A DNA stretch of 64,000 nucleotides from Adineta vaga (lineage: Eukaryota; Animalia; Rotifera). This document shows positions 1-64,000 of this stretch, piece by piece (the first letter of the stretch is position 1; every line of letters begins with the position of its first letter). The stretch spans positions 7,254,001 through 7,318,000 of the forward strand of contig CP075497.1 in the NCBI GenBank assembly GCA_021613535.1. Direction: 5' to 3'. The translations under genes were made by a program, and so were the position numbers. The notes below the pieces were generated by a model. The model did no database searches, was not told where the DNA came from, and saw only the letters and a program-made list of their open reading frames with translations.

Positions 1-1781
1 AATAGATATATTTTAGTTTCTTTGTCTTCGCATTTCCAATTTATATCGTATAAAGATCGATGCGGATTATAACCAGATAAATAAGTTAAGTCAATTAACA
101 ATATCTTTTTTTACTATGTAAAAGGAATTTTCTTTTTCTCTCTCTCTCTCTCAAATAATATTTTTGTCTGCTTATACTTATCCATATTGATAGTATATAC
201 ATAGAGACATCCGTTGTAGAAGCGAAAGGAAAAGAAATCGATGACATAACTATGTGATTGCTAATTCTTTTTTTGATAAATTGTATTTTGAAGAAAAGAG
301 AAAAGAAAAAACTTGTCGGATCATATTTAAAAATGAGTCAGTAAAAAAAAATGATGATGTCATTTCGTCACTCTGGGGAGTCTTCGTATATTTGTGATGA
401 AATGATAAATGAAGATAGTTAATCCTAGTGTTTTGTTTCCATAATATCAGTTGATCTGTCAGCAAGAAGTCTTCATCACCTTTTCTATTTCTCTCCTAGA
501 ATAACCTTGTGAGTTTATCGTAATTGTCGACAAAGAAGAATATTATCATTGATGAATACAAGGATAATCGTTATCGTTTCTGTTCGAACAAAAAAAAAGT
601 CTAACCGAAGCCAGATGCTACCATATGTACTTATATACTTAGAAATAGATTGACAGAATAACGTTGGTCTCTCGAAAAAGAAATGCACTATTGATCATAC
701 GAAATTAATGTTTGAATAATTCTTTTTTTCTTTCAGAAATATTTTAATAGAAAAATTAATTCAATGGTTTTCTTACTTGTCTATTTGTACCGGATGATTT
801 TAATTAAATGATTCGAGGTTGTCGTTGTCTATTTGTATATGCTTCTGTTGGTAGTAGCGCGTGTGCTTAGTGCTACTAAGTTTTAACCTTTTGTCTTCCA
901 GACGAGTAAGCAGAAGAGAGGCAGAGAGAATGGTTGGTATCGAGACGAGAAGAGGAAAAGAAGACGAGCAAAGAAAAACGAGAGAAAAAGCATGGAATAT
1001 ACATAAGAATAAGGAAAAAGAGAAGGAAAGCTGAAAAACGCAATTTGCTAACCGGCCATTGATTTTTTTCTTCTCTTCTATGCCATCTCTTCTTGTCGCT
1101 ATTCTATCCTACATTGGCCTCCTGCTTTCATTGTTGATAGAATTGTTCATTATCTTCTTCGATAGAATATCTCTACAGGAGTAAATTACTAGGAAAGATC
1201 GATCTAGAAATACCAAAAACAAGAAACCATACAGTCTTTCCTTTATAATTTAATGTGTATTTGGCTCCAACTTATATTGCTTCAAGCATATTTTTATTAT
1301 CGTTCTTCTTTATTTTCCCATTAAGCTTTTGTGATTACAACAATGAACAAACTATATCATGATATTTACACGAAAAAAAAACTGAATCCGTATCGAAAAA
1401 TCACATTGGCATGTTTAATGTTTTTTTTTAAGACCATTGTTTGGAAAAATCGATCAGAACAAAAACTAATAATGGGATTTGCTCTTTTTATCTACATTCT
1501 AGAAGAATAGAATTGTATAACATTCATTTATTCTCTTCGGAACTTAGGCGAAACAATGAACGTTCTATTTCTCATTGCTCAAACGATCAATCATCTGTGC
1601 TTATTTGTTACCATAGAAAAATCAGACGTGTAGGCAGAAAATGTTTGTTATCCATTTATGGCTCGTTACATCCAACAGCAGTAACAGCTGCTTGCCATAT
1701 GATTAAAATGTATCATTAAAATATGAAGACAATAGAAAGAAGAGTCATTTCGTTTGTTAATACGAAAGTTTTTATTGTTCT

Positions 1782-2126
1782 TTATAAAGTCGTGTGACTT
1801 CTGACAACATCGACATTGATTGGTAAATCTCTTGATGATACTGATGCTGTCTTTGATCGTGTTGCCTTCGAAGCTTCAACTGTCCATGGATCATAATGAA
1901 TAACAATTGCAGAACGAGCTCGTTCTTCATAAATATTTCTTATATGTTGACGAAATTTAGATGTAGGAATAACTGTATCAGGTGCAATGAGAAATGTTTG
2001 TCGTAATAGATACTGATCACGAACATTTGCCTGTTCTCGTCGCCAACTTTGTAAAATATACGCAGGAGGTTCTTGTTCAAGTGTGTGTCGAATGGTTGTT
2101 TGAGAAATAACGGCTGCTCCAGACAT
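1782..2126 (-). CDS. Single-exon orphan protein, 114 aa
   Basis: ATG-started ORF with balanced, protein-like composition and higher GC than its flanks; no recognisable domain. Confidence 0.5.
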   Translation of the reverse strand: MSGAAVISQTTIRHTLEQEPPAYILQSWRREQANVRDQYLLRQTFLIAPDTVIPTSKFRQHIRNIYEERARSAIVIHYDPWTVEASKATRSKTASVSSRDLPINVDVVRSHTTL

Positions 2127-3467
2127 ATGAAATTAATGTTTGGAAGTATTTGAGATGACTTTTTTTTTATTTGAATAACATGAGAATGATTTTATTTACA
2201 TAGAATACAAAGAAAAAAAAGGAAAAAGAAAAAGATTTTTCACAACTATTTTTTCTTGCTTTTGTTAACAGACGAAAGTTCAAATTGAATTAAATATGAT
2301 CATCAAACCATAGGAAAGCAAAGAACAAGTCTATTTTTATCAAACAATACTAACAATCATTACATGTATCAAAGATTCTTTTCAGGTTTTTTTTTCAAAA
2401 TTACATCGAAGAAGAATTTAATTATATAGTCATTCACTTATGAATATGCAGATCAAAACATTCCCGCGTGGGAGAAATTGAATTATTCGGAGATGATTGA
2501 AATTCATTTCTTATTGCTGTAAGATTTCCGAACTCGTTCGAAAAGTGCATCGATTTTTTTTCTTATCAGTTCATTGAGAATATGTAAACGTTAAGGTCAA
2601 TATTATCTCTCTGTAAACACATGATTATTGTTCTTTTATTTACATAGCATAATCGTAACATGAACAAAAGAATTATTCCAAATAATTGTTTTCACATTAT
2701 TACAAGAATGTGTCTTGAAAATCTTCAATAAATATACAAATAAGTGTTGAAAGAAAAATACCAGATTAATTATAGTACTAGTACAAATTTATGTCTTAGA
2801 GACGCAGATGGTACGACATAAATAACGTCATACAATAGAGAGGGTATATGATACTATTACGAAGAATATGGTTTGAGTAAGGAGAAAAAAAGAAAGAAAC
2901 ATATTGCATGATTCAACGTAATTTATTTCGTGCAATAGAATATATTATATGTTTTCTTTGGGAAAAATTAATGTCGTTAATGGAATTTTCAAGACCAAGA
3001 AACATTTAAGTAGCATTCGATGGAACAAAGATCGTTGAAAGTACTCTTGATCAATAAATTAATGATACTAGTCTAGCAGAAAATATTCTTAGAATTTTAT
3101 TTGTTATTACAATTTTGCAGATGAATAGATATTATCATTGAAGGTTATATTCTGCTTTACTAAGCAAAAATTATTCATCATTACAATATAGTTAGAATTA
3201 GCAAAAATTATACGATTCAACGAGAAAAATTCGTCGATAATTATCATTACTTTCAATTAATTGAAATGTTTCCGTTGAACTTTGCACAAAGTTCTTTCTT
3301 CCTACTAATCATTCTCATTAAAATAGATTTTAAGACATTTTATTGCACAAAAATTAAACTTTGACAGAATGAAACAAGTCATGTGATTATTTTTTTAAAA
3401 AAATACTTTCATGCCGAATATATATATATACATATACAAATGAAAAGACGGAGAGTTTCGTACATAT

Positions 3468-5110
3468 TTATCGTGTAAATGTTGATAGATGATGAACGAT
3501 ATTGTGTAATAAGTTTTGCATTGATATACGATCAATTAAATGTTGAAAGAAAAGTTTTTCGATAGAAATTTCTTTCATTTTTTCAGGAAGATTGGAAAGT
3601 AATACAAGAAGTTCAGCTATACGACGATATTTGAAATCTCTTGTGTAATCAGTTAACATAACTAATGCATCATTTCGATATTTATCAATTAAAAATTGAT
3701 CATGAAGTTGATTATCTGATGCTAAATTACAATTGAAATGATTTATTACAATTAATATGACGATACTTACAATTTGTGAATATAAGAATTAATTTTACAA
3801 GTGCATATTCTTTTTGATCAAGAGAATGATGAATTAATTCTTTAATAATTGATTGAAATGAAATATATTGATTTTCTTCATCAATTGAATCAATATCGTC
3901 TAAAATAAAATAAAACAAAAAAGAAAAGAAATAATTTTATTAGATTTAAAACTTAATTCTATACTTTGTTCAAGAAATTTCTTCATTTCAGCTGATGTTA
4001 AAACAAATAATATTGGCCAGGATTGTTCAATTAATAACCATTGATCGTATTTATTTAATTCTTTAAATGATGGTACAGAATAAATCCAACGTATTGATTC
4101 AAGTAAAACATATGAAGCAGTTTCACATAGAATTTTCGATAGATTTTCTTCGAATGAAAGATGTGTTTCATCATTATTTGATATATCAGATGATGTACTA
4201 CATTTGGATATATTGAAAGATTGTTGTGGAAGATACATTTGAGATTTTGACCAAATTGGTGATGATGTACTAGAATAAGAATTTCGATAAGAAGATGTGT
4301 TTTTTTTCTTCAAAGTTGTACAGAAAATTTCGATAAATTTACTCACGTTATATAAAAAGAAAAGAAAGGAGAAGGTTAACTTACTTATTCATTGGTAAAT
4401 TTCGCAAATCGAATGGCATGGTCACTTGTGGTGACTTGGCTACATACCCGACAGTTGGTGGTGTCCAACATTGTGTTCGCGGAAGTGATGTAGTAGTTGT
4501 TAGTACTCGTTTTGATATAAGACGTGGTGCTCGTTCATTTTGTACAGCTAGAAGAAAAAGACTAGTATAAGCACGTCTTTCATTACTATTAAAGACACTT
4601 GAAAAGTGAAAGCTTTTTTGTTAAGTATAATGAAAAGTAAATAAGGTTTCATTTGCAGATGTAAATAATTCTCACCATTAGGTTTCATTTTGACAGCTAA
4701 ACAACGTTGAAATCGACATGCTTGACATTGATTTCGGCGATTGACATCGACTTGACATGTGGAATCACCTTTACATTTATATTCAATTCGACGACTAAAA
4801 TAATTTTTAATGTAAGAAAACAATAAATTTATTGTTTTGTTTTTCTTTTACCGAACACTTCGTTTGAAAAATCCACGACAACCATCACAACTCATAACTC
4901 CATAATGTTTACCACTCGCTTTGTCTCCACATACTGAACACAAAGATATGTGACGTCGATTTGTTGGAACCATACGAACAGGTGATGATGATGCCATCAA
5001 TGAAGTTACGTTATCTAAATTCAAAAAAAGAAACATCGAATAGAAGACGTTGATCTACAGCAGGATATCATTAATTGGCCTAATTGAAGTGGCATAAACC
5101 TTATTGTCAT
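3468..5110 (-). CDS. Nuclear receptor, NR2E subfamily (TLX/PNR-related; P-box resembles NR2E6), multi-exon
   Basis: Two C4 zinc fingers ([30 protein letters not shown]; [19 protein letters not shown]), T-box AVQNERAPR at 4525-4548, LBD signature (W..SVPSFKEL...DQ.LL....W..LF) and C-terminal LFF..LI...LL. Start codon (5110 or 5095) is approximate. Confidence 0.9.
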
Positions 5111-5730
5111 CATTCGATTATGTTCTCATAAAGTGGGAAATACTTTCAATTACAGAAATGACACCTGCTGATCGATATAAATTCGCTTTAATGTTTCGTC
5201 TCTTTCGAATACCGCATTATTTCACAGCTTTTATTGAGTTACATCATCATGTTAAATCTCGTCGAAACGATTCTATTAGCAGCTCAACTTTTTCTGAGCA
5301 AGCTGAGAAATGTACAACAAAATTTGTTTGATCCTTATGAAGTCAAGTGAAGATGATCCGTTCACTTAAAAAAAGAAAACATCTATATTCGGTGTCTTAA
5401 TGCGATCTTTCAACAACAATTATGTCACTTTTAAAACAGAATGGAAGAATAATTATTTTGATATGTAATGTACACGCGCGTGTTTATCGAAACAAAAATT
5501 GTTTTTATAAATGCTTCTCGTTTTATTCGCAATGCGACACAACAACTGTGTCATCGTGTGATAAGATTTTACGTTTTGCGTGCGAAATTCGTCACTCGAA
5601 TACATTCCTTAACTCATTCCTTTATGTTACGCTTCGGTAAATAGTGAGAAAAGATAGCAACACTGATAAATATGCCAATGAAATAAAAGGATCATATGAC
5701 TATCTCTTATTCTTATTCAAAAGTCTTAAA

Positions 5731-6149
5731 CTATGAATTTGCTCCAAAAAGATTCTTATTCGAAAAGCTACTTATGATATACAAGAATTCTTCTCTAATG
5801 TTATCAGTATCTTTTGAAAAATAAAATGAATGACAAACCATTTTATACTTACACATTCTTTTTAATAAGAAGAAATGATCGGCATGCAAAAGTAGATTAT
5901 CGAATGTATTCGTCAATAAAGCAAAGTGAACGCGTAATTGACTATGTGCCTTATGAACAGCAAATAGAGAGAGAGAGAGAAGAGAAGGAAAAAGAAGAGA
6001 AGTTGTTCAAATATGCAATTGAAAATAAATATTTGAACCAATCGATAGAAAGATGATAGATAGAATAATTCGAGATTATCATCCAATAAAAATGTATCAT
6101 TCGTTACATCAATTAAAAGCTCCAAGTAGTTTTCCACAGAAGATTTCAT
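5731..6149 (-). CDS. Cryptic 3-exon orphan gene, ~95 aa (exons 6149-6039, 5949-5853, 5810-5731)
   Basis: GT-AG introns of 89 and 42 nt join ORF fragments in phase (MKSSVENYLE...FYRL/AHSQLRVHF...KRM/YTDNIREEF...GANS*). Confidence 0.5.
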
Positions 6150-6250
6150 TATTTCGTACGATGTTTATCTATGATATGGAAAGTAGCGCTAGAAACGAAC
6201 AAATTGAAAGAAAACAAAAGAAATATCGATGATTCAGAATTCAAAACATC

Positions 6251-8521
6251 ATGTATGAAAACGAAAACGAATGTATACCAATCTGTCGACGGTATGATTT
6301 TAATAGTAAATAACAAAAAACTTAATGTAAAAACTTAATTTCATAGTTCATTAATTAATCGAAGAACAAATCATTTTGGTTCCGATCATGAAACATCTCC
6401 AAATAATGATCGTCGTCAATCTCGTTTACTTTTGAATGCTTCTATTAGTACTGATAGTGGCGTCGATGAAAATATTCAAACGTCTGTACAATTAATTGCA
6501 CTCTATGAAAAAACGATTGAATTAGCATCAAAAAATAAAATCAATGCAAAAAATGCTTTTCATTTTCCGCTTGTAGAACGATTACCCGAAATCCTAGATC
6601 TGATTGCTTTCGATGATAAAGATGATTCTCTTAACGAACCTCATCATTATCAAGAACCGAATTTTGTTAAAGCTGGTTCAGTAATCGATACGAGGTAAAC
6701 AGAAAGATTTTTTTTAAAAACAACATTAAAAACATATTCTCTAGTGCAAAAATATACGGTTATCGTGTTGATGCTCTTCATATTGAAACACAAAAATTAA
6801 ATGGAACTATTCAACAGCAAGATGATGATGATGATGATGACGACGACGAACAAGTACAATTAGATATTATCAAATCTGATCGGATAGAAACAACGAAAAA
6901 GTTATCACAACGAAGTAAATCAAAAGCTAGTTCCTATCTAACAACAGATTTATCAACAATATCTCTTACTTATAAATTTGATTTTCATCCCTTTCAACCA
7001 TCGAATATGTGTCAATGGCCAGGTGGTATAGGTGATGATTCCATATATGCTGACATGGTTTCATATACGATGTATTCATCCAGTGATTATGCTCTGATCA
7101 ATGGTTTCATTAATCTAAATAGTCAAATTAATAAAGAATATGATGACAATGAAAGAATACTTGATATATCTATGAAAACAATCTATGATCTAATTCCATT
7201 AAGAGAAGTTATTCAAGATCATGAAGAACATGATCATGTACTTGGTAATTATAAAAAGATTTTTCAATGAATTTATTTATCTTAATATGTATTAGGATGT
7301 CAAACATTACGAGAATTTTCTTTTAATGAAGATATAACAGAATCATATGTTGAAACTATTGATGAATGTTCAGTTTTGGATAGTTCATTGATGGATTTTG
7401 ACAATGTTCAAGAAACAATGAATGAAATTTGTAATAATGACCTAAGTGAAATACGTGACGATCCATCACAATTCTATTTTCAAGAATTACAATCAGCATA
7501 TGTAAATGAAACTACTTTTTATAATTTAAAACTTTGTTGATATCTATTAAAAGACTTTTCCAACAACAATGGTATCAGTTGATGTAACATTAATGCATAG
7601 TAAAATGTCTTTTGCAGATCATATTCCTCATTTACTTCGTGATGCGGTAAAATTACACATCTGGACTTCTTTTTTTGAAATTATTTTCTTATCTTGTAGA
7701 ATGATTCATCCGACTACAGTTACTTTGATTCTTCGAAATTGAAACTATTTGCTGGACCTTATCTCTGGAAATATACAAATCTTTTACCCGATACAATCAA
7801 ATCAACAAGATCCTTTCCTGAACAACAAATATCAAAGTTTCGTGCTCGTATTCGTTCAACACATCGTTTTAAATTAGATCTAACTAATGAAGAACAGTAT
7901 CAAACATTGAATGACATGATGTTATCGAATTCATGGACTAGAAAATCGTCTAAACGACAAAAAAGAAAAATTCTCTCCAAAACACTTTGTAAATCTCATC
8001 AACTAAAATTATCCAGAAAATTACGTCCGATAATAGATCTATCATCTTTTAATTATTTTCCTGATTTAAATTCACAAATATTTTCTCTTCCTGACGAATT
8101 ATATCCGATAAATGACGAGGATAATTATCATTTCGATCTATCTAATCATGATGATCCATTACCTGAACAAATTCACTACGAATTCATTCGTCCTGTTCAT
8201 TATGATAAAATTGAATTTGATAAAAATTTTGCTAAAATCGATGCAAAAAAACTTCAAATTCAACTTTATGATGAATACAATTTTCAGTATACAAACACGC
8301 CAAATCCAATCTCATTCTCCACTTTATGTATTAATTTAATCGATCAACAAATGATTTCCTACGAGAAAGATCAAATTGTCTCTGCATTTTATTGTATGTT
8401 GAATAATTGTAATAAAAATCAGTTATACATGAAGAATAATTTTCAACGTGATGATCTTATTATACAAAAACAACCATTTATTGATTCATCACAATTAACT
8501 TATTCACAATCGATCATTTAA
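6251..8521 (+). CDS. NCAPH: Condensin I kleisin subunit CAP-H/Barren (Cnd2 family), multi-exon
   Basis: Motifs KINAKNAF, NFVKAGSVIDTSAKIYGYRVDALH, YSYFD..LKLFAGP.LWKY, FAKIDAKKL, SAFYCMLNNCN..L...DDLII; first exon 6251-6291 splices in frame to 6347. Confidence 0.9.
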
Positions 8522-8745
8522 ATCTTCTTTTTCTTCTTTTTTCGTATAGAAAATAAATAGCTATTGCCGAATATTTAGTGCTTTCCTTACTTTCATTGTT
8601 TATTGCACTACGATATATTATTATCTGTATTTCACAATTGATAAAAGAGAAAAAAGAAAAACATGATTGTATAAATTATAGTGTCAAACACCGAACTAAT
8701 AAAAAGAAATACTATTATAATATGAAAGAGAGTCCATCACCAAAA

Positions 8746-9516
8746 TTACTTATAAGCAAGTAAAAGTTGTAGGCCATCTGTTGATTTTATTTTTTCAACT
8801 GATCGAAAACCAATTTGTTTGAGATATTTTTTTGAATAGATTTCTTTCGGATTTTCTTCTTCTTTTGTTGTTATGATCATATTTAAGAAGATATTCAATG
8901 TTAATGTTACTTCATCATCTTCATCTGTTGGAACAATAAGAATCAGAAGACTAGGTTTCATTGATGGTAAAATCTCATATGCTTGTTTGATTTTATCTTT
9001 TAAACAACCTTCTTGTCTCCAAATAATCATAACATCAATATTTTCATCAAATGAATCCAAAGATATCTTCGAATAAGTTGTTAAATCAATTAATTGCTTA
9101 ATACGTAATAACATTATTAAATGAATGGAATCTTTTAATGAATTCTTCAAAACAGTCCCATTGAATTGAGGCATTTTATCATAAAATTCTTGATCGAGAT
9201 TCGTTAAAAGTTTGCAATTTGGAAGAAAGAGATTTCGTGTAAAATTTGTTAATTTATACACAAAATTTTCTTTATCATATTCTAAAAATTTGATCGATTT
9301 TAAACAATCTAATACATCTTGTAAACATCGTGATTCATTTTCTATGTAATGTAATTTCAATCGTTGAGCAATTTGTGAACAAGTTAAAGCCGAATTTGTT
9401 GGTAAAAGTAGATCAAAGATTCGTAATTCTAATGAAGTAAATATGACACGTGAACGTATGAAACTTTGTGCTATTTCAAAGAGATATTGTTCACTATCAT
9501 AGATCGATAATGTCAT
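8746..9516 (-). CDS. O-methyltransferase-like protein (dimerisation domain plus degenerate methyltransferase domain), single exon
   Basis: N-terminal SRVIFTSLELRIFDLL...IAQRL matches the class II OMT/ASMT dimerisation region; C-terminal QAYEILP...LNM...GF..VE...AYK matches the OMT C-terminus; no DxGGGxG motif. Confidence 0.75.
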   Translation of the reverse strand: MTLSIYDSEQYLFEIAQSFIRSRVIFTSLELRIFDLLLPTNSALTCSQIAQRLKLHYIENESRCLQDVLDCLKSIKFLEYDKENFVYKLTNFTRNLFLPNCKLLTNLDQEFYDKMPQFNGTVLKNSLKDSIHLIMLLRIKQLIDLTTYSKISLDSFDENIDVMIIWRQEGCLKDKIKQAYEILPSMKPSLLILIVPTDEDDEVTLTLNIFLNMIITTKEEENPKEIYSKKYLKQIGFRSVEKIKSTDGLQLLLAYK

Positions 9517-9594
9517 CTAGAAAAAAAAACAACAACAAAATATGAAGAATTGAATTTCGATTTTGTACAGAAATGAGAAGAAAAGAAAAAGAAA

Positions 9595-10357
9595 TTAACG
9601 AGCAAAATTCTTTGTCCATAAACGAGCCATGCGATCATAATCAGTACGTTCATGTTTGTATTGTAAACCTAATTCTTTCATTGCACAATGATCTAAACGA
9701 GAAAAAGTTTTATATGATTAATATATTCTTTTGTGAAGAAAATGTTCTCATATGTACGATAGAATGAAATGTGAAACAGATTTTGCTCCACTTAGATACT
9801 AACCAGGTTCACATTGAACAAGTAAATTCGAGACTTTCTGAATAATTTGTCGAATTGTTACTGTTGGCGACCAGTTTTTATCGAATATATCATGTTTTAC
9901 TAATCCCGTACTTTGATAAATATTACAATGATATATTCTTGTTTTGAATTCGAGCTAAAATTAAATAGAATTTGTCGAAAAATAAATTTCAAATAGATTT
10001 TTCTTTACGGTAGGTGGTGTAAATGGATAATCATCATCGAATGTAAGCAAAGCGAAAAATGTACCGCCTTCATAAAGAGAATCAGGTTCTCCTTCGAATA
10101 CAACAAGCCATTGTTTAAGACTATCAGCAGTTGGACCAGCACTGAAAGAAAAAGAATCGAATATGACTAAAATGAATACAAAAAAAAACAAATCGATGAT
10201 ATAGACCAAGTAAATTTTACTGGATTTTGTTGAAGATCGAGACATTCACGTCGAAGTCTAAGCAACGAGAAGAGAATGATCAAAATATGATGAAAGAAAA
10301 ATAGAAAAATAAGTACCGATTGATAAATGTAGGATTTGAAGACGAAGTTGATGTCAT
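9595..10357 (-). CDS. UBE2D/E-like ubiquitin-conjugating enzyme variant with catalytic Cys replaced by Lys, 5 exons
   Basis: Spliced product: RLRRECLDL..NPVKFTCAGP...W...EGEPDSLYEGGTF...DYPFTPP/LEFKTRIYHCNIYQSTGLVKHDIFDKNWSPTVTI...YDRMARLWTKNFAR*. Confidence 0.88.
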
Positions 10358-10563
10358 TTTTGACAACTTTCATCAATATTCGTACTCAATACAATGCAAG
10401 GGCATACACAATAGACAGCTGTTTGCTTTTTTTCTATTGGTTAATGTCACCCATTGAATTATATAAAAATAGAGGCTAACGAATGTACGTATTGGATAAT
10501 ATCGATTCATTGAACTGATAGACAGACACAGACATATTTGAAATTTATTCATACATGTAAATC

Positions 10564-11479
10564 ATGTCTTCGTCAAATAGTAGTAACGAACATCTTGTAA
10601 GTTATACAGAAACTCTTACTTTTGTCGTAAAAATTTATAATTTTCTTTTGAAGAATCAAAATCTTGAAGCAAAACGTCGTCGAAACCTCGAAGATAATCG
10701 TCGTTTTCTTGCTGCATTGAAAATCAATGATGTAAGTCATTAATTCGATTACTTTCCAGACAATCCATTACAAAACTAATGTTGATAAGCTGAAACAGTT
10801 TCTTTCGAAGTATAAATCGAATAAAAACTAACCATCTGTCATATCCATCTATTAATATATACAGAAAAAAGAGTGTAACAGATGTTTGAATAACGATATT
10901 TAAAAACAAAACAGTTATTTATAACTCAAAAAATCTACTTTTCTAAAATTGAATTTAGATTTGTGATGATATTAAACAAATAAGGGTCGATACTGATCAT
11001 GTAGATGATGAAATAATCAATGCAGTAGGACGACGGGCAATGAAAAAGTAAGTCAATTTTGTATGTATTTTCATTCTATTGGATGTTCGTTATTGAAGAG
11101 AAATATCATCAGATACTATTCGTCGAAGTTCAAGAATTCGACAGAATATTGTTGAAAATGAAAATATTCCACCTACAGAACACAAATCAAAGAAGAAGAT
11201 AACAAAGAAAACAGATGAAAATCAAATACATGCTGTACCAAAAGTCAAATTAGTAATTGAAAGATGAATTATATATTTTGTAATTTTATTTTCTAAATTG
11301 TATTTTTTAGCAATTACCTGAACATATGTTAATACGATATCATTCAACGGGAAAAAAGGTTGCACTACATAATACCAAGGTAAATGGTTGTATATTATCT
11401 TAGTATAGTTTTGATTTCTTTTCTCCTATATATTTAGGCTAAGTTTGGTGATGATGATAATGAAAATCTATTGATGTAA
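10564..11479 (+). CDS. Small basic protein with EAKRRRNLEDNRRFLAALKI and RRSSRI motifs, ~6 exons (absent from ORF track)
   Basis: Consistent in-phase GT-AG splicing; the N-terminal helix resembles the 'E..R..NI..N...L..L' motif of WDR76/Cmr1- and CDCA7-type nuclear proteins. Confidence 0.65.
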
Positions 11480-11599
11480 TCAAAAAAATAAATTTATTAT
11501 TTTCTGTTTTTGTTAATGTTTCATAGATCTGAATGATGAAAATATTTTTTTTGTATCTCCTATATATAGTCTTGACTCAATTTCTAGATAAATACTGAA

Positions 11600-11962
11600 A
11601 TGTCGTCGAACAATGCTGAAGACCAATCTGTTGATAATAGTAACGATGAAAAATCTCAAGAACAAAATGATTCATCCAATGATGACAATAAATCATCGGA
11701 TGATAATAGTGAATCTGGTGACAAACAAGATGCGTCTGAAAAAGATAAATCTAATGATAACAATGCATCTGAACAAAATCAAGAGGCATCTGATGATAAG
11801 AAGGATTCTCAAGAAGAGAAAGATGAACAAGATCAATCGAAGAAAAGTGCATCATCTGGTGGACATATGTCAACTGGACCTGAAAAATTTGTTGACGTAG
11901 GTGGTTCAGGTGGAGCAACAGTACAAAAAGCTCACGGTTATGAATCAATGGTTCATCATTGA
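11600..11962 (+). CDS. Acidic, hydrophilic low-complexity protein, 120 aa
   Basis: D/N/S/E/K/Q-rich first ~85 aa with DASE-like repeats, then a Gly-rich tail (GPEKFVDVGGSGG..HGYESMVHH). Confidence 0.7.
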   Translation: MSSNNAEDQSVDNSNDEKSQEQNDSSNDDNKSSDDNSESGDKQDASEKDKSNDNNASEQNQEASDDKKDSQEEKDEQDQSKKSASSGGHMSTGPEKFVDVGGSGGATVQKAHGYESMVHH

Positions 11963-14900
11963 ATATAAATTGCAATATATAAACATTTCAATATAATCCA
12001 GCTTCTTTCAATTCAACAGATATGTAATATGAGCTTATCGTTAGGTTTTCTATTTTTATTACTAATGGCTAATAATTTTTGATTCAAATTTTTTAACAAT
12101 AAATTAACGATTGTTTTTCGTATTTTTACAAAGTTTATTGATTGCCTATGAAGATACCTTGAATTGTACATATTCTTCAAAAATGACTTCACTATTCATC
12201 TCTACTTCCTTGAAGCATGGTGTTAGCAAACGAAGTTTCTCAACATCGAATAATATATGACGAAGTCTGTCTGATGTCCTTCAGAACTTGATGTGTTTTT
12301 AATTATTAATCAATAAATAATAACAACAATTAACAAATATAAATTCTTTCACATGGTCATTGCTATTCTAGTAGAATAAATCGATTGTATTTTGATAATA
12401 GCAAAATAACATTTAAAGATTCTCTATTACATAGAAAGAGTTTACAAAATATTCTCAATATAAAAAACAAGCAAGATTAATATCGATATCTGTTCTTGCA
12501 TAAAGTCGTATTTTCTACTAAACCATAGACGTGTTGAAAAGAAATGTCATATACTACTTGTTTCGTTGATTAATTAGCTGAGTATACATACAATAACAAA
12601 GAGAAAAGTAATGAAAAAAACATTATTTATATTTCAGTCAGATGATCAGTATTGTTTATTCTTGTCAGTTTTTCATCGTTGAGTAGTGCATGAATGATAT
12701 AGAATCGAGGACTAATGATATTCTACAGCTGTTACTTCAAAGATTTTATTAACTCCGAAAGAGAGACTCAATTCATTTTATGGAGCTTGAAATGAAGTGT
12801 TAACTGCTTGAAACTTCAATATTATTTTGATAACAATAGATAAATGATATCTGATATAGTTCGCTTATTTGTTTATAATGAAAGAAAAAAAGAATAAGTG
12901 CAGACAATCCGACACGCGCACAATTGTAGCTATATACACAATAGATGAAGACGAAAAAAAACCGATATGACGTTATACAAAAAACCTTGTTTTGAAGAGT
13001 AGAAAAGAAGTGAATAGTCTATTCATTTTTAATACTTTTCAGAAGCACACATTAATATATAAAACAAACTACTTTTTTTTTCAAAAAGCTTGGTAAGTAA
13101 AAGAGCAGTACTTCACATTCGCATCAATAATTCTTCGTCTATTCTTTCAACAATGTCTCAATGTAAGAAATACTTGCGAACAAATTGAAAACTAACCTTG
13201 AATTTAGGTTTATTTCAAGTATTTCACTTAAAAAAGAATTTGATTTTCATCTCTCATAGAAACAAAAGTTGTTGTTGTACATCTTCTTAAATCATAGAAT
13301 AAGATAATAGTTGAATAAAAAAAAGAAAGTCGCATGTTTAACTCATATATTTAAAGATTATCAGGTAGCAGCGTAGAAGAATAAATATAGATCTTTATTT
13401 GAGAGACCTCTCAAATTTCTTTTTCTTATTTGAAAATATAATCTGGAAATTAAATACATAAAAGATGATCTTTTAAGATCGTTTACTCAAGAGAGAAAAG
13501 TCCAAATATTTTGACATTGAAAAAATGCGAACAGACTCATATCATTCGTCTTCGTTTATGACTTTTGGGCTGTTTTCATTGATAGACATTCTTTATTCAG
13601 TTATGTTATTGTTTTTCTGACAACGACTCAATGCTTCATTAGTCCTTGTCTTTTTTTTCTTCTCTTGATCATAACTAAGAAATTTTACCGATCAAACAAC
13701 TACGACATCATCATCGCCTTTTTTTCTCGATTGGATTGTTTGGAAAGTAAAACGATATTATTTGCATAAAATTTACCGTTGGATTTAATCAACCGTAACA
13801 TTTTAATAGTCGAATATATTCTAATTGAAAAACAAACGATGCTTCACACCGAATTTGTATATCATTTCGTGTAAGTACAGTATTCGAAGAGAAAAAAACT
13901 TCAATAAACCGAAGTTTTTTCTTTTCAATCAAGTTTTTTTTTAACTATCATTGGTTTTATGTCGACTATAATATTCTGTGTAAGCAGTATAATATATGTA
14001 TTTTTATCCTTGTATGATAAAATAAAAATAATAAATGTGTCGCTCGCACATAACGACACGTGTGTGTATGCTTTCTAATCACCTATCATTAATATCGACG
14101 ACATATATACTTAGTTATTATCACAAGTAATCATTCAATTTCAAGAATATTCTGTTAAATTAACAGAAATTAGAAAATAAACGTATCTGTATCGATATAT
14201 ATATATATATATATATTTATAAACAAGTCTATTAATCATTGAAACATGTGTCGATAACTCTATATAACTATTTTGAATTCTCAGTAGGGTTCTTTCTTTT
14301 CGCCGTCATCAAATACTCATATTGAGATGATAATGTTTTGTCTGTTGTTGGTCTTTTTTACTGTTATTACTAATCTTGAATAGGGATGCGTCCGATACGA
14401 ATATCATCAATGTTGTTATTGATGTTATTTTTCTTCGTGTCTCATCTAAGACAATAAAAAAAAGAGAAAAGAATGAATATATCTACACGGAATGTCAAAT
14501 ATTTGCACATATGATCATCATCCTTTTCTTCTTACTTGATTTTGAGATATCCCACCTACATTTTATATACTTAGGCAAAAATAAGGGAGAAAGAGAGAAA
14601 GAATATATCTATTAATACCTTGTAAGACATGTTTGTCTGTATTCATTTTTCTCATATATTTATATGATATTGTGATGACATATAGTCAAAATATTTTTTC
14701 AATGAAATCAGTATTTTTATTGATTCTCTTTTCTCCTGATATAAACAGAATTTTATATGACTAACCATTTATGACTTGTATTCTTTGTGATAAATAAAAA
14801 TATTTATGTCTGGTTTCTTTTATCTTCATACATAGATTCGTATTCTTGTAAATGTAATGTAAAGATGTGTTTTTTCTTCTTCTTTTTTCGAGGAGTTTTG

Positions 14901-15805
14901 TTTGTTCTAGAATATGTCAAAGATCTCTAGCAATCGGAGTCTAGTGAACTTTAGAATATTATTTTTTTATGCTTCCTATCTCTAAATACAAACATGTGCA
15001 TACATATGGCTTCGTTTTTTGAATATCTTAAAGGCTTAATAAGAATGATGATGCGATCAATGTTGAATAGCAATGAGTATTTTTAACTATGTTGAATAAA
15101 ATAATTTTTATTAAGAATTGAAATAACATGTCAATTTTTGAGAAAATGTCAAAGAAAAATAATATGTTAAGTGTTTTTGAATAGTTTTTCTTTTCGAATG
15201 GATAAAAAGACTTAAGTGAAAATTCAAGTGGAATGTAAGACGTTCTTTCTTCTTTTTCTCGCGTATAAAAAGGCTCACATAGACATACTTCGCATCACCT
15301 TTCTTTTTTGTAATCAATCGAATAAATCTTTTCTAAGTGATCTTACATTGTTCACGAAATCTGCTGAAAAATAATTCTCTTCAGGTAATTGACATAACCT
15401 TGTTAGTTAAAAAAAATCTTTGAAAGTTATTGATTTTTCAAGGTAAAAGTAAGTTTTGAACAAAAAGAAAAACCCTGAAATAATTCGTTTTTTTTCGTCG
15501 TCTCTTTTTTCTTCTTCATATTCTCAGTTTTGGTACAGACATTCTTTCTTTTCTTGTTTGTTCTATATTCCACACACATCATATACAGACACATATACTT
15601 CTCTTTCTCTCATATTCTCTCTTTATTTCAGGTCGACCTTAACTGAAGCGGCTTGATGGTGTCGACGAATGAGTCAACAATATTGATGATGTTCTTCATC
15701 ACCATCATTCATACTAGTCGCTATTTATATCATCAAGAATTTCTCTTCTCATCATCCATCCATTACTAATAATTAAGACTATACATATATGATTTAAGTA
15801 ATATA

Positions 15806-18800
15806 ATGTTCTTCGGGCGGTTTTTGCTCGTTATTGTTTTCCTCTCGACATTCATCAGTACTGTTAATACTACCAATCAATTAGATAATGATCAGCAACG
15901 ATCTTCATTAGATCAATCTTTGTCATCAATAAACAATAAGAATGAATGTCAAACATCATGTTCAATTGATTATTGTTTACAATATCAATCATTAAATAAA
16001 AATTGTTCCAAATTCATTCGTGATCAATGTGATTGTTGTACTGTTTGTTTACGTACAGAACATCAAGTATGTGGTGGTCATTTAAATGTTTATGGTCTAT
16101 GTGAACAAGATTTATTATGTTATAAATCCAATAAAACTTCAAATAATCTCAGTGAACAAACTGGTGTATGTATGAAAGGTAATACGAATGAGATCATTGA
16201 AATTACGTAAAGAAAGATTTCTTTTTTTTTCTTAGCATGTTTAAAATTCCGATGCTTATCTATAAATATTAATAATAAAACAATCTGTGAATGTTCTAAT
16301 CGACGTATACCGTGCGAGATAAATACGGATGAACAAAATTTAAATGATGATAGTAAGATGACATATCATACTTGTGAACAAGAATCTGTATCTTATCAAA
16401 AACGAGAATTGAGTTGGTTTACGACCTACGATGGTAAATATAATTTTATTATAGGAAAGTTATTTATTATTATATCAATCATCATTATTTATATATATTC
16501 ATTCATGTTTCTTGTCGTCATATTAACACACATTATTCTTCTTTCTTGTTCGCTTTTTGTATCGAAGACGACCGATAAGTGTTATCGGATGTAGGTAGTA
16601 CTTCCCGTAAACATGACATGTTTATCCTTGAATTGCTTAGATGAATAGTGTGTGTATAACAAACTATCTACTCTTTGATTCTGATTGACAAACATAAAAG
16701 GTCAAACATCTGTCTGTATCGCCATTACAAGAGTAAAAAACGAGAAGTTATTATCGTTTAATTGAACAACTGTCCTACATAGATAGATATCGAAGTTGTC
16801 CCATTATTAGATATCATAGTGAGAGGTTTTTGTAGATTTAGCTGTTATGTATGTATATCAAATGACGAACGAAAGATCATTAATGTCAAGCTAATCAATT
16901 GTTAAATTTTGTCAACTTTTAATGAATATAATTCTATTTTGTGTTGGCTAGACAAATGACAAAGACAAGAGAAACAGACATATGGTATTGATCAAGATAG
17001 AACATTTGTTTCTGACCTTTTGATAGTTAAGTTTGTATACATATGTCGAACTCTCTTAATGAAACATTAAGATTCTTCTGGCAACAGATCAACTGAACTG
17101 AAAACTTGAATAATGATAATGTCAGTTTTTTCATTGATATGTGTTATAAAACAGAACCATATATCTATATATAGCTTCTTTTCTACCAAGAATTCTATGC
17201 ACGTATGAATAAATCATCTGAGAACTGTATCATTCAACTCTGTTTCTTTTCAGCTTGAGGTGTAATGTGAGATAAGCCATGAAAATAGACATATACATAG
17301 CAACGACAGATTTGTCAAGAATTTTGTTCTGTATCAATGTATACGATATAAAAAAATGAAAGTCATTAATATTATTGTTTCTTTTCTCAATTATATAATC
17401 ATCATTGAATGATTATGTCTATAATGATATTAAAAAAAAAGATTTCATTTAGATAATGAAGATGATATTGATTGTTCAACTATTGTTTGCCACACTACTT
17501 CCATCAATCCATCGCATTGTCCACCAGATAGTTATTTTCTTGAAGATCGTACATCAATCGTACGAGTTTCATCATCATCATCTTCATCAAAGAATCTTTC
17601 AACAGTCTGTTGTGAACCTCGAGGACAATGTGTTTGTTCATCATGTCCAAAAACGACCTGTGGAGAAAATGCCATTATACAAATCTATCGAACAGGCAAT
17701 CCAAATCTTCCCGGACAATGCTGTGATCAATATACTTGCATTAAGAGTAGGTGAGATTTAGGGAAATGTAATAAACTATTAGTTAAGAAAATCCTTTGCT
17801 TTTATATTTCAATCTAGATTCAAAACAATGTCATCATGATAAGAAAATCTATAGTGAAAATGAAACATGGTCAATTGATCATTGTACAACATGTATATGT
17901 CGTGATGGATTCGTTGATTGTACTATGATACAATGTCCAACTTATACACATTGTGGTTATATGTATAAACCAGAAAATGAATGTTGTCCTAAATGTGGTG
18001 GTTAGTTAAATCAAGATATCGTTTATGACTTTATTTTTTTTTAATGTTTAGGTTGTTTGAATGATCGTTTTCATGTTCAACATATGAATTCGACTTGGAT
18101 GGAATCCAATGGTTGTATGAGATGTTGGTGTGAAAACGGACGATCACGTTGTTTTGCTGAAGGATGTATTGCTCCACCTTGTGACAATCCACGTCAAATA
18201 GAGAATGTCTGTTGTCCAGTATGTGATGATGCTGATGTTGATGATCATAATAATGTATATCCTGCCACATCAACACTAACAACAACAAATACATGTCCTC
18301 AACTTGAAAAATGTTCATTAATATGTGAACATGGTTTAGCTAAAGATGCACAAGGTTGTTTCATCTGTGCTTGTTCTACAATGGCATGTCCAGCACCTCT
18401 ATGTACATTTAAAATTGATCGAGCAGCGAAACAATATTGTGCATGTACGTCACCAACGGGTCTCAATTGCGGTGAATTGAATTGTGCGAAACATTGCCCG
18501 TATAATTATACAATCAATAAAGAAACAGGTTGTCCTATGTGTGAATGCAATTCATGTCCGGTATTAGCTTGTACAAAAAATTGTACTTATGGATTGAAAC
18601 GAAATGAAATTGGTTGTCCAATATGTGTTTGTGGAAGTAATATTACTATGCATAACAATACGAAACCAACTGATTTGATAATACATTCATGGCCACGACA
18701 ATGTCTTTCAGGACAATTTTCTTATTCCAATGGTGAAATTTGGTTTGATGGCTGTCGTCAATGTTTATGCCATCGAGGAGAACCCTTGTGTGCACTTATA

Positions 18801-20277
18801 TCATGTCCAACTCCTAAATGTTCGAAGCCTATTATTTTACCTAATCAATGTTGTCCTACATGTCCAGGTAATTTTTATTCATAAAAATGATCCTCTTAAT
18901 AGTCGATATTTGCTTTCTTTTATATAGAAATTCCTATGTTGCCTCAACCTATACCATCATCACAAGTATGTTATGCCAGTCAATATGTGACTGGTGAAGA
19001 ACTTGAATTTGATAAATGTACAAAATGTATATGTTTACATAACATCGCATTCTGTAGTATATCATTATGTCCTCCACTTCATTGTTCATCTCCAGTCTAT
19101 GATTCATCTTTATGTTGTCCCATATGTCCACCAACATCATCTGAATCAATATCTTCAACTGAATTAGCAACGATAGATGACGATGTTTGTATACTTGATA
19201 ATGGAATAATAAAACGTGCAGGTGAATTATGGAAACATGATGATTGTAAATCATGTCTTTGTCCACGTGGTGGTAATGGACATGTGGAATGTTTTTCACA
19301 AACCTGTGAACGAAATTTACCATGTTCAAATCCAGTTTTAAAAAAAGGACAATGTTGTCCATTTTGTCTTCCACATACGGCTGCTATTGCTGTATGTATT
19401 TTCAATTATGTTCAATACCGTTCAGGTGAACATTGGAATGTAAGTAAACGATTTCTTCTTGATGGTTTTTCTCTCATATCTCACGAAATATAAAATTCAT
19501 CTTTGTTTTTTAGGTCAGCGAATGTCATCGTTGTGAATGTTTATACGGTACAATTGTCTGTCATCAACATCAATGTCCTTCATTATCTTGTGTACATACA
19601 GTTACATTATCAGGTCATTGTTGTCCTATCTGCCGTGATCAATTATCATTTCTAAACGAACAGAATAAATGTACGTATGGAATAAAACGAAACTATTAAA
19701 ATATTGTTCTCTTTTTTCTTATATTTTAGTTCCTATAACTCAATCTCGTTTTGGTATAACAATTATTATCTCATTTTCCATACTGATCCTTATTCTTATC
19801 CTAATTATTATGATTCTTATTTTTATCCTATTACGTGGCGCACATCGAACTCTAGCAGCTACCAATCAATTACCCACAATTCATCATCGTTCACCAAAAA
19901 ATTCTCATCATCCGCCAGGAATGAATTCTAAACCATCGAGTTTTTATGCACATGTAAAATATGATTTAATGTCCATATCAAATGACAAGCACAATGCTAA
20001 ACAAGGTTTATCATCATTGGAACAAACATCCACACATTCAATGATTGGAACAAATACAACGACGACAACAACAGGTACAAGTTCATTAAATCATGAACTA
20101 GAACCTGGAACATGGACTGAATATGATATGATGTTACATGGTAGTGTTAGCAGTAGTAATGATGGTGATGTAGATCATGATATAAGTAGTAGTGACATTG
20201 ATGAATCTCATCGACAACGATTATCTCAACCTCAAATTCAACTAGTTTCTGGACCTCCTACTATAATCTATGTTTAA
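15806..20277 (+). CDS. CRIM1: Cysteine-rich motor neuron 1 / crossveinless-type BMP modulator
   Basis: Signal peptide, IGFBP domain (CDCCTVC...CGG...GLCEQDLLC), multiple VWC repeats (CCPxC), antistasin repeats (C...C..G...D..GC..C.C), TM helix (~19750-19830) and cytoplasmic tail. Confidence 0.92.
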
Positions 20278-21779
20278 CTCTTCTTGTAAAATATTCGTCT
20301 TACTTCGAAGTAGAGATAATGAATTTTTGTTTTTCTTCTTCTGTAAATAGAATCTCTTCTTTGTTCTCAGATAGAACTGGCGATTTTTATTTTATTTGTA
20401 TCATAAAAAAAACAACATTTGAGAGAAAAAATGTGTGTTTGTAAGCATTCTGTGGCAGCTTTTTTTAACCTTTCTACACTCATGTATTGAAATAAACGTA
20501 AAATTGAAATTCTTATTAATTTATATTTCATTAAAGAATGGATTCTGAAAGTCTTGTCACATGGTGTGATACTTGAACGTGGTTGTTTTTCTCCACAAAA
20601 AATATAATTGAATGTTGTCTTACGAAGAAAACTTTAAGAGAAGAACAAAAAGATTAAAAAAATAATAAACAGGTACAGCGAATGCATATACGAAAGATTT
20701 AATGAAATTACTTTGTTTCGATGAAATCTATTCTAATAGGATCAAGTACTTATGTTTCTGGAATATTTCTTTGACTAACTCGTATTCATTTAGTGACCAT
20801 TTTCTGATTTTTAAATGAAATCAAGTCAACACTATATCAGCTGGTACACATAACCTGGTACTTCAGTGGCATAAGTTCGAAATTAACACATTGACAGAAG
20901 TATCTTTGTGTAAAACAATTAGCTTCTAATAGTTTGTTGTCTACCTTGGCGGTGATCTACAAAACTATTTTCGCGCAACGGTTTAGGACTTAGTCATTCT
21001 GAATTTGTATGGCATTATATTCTATAAATGGTGACCGATAAATTAGCATAAAAATAGGATTGATTGGCTTATACTGATAAAACATAGTGCTAACAAAAAC
21101 GAATCTAATTGAATTATCCTTTGGATTGACATCAGCCCGATTATATTCTAAGGATACACAGGAGTCTTTATTTCATATAGTAGTATGATAGCACTGTTTT
21201 ACAAAATATTTTTATCACATATCTCATGTATAACTTGTGAGAAGACTAAACTCAATACTAAGAAATAAAAAATCAGCCGGATGAATTCATTCGATATACA
21301 TATTAAATCTTGCGAAATTGAAATAACAATCCAGTATAAAGGGCAGAGCCGAGATGGATGCGAGTATATATGTCTGTGAGTGTTTGTAGATCTGCATGAG
21401 CATGTGAGCATAGTTGAGTGTGAATGCAAATAAATATTGTACTCTTACACAGCCACCCATACTTATCTCATATCCTCAAGATTTATTTCTAGGAATAAAA
21501 CTTATTTATTGTTATTTTATATTTACTCTACTAGAGATAAATGATTATCATGTATGAAAATATTGTTAGACTAAGTATACAATATTAGAATTCGACGAAA
21601 TGATTGTACAGAGGTCAGTAGTAGTTTCTCTATTCATCAATGCTCGCTTGTTTGATTGGTATATTTCGGTCGAACGAGCTTCTTCACACATATCCATATG
21701 GTAAAGGTCTTTCTCTTTCAGTTAAGTCTACTAACTAATATAACACGATTATCCTTTTGCTACATCTACGTTGAAAAAC

Positions 21780-23146
21780 ATGACTGAAGTAACAACGGTT
21801 CCGGTTTTGGTTCCAACACCTTCTACAGTTCCTCTTACTACTATGGAGAATTTATTTTCAATCACATATCAATTCTTTGATCAATATCGTTCATCTATTT
21901 TTCTTTTCACGGGAACAAGTATAATGCTTTGATCATCTCATATCAATCTTTAAATCACACTTTTTTGCTAGTGATGACAGCATGGTTATATAATAAATTC
22001 TGGATTAATCGAAAATTCTATCCAACTATGCAATTAATGCAAGGTAAAACTGTACTTATTACTGGCGGATATACAGGTATTGGATATGAAACAGCGAAAG
22101 ATCTTCTTCGACGAGGTTTGCTACGTTAATCATTGATTGTTATTTGACTAAACTCTCGTATTCTATAGGTGCTCGAGTAATAATTACTTGTCATGATCTC
22201 TACGAAGGTCGTCGAGCTATTCGACAACTCCGTGCAGAAACAGAATGCGAAGAAAAAAATCTCCATTTAATGGAATGTGATTTATGTTCTCTTGATTCTG
22301 TTCGTCAATTTGCTGAATTGTATAACAAAGAAGAAGAACGACTTGATGTATTTATTTGTAATTCAAATGTGATGTGGTCAAACGATGTTGTTACAAAACA
22401 TGGATTCAATACTATTATTCAAGCGAATTATCTCAGCCATTTTCTATTAACAAATCTTCTATTGAATAAATTAAAACAAAGTCGACCAAGTCGAATTATA
22501 AATGTTTCATCAAGTGCACATCAACGTTTGAATACTGAATGTGAAAATTATTTATATGTATTTTTTCGTTTATGTATTTAGTTGTTCAAAATATCGATTG
22601 GGTTGATGCCTTAACTCAATTTAAAACTAAATATGTATGGGATGCTTATCTGACATCGAAGGTATTTCAAATATTATCAGCATACAAGTTCAAACATGAT
22701 TTATTACCAAGTTAGTTGTGTTTAGGTTTTTTCTCTATTGAAGTTCTTCGTTTTTTTTCTTGTGTTTAGCTAACGAAGTCAATGTATTTGCAGTAAATCC
22801 AGGATGGGTTTGGACATCCGATCGTCTATCATTAATCAGAGCTCTTGGATTTTATCCATTTTTGATTATTTATCCCATTTTACGTTTATTTAAAATCGCT
22901 TTTGCACTTAAATATAAAACAGGTGCACGAACAGCAATTTATTGTGCTGTTGAACCTACATTAGAACATTCGAATCATCTCTATTTTGAGTAAATATCTT
23001 CAAGTGACGATCTGAAAAGTATAAACAGTAGTATTTTCTTCTATTTTAGTCGTTGTATGGTCGATTTACCATCATGGTTATGTACTGATGATGAATATGC
23101 TAAACAATTATGGAAGATAAGTTGTGAAGCAGTTCAACTTGAATAA
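21780..23146 (+). CDS. Retinol dehydrogenase 11/12/13-like short-chain dehydrogenase
   Basis: TGGYTGIG Rossmann motif, CDLCSLDSVRQF, SRIINVSSSAH, catalytic AYLTSK, VNPGWV, LWKISC; N-terminal hydrophobic segment. Confidence 0.9.
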
Positions 23147-23751
23147 TCTTTGATTGTATATATCAATCATCTAGTCCAGTTTTGTGTATCTGTATCTATT
23201 CAGGCAATTGTTATAAGTGTAATACTCGCAAAAGAAATAAATTTCATTTTTTTACAATTTGAATTTGTTATATCAATGAACAGTTCACAAATGAATCATC
23301 TAAACTTTTGATTTATGTCATTTCTTTTCTCGTAAAGAAAACTAATTTAGGTTTTTAACACGTTTTATACTCAACGAGAAATTTAATGATATTTTATTCA
23401 AGTATACTTTGTAGAAAGAAAATTATAGACTGAAAGAAACAAAAAACGATGAGATATTATTTAAAGACACACAAAAGCTTCATTTCATGACCTTAGATAT
23501 GTGATCATTTCGTTAACAAAAAAAACCTTCTCTCAGATCACCTGCCTGTTTTTTTCAATATCAATTTTCTATTTCTATTTAGTTTTTTGTTTCATTGATA
23601 AATAAAATAATATGATCCTTCAAATGTACACACGAAAAAAGAAGTGTTTTGTTCATATTCGATACTAAAATTGTCAAAGATTTTATTCCATTGATTCAAT
23701 CAAACATATTAAAAAAATAACTGAGAGATATAATAAAGATTCTTCTTTTAT

Positions 23752-26700
23752 CTACACCCAAATTCCACTTGGGCATAATTTCCATAGAGTACTATTCACG
23801 AATTGTAAACGAACAGGCATGAGAACATCGGTTGTTGTACCTGTCGATAATGATAATGAGGAAGTTGTGGATGGAAGTGAATTGTACTGTTGTGGAGCAG
23901 ATGTATACGAAGGATGTAGAAAACCTACAAGAAAAAAATCGATGTCAATTATGAATACAAGGAAAATCGATCTTGAAAGTGAAATAATAGTGACACATGC
24001 GCGGAATGAAATTGATGAAATTTTGAAGCTGAGAAAATAAAAAGCGAACCTCATCTAAATAGTTTTTTTTATATTTCAACTAGAAATTATAGAAACGATG
24101 TAGAAATTAAGAGAATCATTGATTTTATTTGAAAAAACTTACTATTTATAAGTAAATCATCTAATTTAATTAATTCATTTTCAAGTTCATTAATTTGTTC
24201 TCGACGTTCTTGTATAATTCGTTCAATTTCATTGTTATGTTGACTTAATACATGTACTAAGTCTTCTTGTTGCGTTAGAGAAGCAGTAGAACGTTCAAGA
24301 TCAAGTTGATATTGACTGATATCCTAATAAAAGTGAGAAATTTAACAATGTAAAGAATTTTTCTTTCTTTTTTTTCAAACCTTCTTCTCATTTATAGAAG
24401 TCTTTTGTATTTGTTCAACTTCTTCATGTATTTGTTCGATATTTAATTGAATTTGTTCTTGTAATTGTCGTTTTTGTTCTAGTGTTGTTGAACAACGTGT
24501 TATTTGATCCTGAAGATGTTCATAATTTGAATGTAATTTCCTTTCATAATCTAATTCTTTATCTAATTCATTTTTAGAATATTCTTCAGAATAAATCGAA
24601 CAATCTGAAGTTAATTGATTATCATGATCGGTAAGATGATGAATTTCATTTTCTCGATGAGCAATTTCTGAAAAAATAGAAAAGAAAATAAAAGTTTCTT
24701 TTTCATTAATTTGATTGATACAACCTTTTTGTTTATCATTGAGTTCTTTTTGTTGTTGTTCAACGTGAATTTCTTGGGATTTGAGCATTTTTAATAAATT
24801 AATATATTGTTGCTGTTGATGTAATTGTATGGAATTAGTATTCGGATTATGAACAATACGAAATGCACTCGTATCATTTCCAGATGATGATGATGAGAGA
24901 GCAGATTTGGGTCGAGAACGACGATTTGTATGCTGATTATCTAATGTACCTAAGTCTTGTTCAATTATTTGAATTGGTGTACGTGATGAACGATTTTTTT
25001 CAATGTAAAATGATACTGGTGGCGAACTATCACTACTGTTTAAATGATTATTATTGTTATTATTGATATTCTCGGATGGAAAGATATGACGTAAATGTGA
25101 ACGTTTTCTTTTTTCCGAAGATTTTATTGATGATGATGATGATGATAATGTTGCCGAACCATTATGATTATTATATACTGTTCGAAAATGACCAGATGTC
25201 GAAGACAATGATGATGATGAGGTAACAGCTGAAGGTACTGAAATATGACCGATAATCAGTATTGTTTGAGAAGAAAAAGAAAACTTAAGAAAATTCTTCT
25301 CAAATTTACTTCGTTCTTTTTATGATTGTTTATTTGCATTATCCTACATCATTAACTTTCTTGACGCGATGGCTAGCTCTTTTTTTATTTTTGTTTCACA
25401 TGCACAACGATGAACTTTACTTTGTGTATATATACATACATGTATGCGTATGTATGAACGACTAACGGCTATACATGTTAAAATATGTGTCAAGGTAGAT
25501 TGTGTACATATGTGTGGTTAATGTTAGTCACTGACTTTTTTCAATTGATCGAAGAAAAAGAAGTTATGAAATCTATTCAAATACTTTAGAGTATTTTTTG
25601 AAATTTGAACTTTCGATTACTTTAGAAAGTTATTTAATACAAAAATTGATTATCTCTAGTTCCAATATTCTACTGTATGTCACGTTTGTTACGTCATGTT
25701 TATTATTTAAAATTGACAGATAGACAAACAGATGGTGACAAACAGCCGTTCATCAATGAGTCTTGTATAGTATACTAATCTTTTTAACGAACATGCAAAC
25801 GACAAGCCGATTAGAATAGAGGTACTCGATATTAACTTCATTCATCTTTTTTTTTCCTTCTTTTATCGGCATTATATATTTACGTATGTTGTTCAATCGC
25901 AATGAAAGGATACTTCGTACTGTTTGTTGTCTGATGCTAAGTGATCTACATATATGTATGTATACATATGATTACATAGTGGTGGTAGTACTACTATTCG
26001 ATCGATAAAGGAGTATCAATAGATCATAATAATGGTGTTGCTTTGAACTTTTACATGAAAATAATGCATTAGACCGAAAGGAGTGGATGGATAATGGAGA
26101 GACTTCTATAGAAAAAAAAGTGCAATACAAACACTTGGAGTAGCCATCTTGTCTCTTAAGAAAAATTTATGACATGACATGTGTACACTTAAGATTAGAA
26201 ATAAAAGGAGAAAAGAAGAAGAAAAATGAGGTATCAATGCAAATTATATCTGCTTGATATGCTTCAAAAATATGGTGCCTTACTGAATCGAATTATTGGT
26301 CAAGGTTTTATACGTGCTTATAAAATAATAAAGAAAGACGAAATCTCAACATACTTTCTACAATTGATTCTTGTTGTTGTTGTTGTTGTTGCTGCTGCTG
26401 CTGTAGAGGTGTTTTTCGTCCATCTAAACTTTTCGAACGTTTTTGAGTTTGTGATGAATCTGAATTTGATGAATTTTGTTTTAAAATATAAGTCCAATCA
26501 GGATGATGAATAAGTTCATGAGTTAATTCATTGGGTGATAGTATTCGTTGTGTTCCATCAGGAGCACGTTCAATCAGAGAATAACGTCCAGCTTTTCCCT
26601 TATATTGAGCTAGTGCAATAATAATATCATGAACAGTAGTTGTTCGAGTTAAATCACAGATGATGCGCGCAACACCATCAACATACACTCGAAGGTCCAT
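23752..26700 (-). CDS. N-terminal Ras-association domain protein (RASSF7/8 family)
   Basis: MDLRVYVDGVARIICDLTRTTTVHDIIIALAQ..G..GRYSLIER RA domain, coiled-coil exons at 24140-24800, C-terminal PSGIWV*. Confidence 0.88.
26367..26404 (-). repeat. (CAG/CAA)n coding polyglutamine tract
   Basis: 12 consecutive Gln codons in RASSF exon 1. Confidence 0.9.
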
Positions 26701-27801
26701 ACTGGCGCATCGTGTGTTGTTTTACTTGAGAGTATAAAGAGAGAGGGAGAAAGAGAGAAAGAAAGTAGTAAGAACAGAACACATACAACAAATTTCACAA
26801 TCAATCACTGATGCTTAGTAGAAGTAGTCGTCGTCACTGCTGCCGAACGAATGTAACAAAGAAGAGGGAAGAGATTCACGTCTAAGCAAATAAAAGGAGA
26901 AGGAGAAGAAGAAGAAGAAGAAGAAGACGAAGAAGGAATAAAATCAGATAGAAATAGACGAACATATATATATATACATATACACATACAATTCGATGTG
27001 TGTACTGAGGCTTGCCAACGACCATTCAATCATTGGTAAATGAAAAATATCGTATGGACTATCATCTTAAGATATAGGTATACATACAAGGAAAGAAATA
27101 CTACCTATACGTGAACTAACAATGAATACATATGCTTAGATTGACCGTATTTGAAGAAGAAAAACAAAATATGTATAGAATGATATCTTCGTCTATTAAA
27201 TCAACTTTGTTTATTACTAACAATCTTCTTCTCTTTGATCTCCACAAAGAAATGAAATAAGCGGGACATTAATCATATCGTACCCTCATGAAAATACAGT
27301 AGTAGTATTTCATTGAATCTAATTTTCTTGAAATCCAACAATAGATTTTATATCTTGGAGATTTTACATTCAATACAAAATAAAGATCAATACAATAGTA
27401 TTTTTTTGACATTCACTATTCAAGTAATCATTAATCTTGACGGATTAGCAATCTTAATTGTCAAATGATGAATTAAAGATTACAAAAGAAACGTTACTAT
27501 GACGTAAAAAAGGGCTCTTTTAAAATACATCAATTGATTTGATATTCTAAGAAAATCGATTGTTTCTTAGTAACGAACTGGTTTCACTTATTTCTCTATT
27601 CTCTTTCTAAAGATGACGAGTCGTTCTTTTCTCTTTCTAACATGCATAGCATTCCCGACGTGCATTGTTCAAGATCGAATCGGTCATCATTTTATCTAGA
27701 AGAGAAAAAGAAAACGAACGAAACGAACTATAGCAATATATAACACATCATTCGTTTGTTTGTACATCTACACACTTGAACACATCTTAAAGCGAAGAAA
27801 A

Positions 27802-28455
27802 ATGACTGTTATAAGAAATGAAAAAAAATTCGATCGTTTCTGGACAATTACTGCTGGAACTTTCTGTCTATTAGCATTAGTTTTTACACTTATTGCATTA
27901 CGAACATCGTAAGTAAACATCGATAATTATTTGTATGAAACTTACCGATAAAAATCCATTTTTTTCTTCAGAAGTTGGACAATCAATGAATATTCTACGG
28001 GAGGGGAAGTGCAATGGCATGGATTATTCTATAAATGTACACGTTTATCATGTGCAGCAAATTATGATGAAAACTTTTCGGTTATATTCCTTTGCATTAT
28101 GAGTATATTATTTTTACTTATTGCAACTATATTCATCTTTCTTATGGGCATTCATAGTTTTCCTCGTCGACATTTCTATCTAACACCATTATTTGCATTT
28201 ATTGGTGTGTTATTATTATTTATTACAGTTGTTCTTTATGCACGTTATTCAAAAATTAATGGTATTAGTGCACGCTTAATGATTACAGCCATTGTTTTGG
28301 GCTATGCTAGTTTCGCTATCGTCGTTTTTGTAGCTGGAAGATATTCGATTTTTTATAAGAAAAATCCAACAGATTTTCAGTATACAAAAACGGAAACAAA
28401 CGAAATAGTCAAACCAGTCGAAGAAGAACCAACGATGTCGAATGTAGAAAATTGA
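27802..28455 (+). CDS. Claudin/PMP22-family tetraspan membrane protein, 2 exons
   Basis: First TM in exon 1, then W...WHGLFYKC..LSC signature and three further TM helices. Confidence 0.8.
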
Positions 28456-28909
28456 GAACTTTTTCTTTCTGTTTGTAATAATGTTAGGTAAATTTCTTTT
28501 TGTGTATTGTGCAAAAGAAGTGTAAACTAGTCTCTATTGATTCATTATCTTTCTAATAAAATAATCCTGTTTGTATCTATTGTAAATCTTGTTAAACTTT
28601 GTTTTGACATACATGTCAGAGGTCAGAAAGGTGGTTACTTTAAGAGAATATATAATATTGATCGATTTTTAATGAAGGTCAAATTAACTTTATGTTGCTT
28701 GTGAATATTCAATGAGAAAACATAAATTGACATCTTTTTTGTAGTAACACTTTTTGTGAGATTCAAACACTTCTCTTGATATTTATTGTATTCGAAAAAT
28801 TTCATAGAAAAGACGTAGCTTAGACATGAATCGATACGATTAGATATGTAGATATTAAACAAAAGAAAACAGATGCATGAAATGAAAAGCATCAACGTTG
28901 ATCTCACCG

Positions 28910-29667
28910 TTATACATCAGATGCATCAAAGGAATAGGTTCGTTCACTACTTGTTGTACTTTTCGAACGTTGAAAACACTTTCCTCGACTACTCTTGTCT
29001 TCTTCCTCTTTGTCCTCTTCATCATCAGTATCTTCAATATTTAAAATCATTCGTGGTTTTAAGCAATCATTATATGATTCTAATGTTCGATGAATTTCTT
29101 TATCAATAAAAAATAACGTTTCTAAACCATCTTCACTCAATACTCGAAGACGTATTGAACGATCAGATGAAATTCCCGCTAATTGACGAAGTTTAATCTA
29201 TTTAAAATAGATATACAATCATAGTCTTAATCATTCAATTAATCAAAACTGAAAACTTACTAGAAGATTTTCAATAGTCATTGTTTGTTGAATATCACAT
29301 AACTGATTGAAAAATCCGTTATATTGAACAAATAGGCTGATATTGTGTGGTCATTTGTAAATCATCCGATGACGAAGCTTCATCACGAGATTGTAACTTA
29401 AGAAAAGTATCGAATCAATTTATAAAATATTCTTTTTCAAAACTAATTTACTTCTTTCAGTTTGCCTTTCACTTCTTGCAATTCACGTTGTGCTTTTACC
29501 AATTCTTGAACAATAGGATACATTTTCTCTCCCTACAAAATAAAAGAATATCGAAGATCATTCAAGCATTCATCTTCGTATGAAATTTTACTTACATTTT
29601 GCTTTTGATAATCATTGATTAAGATCTTTAACATGCCCTTAAATGTCTTATTTTTTTCACCGTTCAT
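28910..29667 (-). CDS. Coiled-coil protein with a possible ubiquitin-like C-terminal domain; one apparent frameshift near 29345
   Basis: Four spliceable exons (MNGEKNKTF../GEKMYPIVQELVKAQREL../LQSRDEASS..ISLFVQYNGFFNQLCDIQQTMTIENLL/IKLRQLAGI...TLESYN) with an acidic tail. Confidence 0.55.
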
Positions 29668-29952
29668 AATATGAATTGAACTCTGATACTTAATCAAACT
29701 GTTTAGTCTTAAGAAATGTTAACAAAAGAAAAACAGACTTTTTCCGATGTATTCTAAGTTTGAAAAAAAAACGTCGCTTTCCGGTTTGTGTTTTTTCTTT
29801 TATCGTTGCATTTTCTTTTTTCTTTGTTTTTCTATTTACGAAGAGAAATTAGAAAAATCGAGAAAGACGAACATACATATTTTTCTCGTTAGAAAAATAG
29901 AAAACCCTCTATCTTTCACCGGAAAGAAAATTATAGATTTCACAAGAAATTC

Positions 29953-30996
29953 TCATCTGTGTTTTTGTTTTATAATATTGGACATAAACTGATAGTAATT
30001 CCATTTGATATCATATTCCATATCATACCAAAAATTGCAGGCAATCGTTACAGGAGAATCTTGTTCGACACGATGAAACCATAATGATGGTAGATAGAGA
30101 ACTTCGCCAGGTTCAACGGAGACTCTTAATGGATTTAAATATTGCTTTTTTCTCAGTTGATTTTCATCATGATCAAACCATGGAACTTCATTATCATCTG
30201 GAACAATGACAAAATCGTCATCTGATTTTAAATTAAGACCATCATCATCGATAGTCGTTTGTGTTGAATTGTAACGTTCATAATGAGCTTTTTTATAAAA
30301 TTTTTGATCAAGCCAATAAAGATCTGTTGGTGGATACAATGTAAAATGTTTTCGACCTTGTATAACACCATATAGATTTTCATAGGGATCATGATGTAGA
30401 GTAGAAACTGATTTGGATGTACCAATCCAAAGATTAACTGCATCTGGTGGTTGACCTAAAAAATAAAATGATCTAAGTGATTGGCGAAGTAAGATCCGAT
30501 CAAATCAAAACTAACCAAAAGCATCTCGAACCCAATTTAATTCATGGATATCATTATTTAATTGTTGAAATTCTGTCGTAAATGAACTATTTTGATGTTG
30601 ACAATAGACTATACCCTGATAGGATATTTTTCCTTCGATAATATCCATAAAATGATTGAATGGCATTTTTTCTTCTAAAGGTGTAACGAAATATTTGTGT
30701 AATTTTACACTATCTCCATAACCATCAGGAGTAATATCAATAGTAACTGATTGATTACCAAGTTGTTTTCGCAGATAATCAGAATTAGTCCATTTGGATA
30801 ATGCCAACCAATCATTCAGTGCACCTTGAATAATAACTGGTTTATTTCGACTGACATAATCTCGATAGAAAGTAAGAGCTGATGGAACATTGATACGGGA
30901 TATAGAACTTTCTAAGTAAAGTTCGCGAGCTTCTTGAGATAGACATTTGAATGGATAATCATCATTCGACATTGCTTTCAATGAATCATCTAACAT
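29953..30996 (-). CDS. JMJD7: JmjC-domain protein 7 (peptidase/lysyl hydroxylase), 2 exons
   Basis: EARELYL, FYRDYVSRNKPVII, TPDGYGD, QHQNS, HHDPYENLY, PGEVLYLPSLWFHRV, NFWYDMEYDIKWNY. Confidence 0.92.
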
Positions 30997-31146
30997 ATGG
31001 AACACTATTATACACTCTACAATGATTGAAGAAAGATATACCTCTACAATTCAAATATATACAGAGGACGCTTTTGTGCATGACTGAAACACAGTTAATA
31101 TATTTATGAATATTCATTTTTATTTATACAAATATGAACTTTTACA

Positions 31147-32918
31147 TCAGAAATATGCTAAATTAAAGAACTCATTTATTGAATTGTATTGTCGTTTCGA
31201 TGGCAATTGAGATCGACCCATGAATTTTTTTATCTCTTTCGATGGATAAAGCCATGTTTTGAGGTCCTCTTGACGACCCAGGTATTCCAATGCATATGCT
31301 GCTGCTCGTATCATCTTCTCATATGCATATACATTGATATTCTCAATCGAATCACATGCTTTGTGATAGCATGGATCTTGCATGATATCAGGAATACCAC
31401 CTAAACCTTGACCAAGAGTTGCATCATATCGATTTCGTTGTTCCATCGTTTTTTTATCATCTGCACCAGAAAATAACCCACCTGCAACAATACCTTCAGC
31501 TAGAAATGGACCATAATCACTTCGACCAGAGAAATCTGTATAGTCCCATGGAAGATTCTGTTGGATGAACCAATCTTTGAATAGACTTGTAATTCTATGA
31601 CTACCAGGCAGAGCGTGTACTGGTGTGTCATTTCTAGCTGTATGAGCATCATAGATACCAAAGATATAGTTAGGTGATGCGAGCATATCATAATTGAGAT
31701 TGATCAAATAATCAGAGAGACGTTCACCGACGATGGATGAGTTCTTTGCTTGTTTGACGTGATGATCCGAACCGAGAAGACCAATTTCTTCTGCACCCCA
31801 CCAACAAAATCGTACACGATATCTATATTTTGGATAAGATGGTGTACGAAAGAGCCGAGCAAGTGCAACAGCCAAAGCTAGATTAGCTGCGCTACCACTA
31901 CCTATGAGAAAAAAAAATAAAGTTGAGTTTTGTAATTGAATATGGACTTACCATTATCGTTAATGCCAGGGCCTTCTAGTACACTATCACTATGACTACC
32001 AATGATGATGGTTTGAGTGCTATCACCGGTAGGTGTATCAGCACAGATGTTACCTGATAGAAATGGTGAGTCATGACTTTGTTTTATATTCATAAGAATA
32101 CGAACACTGCCTGCTTTACGTTGAGCAGCATCAGCAAGTTTCTGACCAAGTTGAAAAGAAAGAAAAAGTGCTGGTAAAGTATTATTTTCACCAAGTGCAG
32201 TAAAAATAGGTGAACGACGATCATCTGACGTACCATCATTATATATCAGTAAGCCGGTAACTTTATATTTGGTAGCAAGAATACTTTTCTCAACAAATGT
32301 ACAATCACCTCGTTTAACTAATGCTACACGACCAGCAGGTAATGGATTAGCTCTTCGCCAATCATTATCCGAACAACCTAGATTCGGAATAACTGTAAGT
32401 TCAATAGGATTCGTAAATTGTATTGAAGTCGTATATTCTATATAGTAGAATTCAGATATTGATAAATTGTTCGAATAGGTATGATTAGTAGAAGTACCAT
32501 TGATTGATGTTAGTAAAATAGGTGAACGAGCAAGTCGTTTTTGAATGACAGTAAATAAAGTTCTTGTAACCTTGAAATTTGTATTTGCGGTTAGATAATT
32601 TGTGATAAAGTCCAATGTTCTATTAAATCCTACTGTACTGACTGCACGAGTTCCATTGGAGATATTGGCTATACGTTGCAATTCATTCAAATGACTCATC
32701 ACTTCTTCGATTCGTATTGATGATACTAAGATAGAATCAGATAGGTGTTGTCGTTCTTTTAAGTTGTCGATTGATCTTTGATTATTGCTATGTATGCCAT
32801 CGATTTTTTTGTTCACTTTAACAAGAGTAATAATAGACAGAGTAAGAATCACAGCTGCAAGGATGATTCCAATTCCACTAACAAGTATGGTGATTATTTT
32901 CGATGTTTTAATATTCAT
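31147..32918 (-). CDS. Membrane-anchored M28 aminopeptidase with PA domain, copy 1 (2 exons)
   Basis: N-terminal TM, PA domain (ALVKRGDCTF), zinc motifs GSHSDSV..GPGINDNGSG, WGAEEIGLLGS, NYDM, GRSDY, DPCYH..CD. Confidence 0.92.
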
Positions 32919-33562
32919 TTCAGTGTAACTATTTTCCAATTGATCCTCTTCACTGAATAATGTGTTTTCGAGATGAGTGTTATAAAGACAAAAACAGTGC
33001 TGTGTAGATATTTAACATTTACATAGAGAGATCAATCGCAGGTTAATAATCTTTGATATACAATGTTTTTCTTGATCACCGACAAACGAAAAAAAACATA
33101 AAAGGAAAGAAACAGGAATGTGAATGAAAAAAGTCTCGTTTTAAATTAACAAAATATCAAATTGATATAGAGCTAGTCAAAACAATTGATGTGTCTGTAG
33201 TAATCGTGATAAAGATAAATAATAAATTAATAATCTGAAATGCTCACATGACTCATTTATCATTTAGAAATAAAATCTACATGCAGTGATAACTTTCGTG
33301 ATGAATAATATTTCTTATATACAGAAAAGTGTGAAAAATAAAGCATCAACAGATTGTTACGTATGCCTTTGATTGGAAAGTAGTTCTATTGTACTAGTTG
33401 AATTGCTTTCGAAGTAAAGAAAACTCACAACCTTCATCCAAATCAAGTGCTACGCTTATGTATTTTGGAAAAGTGAAAATAAAACGTACACTACAAAAAT
33501 GGAATACAAAATATTTCTTCTTATATTTATACATTCTCATCTTCAACAGAATCAGTATTCAT

Positions 33563-35301
33563 TTATTGCTTTTTATCCAGTGGATAAAGCCATGTTTTGA
33601 GGTCCTCTTGACGACCTAGGTATTCCAATGCATATGCTGCTGCTCTTATCATCTTCTCATATGCATATACATTGATATTCTCAATCGAATCACATGCTTT
33701 GTGATAGCATGGATCTTGCATGATATCAGGAATACCACCTAAACCTTGACCAAGAGTTGCATCATATCGATTTCGTTGTTCCATAGTTTTTTTATCATCT
33801 GCACCGGAAAATAACCCACCTGCAACAATACCTTCAGCTAGAAATGGGACCATAATCACTTAGATCAGTGAAATTTGTGTAGTCCCATGGAAGATTCTGT
33901 TGGATGAACCAATCTCTGAATAGACTTGTAATTCTATGACTACCAGGCAGAGCGTGTACTGGTGTGCCATTTCTAGCTGTATGAGCATCATAGATACCAA
34001 AGATATAGTTAGGTGATGCGAGCATATCATAATTGAGATTGATCAAATAATCAGAGAGACGTTCACCGACGATGGATGAGTTCTTTGCTTGTTTGACGTG
34101 ATGATCCGAACCGAGAAGACCAATTTCTTCTGCACCCCACCAACAAAATCGTACACGATATCTATATTTTGGATAAGATGGTGTACGAAAGAGCCGAGCA
34201 AGTGCAACAGCCAAAGCTAGATTAGCTGCGCTACCACTACCTATGAGGAAACAGAAATAACGTTGAGTTTTGTAATTGAATATGGACTTACCATTATCGT
34301 TAATGCCAGGACCTTCTAGTACACTATCACTATGACTACCAATGATGATGGTTTGAGTGCTATCACCGGTTGGTGTATCAGCACAGATATTTCCTTAGGA
34401 ATTGGAAGAAGATCTTTTACATTAATAATTAATCGTACACTTGCATTTCTTGATGCGCTCTGTGCAGCAGAAACAAGTGCTTCACCAACAGTGGATGATA
34501 AAAAGAGAACAGGTATTGTATTTTCTTGTGAAAGACGTATTCCGATAGGTTGATGACGATCCTCAGTTACTCCGTCATTGTATAGTAGAACGGCTTTTAG
34601 ACTGTATTTTTGGCAAGGTGTACTTTGCTATCAAAGTAACAGAATCCGCGTTTGACGAGCGCTACTCGACCAGCAGTTGATGGATTTGCTTTTCTCCAAT
34701 CATCATCCAAACAGCCATAGTTTGGAATGGCTGCAAGTGGAGTAAATTCAGAAGTATTAATCGATGTTGAATATTTAGCATGATAAAAGTCAGCATCAGA
34801 TATATTACTAGCATACGTATAGTTTTTCATAACATCATCCACCGATGAAATTAGAATCGGATGTTGTGCTAGTGCAAAATTCATCAAAGGAAAGAATGAT
34901 TGTTGTACTTTGAAATTAGTATTTGCAGTAAGATAGTTTCTGATATAATCCAATGTATCGTTAAATCCTAATGTATTGATCGCTCGAGTTCCATTCGAAA
35001 CAGTAGCTATACGTTGTAATTCATTCAGATGACTCATCACCTCTTCAATTCGTATTGATGATGCCAAAATAGTGTCAGACGAGTGTTGTTGTTCTTTAAA
35101 ATTTATCATCGATCTTTGTTTATAATTTTGTATTGCATCAATTTTTTTGTTCACTTTAACAAGGGTAATGATAGAAAGAATGAAAATGAAAGCTGCAAGC
35201 AAAATTCCAATTCCCAGAATAGGAATGATAAATTTGATATATCTAATGCTTTTCCATACTTTACTGTCATCTTCGACTTGAAGAGTATCTAATGATAACA
35301 T
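33563..35301 (-). CDS. Membrane-anchored M28 aminopeptidase with PA domain, copy 2 (frameshifts near 34610 and 33847)
   Basis: Same architecture as copy 1; both frameshifts fall in short homopolymer runs, so either assembly error or recent pseudogenisation. Confidence 0.85.
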
Positions 35302-35994
35302 ATTATGTTTGCGTTTTATGCTGTTTAACAGATTGAAAAATGAAAGATATATACTCTATTGCAAAGGTGATATCTTTATTCGACATTTGCACGAGAAGAT
35401 TAAAACGGAAAAATATTACTTTACAAGATCGTGTCAATTTTCAATATTTTCGTGTAAGTAGCGATCGAGAGTAACAGTAATGAAAGGTTATTAATAAAGT
35501 TCATGTCATTTATTCTAGATAGATCTGTGCAATTATACCAAGAAGTAGGATAATACCCATGATATTCAGTGATGAAGAACTATGACTCATAGTTGTGCAT
35601 TTGATTGTTGAGAACTTGTCCTGCATTGCAACTTAGAGATGAAAATATATATTAAAGTATTGCATTAGTTGATTATTTTTGAATATCTTTTATGTGATCT
35701 CTGCAGTCATTTTTCGAGATCAAATAGTGTAATACAAACTCTACATACGCTGAAATAGATGACCAGCAGATTTAATCAATAGAAAAGAAGAGAAAAAAAG
35801 AACAATACGAATGAACGATTGAGCTTGTCACCTTTGGATTTGTTCGCTGTAAGAAATGAACGACTGATCAAACAAGAGGAAGAGTAAGAGAGAGGGAAAA
35901 AGATAAATACCGTTCTTGAGCAAATAAATCTGCATACAATCTATTCTTTTGTATATATATTTCATGAGTTTGACCTATTCTTGATGAATGGGAG

Positions 35995-36552
35995 ATGACA
36001 AGCAAATGGTTACTATTGATAGTATACTTTTTCAATATTCTTTCATCAATTGAATCTCGTGAATCTTCACTACAATGTTGGAAATGTGAAGTAACTATTC
36101 AATCACTTGAAGAACCAGGTGTATTCATTGATGGTATGTTTTTTCACAAATATAATTAATTTCATTCATATTCCTTTTTAGATTGTCAAGCACAATTTGA
36201 TTTTACTGAACATACATTAGACGATTGCGATGGAAAATGTTGGAAATCTGTTGATTTAATTGATTTGAAACGTATAGGTAATAGTAGTGAAGAACGATTG
36301 AAATTAAAAAACAAAGCATTAGCATCACTTCGATCAAGTCGACGATGTTTTTCTGCTGATGAATTACTTCGTGCGAATGAAATGGGAATTATTACTACGA
36401 ATGGATGTCGGAAATTAAAACGAGAAGCAGATAGATCGAAAGAAATTTGTTTTTGTTCAGATCAAGATATGTGTAATAAAGTCATGAAAGTAACAAATCA
36501 TTTGTATATTCAATGTATATCTATTATAGTTTTCGGCTTATTCTTATTGTAA
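35995..36552 (+). CDS. Ly6/three-finger (quiver/sleepless-like) secreted, probably GPI-anchored protein, 2 exons
   Basis: Signal peptide, LQCWKC, C...CWK, RRC, GC, CFCSDQDMCN, hydrophobic C-terminus. Confidence 0.8.
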
Positions 36553-37759
36553 AATAACCTTTTTTTATTGATTAAACTCACATTATGAAGATATTCATAG
36601 AAAATATTGTTGTTGATCTACTTTAACGAGTGCAATGGTATACATTTTGATTTGATTTTCGTTAACAAATACAATTCGACTTTCTTTTGTATTTTCTTCT
36701 GTGAAATTTTCCGCTCTCAGCATTCAATTGAGAGAAGTACGTTACTGGTCATGTGATAAGAACTAGGAAGAAAAATGATGGCTCTATAGAAATATTTTCA
36801 CGTTTACTAGTGTAAGAGGAATAAAAAACTATCATTATGATAATATTGAAAATTTCACCAATCAAAAAAAGAAGAATATACCAAGTATGATAGAATTTTC
36901 CGAAACTGACGCCTTAACGACTATATAAATAGTCTGTTCTGCATTGATGTGAATCTAAACAACGAAAATACATTTAACAAATTGACATATCTCAGTAAGT
37001 TAATTATAAGAAGTCGTATTCAGAAAATTGAGTTCCCTATTTTGCTTTTAGTTCAACATTTTGCTACGATGTCACAACGGCCCGTAACTAATTTTAGCCG
37101 GTGTACTTGATACTGCTTTACCAGTTCTGAGAACTGTTTCAATGGTTGAAGATGGAATAGTACAAGCAGTTACTGTCCAGAAGAGTTTAGTACGATTTAA
37201 ATATATTAAAAAAATAATAACATTTTTCACGAATTGAGAAAATGAATATACGATGTATTTGTTATCCATTTTTTTGAATTTGTTTTATCATTTGAAATAA
37301 AAGCACATTTATTCAAGAACATTTCGGCATCTACATATTTTTCGAGAAAATATGAGTCTAAGTTGTAAGTTAAGAAGTATGAGGCTAGGTTCGGTACCGG
37401 TGACAGGGTAAAGATAGCCGCAGAGAAGTCGCGTTGAAAACGCCTTTTTTGAAAATACCACTTTGAATTCGTTATTTTATGTTCTCATTCATATTAATAA
37501 ATGAAATTTTTTTTGCCAATTCTGTTTATTTTAATTCTCTAATACGAATCGAAAGTTATTTTCATCGATTCTATAGAATGAAAAAACAGTGTTTGTTAGC
37601 GAACTTGTTTGATAAGATCAAGCAATACTACCGTGTGGTGCCCTCTTCGTACTTAATTCTGTTTAGCTAGTCTGGTATGTTGACGAATCACTTGAAATGC
37701 TTTTCTTTTTCATTTATTATTTCTTTTTAGACTTCGTACTTTTTTTTTGTAAGAACAAA

Positions 37760-39596
37760 ATGTCGTTGGTACTTTTTTTCGTTTTTATCTCACTACCTTC
37801 GATTTTTGCTGAATCTCGTCTATTCGGACCTGGTCTTAGAGCTTCATTTCAAGTACCTGTTCGTTATTTTTACTTACAAACATATGACACAAAAGGACAA
37901 AAGTATGATATCAATGAAAACTTTTCCATTACACGAATATCATATTATATATTTCTTAGATTTAATCATTCGACTCAATCAATCGATCGAATTGAATTTC
38001 ATCTTACACGTGTTTCTGATCAATTGTCTGTACATAGTTATCGTAAAGTTGATGATCTCAATGATGGTACATATTTATTTCGATATCGTCTCTATGAATC
38101 TGTAAGAGATCTTCAATTGTTCATTCGATTCGGTAATGAAGATATCGAACATATCATTAAAGGTTATATCTATTCGGATGGTTGTTATTGTCCAGAGACA
38201 AATGTAACACAATGGTTCGATTCCTTAGAATGTTCAGAATCATCATCTCAATTAAGAGAAAATATGAAATTCTTTGAACAAATTGATATGAAACAAGTTT
38301 TGGAAAAAGCTAAGATGAAATATTTTCAACATCCGAAAACTTATGCACTTTGTCATTATGTGATTAAAAATAACAAAGTAAATATTAAAAAAAAAACTAT
38401 ATAAAGCAAGAAACAAATTAAAAAAATATTTTCCTTTCTTTGTATAAAATAGATTTATCAGAAATGTTATGGGGAACATACTGGATTTAAAATGTTTTCG
38501 AATGCGATCTTATTATCATTATCTCGAAAAGTAATGTGTGATAAATAATTTCTTAAAAATAAAGATAAAGTTTCTTTGTTTTTTCTAGGTTATATTACCC
38601 GATGTAGAATTTCTTATGAATTTAGGTGATTATCCATTGAGTAGTAGTGATGATCCATTACCAATTATATCTTGGTGTGGATCAGAACAAACACGTGATA
38701 TTATTATTCCAACATATGAGATAACAGAAGCTACACTTCAAATGTTATCCAGAACTACACTTGATATATTTGCGATGCGTACGAAACGTCATTTATCCTG
38801 GACAAAAAAGATTTCCAAAGGATTTTTCCGTGGTCGTGACAGTTGTCGTGTAAGTTTATCTGATTTCTTATCTTTCTTAATTAGGATTTTTTATTTCTAG
38901 GAACGTCTTGATCTTGTTCGTCTTTCTCGAAAACATCCCAATTTGATTGATGCTAATCTCACACGTATGTTTTTCTTTCGTGATCAAATAGCAGAATTCG
39001 AACCATTTGCTGAATATGTTCCAATGCCAAAATTTTTCGATTATAAATATCAAATATCTTTGGATGGAACAGTAGCTTCATATCGATTACCTTATCTCTT
39101 AGCTGGTGATAGTTTAATCTTCAAACAAGATAGCCCGTACTATGAACACTTTTATCGAGATCTTATTCCAAATACGCATTATATACCAATCAAAAAAGAT
39201 CTCTCAGATTTAATTGAAAAACTTCAATGGGCAAAAACACATGATTCTGAAGTAAGAATTATAATCAAGAAAATCTTTATCAAATTGATATTTATTTTCC
39301 ATTTATCATAAGGCTCAAACAATTATTCAACACGCACAACGGTTTACTCAAAGAAATCTTCTTCCTAATCATATTCTTTGTTATCATGTACAAGTTTTAC
39401 AAGAATATGCTAAACGTTTAACATCATCTGTTGAAATTCATTCCGATATGGAATTAATTAAACATGAAATAGATGAAAGTCATATTAAAAAAGATAATTG
39501 TCTTTGTCATCGCGTAGAGGTAACATGAACGGAAATTCAATTGATTTTTATTTCATATTTTTCTCAATTTAGAATCTCAAACATATCGATCTGTGA
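37760..39596 (+). CDS. POGLUT2: Protein O-glucosyltransferase 2/3 (KDELC, GT90/CAP10)
   Basis: FGPGL....VPVRYFYLQ filamin-like domain, NLGDYP, SWCGS...DIIIPTY, FFRGRDS, YKYQISLDGTVASYRLPYLL, C-terminal ER-retention HIDL*. Confidence 0.9.
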
Positions 39597-39684
39597 TATA
39601 TAAATATATTCTTCCTTTAAATGATCTAATTTATGAATTTGAGAATGATCTTTTTTTGTACTTTGTAATTTTTCGTTTTTCTAG

Positions 39685-40050
39685 ATGAATACGACTACAG
39701 GTTATGGCACTCGTGCACCAGCGACTGTTTATGCATGTTTAATAAAAAATAATAGTGATGCTGAAGTTACTATTCAAGTAGAATTTACTGGTTTTGCAGA
39801 TCATCATCATGAAATCGTTGATATTGAATTAGCTAAAGGTGAAGAACAAGTAATCGATGCGAAAGAATTTGAACATGGAGAACATCAGACAAAATATCAG
39901 AAGGGAGTTGATTTAATTCGTGTAAGAAAATATGATGGAACGACAATGGAATTGAAGAAACCATTTGATGGAGTTGTTTCACCAAAAAAGAAATGGATTT
40001 TTGAAATAGATAATAATGCAATTAAATCTGTTGATCCAGAAAAACAATAA
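39685..40050 (+). CDS. Uncharacterised 121 aa, probably beta-rich protein
   Basis: Clean single-exon ORF with alternating hydrophobic/polar strand pattern; ATG directly follows a polypyrimidine-CTAG acceptor. Confidence 0.7.
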   Translation: MNTTTGYGTRAPATVYACLIKNNSDAEVTIQVEFTGFADHHHEIVDIELAKGEEQVIDAKEFEHGEHQTKYQKGVDLIRVRKYDGTTMELKKPFDGVVSPKKKWIFEIDNNAIKSVDPEKQ

Positions 40051-42869
40051 TATGACATCTTTTGATTTGAATATAATATGATTATTGTGCAATGGGAGAG
40101 GCTTTTTTTTAACTTTATCTTGTGCAATCAATTGCTAATATATATTATCAAACATATAATACAAATAAGAATATTTTCTTTTTTACCGATCGAAGTGATA
40201 TATAATTTTATTTTGAATATGAATCAAGTTTACATACAACATACTTTCTTTTTACTACTGTTGATTTTATCAATATGTTACCATCCTGAAAATATATTGA
40301 CTAACAAATTCTATCAAATCTGATGCCCTATTGATTTATAATTTGAAATACTAAATAATCGTTATTTTATCTCATCACTCACAAAAACTTATTTATCAGA
40401 ACATCAGTAGTAAAATCTGTAATCGATTCATTACGATGATTTTTATGGAAGTGCTCTCTATGTATGTGTTACTCAGCAACTAGTTTTTTTCTGTTGATTG
40501 TTAGTATAACAGGTATACAAAAATGCATTTATAAACTCTTGACTTTTTTCGACGCAACATCGATTGAAGGGAAGAAAAATGTGTAAAATGAAATTAATCA
40601 AGGTTCAAATTCCAACAACTGAAAAAATTACATATTTTTTTCGTTCTCTATACTCGAAATCATGTAGTAACGTTTCTCACTTGAATTTTGTACGTTTAAT
40701 TATTCATGCAAAGTTAATATTTGGAAAACGAAAGCTGGTTCAAGTTATCTTTACTGACGTATATTATATTTGATGATGTTTTGAGTGGAAGAAATTCATC
40801 AGAGTTTACATCCAGTTTAGTTTAATCATTTCCAGTCGGCTACCAGAAGATAGCATGCAAAACATTCAACGTCTTTATATTCTTTGTCTTTTAAGTGTGG
40901 AAGTTACTGAATTCTATTTTGGAGTTTAAAGAACTAGAATCGAGTCGAATGCGAGCATGTTGCCTTTTGATAACATCTGGTCGTAAGGGTACAAAGAGAT
41001 GGAAATGAATGATGAAATGAATTGAATGTTTTTTTTATGTATGTAGGAAGCTAGCTGCTTCATATCTTTATATTCGATAAACTTATTTGATTTTTTCGAA
41101 GTAACATTTATTTAGGTGAATCAATGAACGGTGCAATTGCATACACATGGTGGTAAGTTAGGTACAGATTAATGTCTTTCATTTATGTTCTTTTTCATGA
41201 CTCTACACTACACAGTTTGTCTTTCTTTTGCATTTATTACCTAAAATAAGGAAAAAACAAACGTGTATATATATACAATGTAAAGTGAATGTATGTGTGA
41301 TACCAGGTTGGTTTGAATAAATCGATAAATTCTAAGCATTTTTGTACTCCGAGTAACCTTTTCTTTCAGAAAACGAATTTTTGAATAAAACTGGTATTTG
41401 ATTCAGATTCCTTGACCTTGATTACCGTTTGGTAAAACTTTCTCAGAAATTAATATTGATAAACTAGTGTCAAATTCGCATACTTCAGTCTCAATTACCC
41501 GCAGGTCAAACCTTTTTTAACAACTGCAGTGACTTTTCTTGAGTTTAGCGCATGATGAATTCTGATTGGCTTGGATAGATAGACAGACAAACTTTAAGCA
41601 TTTTACTGTCGTATCTAAACATCATATAACCCTTTCTTTCAGGAAAGTGAATTATGAATCTTGTTAGAATCTCACTAAATCCGTGAACTTCCCTAGGGCA
41701 AACAGATGATATTTGCGTGATTTTCGGAAGTTTCTGAGTATTATTGGAATATATTCCATCTTAAGACTGAACGAAGTGGACAGATGAATAAAGTATGCTT
41801 TCGTTGGACAATCTGCCCTAAAAACTAACAGCAAACTATTGGACTTTTTCCAATTTTTTGTACCGTTATGATCGAATGTTGTCAAAAGACAGTATCCTGT
41901 TGGAAAGGATTAAACTATTGTCGGATAAACATTTTCGGGACCTACTTAATTATTTCATATCGAAATATAACATTTTTTTAAATCTTTATTATAATCTTCA
42001 GTAAAAAATCATATCAAAAAAGAAATCCAATGTAGAGGAAAAATTAATTTATTCTATCTGAATGATATTGAAGTGTATAGTAATATGATTTCATCGTTAG
42101 ATATATCGTTTTCAGTCATATGATCTCTTTCTTTTCTTCGCCATATTTATTCGTCCTTATTAGCCTTGTCTTCCGTCTTTTCTCTTGTTCCATTTGCGAT
42201 ATGTTATATGCTTTTTTCGCTTTCGATGAAAATTTCTACCTCTGCAGTTGACAAAGTAGTTTGATACAGTATATAATTGACAAAAATATTAAATTGTATA
42301 CCTAAACGTCACTTTTCCGTCTAAAAGTCACACTAGCATGTAATGCTATCGAACGATGTCTCACTTGACATGAGTTTAAAAATGGGTTCGGGATCGGAGC
42401 GGGACTCGTCTCGCCGGCCCTACTTGTAACTATTCATTTGAACAGTTCAAATCCTAGAATATAAGAATGTAACTTACAATGCCAAATTTTAACCAACACT
42501 AACATGACAGAGAAAAAAAAGAAACAAACTGTACCATGACAACAACTACTTAAAAATGCATTGAAGTCAATGATTGTGCCACACACTTCAGTTTGTTAAA
42601 CACGCAATGAAGAATAGAAGGATTTTTCGGCTCCTAAGAGCACGGAAAGAAAGAAAGAAAGTAAGAAATGAAACGTGTTCATGTTTTTTTGACAAATCTT
42701 TTCCGCTCCATCGACTGGCTTTTTTGTTATATCTCCGAATGATTTTCTGCTATAATTATGCAAAATTAATTATTTCACACTTTCATGCTTTATATCTGTA
42801 TTTCATGATATCTATGGGTTTTTGTTATATATTGATTATCTCAAATCTCTTTTTTAGTATCATCTAATC

Positions 42870-44240
42870 ATGTATAGGTTAATTTATTCAACAAACGTTC
42901 GTCGAAAATTACGAAATTTTATTCAATTGGTTCGATATCACTATTTTGTCACTATATCTATTCTGATAATTATTATTTTGATGGGAGTTTTTTACAAAGA
43001 AATTATCTATCATATCTATATACAAACAATCAATTTAGAACCGTATAAAACTTCGATTACTCTCTGGAGTACTGACTATCACACAGGGTATATTCTTTTC
43101 TATCGTAAACTATTTCATTATTTTCTTTATTTATTAGTCCTATTCAAGATTTGAAAACTGTACTCATACCACTTGGAGTCAAATTCTTCGATAAAAGTCT
43201 TTCATATGGTTGTGCTCGAACTGGAACATGTTATTCACCTCTACAAATGCTAACACGCACAAACGCAAAGGAGCCATCCGAAAAACTTGCTTCAGAATTT
43301 TATGATTTCTATAAAGATCAACCAGAAATGAATCTTGTCGATGCATTCGTTTGTTTTCATCCAGTAGGTATGTGTGAACTCTACATGCCATTCAATCGTA
43401 CTATCATCATTATTGCTTCGACACGTTATGAACTTTGGCGATTTGATCCAACAAGATGGACAAAACTGAACGATAATCTCAAGAAAATTGCACAAGATCC
43501 AAAGAATATCATTGCTGCAAATAATCTATATGATGTCGAATATATTCGTTATTTTACTGGACTGAATGTTACACTCCTACCAAGTTTATGTGACTATACC
43601 AATGTTGATTATAATCCAACGAGAAAAGAATTTCTACTAGCTCCGATTCATGCAACAGATTTTGCGATTTTATTCAAAAGATTACTCTATAACTCTTTAA
43701 AGTCGCATGAAATAAAAGTGGTATCAATTAGACAACTCTATCCTGACTATGAATATTCAGATTTAGCTAAACATCCAGCTATTGTTTATGTACCCTATCA
43801 AGTTTCAGTAATGAGTTTATTCGAACAATATCGTATGAATATACCACTCCTCTTTCCATCGTATGAGCTTTTAACTCAATGGCACTTCGAATACAATGTA
43901 GTCAATGAAAAAACGTGGGATCAAGCTTGGTACGGTATAATACCTAATAGTTCACGTATTCCGGGTGTATTAGAAAATATTCCAGATCCAAATAATGATC
44001 ATGATCGAACATCAATTCGTTACTGGTTGAATTTTTCTGATTTCTATCAATGGCCACATATTACCTATTATGAATCAACGGATGATCTAATTCAGAAACT
44101 GAAAACCAGATTTTCGTATGATTAGCAAAAAAATGAAAGACCATAATAAACAATTGAAAGAAAGCTTAGTGCTGAAATGGAAAGGAATATTGGATAATAT
44201 CAAACGATACTCCAGAAAATTTCATCGACCAAACTCTTAA
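42870..44240 (+). CDS. Type II membrane glycosyltransferase-like protein (2 exons; probable frameshift near 44108)
   Basis: N-terminal TM, then WSTDYHTGPIQDLK, DAFVCFHP, HPAIVYVPYQVSVMSLFEQYRMNIPLLFPS (GT-B-like); the alternative frame gives a natural C-terminal helix to 44240. Confidence 0.7.
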
Positions 44241-44700
44241 AAATCAAGGAATAACTTAATGAAATAAATTTTCGGTGTAATTGTGATTTTCAGATCATTT
44301 TTTGTCTTTTCTATGCAGAAGATTGTCAAGGATCAATCAATCTAGCATACATATGGTAGTTGTAAATAAAAATATCCGTCTAGGAGAGAGAATGTAGTCA
44401 TGTATGATAGAATCATTCAAATTAAGAAATAGCCTTTTTTTAGTTCAAAACAAGTCTCGATTGTACCATGCTTTCTTTAATCATACTCCAAGGATACTTT
44501 TAGATATGATATAGAAAGAATTTCATGTCTGAGAATATTCTCCTGCTATATTCAAACAGAATAATCATTCTGAAGTAGAACTCCATTGTAAAACAAATCC
44601 TCAGTTACTAAGCGTACTAGAGAATTCGGCGCTTTTAAATTACTATCCTCTTTCTTATGAAAATATTTCTGTTATTTTATCTACAATAAAATCAATTCTT

Positions 44701-45618
44701 ATGAATACATATGAACAAACTAATCAACAACTAAACGAATATCATTCCTTCACTTCATCTATTCTTAACTTTCTTCGTAAATATTTAAATCAATTTCACA
44801 AAGCGTTGATGACTTATTCCATTGTTCTTAAACATCTTCATACAAAATCATTTCTCCTACTATCGAAAACAAATCATTCACAACAAACAATTGAACATTT
44901 ACATCATGCTTTTTCATCTTTTATCCAAACATTCGATCATGAATCTTCTCAATTAGAACAACGAGCAGAATTTCTCACAACTATTCATTCAAACATTGAT
45001 AAACTTCATCATCAAATCAATGCATCAAAATTTCTTAGACAAAAATATAAATTACATAAAAATACGTATCGTATTATACGTTTACATCGACATAAGAAAA
45101 GACAATATCTATATCAGTTACTTCCTCAAATCCAACAACATGAAAAACTTACAACAACTTATAAAAATCATCTTGATCATATGACATCACAAACAACAAA
45201 TCTTTTATGGAAACTTTTTTCATATTCACCTTACAAACACGATGTTAATCGAATCAAAACACCATTCAATTCATTACTAAACAATGAACCAACAATCACT
45301 GTATCACGCAAAACAATTGAAAAACAAAATATTCATTTATCATCTTCTATCGAATTAGGTTCAGGTGATCAATTACATTCAGAATCAACTAAAGAGAGAG
45401 TAGATAACAATGATGATGATATTCAATGGATGAATATTGTCAAACAAAATATCATTCAACGACAACAAACAACAGAAAAAGTAATCAATCATAATAATAA
45501 TAATAATATGAAACAATCATTAACACGAAATAAAGATATAGACGAATCAAATGATTCATTACATCTGTCTGATATCACTTATACAACTGATTATTATTCA
45601 CAAAATGATTCCGATTAA
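44701..45618 (+). CDS. Intronless 305 aa protein with helical/coiled-coil N-terminal half (BAR-like?) and disordered tail
   Basis: Long ORF with amphipathic helical pattern; the fold call is inference only. Confidence 0.6.
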   Translation: MNTYEQTNQQLNEYHSFTSSILNFLRKYLNQFHKALMTYSIVLKHLHTKSFLLLSKTNHSQQTIEHLHHAFSSFIQTFDHESSQLEQRAEFLTTIHSNIDKLHHQINASKFLRQKYKLHKNTYRIIRLHRHKKRQYLYQLLPQIQQHEKLTTTYKNHLDHMTSQTTNLLWKLFSYSPYKHDVNRIKTPFNSLLNNEPTITVSRKTIEKQNIHLSSSIELGSGDQLHSESTKERVDNNDDDIQWMNIVKQNIIQRQQTTEKVINHNNNNNMKQSLTRNKDIDESNDSLHLSDITYTTDYYSQNDSD

Positions 45619-46760
45619 CATCATCGTTTTGTAATTTCACAAGTTTCTTGCTCTATATTATATACTTTCTCAATCATTCTTTTCATGTATTAATCATATA
45701 CTTTATATAATGCAAATATTGTCATATATTATAAAACTAAATTTCTTTTCTCTCATTGGAACACGATAAAAACGATTCCATCATCTTACAAAAAACGTAT
45801 CCTGATCATTAATTCTTGAATAAAACGATTACTCTTTCTTTTCTCTCTTTTTCTTCTTGACAAACCACTATTGAAAATATTCTCATATGACTATATAAAT
45901 ATCAGCATACATATTCATAATATTCGTAAGTAAATATCATTCATATTCGTAATTGATGAATCACATAAGTAATAATCATACTTTACCACAGTATAATCAA
46001 AAGAAATCGGTACATTTTGACATGATAAATTTGAAACTAAAATTAGATTTTAATGGTGGAAAATTATTCTTTGATTCAAATTAATATGTCATTTGATACA
46101 TCTTTTGTGGGAGAAAAGAAAAACATCGAAATATTTTGGTACTTTTACCTTGAAAGAATTCTTTCTAATCAATATTGACTATTGTAAAACTTATTTTGCA
46201 TATAAAAGTATCAAAATAAGATCGGACAATCGTACTTTACACTATCAATTAAGTCTATAGAATTTTATACATTTATTTCATTAAAAGGGAAAAAAACCAT
46301 CTTGAAATATTTGTATAGCATTGTAAGATTTTCGAAACTAATGTCATTCAATATTACATTGAATATTGTTCGAGATTTAAATACGATATTAACCAAGGAA
46401 TAAACGATTAAATGTTGAATTAGTATTATATTACATATTGTATTGTTGATAGCTTATAAACATGATACGATCAGTTGTCAATACATAATATAACAACGTT
46501 TTTCTTTTGTGTATGTGTATAGATAAAGTAGGTTATTCGAAAGTAAGTTTGGGATGAATAGTTTGCACAAAAAACAAAGAAGAAGAGAATTTATTGTTCA
46601 GTTTTTTTACGTAGTCACATAAGATACAATTAGAAATGTAACTAATGAAAAGAGAGTAATAAGAGATACCATTAAAACAGTAGATATTAGACGTTTTTGA
46701 TATTCGGTCATGAGTCCATAGTAATACAAGAGAAAAAAAAGAAATCAATGTTCTTATAAT

Positions 46761-46925
46761 CTAATGAAGAATAATCCACAATGCATGAATAATACCAATG
46801 ATCCAAAAGCCAACAATAGTTAAAACTAAATTAATAATAACTTGATTATTACAAGTTTTTTGATGTAGATAAACAGCTAATGGTGGAATAAAAATAGCAA
46901 GAATAACTAAAAGAAGATCAGCCAT
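46761..46925 (-). CDS. Pmp3/RCI2/YqaE (UPF0057) small hydrophobic proteolipid, 54 aa
   Basis: MADLLLVILAIFIPPLAVYLHQKTCNNQVIINLVLTIVGFWIIGIIHALWIILH*, with family motifs AIFIPPLAV, INL.LT and GIIHALW. Confidence 0.9.
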   Translation of the reverse strand: MADLLLVILAIFIPPLAVYLHQKTCNNQVIINLVLTIVGFWIIGIIHALWIILH

Positions 46926-47993
46926 GTTAGTAATAGTGTTTTGATTAATCGATGCTTGAGTTTATGTGGAGGAAAAAGTGAATGTATACTGTTCTTTTTC
47001 TCTACTCGATTTTTGTAAAAGAGAAGAACAGGGAGAGAGAGAGAGAAGAAATTTCTTTTTTTTTAAGAGAGAGAAAGAAGATATCGAATAGTTCTGTATG
47101 CAAACGTGTTACCTATTAGTTTAGTCAACCAACGGCATGATAAAAATAATATAGACACATGCTTATTCAACAAACGAAATTTGACCTAGGTGGGCAAATA
47201 GCAGCAAATAAAAGTAAAGAAAACGATCGAACTACACCAGATTCTCAATGTTTGATCATCCTATCGCAAGGATCCGATTTTGTCAACTTTATTTGAAACT
47301 TTCAAGGATTTACATTCTCTTTTTCTTTTCTTTTTCATTGATCATTTTCCAAATAAATCAACAGAGAAAAAGAAAATCTCATTTCATTATTATCAAATGT
47401 ACGGACACATCGTCATGTTTTTGCATATTAAACCAGTTAAATCTCCAAAGCCAACGAAAGAATACGAAGACCTTTATATGAAGATTAATAAAAGCAAAAC
47501 CCGTCTGTTAGTACAATAATTTCACGTAAACTGTATAACATTTTGGTCGAAATCTACCAGTGACATGTACGAGAGTACAAGGATTATATTTGTTATTCAA
47601 AAGAGATGTGTAGACGCCGTCAAAATAAACTTCTGTATGATTGATTCATTTTACTATGAAAAATAAACCGATACAACAACAAAACAAACAATCGTGATTA
47701 GACTTCCGTTTAAAAAAATGCTTTATTTTCCGCGAAATAGTAATTGATTGATTTCAAGTAGGTACTTCAACAATTTTCCATTTTCATTTTTTGATATATT
47801 TCACAAAAGATGTTGAACTCTGATGTGATATGTTTTCTCAATTTTTTGTCTATCGAAAACATATCGCGCGATTATTTATTTACGATCATGTTAGTAGAAC
47901 ATAAACAAAAATAATAAATTTCCTATATAATTATAAGTAGAAAATAGTATCGAGCATGATTATGAACAATAAAGGAAAGAAAAACAGTGTTGT

Positions 47994-50917
47994 TTATTGA
48001 AACTGTTCGATCATATCTCCAGTTTCTTTGGTCACATATCCAAAATAGACTAATAATTTTAAGAATTTAAATTTAAACCATCGTTCCATTCGATCTTTGC
48101 TAAAATAAAAACAAGAAGAAGAAATGAAAATCAACGATCATCTTTACTAATGAAGTTTTTCTTTGACTTACAAAAGTATCAAATCGAAAAGAAATAATTC
48201 AAATCGAGCATAAATACGATCTTTCATAAATCGATGTGGTCCTTCTTGTTTACGAGCACCAAGAATAGCACTAAAAAGATAAATTGACAAAATACGAAAA
48301 TGATTATCCATCGATCTTTTCTAGAACAAGTTGTTTATTCTTGTAACTGAATGACGTCGTTATACTTTGATATGCACAGACAATCGATAGACATGATTAA
48401 ATATTCTATTAGATGATTGCGTGTGGAAATTTATTTTTAATAAAAACATATAACTTAGTACTACTGATTATGATGTTTTCAATATATATATATATATAAA
48501 TATCTAGTTCAATGGGGTTATACAAATGTTACTAACCTTCGAGCCATAATTGTATGTCGATCGATAAGATTTCCATGATCACGAATAGTTGATCGTATTT
48601 GATTTAAATTTCTAGAAAAGATTTTGTCGACGATATTTATATATATTTATCATAAATAAAATCATTCAGTCTCAAAGAAGATTTATTGTTCAACGTTGAT
48701 CTTGTTATGAAAACTACCTGAGAACAAGAATAAGTTTGTCTGGTAATTGTTGAAATACATCAATAACTTGATCCATTGTTTCACGAGCTTTCAATTGAAT
48801 ACGAGCCATTTCTTCTTTAGTTATTTTCTGTCGAAATGATACACTACCAGCTCGAGAACGTAATGATTGCATTATCAAAATTTCAGCAAACAGACGATGA
48901 TATTTCTCTATATATAATGTCATCAATGAAAACACAATCTTTGTTTACTATCGATCTCTCTCTCCCTCTCTTGCACACACAATTATTCAAAAGAAAACGA
49001 TGACGATAACTAACCTTAAGATCATTAATAATGGTCGAGGCATATTATAAAGAATTCGTAAAACACTATCTTGAATATCATTGAAAATAACTGAAAAATC
49101 TTTACGTATAGCCATTTTTTGTTGTGGACTCAGATTTAAGAATTCTCTTTCAGTCTATGAGTTTTATCAAAGAAAGAAAATTTTGGAGAATGAAGAAAAT
49201 GATCGATTTCTTACAGGAAGACGAATTTTTCCTTGTTCATGTGCAGCTTTTTGATCATCGGATGACATTTGATCCCAAATTTCTGGTAAGATTGCTAGAT
49301 CATGAATAGGTCGATGAATTGGTCGCATAGAAAGAACCGTAGCAAATGTCAAATAGTCCTTATCTATATCAACAAGACAACAGTTCAATATTTCATCGTC
49401 ATCATTTTCTTTCTCATAGAATTGTGAATGTGTATGTTAATTATTAGAACATCTTTAACTTACCTTTCACGCCAAGTGCTATTGAATATTGTTTCATTTT
49501 AGCTTCATCTTTTAATATGATTGCTTTCCATAATTGACATAAAGCTTCTCGATCTTTTGGACTAATAGTAACATATAAACCATGATCAAGTAAAACGATT
49601 TGAACATTAGATTTCGTCGGAGTCTTAGGATCTTTTCGAACATAAACATTGCCTGGCTAATAAGAGAAAAAAAGATTTCGTTTATGGAATAAAGGATATC
49701 TACACCCAACATACATGAGGATCAGCATGTACGAAACCTGAATGAAATATTTGAAAAGCCATTGCTTCCACCAGTTTCGTATCAATTTCTTTCAATGATA
49801 AATTTGATTGTTTAATTTTATCTAAATCGGAAACTTTGATTCCATCGATGTACTCCATTACTAATACTCGTTTCGTTGTATATTCCCAGAAAACTTTTGG
49901 AACATAGATATATTTTAAATAAGGAGATAATTGGGCATAACATAAATCAGCATTTTCACCTTCTAGTTTAAAATCAAGTTCACGTTCTAAACTAGTCTTG
50001 ACTGAATCAATCATCCAACCAAATTCAAATTTGGGAAAGATTTTACCCAATGCATATAATATCATTCGAATAGTTAGAATATCACCGGTAAAACGATCTT
50101 GTAAATCAATATATTGCAATTTAACTGCGACACGTTCATCAGTTGATTTCAAACGACCTTCATACACTTCAGCTAGAGACGCGGCAGCAATTGGTTCAGG
50201 AGAAAGATAAGAAAATAAATCAGACACTTGACAACCAAATTCTTCATCGATTAACTGACTAACCTAAATAATCCATTTCGATATTTTGATTAAATCATGA
50301 GAGAAAAAAGACTATTTTACTTCATTTCGTTGTCTCCGTAGAGCTTTATCTTGCAAAAGACGAAGACCTTCCGTATATTCTTTCGGTAAAATATGATCAG
50401 CACTGACCATTCCTTGACCCATCTTTACATATAAACCACCATTATCTATACATCCTTGTGCTATTCGAGCTGCAGCACGTTGATGACATTCTTTTAACTT
50501 TATTTCATATTCAAGTGATGTTTCTGGTACTGTCCAAAAAAGATATTTATAATCAATTGCAATAAGCGCACCGATTTGAAATGATCTATAATATAGATAA
50601 TCTCAAACTATTTCGATAGTTTTCTCAAAATCATACGAACCGATATCCAGTTGAAAACCTTCAAAAGTGACACGTATTTGACGTTGTTCTTTAGGTGTTA
50701 GATAATAAAAATAATAGAGACTACTACCGCCAATAATTACTCCATTAGCAATCAAAAAATTTCGTAGAAAACGATGATTACCACGTTTTCCACCGATTTG
50801 ATTAGCAACTGATTGAACTGTATTTGAATTATTATTTGAAATAAACTTTTTTGTTATTAAACGATACGAATAGGATGGTAATAACAATGAACAAGCTCGA
50901 AAAGCATTTACATACAT
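47994..50917 (-). CDS. ADCK5: ABC1/UbiB atypical kinase, ADCK5-like, with mutually exclusive cassette
   Basis: GGLYVKMGQG, PIAAASLAEV, VAVKLQY, ELDF..EG.N, GFVHADPHPGN, LLDHGLY, LRNLNQIRS...DR...MARSA. Confidence 0.88.
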
Positions 50918-51091
50918 AAATCTAGAATAATATCTATAAAGAATATTTTCGGATTTTGTCATAGATATTTGACATAACGTATATATATATATCGACTAAA
51001 CTGTACAAAGAGAATTCTCTTCAATGAAATAGAAAATAAATTCTAATTTTTTTTATCACAAAAAAATACCGGACAAAACGAAATATATCAA

Positions 51092-52870
51092 TTAATGTCT
51101 CATACGTTTGGCTCGTCCATTTGAAGTGCTATCCATTGTTGTTGCATCAAAATCTTCATCCATGGCTGACTCATCATTAGATTGTAAACGTTTACAAGTT
51201 TTTATAGGTGAAGATGTTGGATTGATAATTTTCTCTACTCGATTAGTATTGTCATCATCATTTAATAACCATGGATGTTGAAGTACACCGTTTATTGTCA
51301 ATCGTTTAATCGGATCAACACACATCATTTGACGAATGAGATCTTTTGCAACATCGGAAACATCTGACCAAAATTCATCAGGAAATGTATAAAGACCTTT
51401 GAGAATTTGTTCTGTTAATGAAGGTAAATCAGGTGATTCACTAAATGGTGGATAACCAACTAAACATATATATAAAATAACGCCTAAACTCCATACATCA
51501 ACTTTATTTGTATAACTTCCTTCGCCACGATTTGCTAAAATTTCTGGTGCTATGAAAAAGAAAAAGAAGATTAATTTTTAATTTTTAATTTTTAATTTCT
51601 ATTTTCAATTCAATTTCTTACCAAGATAATTTGGTGTACCACAAAATGTTTTCATTAATGTTGTTTCATTAATCAATCTTGATAAACCAAAATCAGTGAT
51701 TTTAATTAATGTTTCATTTGTTTCCGATGATGTTAAAAGAACATTTTCAGGTTTTAAATCACGATGTGTTATCGAATTATCATGAAGATATTTTACGCCA
51801 ATACACATTTGTCGAAAGAGAAATTTACTTGTACTCTCATCAAATTGACCATGAGCAACTATACGATCAAATAATTCTCCACCCTCAGCTAATTCAAGTA
51901 TTATAAAGAGAGCTTCATGTGCTTCATGAACATCATGAATACGAATAATACATGGATGATTTAATCGTTGTAATATTGAACATTCACTTTTGATTTGTTG
52001 ATTAAAAACTAAAGCTTGTGGACCAATATGTGTAAACGTTTTTTTGGCAATGATTTTCATAGCAAAACGATCACATGTACCTATGAAAACAATGAATTAA
52101 ATTATTCACATCTGTTTCAATATGAAGAATAAATATACATTTGAATATTAGCTCAACTTATGCGTCTGTTTGAACATAAAATTATGAATACAATTACAGA
52201 ACTCTGAACTTTGACAGATTCCTAGAGTTTTATGAATACTCAATTTAATCTTTCAGTAAAAAGATGTCATTCTAGCACATAGTTTACCTCGTAAGAAGCA
52301 TAATTTAACTTCTCCGTAAGCTCCTCGTCCAATTTGTTTTGAAACGATGTATTTCTCTCTAACTACAGGTGGAATTGATGAATCTTCTAACGCATTCGCA
52401 TCCATATAAATATAAACACGATGTGTTTTTGATGACAAGGCAATTTCCGAATTGTTTTCTAGAACATGTTTTTTATTTTTGCCAAGTTTTTCACCATTGA
52501 CATACGTTCCATTTGATGATAAATCATGTAAATAAACAAAATTTTTTATTTCATCACGAATGATTTTAAAATGCGTCGAAGAATAAGTTGGATAATATTT
52601 CGTTGTTTGAATTTCATTTGAATTAAATAATACTGAACATGTTTTACCACGACCAAATGAATATTCTTGATCAATCAAATTAATTGATGGAAATAGTTTA
52701 TTTAAAGATAATAAACGACCCCATACATTTGCTTGTTGAATATTGTCTCCATCTTCTTCAATTCCATCAAATTTTTGTGTTGGTAAACTCAAAGTCTAAA
52801 TTAAAGTCAAGTATTTCGACTAGAATAGAAAGATTTTTAATCGACAAACCATTGGCAATGGTTCACTCAT
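51092..52870 (-). CDS. CHEK2: Checkpoint kinase 2 (FHA plus Ser/Thr kinase)
   Basis: WGRL..FGRG..S.THF..DLSSNGTYVNG FHA; IGRGAYGEVKL, HRDLKPEN, KITDFGLS, LMKTFCGTPNYLAPE. Confidence 0.93.
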
Positions 52871-54600
52871 GATTAGAATGATAAAGTTAACGTAACAACA
52901 AAATATTTTTTTGAAAAAATACGTCAACGACGACGAGAGGAGCACAGGAGATGACTCAAGGTTACACCACATCAATATTTTTGTAAAAGATGGATATACA
53001 ATGGCCAATGAAAGTGTTCTCAGGCAAATGACAAGTGACATCTGCTCATGATTATATCTTCGGATGCTAGTTTCTATGCAAATTGAATCTTTCGGCATTT
53101 TCTTATATTCTTAGTCATGAAAATATATGTTTATTTAAATGATTCCAAAATAAAATGGTCGCTTAAATTGCATGTTCTTTGATTGTAAGAAAAACTCTTT
53201 CTTCATATAATTATCATCGTTTGGATATTGAATTCAACAAAAGTTGAACCGATTTCAGAAGTAAATACATATTTTCTTCTATTAAGCATCTTCCGTGACA
53301 AAAAATAGTGTTCGTAATGAAATCAACTAATGTATTCGAAGCCAAGCTGTCCATCTGATAATCCAGTAAATTTCGATTAAATCACTACTACAATAATATC
53401 GTGTTTTATCATTGTAAATGGATCTACATCTTCAATTGAAATTCTTTCATTTGCCGGTGGTGAAGTTAGAGTCATTTTTACCGATGGAATTTCCTATTGA
53501 ACACATGATTAGTTATTTGAGTAAAAACTAAATTCGCCTATTTGAACATCTTCCATTTTGATACTCAAACGAAAAGAAACGAATTGAACATGATAAATAA
53601 ATAGGTTGTGGAAGATCATTCGCAAGACGAGTATGATCATGACTTGTAAATTCAAGTGTAATGAAAGAGAAAATAGAATTATCTTTTGGAAAAAAAGGAT
53701 TTACTAGATTGTTATCTTATTCGTAATAAATCAATTTTACAAATGAATAGAAAAAGATTTTGATGTAGTTGGAAATGGTCGATATACGATGTACAACTAA
53801 ACTTCGATATTCAAAGAAGAGCTATAGTTTGTCATAAAAGACAAGAATTTTCAGGACTTCTTTTCATTTTTATTTGTTTCGCTTTACGTTTCGATGTTTT
53901 ATTTCATTAAATTGGATGATAAATGACATTACATAGTTTTAGAAATACATGTGAAAAGACGTGCTTAATTCATCATATATCTATTCTATTCCCTTTTCTT
54001 TTCTTTTCGTTCGATATAAAACATAACGAATGTACTTAAGTCAAAGGTTAGGTTATTTTATCATTCTTCAAAATTCATTTCGAGGGTTTGAAGAAGTTTC
54101 ACTTTAGTTCTGCAGAAAATCTTCTTATTGATTCGACTAGTTTGACATTCATGTAGTGATGTATTTATACAAAGTAAAGAAATGCTCAATCATATCTAAT
54201 TCTTGTCTTTTTATTTATTTTTGAATGGAATTTTTCATCATTTTGTCAACATCATTGTGATAACTTAACAAAGAATTTAATTAATCTAAAAGATCTTTGC
54301 CAAGTTTTTCTTTCGAACAGCATATCAATGTTTACTATCAATGACATATTTTCGCTTGTATTCTCGTCTATAACTAAGTTTTGAAAAATATTACACAGAT
54401 TGATTTGAGAAGATGATTGTTCTCATGTTCAGATCTCTATCTATAGGAAGAAAGACGTTCTTTCTTTTTGTTAATCTCGCTTCGATGTCTCTTCATTTTA
54501 TGTTTACACATATCTTTCAGTTAGTTAGTTATTTTCAATTTCCATAAAATTCATTTGTGTTTCGTTGAATCTTTATCTATTTATTGTTATAGAATTAGAA

Positions 54601-55053
54601 TCAAAGAGTCAATCCACAATCTCCTTCTTCAGCAAAAATCAAAGATCTCATATGAAATGATAAACTTAGGATATGATGATGTATTTTCCCGATTGTTGTT
54701 GGATAATTTTTGTAGAACAATATCAGCAATGATAAGTCATAAAGAATCCCATAGTCTACGATAGGAGGTTCTACATCAGCAGCATCTGGTAGTCCCATCT
54801 TTCCTGGAATGGATATGCCAAAATGAACAAATATTGGTGTTGTTTCGACAATAATTTGACAAGTGTTTTCATCAAGACTTGTATCCATATCGTTGATGAT
54901 GATCTTTAATGAAGCCAGTTTTGATAAATGTGAAAGTGAACGAATACTTGTCGGAAATAACAAAAAGCTTTTCAATTCCATAACATTATTTGTTAATGTA
55001 TCATGTCGAAGATTAGAAAGACTCAAACGAATAAGGAAATTATATAATAACAT
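54601..55053 (-). pseudogene. Leucine-rich (LRR/F-box-associated-like) C-terminal fragment
   Basis: LSHLSKLASLKIII..LD...CQII pattern; no upstream exons fit before the neighbouring gene end at 55133. Confidence 0.3.
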
Positions 55054-55132
55054 AAAGAAAAGATGTTGTTAAAATTTTTATTATGAAAAGCTATATTTAG
55101 ACTCCTTTTTCTCTTCTTCTTCTTCGAGGTTG

Positions 55133-56506
55133 TCATTCTTTTTGATTACTAAGAATATTTTCGATAGCTTGAATTACACGAAGATTTCGTGGATCGACAT
55201 TCAGAGCACTAGGATCGAGATGATTGCAAACATAACCATATGCTAGCTGATGTATAGGATATGCAAATGCACAACTACCACCATAACCTATTTGAAATAT
55301 GGAAAATAATATTTAGATATCAGAATAAAATCAGTCAGTAATCGTTACCAGTAAAACCAAAAACACCATCACCAAATATTTGAAAACATTCACCAAATAA
55401 TTGAAAACCACCTTTTCCAAAAATTGTTGGCATATTATACGAATGTATGTCAAGTTCATCTTTTGGTGTAACATTTTCAATTGCTTGATTTAATGTATCT
55501 TCACTCACCAAACGTGTCTGAATATGATTATTTTCATTAATATCGCCAATAAGTAAAGAATAGATACGAGCTAACGATCGAGCATTGGTAATTCCATTAA
55601 CAGCAGGCAGTTCTGCTCGATGAAAATGAACATCGTTATAGATCAATTTTGGTCTTCCTATCGGAAAAGCACCACTACATGTTAATGCTTTATCAGTTTG
55701 TGAGCGAGATGGACGTATATTACTTGTATCAATCTAGAATACATTTACAACATAGTTTCACTCGGCTATGCTTTCAATCAACTTTCGACTTTACGAATCA
55801 GAGGAGAAATTCGTCCTTCAACAGTATCATTTGGTATACCGACATAAAATTCCTTGTCTAATTCATCACGAACAAACTGGCCATATGACCGATAAGAGGG
55901 ATCAACACGACGAATTAATTCTCCCGCAAGATATCCAAGTGTATGAGCATGGTAACCATGTGTAGTTCCTGGTTCCCAATGAGGTTTCTGTAAAGATAAT
56001 AACGAAGTCATATAAGACCAACTATATGCATCATGTACTGTGATATCTTCGTCGACGAATGATAAACCAGCTCGATGTGCTAATAGATCTCCAACAGTAA
56101 TATTCTTTAGAAAAAATAACATACAATGAAAATAATTAACTTAGATGAATCTTACCTGTTTTCCATTAGCAGCAAATTCAGGCCAATACTGCGCAACAGG
56201 TAGATCATAATCGAGCCACTTTCTTTCTACACATAATGCTACTGCTGCTGCTATAATACCTTTGGAAGTCGAAAAGACTAACTGTAATGTATCTAATGTA
56301 TAAGGTTCCTTTTTTGTTTCTACATCTTTCCAACCACCACTTAAATCAACGACACATTTTCCTCGATGATAAATACACAAACCAGCACCAATATCAGATC
56401 CATCAGTTAAATTTTGCTCGAAAACGGAACGTACATTCTCCCAACCAGGTGTTATATGGCCATACACGTGTTTCATACTATTATTATGATTGGGCGTTGA
56501 TAACAT
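55133..56506 (-). CDS. Beta-lactamase-family (class C/EstB-like) serine hydrolase, 4 exons
   Basis: VVDLSGG, FSTSK (SxxK), VAQYWPEFAANGK, LLAHRAGL, PHWEPGTTHGYHA, AELPAVNG.TNARSLARIY, FGFTGYGGS. Confidence 0.92.
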
Positions 56507-56847
56507 TATCGATTTTGTTTTCTTGTTCTATTCACACCGCCGTGCGTCTATGACTTTTAATTTTAGTTTCGTTTCGTTAGTAAGTCAACAATAGAAACAT
56601 AGATATCAATCCTTACCTTTGTCTTTCTCTTTCAATACATTTATAACAAAGTCTCATTGTAGATTGTCAAAAATCTCTTATTCCAAAAGACTTATTCAGA
56701 TCTATTCTTTACTACAAGATCCATCTGAGTTTCAGAAATTCGAAATAAAATGATAACAACAAAACATGATCTTATGGACTTTATCCATTTGTTTTTCTTT
56801 CTTTCTATATTATCATACGTGTGCAACATTTACAAATAGAAAGAAAG

Positions 56848-57890
56848 ATGAATAGAACAGTGACGACATCGCATCTTGTTATTCCGTTATATGAATCAGT
56901 TGATACTCCCACAGCGATTAATGAATTTGTACCACTTCATTATGATTCACCTGGTGCTGCGTTATTTTTAATTGTTGTTATTCTATGGTATGCATTAGGT
57001 ATTGTTTGTATGTTAGGAATGCAAATTCGTGCTCGTGCTGACACAATTGAAGATTGTACAAGACGTCGAACGAAATTATTTCTTCAAACACTTCGTGATC
57101 AAACACAAACGAAACAAATCCTTGGTAAAAACAAATTCTTTTATAATTTTATTGATGCTTAAATCGTACTTATTTTTATTGTTGTTTAGAAGAACTTGTC
57201 GATAAAAAACAACGTGACAAACTTTGGAATATTTATTTAGGTAAAACAGATTATAATAAAGAAAAGTTAAAACGTGCTGAACTTCGTCGAATACGAAATA
57301 TTAAAAAACAATTAGCTGTTATCAATCGAAATCGTCTAATTATGAATGATACAATTTTAACTCCAGTTATCAACGAACATACGCATCGAGCATCATTTAG
57401 TTCACAATCAACATTTATTCCAAATCTTACAGTAGTTGAAGATCAATCGCGTATTCGACGGCGTTCTTCATTAGATCAACAGATAATTGAACGATGGAAA
57501 TCATTAGTAGAGGAAAGTAATGCACATGAACAATTGCCATGGACATTTCGAAAACATCTTATTCGTCGTCATTTTCGACGGTCTTGTAAAAACGTATCAA
57601 TTGAATCGGAACAAATGCCATCACGTTTAACTGATTCATCATTATTTCATGAACATTTGAAACAAATGGAAGATGAACAATATCATCTTTTACCGCCAGA
57701 TCAATATATTCCTAACAAACATTTAAATCGTTCAGTAAAAGGAATAAATGATCGATCTAATCCGTATGTAACTTATTGTCAATTACCAATTAAAGATAAT
57801 TTACAGTCAAATATTCGAAGTCTACCACTTATTACGATCAAATCTGATCACGAAATCGTTCATTTGTATGATGATGAATCTCAATGTTAA
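56848..57890 (+). CDS. Single-pass membrane protein of unknown function, 2 exons
   Basis: TM AALFLIVVILWYALGIVCMLG; in-phase intron ~57125-57189; basic helical cytoplasmic part. Confidence 0.7.
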
Positions 57891-58270
57891 ATTTTAATTA
57901 CTTTTATGTTTTCTTCTAAAATAATGAATAAATTTCATAAAAAAATCTTTTCACTAAAATATACGCTTTATATAATTTCACCGGGTAGATGTCACTATAA
58001 TTTACCACTAAGACTTCTTCAAATGATTGATTGGTTCTTCTATATTTCCAATAGAGTTTTGGATGAAGTAATGCTAAGTACAATTGCAAAGCGAACACAC
58101 CACAGATACAGAAAGCTACATAACGTAATATGAACTCTATCTTGTTTTCCATTTGAAGACACTGTAGTAAGAACATACGTTATGTAATATAAATATGATA
58201 ATATTTCATTTTTCGATTGAACAAATCTATTGCTGAAGATCTGATTACGTAATAGTTCTTCTTGTAGATT

Positions 58271-61357
<3,087 letters not shown>

Positions 61358-61785
61358 TAGGAAAACATAACGAATAGAAAAACGTTTTTTTTTGTGTTTT
61401 GTTATACTTGTGTTTTTCTTGAATATATATATATCCTTATTTTGTCCGTTCTTCTTGTAGATATATATGTTCTTACAAACTTCTAAAATACTTGATATGA
61501 TAACAAAAATCTACTTCTTGACATTTTTAACATCATGTTTATACAAATGAATAAAAAGATAGATGAATGTGCTGTTCATTTTAATGTGGAAAGAAAACTT
61601 TCATCATTTGTTCGCTATAATTTCAATCATTCTTTGATTAGAACGGAAAGAAGATGTCATAAAACATTAGCATACAAATGATTTCTTTCTATATAATTAA
61701 TATTTTTTTTCTTTCTTTTTGTCTTGTATCTTTGAGAGAATATTCATATCATAGAATAAAAATAGATCTTTTTTTTCTTCTTAGA

Positions 61786-63810
61786 ATGGGTTCATCATCA
61801 GATAAATCGAAATTATCATTTCTACATCGTCATCATCTTCTACTTAAAACGCATTATTTTTTATTCTTTTCCTCATTTGGAATTATTTTTCCTATATTAA
61901 ATTTAACTCTTCGTTCACATGGTTTATCCAATATAGAGATTTCATTTTCAAATATTATTCTTCCATTTCTTATCTTTCTTACCAGTCCATTAATTGGTTT
62001 TATTGCGGATAAATCTCGTCGATTTATTTTAACATTTAATCTTCTTTTGCTTCTCGTTATTCTTTCAATTACAAGCTTATTTTTCTTACCACATATTAAA
62101 TCTTATCATATTCAAGCAACTTTACATTCCATAAAATCCTCCGAATATATCTTAGATTTTTGTGCGAGTCAAGAAGTTGTTACTAAATGTTCATCAAGAT
62201 CTGAATGTGGATGTTCCTATCAAGCTTTTTGTAAAACAATGAATGTTTCATTAAATTTTTCCTTTACTATGAATTCGTATACAACAGAACATCATTTTTA
62301 TCAGAACGAACAGTTCATATGTGATATTAATTATCGAGTACCTATCAACAACAGTCTTCTGCGTAAGTTTAATTATCATATAAAGATAAATCCATAGCTG
62401 AACTTTTTATTAAGATAATCACAATCTTTCGAAAATGAAATGTCGAATAACTTGTTCTATACCGTATTTTTGTCATGGATTACGTTATTCTAAACAAATG
62501 ATATATATTATACTCTATTCTGTTTTGTATATCTTCGGTGCTAATCTTCTTTCAACAGATAATGCGTTGGCAACATCGATTGGCTTTGCTAGTTTACCTC
62601 GTGCTGATCTATTTGGCAAACAACGTGTTTGGGGAACAATTGGTTTTGGCATTGCAGCATTTACGGCAAGTCGAATGTATGAATTTTTCCATAGTGAATA
62701 TGTTTACATAATAATGTTTAATACGTTTGCTATATTAACAATTTTAATAACAATTTTCATACCAATACGAAAGATTGAGAAAACAAATGAGAAGAAAGAA
62801 ACGAAATTTAATCTTTCAATGTTAATTCCATTATTGAAAAAAGTTGATGTTTTGATTTTTCTATCAATAGCATTCATTTGGGGAATGTGTTTTGGATGTC
62901 TTCAACCGGTACGAACGAATGATTCACTTTTACACATTATTTTATGATCTGTTTTAGTATCTTGGATTATATATTGATGAAATTGCTCCATGTCATTCAC
63001 GTTCAATTATTGGTTGGATGTTATTGATATCTGCATCGTCAGAAGTGATTGCATTCTATGCTGCAAGAAGAGTTATTCGATTTTTTGGTAGTAATTTCTC
63101 ATGTATAATCATCTTCTTGGCATTCGCTATACGATTCAGTGGATATTATTTTCTTCCTAAACCGTTTTTTTACTTACCGATGGAAACAATGCATTTTTTT
63201 AATTTTGGTATACTTAATGTTTTGATTGCGGAAAGAGCTGATACAATCGGTATATGAAGAAATTCTTATTGATCAAAGTTTATCTCTTTGATTATTTATC
63301 CTAGCACCATCTGGACTTTCTGGGACACTTCAAGGAATTGCTCATGGGATTACACATGGTTTAGGTAATGATTAATCAAATATAGAAGATTTATTAGATA
63401 GTTTCAATTGAATTCTAATTAAAAAAGATTGATTTATCGCCTTTTTTATTATCTATCGTGCAATGAATACTAATCATTTCCATTAATAAAGCTCAATTTT
63501 TTTCATTTTCTAAATAGGTCGTGGATGTGGTTTACTCATTTCTTCCTTTATCTATATTGTTGTTCAACAGCGTCTTCTTTTTCTTATTTTTGCAATTATA
63601 AATCTAATTGCTGCCATTATTTATTCAATCTATTTCTTTCTCACCCGACAATCTTCAGGCAAGAATGTTTCGACATCAAAAAATGATAATACTGTTATCT
63701 TGGAAGCAGGTAATTTGATTTATTGATTAGAATAAGTCAATTTCAATCGATGTTTAGATCTTGAATGTTTACCATCATTACCGATGATAAAAGTGAATAA
63801 TGAACAGTAA
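61786..63810 (+). CDS. MFSD6-like major facilitator superfamily protein
   Basis: KTHYFLFF, G.IADK, Cys-rich loop, FGKQRVWGTIGFG, SEV..F, TLQGI..G...GLGRG.G; about 12 TMs. Confidence 0.88.
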
Positions 63811-64000
63811 AGGCAAACAATTTCTTTTTTTAACCGTTAGATTTGACAAAGAAAAAGAACAGGTCAAAGAAATGAAATTTTTTATTAGTTTTATTTTATA
63901 TTTTATTCATTATGAAAAAAGAAAATCTTTGAATGCAACATTATCCTTGAATAAAAAATGAGGAGGTTATAAGTGTTAGTTTTCATTTATTTAAACAGTT

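Follow-up and report, generated by a model that had tools for sequence, protein, structure and literature searches.

A constrained ubiquitin-conjugating enzyme variant of the UBE2E type with lysine at the catalytic cysteine position in bdelloid rotifers

Background

UEVs (Uev1a/Mms2 and the UEV domain of TSG101) and AKTIP/FTS are proteins that have the E2 fold without the catalytic cysteine and act by binding. Together with plant COP10, they represent the E2 variants already known to lack this residue. A literature search found no report of a natural E2 in which the catalytic cysteine has been replaced by lysine.

Human UBE2E2 serves as a non-catalytic scaffold in DDB1-DET1-DDA1-COP1 complexes, in which its backside binds the "cup" of DET1 and COP1 is recruited, and the C139S form performs as well as the wild type (PMC11864197; PMC12808801). 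The UBE2E2 residues reported to contact DET1 are T68, R88, R124, R126 and T201 (PMC12808801). In COP10 of Arabidopsis a Ser stands where the active-site Cys would be (PMC11864197; PMC12808801). This protein has the UBC fold without the catalytic Cys, is not chargeable, and partners DET1 in an obligate, non-catalytic role (PMC11864197, citing Suzuki 2002 and Yanagawa 2004). Lysine at the catalytic position has been introduced by engineering, and E1 is able to load such a C85K E2 (PMC9675693, after Plechanovova 2012); the published loading of UBE2D1 C85K was carried out at pH 10 for 24 h at 35 C with 180 uM E2 (PMC9675693).

The gene described here is located in a window of 64,000 nucleotides of the bdelloid rotifer Adineta vaga, which is the whole stretch of DNA that was analysed. 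A sequence-only reading of this window had proposed a natural Cys-to-Lys E2 resembling the engineered mimic of a stable E2-ubiquitin conjugate, or else a new UEV-type pseudoenzyme.

Results and Discussion

Gene structure and expression

Spliced transcript contigs from three studies confirmed the structure of a gene of five exons and 157 codons on the minus strand, at positions 9595-10357. The features of the gene and of its downstream neighbour, with the evidence for each in parentheses, were as follows.

10317..10357, minus strand: exon 1, with the ATG at 10357-10355, the short Ser-rich N-terminus MTSTSSSNPTFIN and a split Arg codon (translation)
10207..10257, minus strand: exon 2, helix 1, LRRECLDLQQNPVKFT, and a split Cys codon (translation; joints 10257/10317 and 10141/10207 in contigs of runs X1 and X5)
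10009..10141, minus strand: exon 3, beta-sheet core, AGPT...YPFTPPT (translation; Pfam UQ_con, E 7e-10; joints in X1, X5 and X8)
9804..9954, minus strand: exon 4, HCN, active-site loop with the Lys, WSP and crossover helix (translation; Pfam UQ_con, E 8e-12; alignment to UBE2E2; joints 9954/10009 and 9692/9804)
9922..9930, minus strand: HCN motif (His-Cys-Asn), the UBE2E form of the E2 HPN (invariant H84-C85-N86 in a 30-sequence UBE2E-type alignment)
9895..9897, minus strand: Lys codon AAA at the catalytic-Cys position (opposite UBE2E2 C139 in the phmmer alignment; unchanged in RNA and DNA contigs)
9595..9692, minus strand: exon 5, gate loop D-H-C-A-M, C-terminal helices and the stop TAA at 9597-9595 (translation)
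9687-9685, minus strand: bdelloid-specific gate-loop Cys (in exon 5; kept in all orthologues as H/N/Q-C-A-M)
8746..9516, minus strand: gene for a truncated ASMT-like protein, 78 nt past the E2 stop (Pfam PF08100, E 2.5e-13)

The introns at 9693-9803, 9955-10008, 10142-10206 and 10258-10316 were skipped exactly in the spliced contigs of runs X1, X5 and X8 from the three studies, with 10317 at the end of exon 1 joined to 10257, and all four have GT..AG borders on the minus strand. The orthologues begin with the same N-terminus as exon 1 (MSSSSSSN.TFTNR). No difference was seen at 9895-9897 in any run, including the DNA run X13, in which the introns are retained. The gene is transcribed and spliced. 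The argument that a sequencing slip was unlikely, since the change from Cys (TGY) to AAA takes three base substitutions, was correct in its codon arithmetic and is borne out by the identical codon in the RNA contigs of all three studies and in the DNA contigs.

The interval of 9805-9954 assigned to the E2 in the sequence-only reading corresponds to exon 4, which is translated on the minus strand as LEFKTRIYHCNIYQSTGLVKHDIFDKNWSPTVTIRQIIQKVSNLLVQCEP; the true span is 9804-9954, with an extra G that belongs to a split Asp codon, and the YPFTPP motif lies outside it. The conserved E2 motifs named in that reading are all retained: HCN (for HxN) and WSP in exon 4, YPFTPP in exon 3, where the Phe is the equivalent of UbcH5 F62, and ARLWT in exon 5.

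The ASMT-like protein encoded downstream matched human ASMT weakly and at both ends only. The two genes were found on one contig in the RNA data sets X1 and X5 and in the orthologous locus L043, in an operon-like arrangement, and the linkage was seen in several bdelloids. It was absent in Didymodactylos, and because of this the neighbour was dropped as a clue to function.

Lysine at the catalytic position of a predicted UBC fold

Searches for the window gene were run exon by exon, with the orthologue P0001, which is 90% identical, as the full-length proxy. The best matches of exon 4, a query of 50 residues, among PDB sequences were human UBE2E2, UBE2E1 and UBE2E3 (E about 2e-10), followed by UBE2D (4e-7). 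In these phmmer alignments the segment GLVKHDIF lies opposite GVICLDIL, which places the Lys (K20 of the query) where human UBE2E1/2/3 have the catalytic Cys; relative to UBE2E, the rotifer protein has a single inserted residue following HCN-I. The placement proposed from the sequence alone was thus recovered by alignment, and also by superposition of the P0001 model on UBE2E2. An active E2 has a Cys at a fixed distance after HxN; in the window gene and in all orthologues this residue is Lys.

The Pfam profile UQ_con (PF00179) matched exon 4 with E 8.3e-12, exon 3 with E 7.4e-10, and full-length P0001 with E 3.5e-35 over profile positions 1-139 of 140. The AlphaFold2 model of P0001 (mean pLDDT 87.8, pTM 0.81) could be superimposed on UBE2E2 (1y6l) over 148/148 residues (Z 24.4, rmsd 0.9 A), and contains the four-stranded sheet, the crossover helix and the two C-terminal helices of the UBC fold. 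The gene is thus predicted to encode a complete UBC-fold protein. Because Lys replaces the catalytic Cys, a canonical E2~ubiquitin thioester presumably cannot form, and thioester chemistry would have been lost.

Affinity to UBE2E enzymes

Our analyses indicated that the protein is of the UBE2E type. It has HCN in place of HPN and the Cys of D/Q-C-x-P after the crossover helix, and the corresponding H84, C85, N86 and C123 do not vary across the 30 sequences of the UBE2E-type alignment, in which the Lys-type proteins are included. The UBC4/5-type paralogues in the same genome have HPN, or HTN in one case. Since the HCN Cys is invariant in normal UBE2E enzymes, it is an ordinary feature of this class, and the suggestion that it could serve as a substitute active site was rejected.

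In a maximum-likelihood tree the rotifer protein grouped within the UBE2E clade (80/87 support) and was separate from the intronless UBC4/5-like expansion of its own genome, on a very long stem of 2.36 changes per site leading to the Lys-type clade. Grouping with the UBC4/5-like paralogues of the genome was not rejected by the AU test (p 0.31), and for this reason the UBE2E ancestry is taken to rest on the motifs and best hits besides the tree.

Human UBE2E1, UBE2E2 and UBE2E3 (UbcH6/UbcH8/UbcH9/UbcM2) provided the best matches in both sequence and structure, with about 40% identity in the core, and share with the rotifer protein the HCN motif, the x-C-x-P Cys after the crossover helix, WSP, YPF and the C-terminal AR.WT helix. 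The rotifer protein differs from them in the Lys for Cys, the extra residue after HCN-I, and Gln, Glu and His at the positions of UbcH5 L104, N114 and D117, respectively. It also lacks the long N-terminal extension of UBE2E enzymes, which comprises tens of residues in the canonical members of the alignment; only 13 Ser-rich residues precede helix 1, versus 53 residues before the start of the core alignment in UBE2E2.

No canonical UBE2E gene was found in the 100.8-Mb assembly, in which the best full-length match to the UBE2E core was 53% identical, and the exons with 67-77% identity to the UBE2E core belong to UBE2D with HPN. The Lys-type gene therefore appears to be the sole UBE2E-type gene in the assembled genome searched.

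Cys-less UBE2E-like genes were also found in other lineages, with Asn in Aphelenchoides and filarial nematodes, Arg in Heterodera, and Ser in others. The nematode proteins resemble the rotifer protein in their UBE2E lineage, their HCN motif, the loss of the catalytic Cys (to Asn or Arg) and common TFF and E/VIEG-type motifs, and are 43-44% identical to it. They differ in their replacement residues and in their position in the tree, where the Asn-types sit among nematode Cys-bearing UBE2E proteins, and the rotifer clade joins a fast-evolving nematode group only at a weakly supported node. The losses of Cys in the rotifer and nematode proteins look independent and are treated so here, since the nematode forms group with their Cys-bearing relatives. 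As judged from these sequences, the recurrent loss shows that a function of the UBE2E lineage can survive without the Cys.

Conservation and selection across bdelloids

The sequence-only reading would have failed if orthologues had carried a Cys or variable residues at the Lys position. All nine distinct bdelloid orthologue sequences that were read have Lys at this site (the window, P0001/L043, L036-40, L041, L042, L045, P0152, P0153 and Didymodactylos carnosus P0151/L035). Six orthologous loci have the codon AAA and L042 has the synonymous AAG, and the codons on either side show synonymous variation. The dN/dS was low, 0.03-0.08 among the closer orthologue pairs and 0.12-0.22 against Didymodactylos, and at least eight divergent loci have an uninterrupted reading frame. 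No second close copy or ohnologue was found in the genome, in which the next best exon match is 42% identical. The gene is under constraint and is neither an error nor a decaying copy. The Lys-type pseudo-E2 was probably fixed before the divergence of the bdelloids sampled. The proposal of a UEV-type pseudoenzyme is therefore well supported by the expression of the gene, the constraint on it and the conservation of the Lys across bdelloids.

A probable non-catalytic subunit and its possible partnership with DET1

The Lys-type E2 would be a functional, selected pseudo-E2 ("E2 variant") of the UBE2E type, whose mode of action would most likely be non-catalytic, as an E2-fold scaffold subunit. 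Its backside beta-sheet could plausibly be held by the DET1 "cup" in a DDB1-DET1 (CRL4) complex, on the model of human UBE2E2, which scaffolds without needing its Cys, and of plant COP10, which has Ser for Cys and does so obligately. We consider it somewhat more probable than otherwise that the protein is an obligate non-catalytic E2 variant of this kind, a scaffold like COP10 and plausibly a partner of DET1.

DET1 is present in the genome (Pfam Det1 matches at G000:C2:3182786-3184425); a protein search for DET1 gave bdelloid DET1 sequences and three distant ones only. The E2-binding cup of the rotifer DET1 aligns to human DET1 285-327, with D289 kept, W304 replaced by Tyr, and D324, H297 and F320 replaced by Asn, Gln and Ile, respectively. 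It is 92% identical among 14 bdelloid DET1 proteins, and is conserved as much as any other part of DET1. No match to DDA1 was found in the genome, but the control genomes gave none either, which makes this negative result uninformative. The similarity to COP10, which is likened here by its description, lies in a sole UBE2E-type protein that is Cys-less in a genome that has DET1; the two differ in the replacement residue (Ser versus Lys) and in having lost the Cys independently, in plants and in rotifers. Human UBE2E2 is similar in being already non-catalytic in DET1-COP1 complexes (PMC11864197), the equivalent role in rotifers being our proposal. It differs in that most of the reported DET1-contact residues are changed in the rotifer protein: only R126, which is also present in UBE2D, is kept, R124 is Lys, or Arg in Didymodactylos, and T68, R88 and T201 are Gln, Leu and Arg. 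Because contact residues have changed on both the DET1 and the E2 sides, the interface appears to have either co-evolved or been lost.

It is possible, with a clearly smaller probability, that the protein, as a non-catalytic E2 variant, pairs with something else than DET1. It would then, for example, assist one of the many active bdelloid E2 paralogues as a UEV-like cofactor, or compete for binding to RING/U-box E3s or E1. Constraint and loss of catalysis are supported by the same evidence under this explanation, and the loss of most DET1-contact residues in the published list (PMC12808801) favours it. The genome has a large and diversified E2 repertoire that could provide partners, and Cys-less UBE2E-like genes are also kept in nematodes. 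However, the data yield no candidate partner, the one neighbour in the operon-like arrangement being unlinked in Didymodactylos, and the bdelloid DET1 cup is strongly conserved with no other UBE2E-type protein in the assembly to fill it. A scaffold with DET1 as its plausible partner is for these reasons preferred.

By general description, UEVs and AKTIP/FTS are old, separate subfamilies, unlike the rotifer protein, which appears to be a recent derivative of an otherwise canonical E2 class and in which HxN, the Asp that follows the active site and the two C-terminal helices are retained.

Does the lysine carry ubiquitin?

The sequence-only reading had emphasized the resemblance to a stable isopeptide-linked E2-ubiquitin, with a role as an E3 decoy or ubiquitin sink. 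On this explanation E1 would load the active-site Lys and no discharge would follow; the conjugate would decoy RING E3s, trap ubiquitin or signal a "charged state" constitutively. The rotifer protein does share with engineered UbcH5/UBE2D1 C85K a Lys placed exactly where an E2 of the UBC4/5/E class has its catalytic residue, and the structure of UbcH5b C85K~Ub (9yea) was among the closest structural matches of the P0001 model. The Lys is invariant in bdelloids, as are the adjacent His and Asp, and the neighbouring residues vary (GLVKHDI versus GQMKHDM). Also kept are the equivalents of UbcH5 N77 (the Asn of HCN) and D87 (the Asp after the active site), the basic helix 1, the Phe of YPF, and the Ser-Pro of the E1/E3-binding face.

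Other observations argue against this explanation. UbcH5 N77, D87, L104, N114 and D117 hold the donor ubiquitin and activate the linkage, with L104, N114 and D117 lining the donor-ubiquitin/thioester site; the engineered C85K enzyme keeps all other catalytic and closed-state residues, whereas every close rotifer orthologue has Gln, Glu and His for L104, N114 and D117. Because Asn, Arg or Ser is tolerated at the same site of UBE2E-like proteins in other lineages, the retained function would generally have no need of a nucleophile. Furthermore, the published C85K loading was carried out with the pH 10 protocol given above (PMC9675693). Consequently, the stable conjugate is considered improbable, and self-loading with ubiquitin is much less likely than the scaffold function preferred here.

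The strict retention of Lys-His-Asp is unexplained by a pure "dead site" model and hints that the Lys itself may matter. One doubtful proposal, to which we assign a slightly lower probability still, is that Lys-His-Asp is a working site, in which the Lys would be charged slowly by E1, perhaps aided by the His, and a permanent E2-ubiquitin that cannot discharge would, in a "charged-like" state, occupy or regulate RING E3s or the DET1 complex.

A relocated nucleophile is very unlikely. It would require that the Cys of the gate loop (D-H-C-A-M, at the position of UbcH5 P118) forms the thioester, with assistance by the Lys and His. This Cys is present in all orthologues and in no canonical UBE2E or nematode Asn-type protein of the alignment, and its position follows from an ungapped alignment, in a loop that presumably borders the active-site cleft. 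We know of no precedent for such a relocation in E2s; the geometry of transfer from E1 to E2 is tight, and the residue preceding the Cys is variable (His, Asn or Gln).

A sequencing or assembly error, or a duplicate drifting as a pseudogene after loss of the Cys, can be dismissed almost entirely: the long stem is as expected after a release of constraint, but independent sets of RNA and DNA data agree on the codon, expressed transcripts of the gene are spliced, and both the intact frames and the dN/dS values rule this out.

Conclusions

In conclusion, what appears to be the only UBE2E-type gene of a bdelloid, in the assembly searched, has turned into a Cys-less variant that has been kept under strong purifying selection. 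The protein offers natural material for testing the charging of an active-site Lys under physiological conditions, and if a permanent E2-ubiquitin were true, it would be a natural version of the C85K tool. The partnership of the rotifer protein with DET1 is plausible, and the loss of the Cys under constraint would lend evolutionary support to what has recently been claimed on biochemical grounds, namely that the conserved role of UBE2E proteins is to serve CRL4-DET1-COP1 ligases as a scaffold without catalysis.

Structure and transcription of the E2 gene

The UBE2E-type gene was first modeled from the sequence and the model was then tested against contigs from sequencing runs. It occupies 9595-10357 on the minus strand, in an AT-rich window (GC 28-34%) of a 100.8-Mb assembly of six contigs, and encodes a product of 157 residues in five exons.

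Exons of the E2 gene and neighboring genes (window positions)
10357-10317, minus strand: E2 gene exon 1, read from sequence, joints tested against contigs
10257-10207, minus strand: E2 gene exon 2, read from sequence, joints tested against contigs
10141-10009, minus strand: E2 gene exon 3, read from sequence, joints tested against contigs
9954-9804, minus strand: E2 gene exon 4, read from sequence, joints tested against contigs
9692-9595, minus strand: E2 gene exon 5, ending in the stop codon TAA at 9597-9595
8746-9516, minus strand: truncated ASMT/HIOMT-like gene, 256 residues, with a PF08100 dimerisation domain
10527-10700, plus strand: divergently transcribed neighbor, with an RNA contig showing a 57-nt GT..AG intron at 10597-10653

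The intervals 9693-9803, 9955-10008, 10142-10206 and 10258-10316 were precisely absent from contigs of runs X1, X5 and X8, which come from three separate studies, and each of the four introns runs GT..AG when read on the minus strand. Because the introns are removed, these records, listed as "RNA?", are transcripts; all introns of the gene were present in the DNA run X13. Contig comparison identified one allelic difference near the Lys codon, at 9838, which is synonymous, and the transcripts also carried 10217 T>G in exon 2, giving Lys or Gln at a variable position occupied by Pro in most orthologues and by Ala in the metagenome-borne locus L042.

In the 5' UTR, an X1 transcript has an allelic 10-nt insertion (CAATACAATA) at 10386. 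An out-of-frame ATG (10373-10371, minus strand), 16 nt upstream of the main start, begins a uORF of 22 codons, running across intron 1 and overlapping the main ATG; the 5' end of the X1 RNA contig, like that of a shorter X5 contig, includes this upstream ATG.

The ASMT-like gene begins 78 nt past the E2 stop codon (spacer 9517-9594). Its product has retained both the dimerisation domain and its C-terminal end and lacks about 100 middle residues of human ASMT, to which matches were restricted to residues 11-74 and 271-334. The two genes were found on a single transcript contig both here and in one relative, and the arrangement is therefore operon-like. Synteny of the pair extends to several bdelloids but was not found in Didymodactylos.

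Lysine at the catalytic position

Exon 4 (9805-9954, minus strand) translates as LEFKTRIYHCNIYQSTGLVKHDIFDKNWSPTVTIRQIIQKVSNLLVQCEP. Both exon 4 and exon 3 match Pfam UQ_con, with E values of 8e-12 and 7e-10 respectively, and a PDB sequence search returned human UBE2E2, E1 and E3 as top matches (about 2e-10), followed by UBE2D2 (4e-7). In the PDB alignment, GLVKHDIF stands opposite GVICLDIL, which places Lys (AAA, 9897-9895) at the position of the catalytic Cys; there is one additional residue after HCN-I relative to UBE2E. Window queries were single exons, and full-length analyses therefore used as proxy P0001, a 157-residue orthologue from a representative search whose identity to the window's product is 94% across exon 4 and about 90% across the whole. 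The AlphaFold2 model of P0001 (pLDDT 87.8) superimposed on UBE2E2 (1y6l) with an rmsd of 0.9 A over all 148 residues (Z 24.4), which indicates that the modeled fold is a complete UBC core and that the sequence register is structurally sound.

The Lys codon showed zero differences in any run, RNA or DNA. The substitution proposed by the sequence-only reading was thus confirmed by alignment, superposition and contigs alike, and a sequencing error is refuted.

Conservation among bdelloids

Protein and contig look-ups identified orthologues in another transcriptome (P0001, L043, L044), on metagenome-borne bdelloid contigs (L036-L042, L045; P0152, P0153) and in the annotated genome of the bdelloid Didymodactylos carnosus (P0151, L035). 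Every orthologue has Lys at the site, within GLVKHDIF, GLLKHDIF or, in Didymodactylos, GQMKHDMF. This Lys is encoded by AAA in six loci and by AAG in L042, with synonymous variation between loci in the neighboring codons for Gly, Leu, Val and His. Values of dN/dS (Nei-Gojobori, per exon then summed) were 0.03-0.08 for closer pairs, with dS of 0.4-2.3 and partly saturated, and 0.12-0.22 in comparisons with Didymodactylos. These low values show that the gene is held by strong purifying selection and is not decaying, and a pseudogene is refuted. Real, expressed and conserved, it encodes a UBE2E-type E2 with a natural Cys-to-Lys replacement.

Family placement

A profile built from the Lys-type protein and its nearest relatives retrieved almost exclusively animal UBE2E proteins, throughout which neither HCN nor the Q-C-x-P Cys varies. 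In the maximum-likelihood tree, the Lys-type pair was placed within the UBE2E clade (support 80/87); the stem leading to the pair is long, at 2.36 changes per site, and the many intronless UBC4/5-like genes of the genome formed a distinct group. Forcing the Lys-type together with these paralogues was not rejected by the AU test (p 0.31); UBE2E ancestry is the best reading, of which the tree alone is no proof. A whole-assembly search with the canonical UBE2E core found no canonical UBE2E, the top full-length match being 53% identical and the exons of 67-77% identity belonging to UBE2D with HPN. No second Lys-type copy was found in the assembly.

The intronless UBC4/5-like genes form a large expansion with open frames of 146-216 residues that are 43-53% identical to the UBE2E core, some being near-identical tandem copies (for example, assembly loci C3:19359986, C3:19969479, C3:19977627, C1:11399559 and C5:15621266; contigs L017-L028). 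A single-exon gene (L009:697-1782, plus strand; assembly contig C3 around 2489292-2489648) encodes 361 residues, comprising an N-terminal part of 200 residues without assigned identity and a divergent E2 domain with HCN and KICHDIL, in which Cys is kept and His-Asp comes next, as it does in the Lys-type. The tree places the protein beside the UBE2E clade on a very long branch.

A possible non-catalytic partner of DET1

In humans, UBE2E2's backside beta-sheet is clasped by DET1 through a "cup" or "claw" of helix-loop-helix form, and UBE2E2 assists COP1 recruitment to CRL4-DET1; substrates in this complex are not ubiquitinated by UBE2E2 itself, the C139S mutant performs as well as wild type, and plant COP10, with Ser for Cys, is the obligate non-catalytic counterpart of UBE2E2 (PMC11864197; PMC12808801). 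DET1 is encoded in the rotifer genome. Its cup, aligned to human residues 285-327, keeps D289 and has Tyr for W304; among bdelloids the cup is 92% identical, no less conserved than the remainder of DET1, and so still appears to bind something. In the assembly search, the Lys-type was the sole UBE2E-type protein available to DET1. By analogy, given the conserved cup and the lack of another candidate of this type, we propose that the Lys-type is a COP10-like, obligately non-catalytic subunit and plausibly a DET1 partner, with Lys where COP10 has Ser.

Of the reported DET1 contacts T68, R88, R124, R126 and T201, R126 alone is retained, and it is also present in UBE2D; R124 is Lys or Arg in Lys-type proteins. 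D324, H297 and F320 of rotifer DET1 are changed too. The changes on both sides could reflect co-evolution or loss of the interface, and a scaffold or decoy acting elsewhere than on DET1 is a serious alternative.

Residues around the active site

In an ungapped register to UbcH5 and UBE2E, the Lys-type retains the HxN Asn (N77), the post-active-site Asp (D87), the YPF Phe (F62), the Ser-Pro of the E3-binding loop and both C-terminal helices. L104, N114 and D117, which contribute to the closed E2~Ub state and to the thioester reaction, are replaced by Gln, Glu and His. The residue after the active-site Lys is His versus Leu in UBE2E, and the N-terminus consists of 13 Ser-rich residues versus the extension typical of UBE2E. 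The gate loop (D-H/N/Q-C-A-M) contains a Cys that is invariant in bdelloids and absent from other UBE2E proteins; relocation of the nucleophile to this Cys is conceivable, but we know of no E2 with such a precedent. That the protein is a natural isopeptide E2-Ub mimic, as the sequence-only reading had also suggested, is improbable: the published protocol for loading C85K UBE2D1 calls for a 24 h incubation at pH 10 and 35 C (PMC9675693), and several of the residues that surround the donor-ubiquitin site have been substituted. A merely dead site, however, does not explain the invariant Lys-His-Asp.

Loss of the catalytic Cys in other UBE2E-like proteins

In a survey of roughly 270 related proteins, Lys at the Cys position was confined to the bdelloid clade. 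Outside rotifers, UBE2E-like proteins without the Cys were P0154, P0155, P0160, P0172, P0176, P0177, P0173, P0180, P0130 and P0167. Asn was found in Aphelenchoides besseyi, A. fujianensis and A. bicaudatus and in the filariae Acanthocheilonema and Onchocerca (both in the tree), Arg in Heterodera trifolii, and Ser in P0180, P0130 and P0167, the last of which has two domains in tandem, the first with Asp and the second with Ser.

The natural Cys-to-Lys E2 is thus a new variant within a known class of E2 variants, noteworthy in that the replacement residue is Lys, and it adds, as an independent line of evolutionary evidence, to the case that the core function of UBE2E is non-catalytic.

What the first reader, a model, noticed from the sequence alone, without database searches (positions are those of the whole stretch)
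48718..49363. ADCK5 carries an asymmetric mutually exclusive cassette: two-exon module A versus single exon B
Seen in sequence: after the exon ending LGVK-G (donor 49463, phase 1) two alternative routes lead to the exon starting R-NLNQIR (48611, phase 2). Module A = exons 49363-49215 + 49154-49015 (289 nt; DKDYLTFATVLSMRPI...MPRPLLMILR). Module B = exon 48907-48718 (190 nt; EKYHRLFAEILIMQSL...LPDKLILVLR). Both begin Y..FA..L and end P..L.L.LR, so they encode the same C-lobe segment. Both are 1 mod 3 in length, and including both or neither shifts the frame. A is 33 aa longer and highly diverged from B, yet both are open with canonical GT-AG sites. Inference: an old duplication keeps two switchable C-terminal subdomains of a mitochondrial UbiB kinase. 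I know of no such arrangement for ADCK genes.
Basis: partly seen in the sequence, partly recalled or inferred. Interest (0 to 1): 0.85.

Follow-up and report, generated by a model that had tools for sequence, protein, structure and literature searches.

The report
Ancient switchable exon cassette in ADCK5
A rotifer mitochondrial kinase-like gene (ADCK5) really does make two proteins by choosing one of two alternative exon modules for the same part of its fold. The same choice exists in molluscs, crustaceans and insects, so it is old and probably functional, though unstudied.

Summary
On the minus strand, module A (exons 49363-49215 and 49154-49015) and module B (exon 48907-48718) are both open, have GT..AG sites, and each alone keeps the frame.

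Spliced RNA contigs from three studies show both routes. One contig joins the upstream exon, B and the downstream exon directly. No A2-to-B splice was seen. A is the major form. B is very roughly a fifth to a third, judged from crude contig depth.

In nine related environmental contigs every exon present is open and of the same length. dN/dS is B 0.07-0.15, A1 0.09-0.21, A2 0.11-0.41 and constitutive exons 0.05-0.17.

The arrangement is not special to rotifers. B is the canonical "short" ADCK5 segment, also found in flies, rodents and an ichthyosporean. A resembles a "long" alternative exon that lies just upstream of the short one, in the same intron phases, in a thrips, Artemia and a bivalve. 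RefSeq already lists such long/short isoform pairs for many pancrustaceans. I found no paper describing it.

New here: the introns flanking module A are reverse-complementary, with a 21-bp core. This is conserved with compensatory changes in seven Adineta-like sequences. It would loop A out and favour B, as the upstream pairing does in Drosophila srp. This is a new member of a known kind.

The parts
49715..50263 (-). Constitutive exon E3: kinase-like core of the ABC1/UbiB domain, ending at the HADPH motif
   Evidence: Pfam ABC1 E 4.9e-58. Exon ends fixed by RNA junction 49715>49656 and the loose end at 50263.
49464..49656 (-). Constitutive exon E4: end of the ABC1 domain (PGN..DHG..LGVK). Its donor is in phase 1.
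   Evidence: Pfam ABC1 profile positions 195-243 of 244. Junctions. Donor GTAAGT.
49364..49463 (-). Intron I1 (100 nt) between E4 and A1. It carries the 5' arm of the long-range duplex.
   Evidence: Junction 49464>49363 in 4 runs. It is about twice the length of the constitutive introns here, which are 58-60 nt.
49393..49413 (-). 5' arm ('docking' element) of the 21-bp core duplex. It ends 29 nt before the A1 acceptor.
   Evidence: the repeat finder pair I2. Present in both the MFE and the centroid fold. All 21 positions pair, 18 Watson-Crick and 3 G-U. RNAalifold columns 63-78.
49215..49363 (-). Exon A1, first exon of module A (long-type cassette, N-terminal half)
   Evidence: Open, 149 nt. 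Spliced in 4 runs. 78-90% amino-acid identity in relatives, dN/dS 0.09-0.21.
49155..49214 (-). Intron (60 nt, phase 0) splitting module A. The long exon of the thrips, Artemia and the bivalve has no intron here.
   Evidence: Junction 49215>49154 in 4 runs. Single long exons in L009, L010 and L015.
49015..49154 (-). Exon A2, second exon of module A (long-type cassette, C-terminal half). Its donor GTTAGT is in phase 2.
   Evidence: Junction 49015>48611 in 3 runs. Long-class profile 21.0 bits against short-class 11.4. 35% identity to the Owenia long segment, E 4e-9. dN/dS 0.11-0.41.
48908..49014 (-). Intron I3 (107 nt) between A2 and B. It carries the 3' arm of the duplex.
   Evidence: An unspliced contig spans it in X12 (record 14).
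48989..49009 (-). 3' arm ('selector' element) of the core duplex, starting 5 nt after the A2 donor site
   Evidence: RNAalifold columns 500-515 with compensatory pairs 66/512, 72/506 and 78/500.
48718..48907 (-). Exon B: single-exon short-type (canonical ADCK5) cassette. It has a weak acceptor tract and the donor GTAGTT.
   Evidence: Short-class profile 47.4 bits, iE 1e-13. 31% identity to the bivalve short exon, E 7e-9. Junctions 48718>48611 (3 runs) and 49464>48907 (1 run). 82-94% identity and dN/dS 0.07-0.15 in relatives. Splice sites.
48612..48717 (-). Intron I4 (106 nt) between B and the downstream exon
   Evidence: Junction. No significant pairing with I1 or I3.
48537..48611 (-). Constitutive downstream exon D (RNLNQIR...). 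Its first base completes the invariant Arg codon that both cassettes leave split.
   Evidence: Junctions 48611 and 48537>48270. 100% amino-acid identity in all relatives.

Best explanation
The gene is the ADCK5-type UbiB/ABC1 kinase-like gene of a bdelloid rotifer, probably Adineta vaga. After the exon that ends the Pfam ABC1 domain, the pre-mRNA is spliced either to module A (two exons, 96 residues, major form) or to module B (one exon, 63 residues, minor form), and then to the shared exon that begins RNLNQIR. Both modules encode the same piece of the C-lobe of the kinase-like fold: a short helix, a variable loop, a long helix and the start of the next conserved helix. So two proteins arise that differ in about one sixth of the fold. 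B is the ancestral, canonical ADCK5 segment. A is most likely the rotifer copy of a 'long' alternative exon that already lay upstream of the 'short' one in an early protostome, and that later gained an internal intron in rotifers. Exclusivity is at least backed up by the reading frame, because including both or neither gives early stops (inferred to lead to nonsense-mediated decay). The choice is probably set by RNA structure. The intron before A1 and the intron after A2 pair over about 38 positions with a 21-bp core. This loops out module A, covers the region just after the A2 donor and the likely branch-site region of A1, and brings the upstream donor next to the weak acceptor of B. When the duplex forms, B is used. 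When it does not, A is used. Shown here: the exons, frames and junctions, conservation and selection, homologous cassettes in other phyla, and the conserved complementarity. Inferred: the effect of the duplex on exon choice, decay of the wrong forms, and any functional difference between the two proteins.
For: Sequence and frames.
RNA junctions for both routes, including one contig joining E4, B and D.
Single-copy gene in the genome.
ADCK5 identity: Pfam ABC1 and best named relatives annotated as ADCK5.
Conservation: 9 metagenome loci and 18 protein clusters hold exon B at 74-95% identity. The order E3-E4-A1-A2-B-D, exon lengths and AG/GT sites are kept. dN/dS is well below 1 at dS 0.4-1.1.
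Classes: the profile split between long and short is clean in 235 relatives. B scores 47 bits on the short profile. A2 prefers the long profile and groups with long exons, support 82/99. Pairwise E values are 4e-9 and 7e-9 to other phyla, while A against B gives nothing.
Same order and phases in the thrips, Artemia and the bivalve.
RefSeq isoform pairs differ only by the cassette.
Fold position.
RNA duplex: RNAalifold finds it unaided and reports compensatory pairs; in both MFE and centroid; z -2.6 in the window, -5.8 to -11.4 in five relatives; 88% of cells paired against 29-56% when slid. The duplex is absent in a more distant rotifer contig that lacks B.
Experimental precedent: PMC4691838 (Drosophila srp), where an upstream intron / inter-exon intron pairing directs use of the distal exon.
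Against: The RNA evidence is from assembled contigs, not reads. The E4>B junction was seen in only one of four runs. Ratios are crude, and rare A+B forms would be missed.
Unspliced contigs cross the introns beside B, so part of the coverage of B is pre-mRNA or DNA.
Assignment of A to the long class is not decisive. A1 scores higher on the short profile, and a tree forcing A2 and B together is not rejected (AU p 0.096, post hoc).
The duplex is untested by mutation, and the window's own duplex energy is only modestly better than shuffles (3 of 150 reach it).
No second pairing was found that would explain why B is skipped when A is used.
No comparable duplex was significant in the thrips.
No functional difference between the isoforms is known, and ADCK5 itself is poorly understood (PMC12193262).
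Confidence: 0.8

Rival explanations
1. The rotifer A/B pair arose by a rotifer-specific exon duplication and only resembles the arthropod and mollusc long/short pair by convergence. The deep conservation would then apply to B alone.
For: The AU test does not reject A2 and B as one clade (p 0.096). A1 scores better on the short-class profile (13.9 against 6.7 bits). A is split by an intron that other phyla lack.
Against: A2 aligns to the annelid long segment at E 4e-9, but A and B do not align to each other at all. A2 groups with long exons at 82/99 support. The order (long upstream, short downstream) and entry/exit phases are the same in four phyla-level lineages. The second ADCK5-like gene of the genome also carries an A-like segment.
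Confidence: 0.2
2. The complementary introns flanking module A are not a splice switch. They may be the remains of an inverted-repeat insertion or complementary microsatellites. Alternatively they may serve something else, such as back-splicing of A1-A2 into a circular RNA or formation of double-stranded RNA.
For: The outer parts of the stem in relatives are CA and TG repeats. Flanking inverted repeats are the classic promoter of back-splicing (established knowledge). The window's duplex energy is only z -2.6 against dinucleotide shuffles.
Against: The core arms are conserved while the neighbouring intron sequence has diverged, and several pairs change on both sides. The arms sit right at the A2 donor and the A1 branch-site region. 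The stem is missing in the one rotifer contig that lacks B. No back-splice junction appeared among the joints of four runs, although contigs are poor at showing one.
Confidence: 0.25
3. Only one module gives a working protein. The other route is splicing noise or a regulated unproductive form.
For: B is the minor form by contig depth, and its full junction pair was seen in one run only. B has weak splice sites.
Against: Both routes are in frame to the natural stop. B is as conserved as constitutive exons (dN/dS 0.07-0.15) and is the canonical ADCK5 segment. A is the major form and also constrained. Both forms are annotated from transcript evidence in many arthropods.
Confidence: 0.05

Closest known systems
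ADCK5 long/short isoforms annotated in RefSeq for pancrustaceans (for example Thrips palmi X1/X2, Artemia franciscana X1/X2, Homarus americanus X1/X2/X3, Penaeus, Amphibalanus, Macrosteles)
   Same: Same gene family, same position directly after the ABC1 domain, and same entry phase 1 and exit phase 2. The long exon is upstream and the short one downstream. The proteins are identical outside the cassette.
   Different: In the rotifer the long module is split into two exons and is 96 rather than 80-85 residues. Decapods and a barnacle have three alternatives. These isoforms exist only as automatic annotation, and I found no published description.
Drosophila serpent (srp) exon 4.1/4.2 mutually exclusive splicing by bidirectional RNA pairing (PMC4691838)
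   Same: Two alternative exons. A conserved element in the intron after the upstream constitutive exon pairs with an element in the intron between the alternatives. This loops out the proximal exon, and in srp it is experimentally shown to direct use of the distal exon.
   Different: srp has a second, downstream pairing that favours the proximal exon, and none was detected here. The loop here encloses two exons and an intron. The effect here is predicted, not tested.
Docking-site/selector systems of Dscam1 exon clusters and similar competing RNA structures (PMC3535345, PMC6071210)
   Same: Intronic long-range base pairing, conserved with covariation, is used to pick one exon from a tandem array of homologous exons.
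   Different: Here there are only two choices and one duplex, with no competition among several selectors.
COQ8A/ADCK3 (PDB 4PED, 7UDP), the solved UbiB-family structure
   Same: The fold is the same. The short-isoform model of a Daphnia ADCK5 aligns over residues 114-509 to COQ8A 258-644 (Z 28.9, rmsd 3.6 A). The cassette therefore lies inside the conserved C-lobe.
   Different: Sequence profiles stop aligning just before the cassette. No alternative cassette is known for COQ8A. ADCK5 has an extra C-terminal long helix.

Membership tests
UbiB/ABC1 atypical kinase family, ADCK5 subfamily | ABC1 (PF03109) domain above the curated cut-off | tested here: met
   Exon E3 scores 196.6 bits and exon E4 42.1 bits against a cut-off of 22.9. 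Together they cover profile positions 15-243 of 244.
UbiB/ABC1 atypical kinase family, ADCK5 subfamily | Signature motifs: KxGQ in the N-terminal extension, the catalytic-loop HxDxHxGN motif, and DHG/DFG | tested here: met
   KMGQ lies in the open frame 50602-50315, HADPH|PGN lies across the E3/E4 junction, and LLDHG lies in E4 (read directly).
UbiB/ABC1 atypical kinase family, ADCK5 subfamily | Closest named relatives are ADCK5 rather than ADCK1, ADCK2 or COQ8 | tested here: met
   The best full-length relatives of E3 (46-55% identity) are named ADCK5 or ADCK5-like. ADCK1-like sequences form the outgroup in the cassette tree.
UbiB/ABC1 atypical kinase family, ADCK5 subfamily | Mitochondrial location and ATPase or kinase activity | not testable with these tools
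   Not addressed. The joined protein was not submitted to any predictor.
Mutually exclusive exon cluster | Adjacent alternative exons encode the same protein segment and are homologous | tested here: met
   Both match the cassette profiles of ADCK5 relatives at the same position. They share the N-terminal DY..F and C-terminal P..L..LR ends. Direct A-to-B similarity is below BLASTP detection.
Mutually exclusive exon cluster | Each alternative alone keeps the frame, while both or neither breaks it | tested here: met
   289 and 190 nt are both 1 mod 3. Premature stops arise for A+B and for skipping both.
Mutually exclusive exon cluster | Transcripts carry one and only one alternative | tested here: met
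   Contigs E4-A1-A2-D (X1; in X12 from the A2>D junction together with the E3-E4-A1-A2 contig) and E4-B-D (X11) were found, and no A2>B junction in four runs. The limit is that contigs drop rare forms.
RNA-pairing-controlled mutually exclusive splicing (srp / docking-selector type) | Conserved complementary intronic elements placed in the upstream intron and the inter-exon intron | tested here: met
   There is a 21-bp core and about 38 pairs in 7 sequences. 88% of cells are paired, against at most 71% for displaced helices.
RNA-pairing-controlled mutually exclusive splicing (srp / docking-selector type) | Compensatory covariation in the stem | tested here: met
   Pairs 33/556, 34/555, 37/552, 39/550, 40/549, 66/512, 72/506 and 78/500 change on both sides in at least one sequence. 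With only seven related sequences this is supportive, not proof.
RNA-pairing-controlled mutually exclusive splicing (srp / docking-selector type) | Disrupting and restoring the pairing changes and restores exon choice | not testable with these tools
   This needs minigenes or genome editing.

The most novel reading that the evidence does not exclude
ADCK5 carries one of the oldest mutually exclusive exon pairs known in animals. A long and a short version of a C-lobe segment would have been kept side by side since before the split of Spiralia and Ecdysozoa, which by established dating is more than about 550 million years ago. The two forms would give this orphan UbiB protein two different partner or lipid specificities. 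In Adineta the switch is thrown by a conserved intron-intron RNA duplex that loops out the long module.
Probability: 0.45. Interest if true: 0.7.

Novelty: new member of a known kind. Interest (0 to 1): 0.55.

Why it matters
ADCK5 is one of the least understood members of the UbiB family. A 2025 review (PMC12193262) says that ADCK family members other than ADCK3 are structurally uncharacterised and poorly understood functionally, with incomplete information on enzymatic activity and substrates. A cassette held under purifying selection in two versions across rotifers, molluscs and arthropods marks that part of the C-lobe as functionally decisive. It also offers a natural experiment: isoform-specific knockouts or binding screens could show what the protein recognises.

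For splicing biology it adds a deeply conserved and asymmetric mutually exclusive pair (two exons against one). In a non-arthropod it adds a clear candidate for control by long-range RNA pairing.

Practically, several deposited gene models fuse both cassettes or omit the short exon. These could be corrected.

Tried and rejected
- **Direct A-to-B similarity:** BLASTP found none. Homology had to be shown through profiles of relatives.
- **Solved structures with exon B alone:** no hit. The profile search against PDB stops aligning just before the cassette, so residue-level mapping onto COQ8A by sequence failed. Only the structural range could be given.
- **A second copy (ohnologue) of the gene with both modules in the same genome:** none exists. 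There is only a distant paralogue on another chromosome, with an A-like segment and no B.
- **A second RNA pairing flanking B (I3 with I4, or I1 with I4):** not better than shuffles, and RNAalifold did not predict one.
- **An equivalent duplex in the thrips:** not significant (z -1.2).
- **A long exon in a beetle (Diabrotica) and a second exon in a starfish (Acanthaster):** none found, so the pair is not universal.
- **The Owenia locus:** could not be fetched.
- **The desiccation link:** could not be tested, because run identities are coded and only one read-laying run was allowed.
- **The count of structure pairs:** not used, because it needs a 611-character typed structure string. The same counts were made in a script instead.
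- **Joined protein:** All searches used single exons by reference. Frames across junctions were checked only in local scripts. The two folded proteins are Daphnia ADCK5 isoforms returned by a search.
Full report
**What is in the sequence**

On the minus strand the window holds an ABC1/UbiB kinase-like gene. Its exons, fixed by RNA junctions, are E3 49715-50263, E4 49464-49656, D 48537-48611, 48172-48270, and a last exon ending near 48099.

E4 ends the Pfam ABC1 domain, at profile position 243 of 244, and stops one base into a codon.

All three are open in the required frame and have AG/GT sites. A1+A2 (289 nt) and B (190 nt) are both 1 mod 3. A alone or B alone reads through to the natural stop. 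A plus B gives a premature stop 342 nt before the last exon junction, and skipping both gives one 169 nt before it.

**Are both routes used?**

I laid the Logan contigs of four runs from four studies on 48000-50300, which is 2,301 letters and within the operators' limit. The runs are recorded only as guessed RNA or unknown. They must contain RNA, however, because their contigs skip every intron exactly at GT..AG.

| Junction | Runs |
|---|---|
| 49464>49363 | all four |
| 49215>49154 | all four |
| 49015>48611 (A to D) | three |
| 48718>48611 (B to D) | the same three |
| 49464>48907 (E4 to B) | one (X11) |

The X11 contig is 247 nt long. It holds 29 nt of E4, the whole of B and 28 nt of D, which is the form expected for the bubble of a B-only isoform in an assembly graph. 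No A2>B junction was listed.

Word depth of the A path against the B path was 21.5 to 6.2 (X1), 43.7 to 19.4 (X11) and 17-33 to 6-12 (X12). B is therefore the minor form, very roughly a fifth to a third. The tool warns that contig depth is a poor measure. Low-depth unspliced contigs also cross the introns on either side of B, so some pre-mRNA or DNA is present.

**Are both modules functional?**

The gene is single-copy in the 100.8-Mb, six-contig genome. Exon B alone found 18 protein clusters and nine metagenome contigs at 74-95% identity.

The four contigs that span the whole region keep the order E3-E4-A1-A2-B-D, and the five shorter ones hold consecutive parts of it. Every exon present has the same length, an open frame and the expected AG/GT sites. 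The one exception is a contig that lacks the E3-E4 intron altogether.

Against the window, at synonymous divergence 0.4-1.1, the values are:

| Exon | dN/dS |
|---|---|
| B | 0.07-0.15 |
| A1 | 0.09-0.21 |
| A2 | 0.11-0.41 |
| E3 (constitutive) | 0.05-0.16 |
| E4 (constitutive) | 0.07-0.17 |
| D | no amino-acid change |

Both modules are therefore coding sequence under purifying selection. B is as constrained as the core.

**What the modules are**

An exhaustive search with E3 and a profile search returned ADCK5 proteins whose segment after the LGV motif falls into two clean classes:

- **Short class** (61-63 residues): found in Drosophila CG7616, rodents, a cephalopod, a tapeworm, a tick and the ichthyosporean Chromosphaera. 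It is therefore ancestral.
- **Long class** (80-85 residues in arthropods, 71-72 in an annelid and a bivalve).

Exon B is a short-class exon. It scores 47.4 bits (iE 1e-13) and has 31% identity to the bivalve short exon (E 7e-9).

A2 prefers the long-class profile, at 21.0 against 11.4 bits with shuffles reaching at most 7.4. It aligns to the Owenia long segment at 35% identity (E 4e-9). In a tree of cassette segments it groups with the long exons at 82/99 support.

This assignment is not airtight. A1, which carries only the shared N-terminal helix, scores higher on the short profile. A tree forcing A2 and B together is 13 log-likelihood units worse but is not rejected (AU p 0.096, a test named after seeing the tree).

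**The arrangement is old and already sits in databases**

In the thrips Megalurothrips (L009), the brine shrimp Artemia (L010) and the bivalve Sinanodonta (L015) one gene holds a long exon, then a short exon, then the shared exon. In the thrips and the bivalve the short exon is not in the deposited model.

In the thrips and Artemia I read the splice sites. The cassette is entered one base into a codon after LGV-x and left two bases into the invariant Arg codon, exactly as in the window.

RefSeq isoforms X1/X2/X3 of ADCK5 in Thrips palmi, Frankliniella, Macrosteles, Artemia, Homarus, Penaeus and Amphibalanus have identical prefixes of 404-420 residues and identical suffixes of 88-96 residues. 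They differ only by a long or a short cassette. Homarus and Amphibalanus have three alternatives.

A beetle has only the short exon, and a starfish has a single exon of intermediate type. A more distant rotifer contig (67% identity, 41% GC) has A1 and A2 but no B.

The simplest reading is one duplication before the split of Spiralia and Ecdysozoa, followed by losses. In rotifers an intron was later gained inside the long exon.

Four full-text searches found no paper describing this. A 2025 review of the ADCK family does not mention it (PMC12193262).

**Where the cassette sits in the protein**

Instead I folded the long and short isoforms of Daphnia carinata ADCK5 with class-specific alignments (pLDDT 85 and 82).

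Both cassettes begin with the same short helix and end in the helix that runs into the invariant R-N-x-N-x-x-R motif. Between these ends they differ:

- The short form has an 18-residue low-confidence loop and one long helix.
- The long form adds two short helices before the long one.

The short-isoform model aligns over residues 114-509 to COQ8A 258-644 (Z 28.9, rmsd 3.6 A). The cassette (406-469) is therefore an integral part of the C-lobe of the UbiB fold, not a tail. What the difference does to the protein is unknown. A change of partner or lipid recognition on that face is my inference.

**How the choice may be made**

The three introns around the modules are 100-107 nt, about twice the 58-60 nt of the neighbouring constitutive introns. 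Aligning them among relatives exposed one conserved block in the intron before A1 and one at the very start of the intron after A2, and the two blocks are reverse complements.

In the window the core is 21 consecutive pairs, 18 Watson-Crick and 3 G-U, between 49393-49413 and 48989-49009. The 3' arm begins 5 nt after the A2 donor. The 5' arm ends 29 nt before the A1 acceptor.

- **Single-sequence fold:** the duplex appears in both the minimum-energy and the centroid fold of the 556-nt stretch.
- **Consensus fold:** RNAalifold on seven sequences, given no hint, predicts a 38-pair stem enclosing the whole of module A. Eight of its pairs change on both sides in at least one sequence.
- **Energy against shuffles:** duplex energies beat dinucleotide shuffles by z -5.8 to -11.4 in five relatives and by z -2.6 in the window.
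- **Pairing across the alignment:** 88% of alignment cells pair, against 29-56% when one arm is slid and at most 71% for displaced helices.
- **Other intron pairs:** neither shows this.
- **Contig without B:** the rotifer contig that lacks B has no such duplex.

This geometry matches the upstream pairing of Drosophila srp, where mutation and compensatory rescue showed that looping out the proximal exon directs use of the distal one (PMC4691838).

I therefore predict that the duplex hides the outer splice signals of module A and brings the E4 donor to the weak acceptor of B. That acceptor has 9 pyrimidines in 18, against 12 for A1. Without the duplex, A is used and B is passed over. Double inclusion is removed by the frame. 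I found no second pairing that would enforce skipping of B, so that half of the mechanism is open.

**Verdict**

It is not a peculiarity of bdelloids or of desiccation. It is the rotifer instance of an ancient, widely retained but undescribed long/short cassette of ADCK5. In rotifers the long module is uniquely split in two and flanked by a conserved RNA duplex.

I rate it a new member of a known kind, of moderate to good interest. It gives a handle on an orphan UbiB protein and a clean candidate for RNA-structure-controlled exon choice outside arthropods.

I did not test that beyond the genome's size, contig number and base composition.

Noticed in passing
G000:C4:3969572-3971700 (loci L002 and L007; ORF L007:1051-1665): A second, distant ADCK5-like gene in the same genome. 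It encodes the HADPHPGN core, the DHG region and an A-like long cassette (about 98 residues) in one uninterrupted exon. The cassette-end intron is kept at the same phase and is followed by an RNLNSVR exon. There is no short exon. It could be an old copy derived from the A isoform.
   Followed up: partly
L020:660-661 (metagenome contig Ga0116230_10087759): This relative has no intron between E3 and E4 (the exons abut), while the window and the other relatives have a 43-66 nt intron there. This is an intron presence/absence difference among close lineages.
   Followed up: no
L011:1750-2288 and 2636-2694 (Logan contig of SRR27500694): A more distant rotifer copy (67% identity in E3, 41% GC) has A1 and A2 followed directly by exon D. 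It has no B exon, and it has a 540-nt intron before A1. Either B was lost in that lineage or this is an A-only duplicate.
   Followed up: partly
L009:12692-12871 (Megalurothrips usitatus) and L015:38359-38532 (Sinanodonta woodiana): Clear short-class ADCK5 exons (82 and 93 bits) that the deposited gene models omit. Conversely, the models P0160 (Artemia), P0164 (Chionoecetes), P0188 (Frankliniella fusca) and P0255 (Timema) string both cassettes into one protein, which is probably an annotation error.
   Followed up: partly
P0161 versus P0168 (Daphnia carinata ADCK5 isoforms X1 and X2): These two isoforms already diverge from residue 219, with similar but non-identical sequence. Daphnia may have a second alternative region in the N-lobe in addition to the C-lobe cassette.
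   Followed up: no
window 48718-49044 and 48584-48747 (RNA contigs X12 records 14 and 13; X1 records 3 and 4): Low-depth contigs run unspliced through the A2-B and B-D introns. They could be pre-mRNA, contaminating DNA or a retained-intron form, and contigs cannot tell which.
   Followed up: no
window 48985-49001 paired with 48754-48766 (alignment A5, columns 27-39 with 263-275): RNAalifold proposes that the 3' arm of the duplex could alternatively pair with a stretch inside exon B. This is 10 pairs, four of them changed on both sides in one sequence. It may be a competing structure or may be chance.
   Followed up: no
window 48722-48741 and 49219-49238: A 20-nt, 80% complementary inverted repeat lies between the 3' end of exon B and the 3' end of exon A1 (repeat finder pair I3).
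   Followed up: no
L016, L017, L024 introns flanking module A (alignment A4, columns 25-50 and 527-556): In several relatives the outer part of the stem consists of a CA repeat in the upstream intron facing a TG repeat in the downstream intron. The two microsatellites lengthen the duplex together.
   Followed up: no
window 51092-52792, minus strand: The upstream neighbour looks like a checkpoint-kinase-type gene. One open frame has an FHA-like N-terminal part and further frames carry protein-kinase motifs (HRDLKPEN). This was read from the ORF list only.
   Followed up: no
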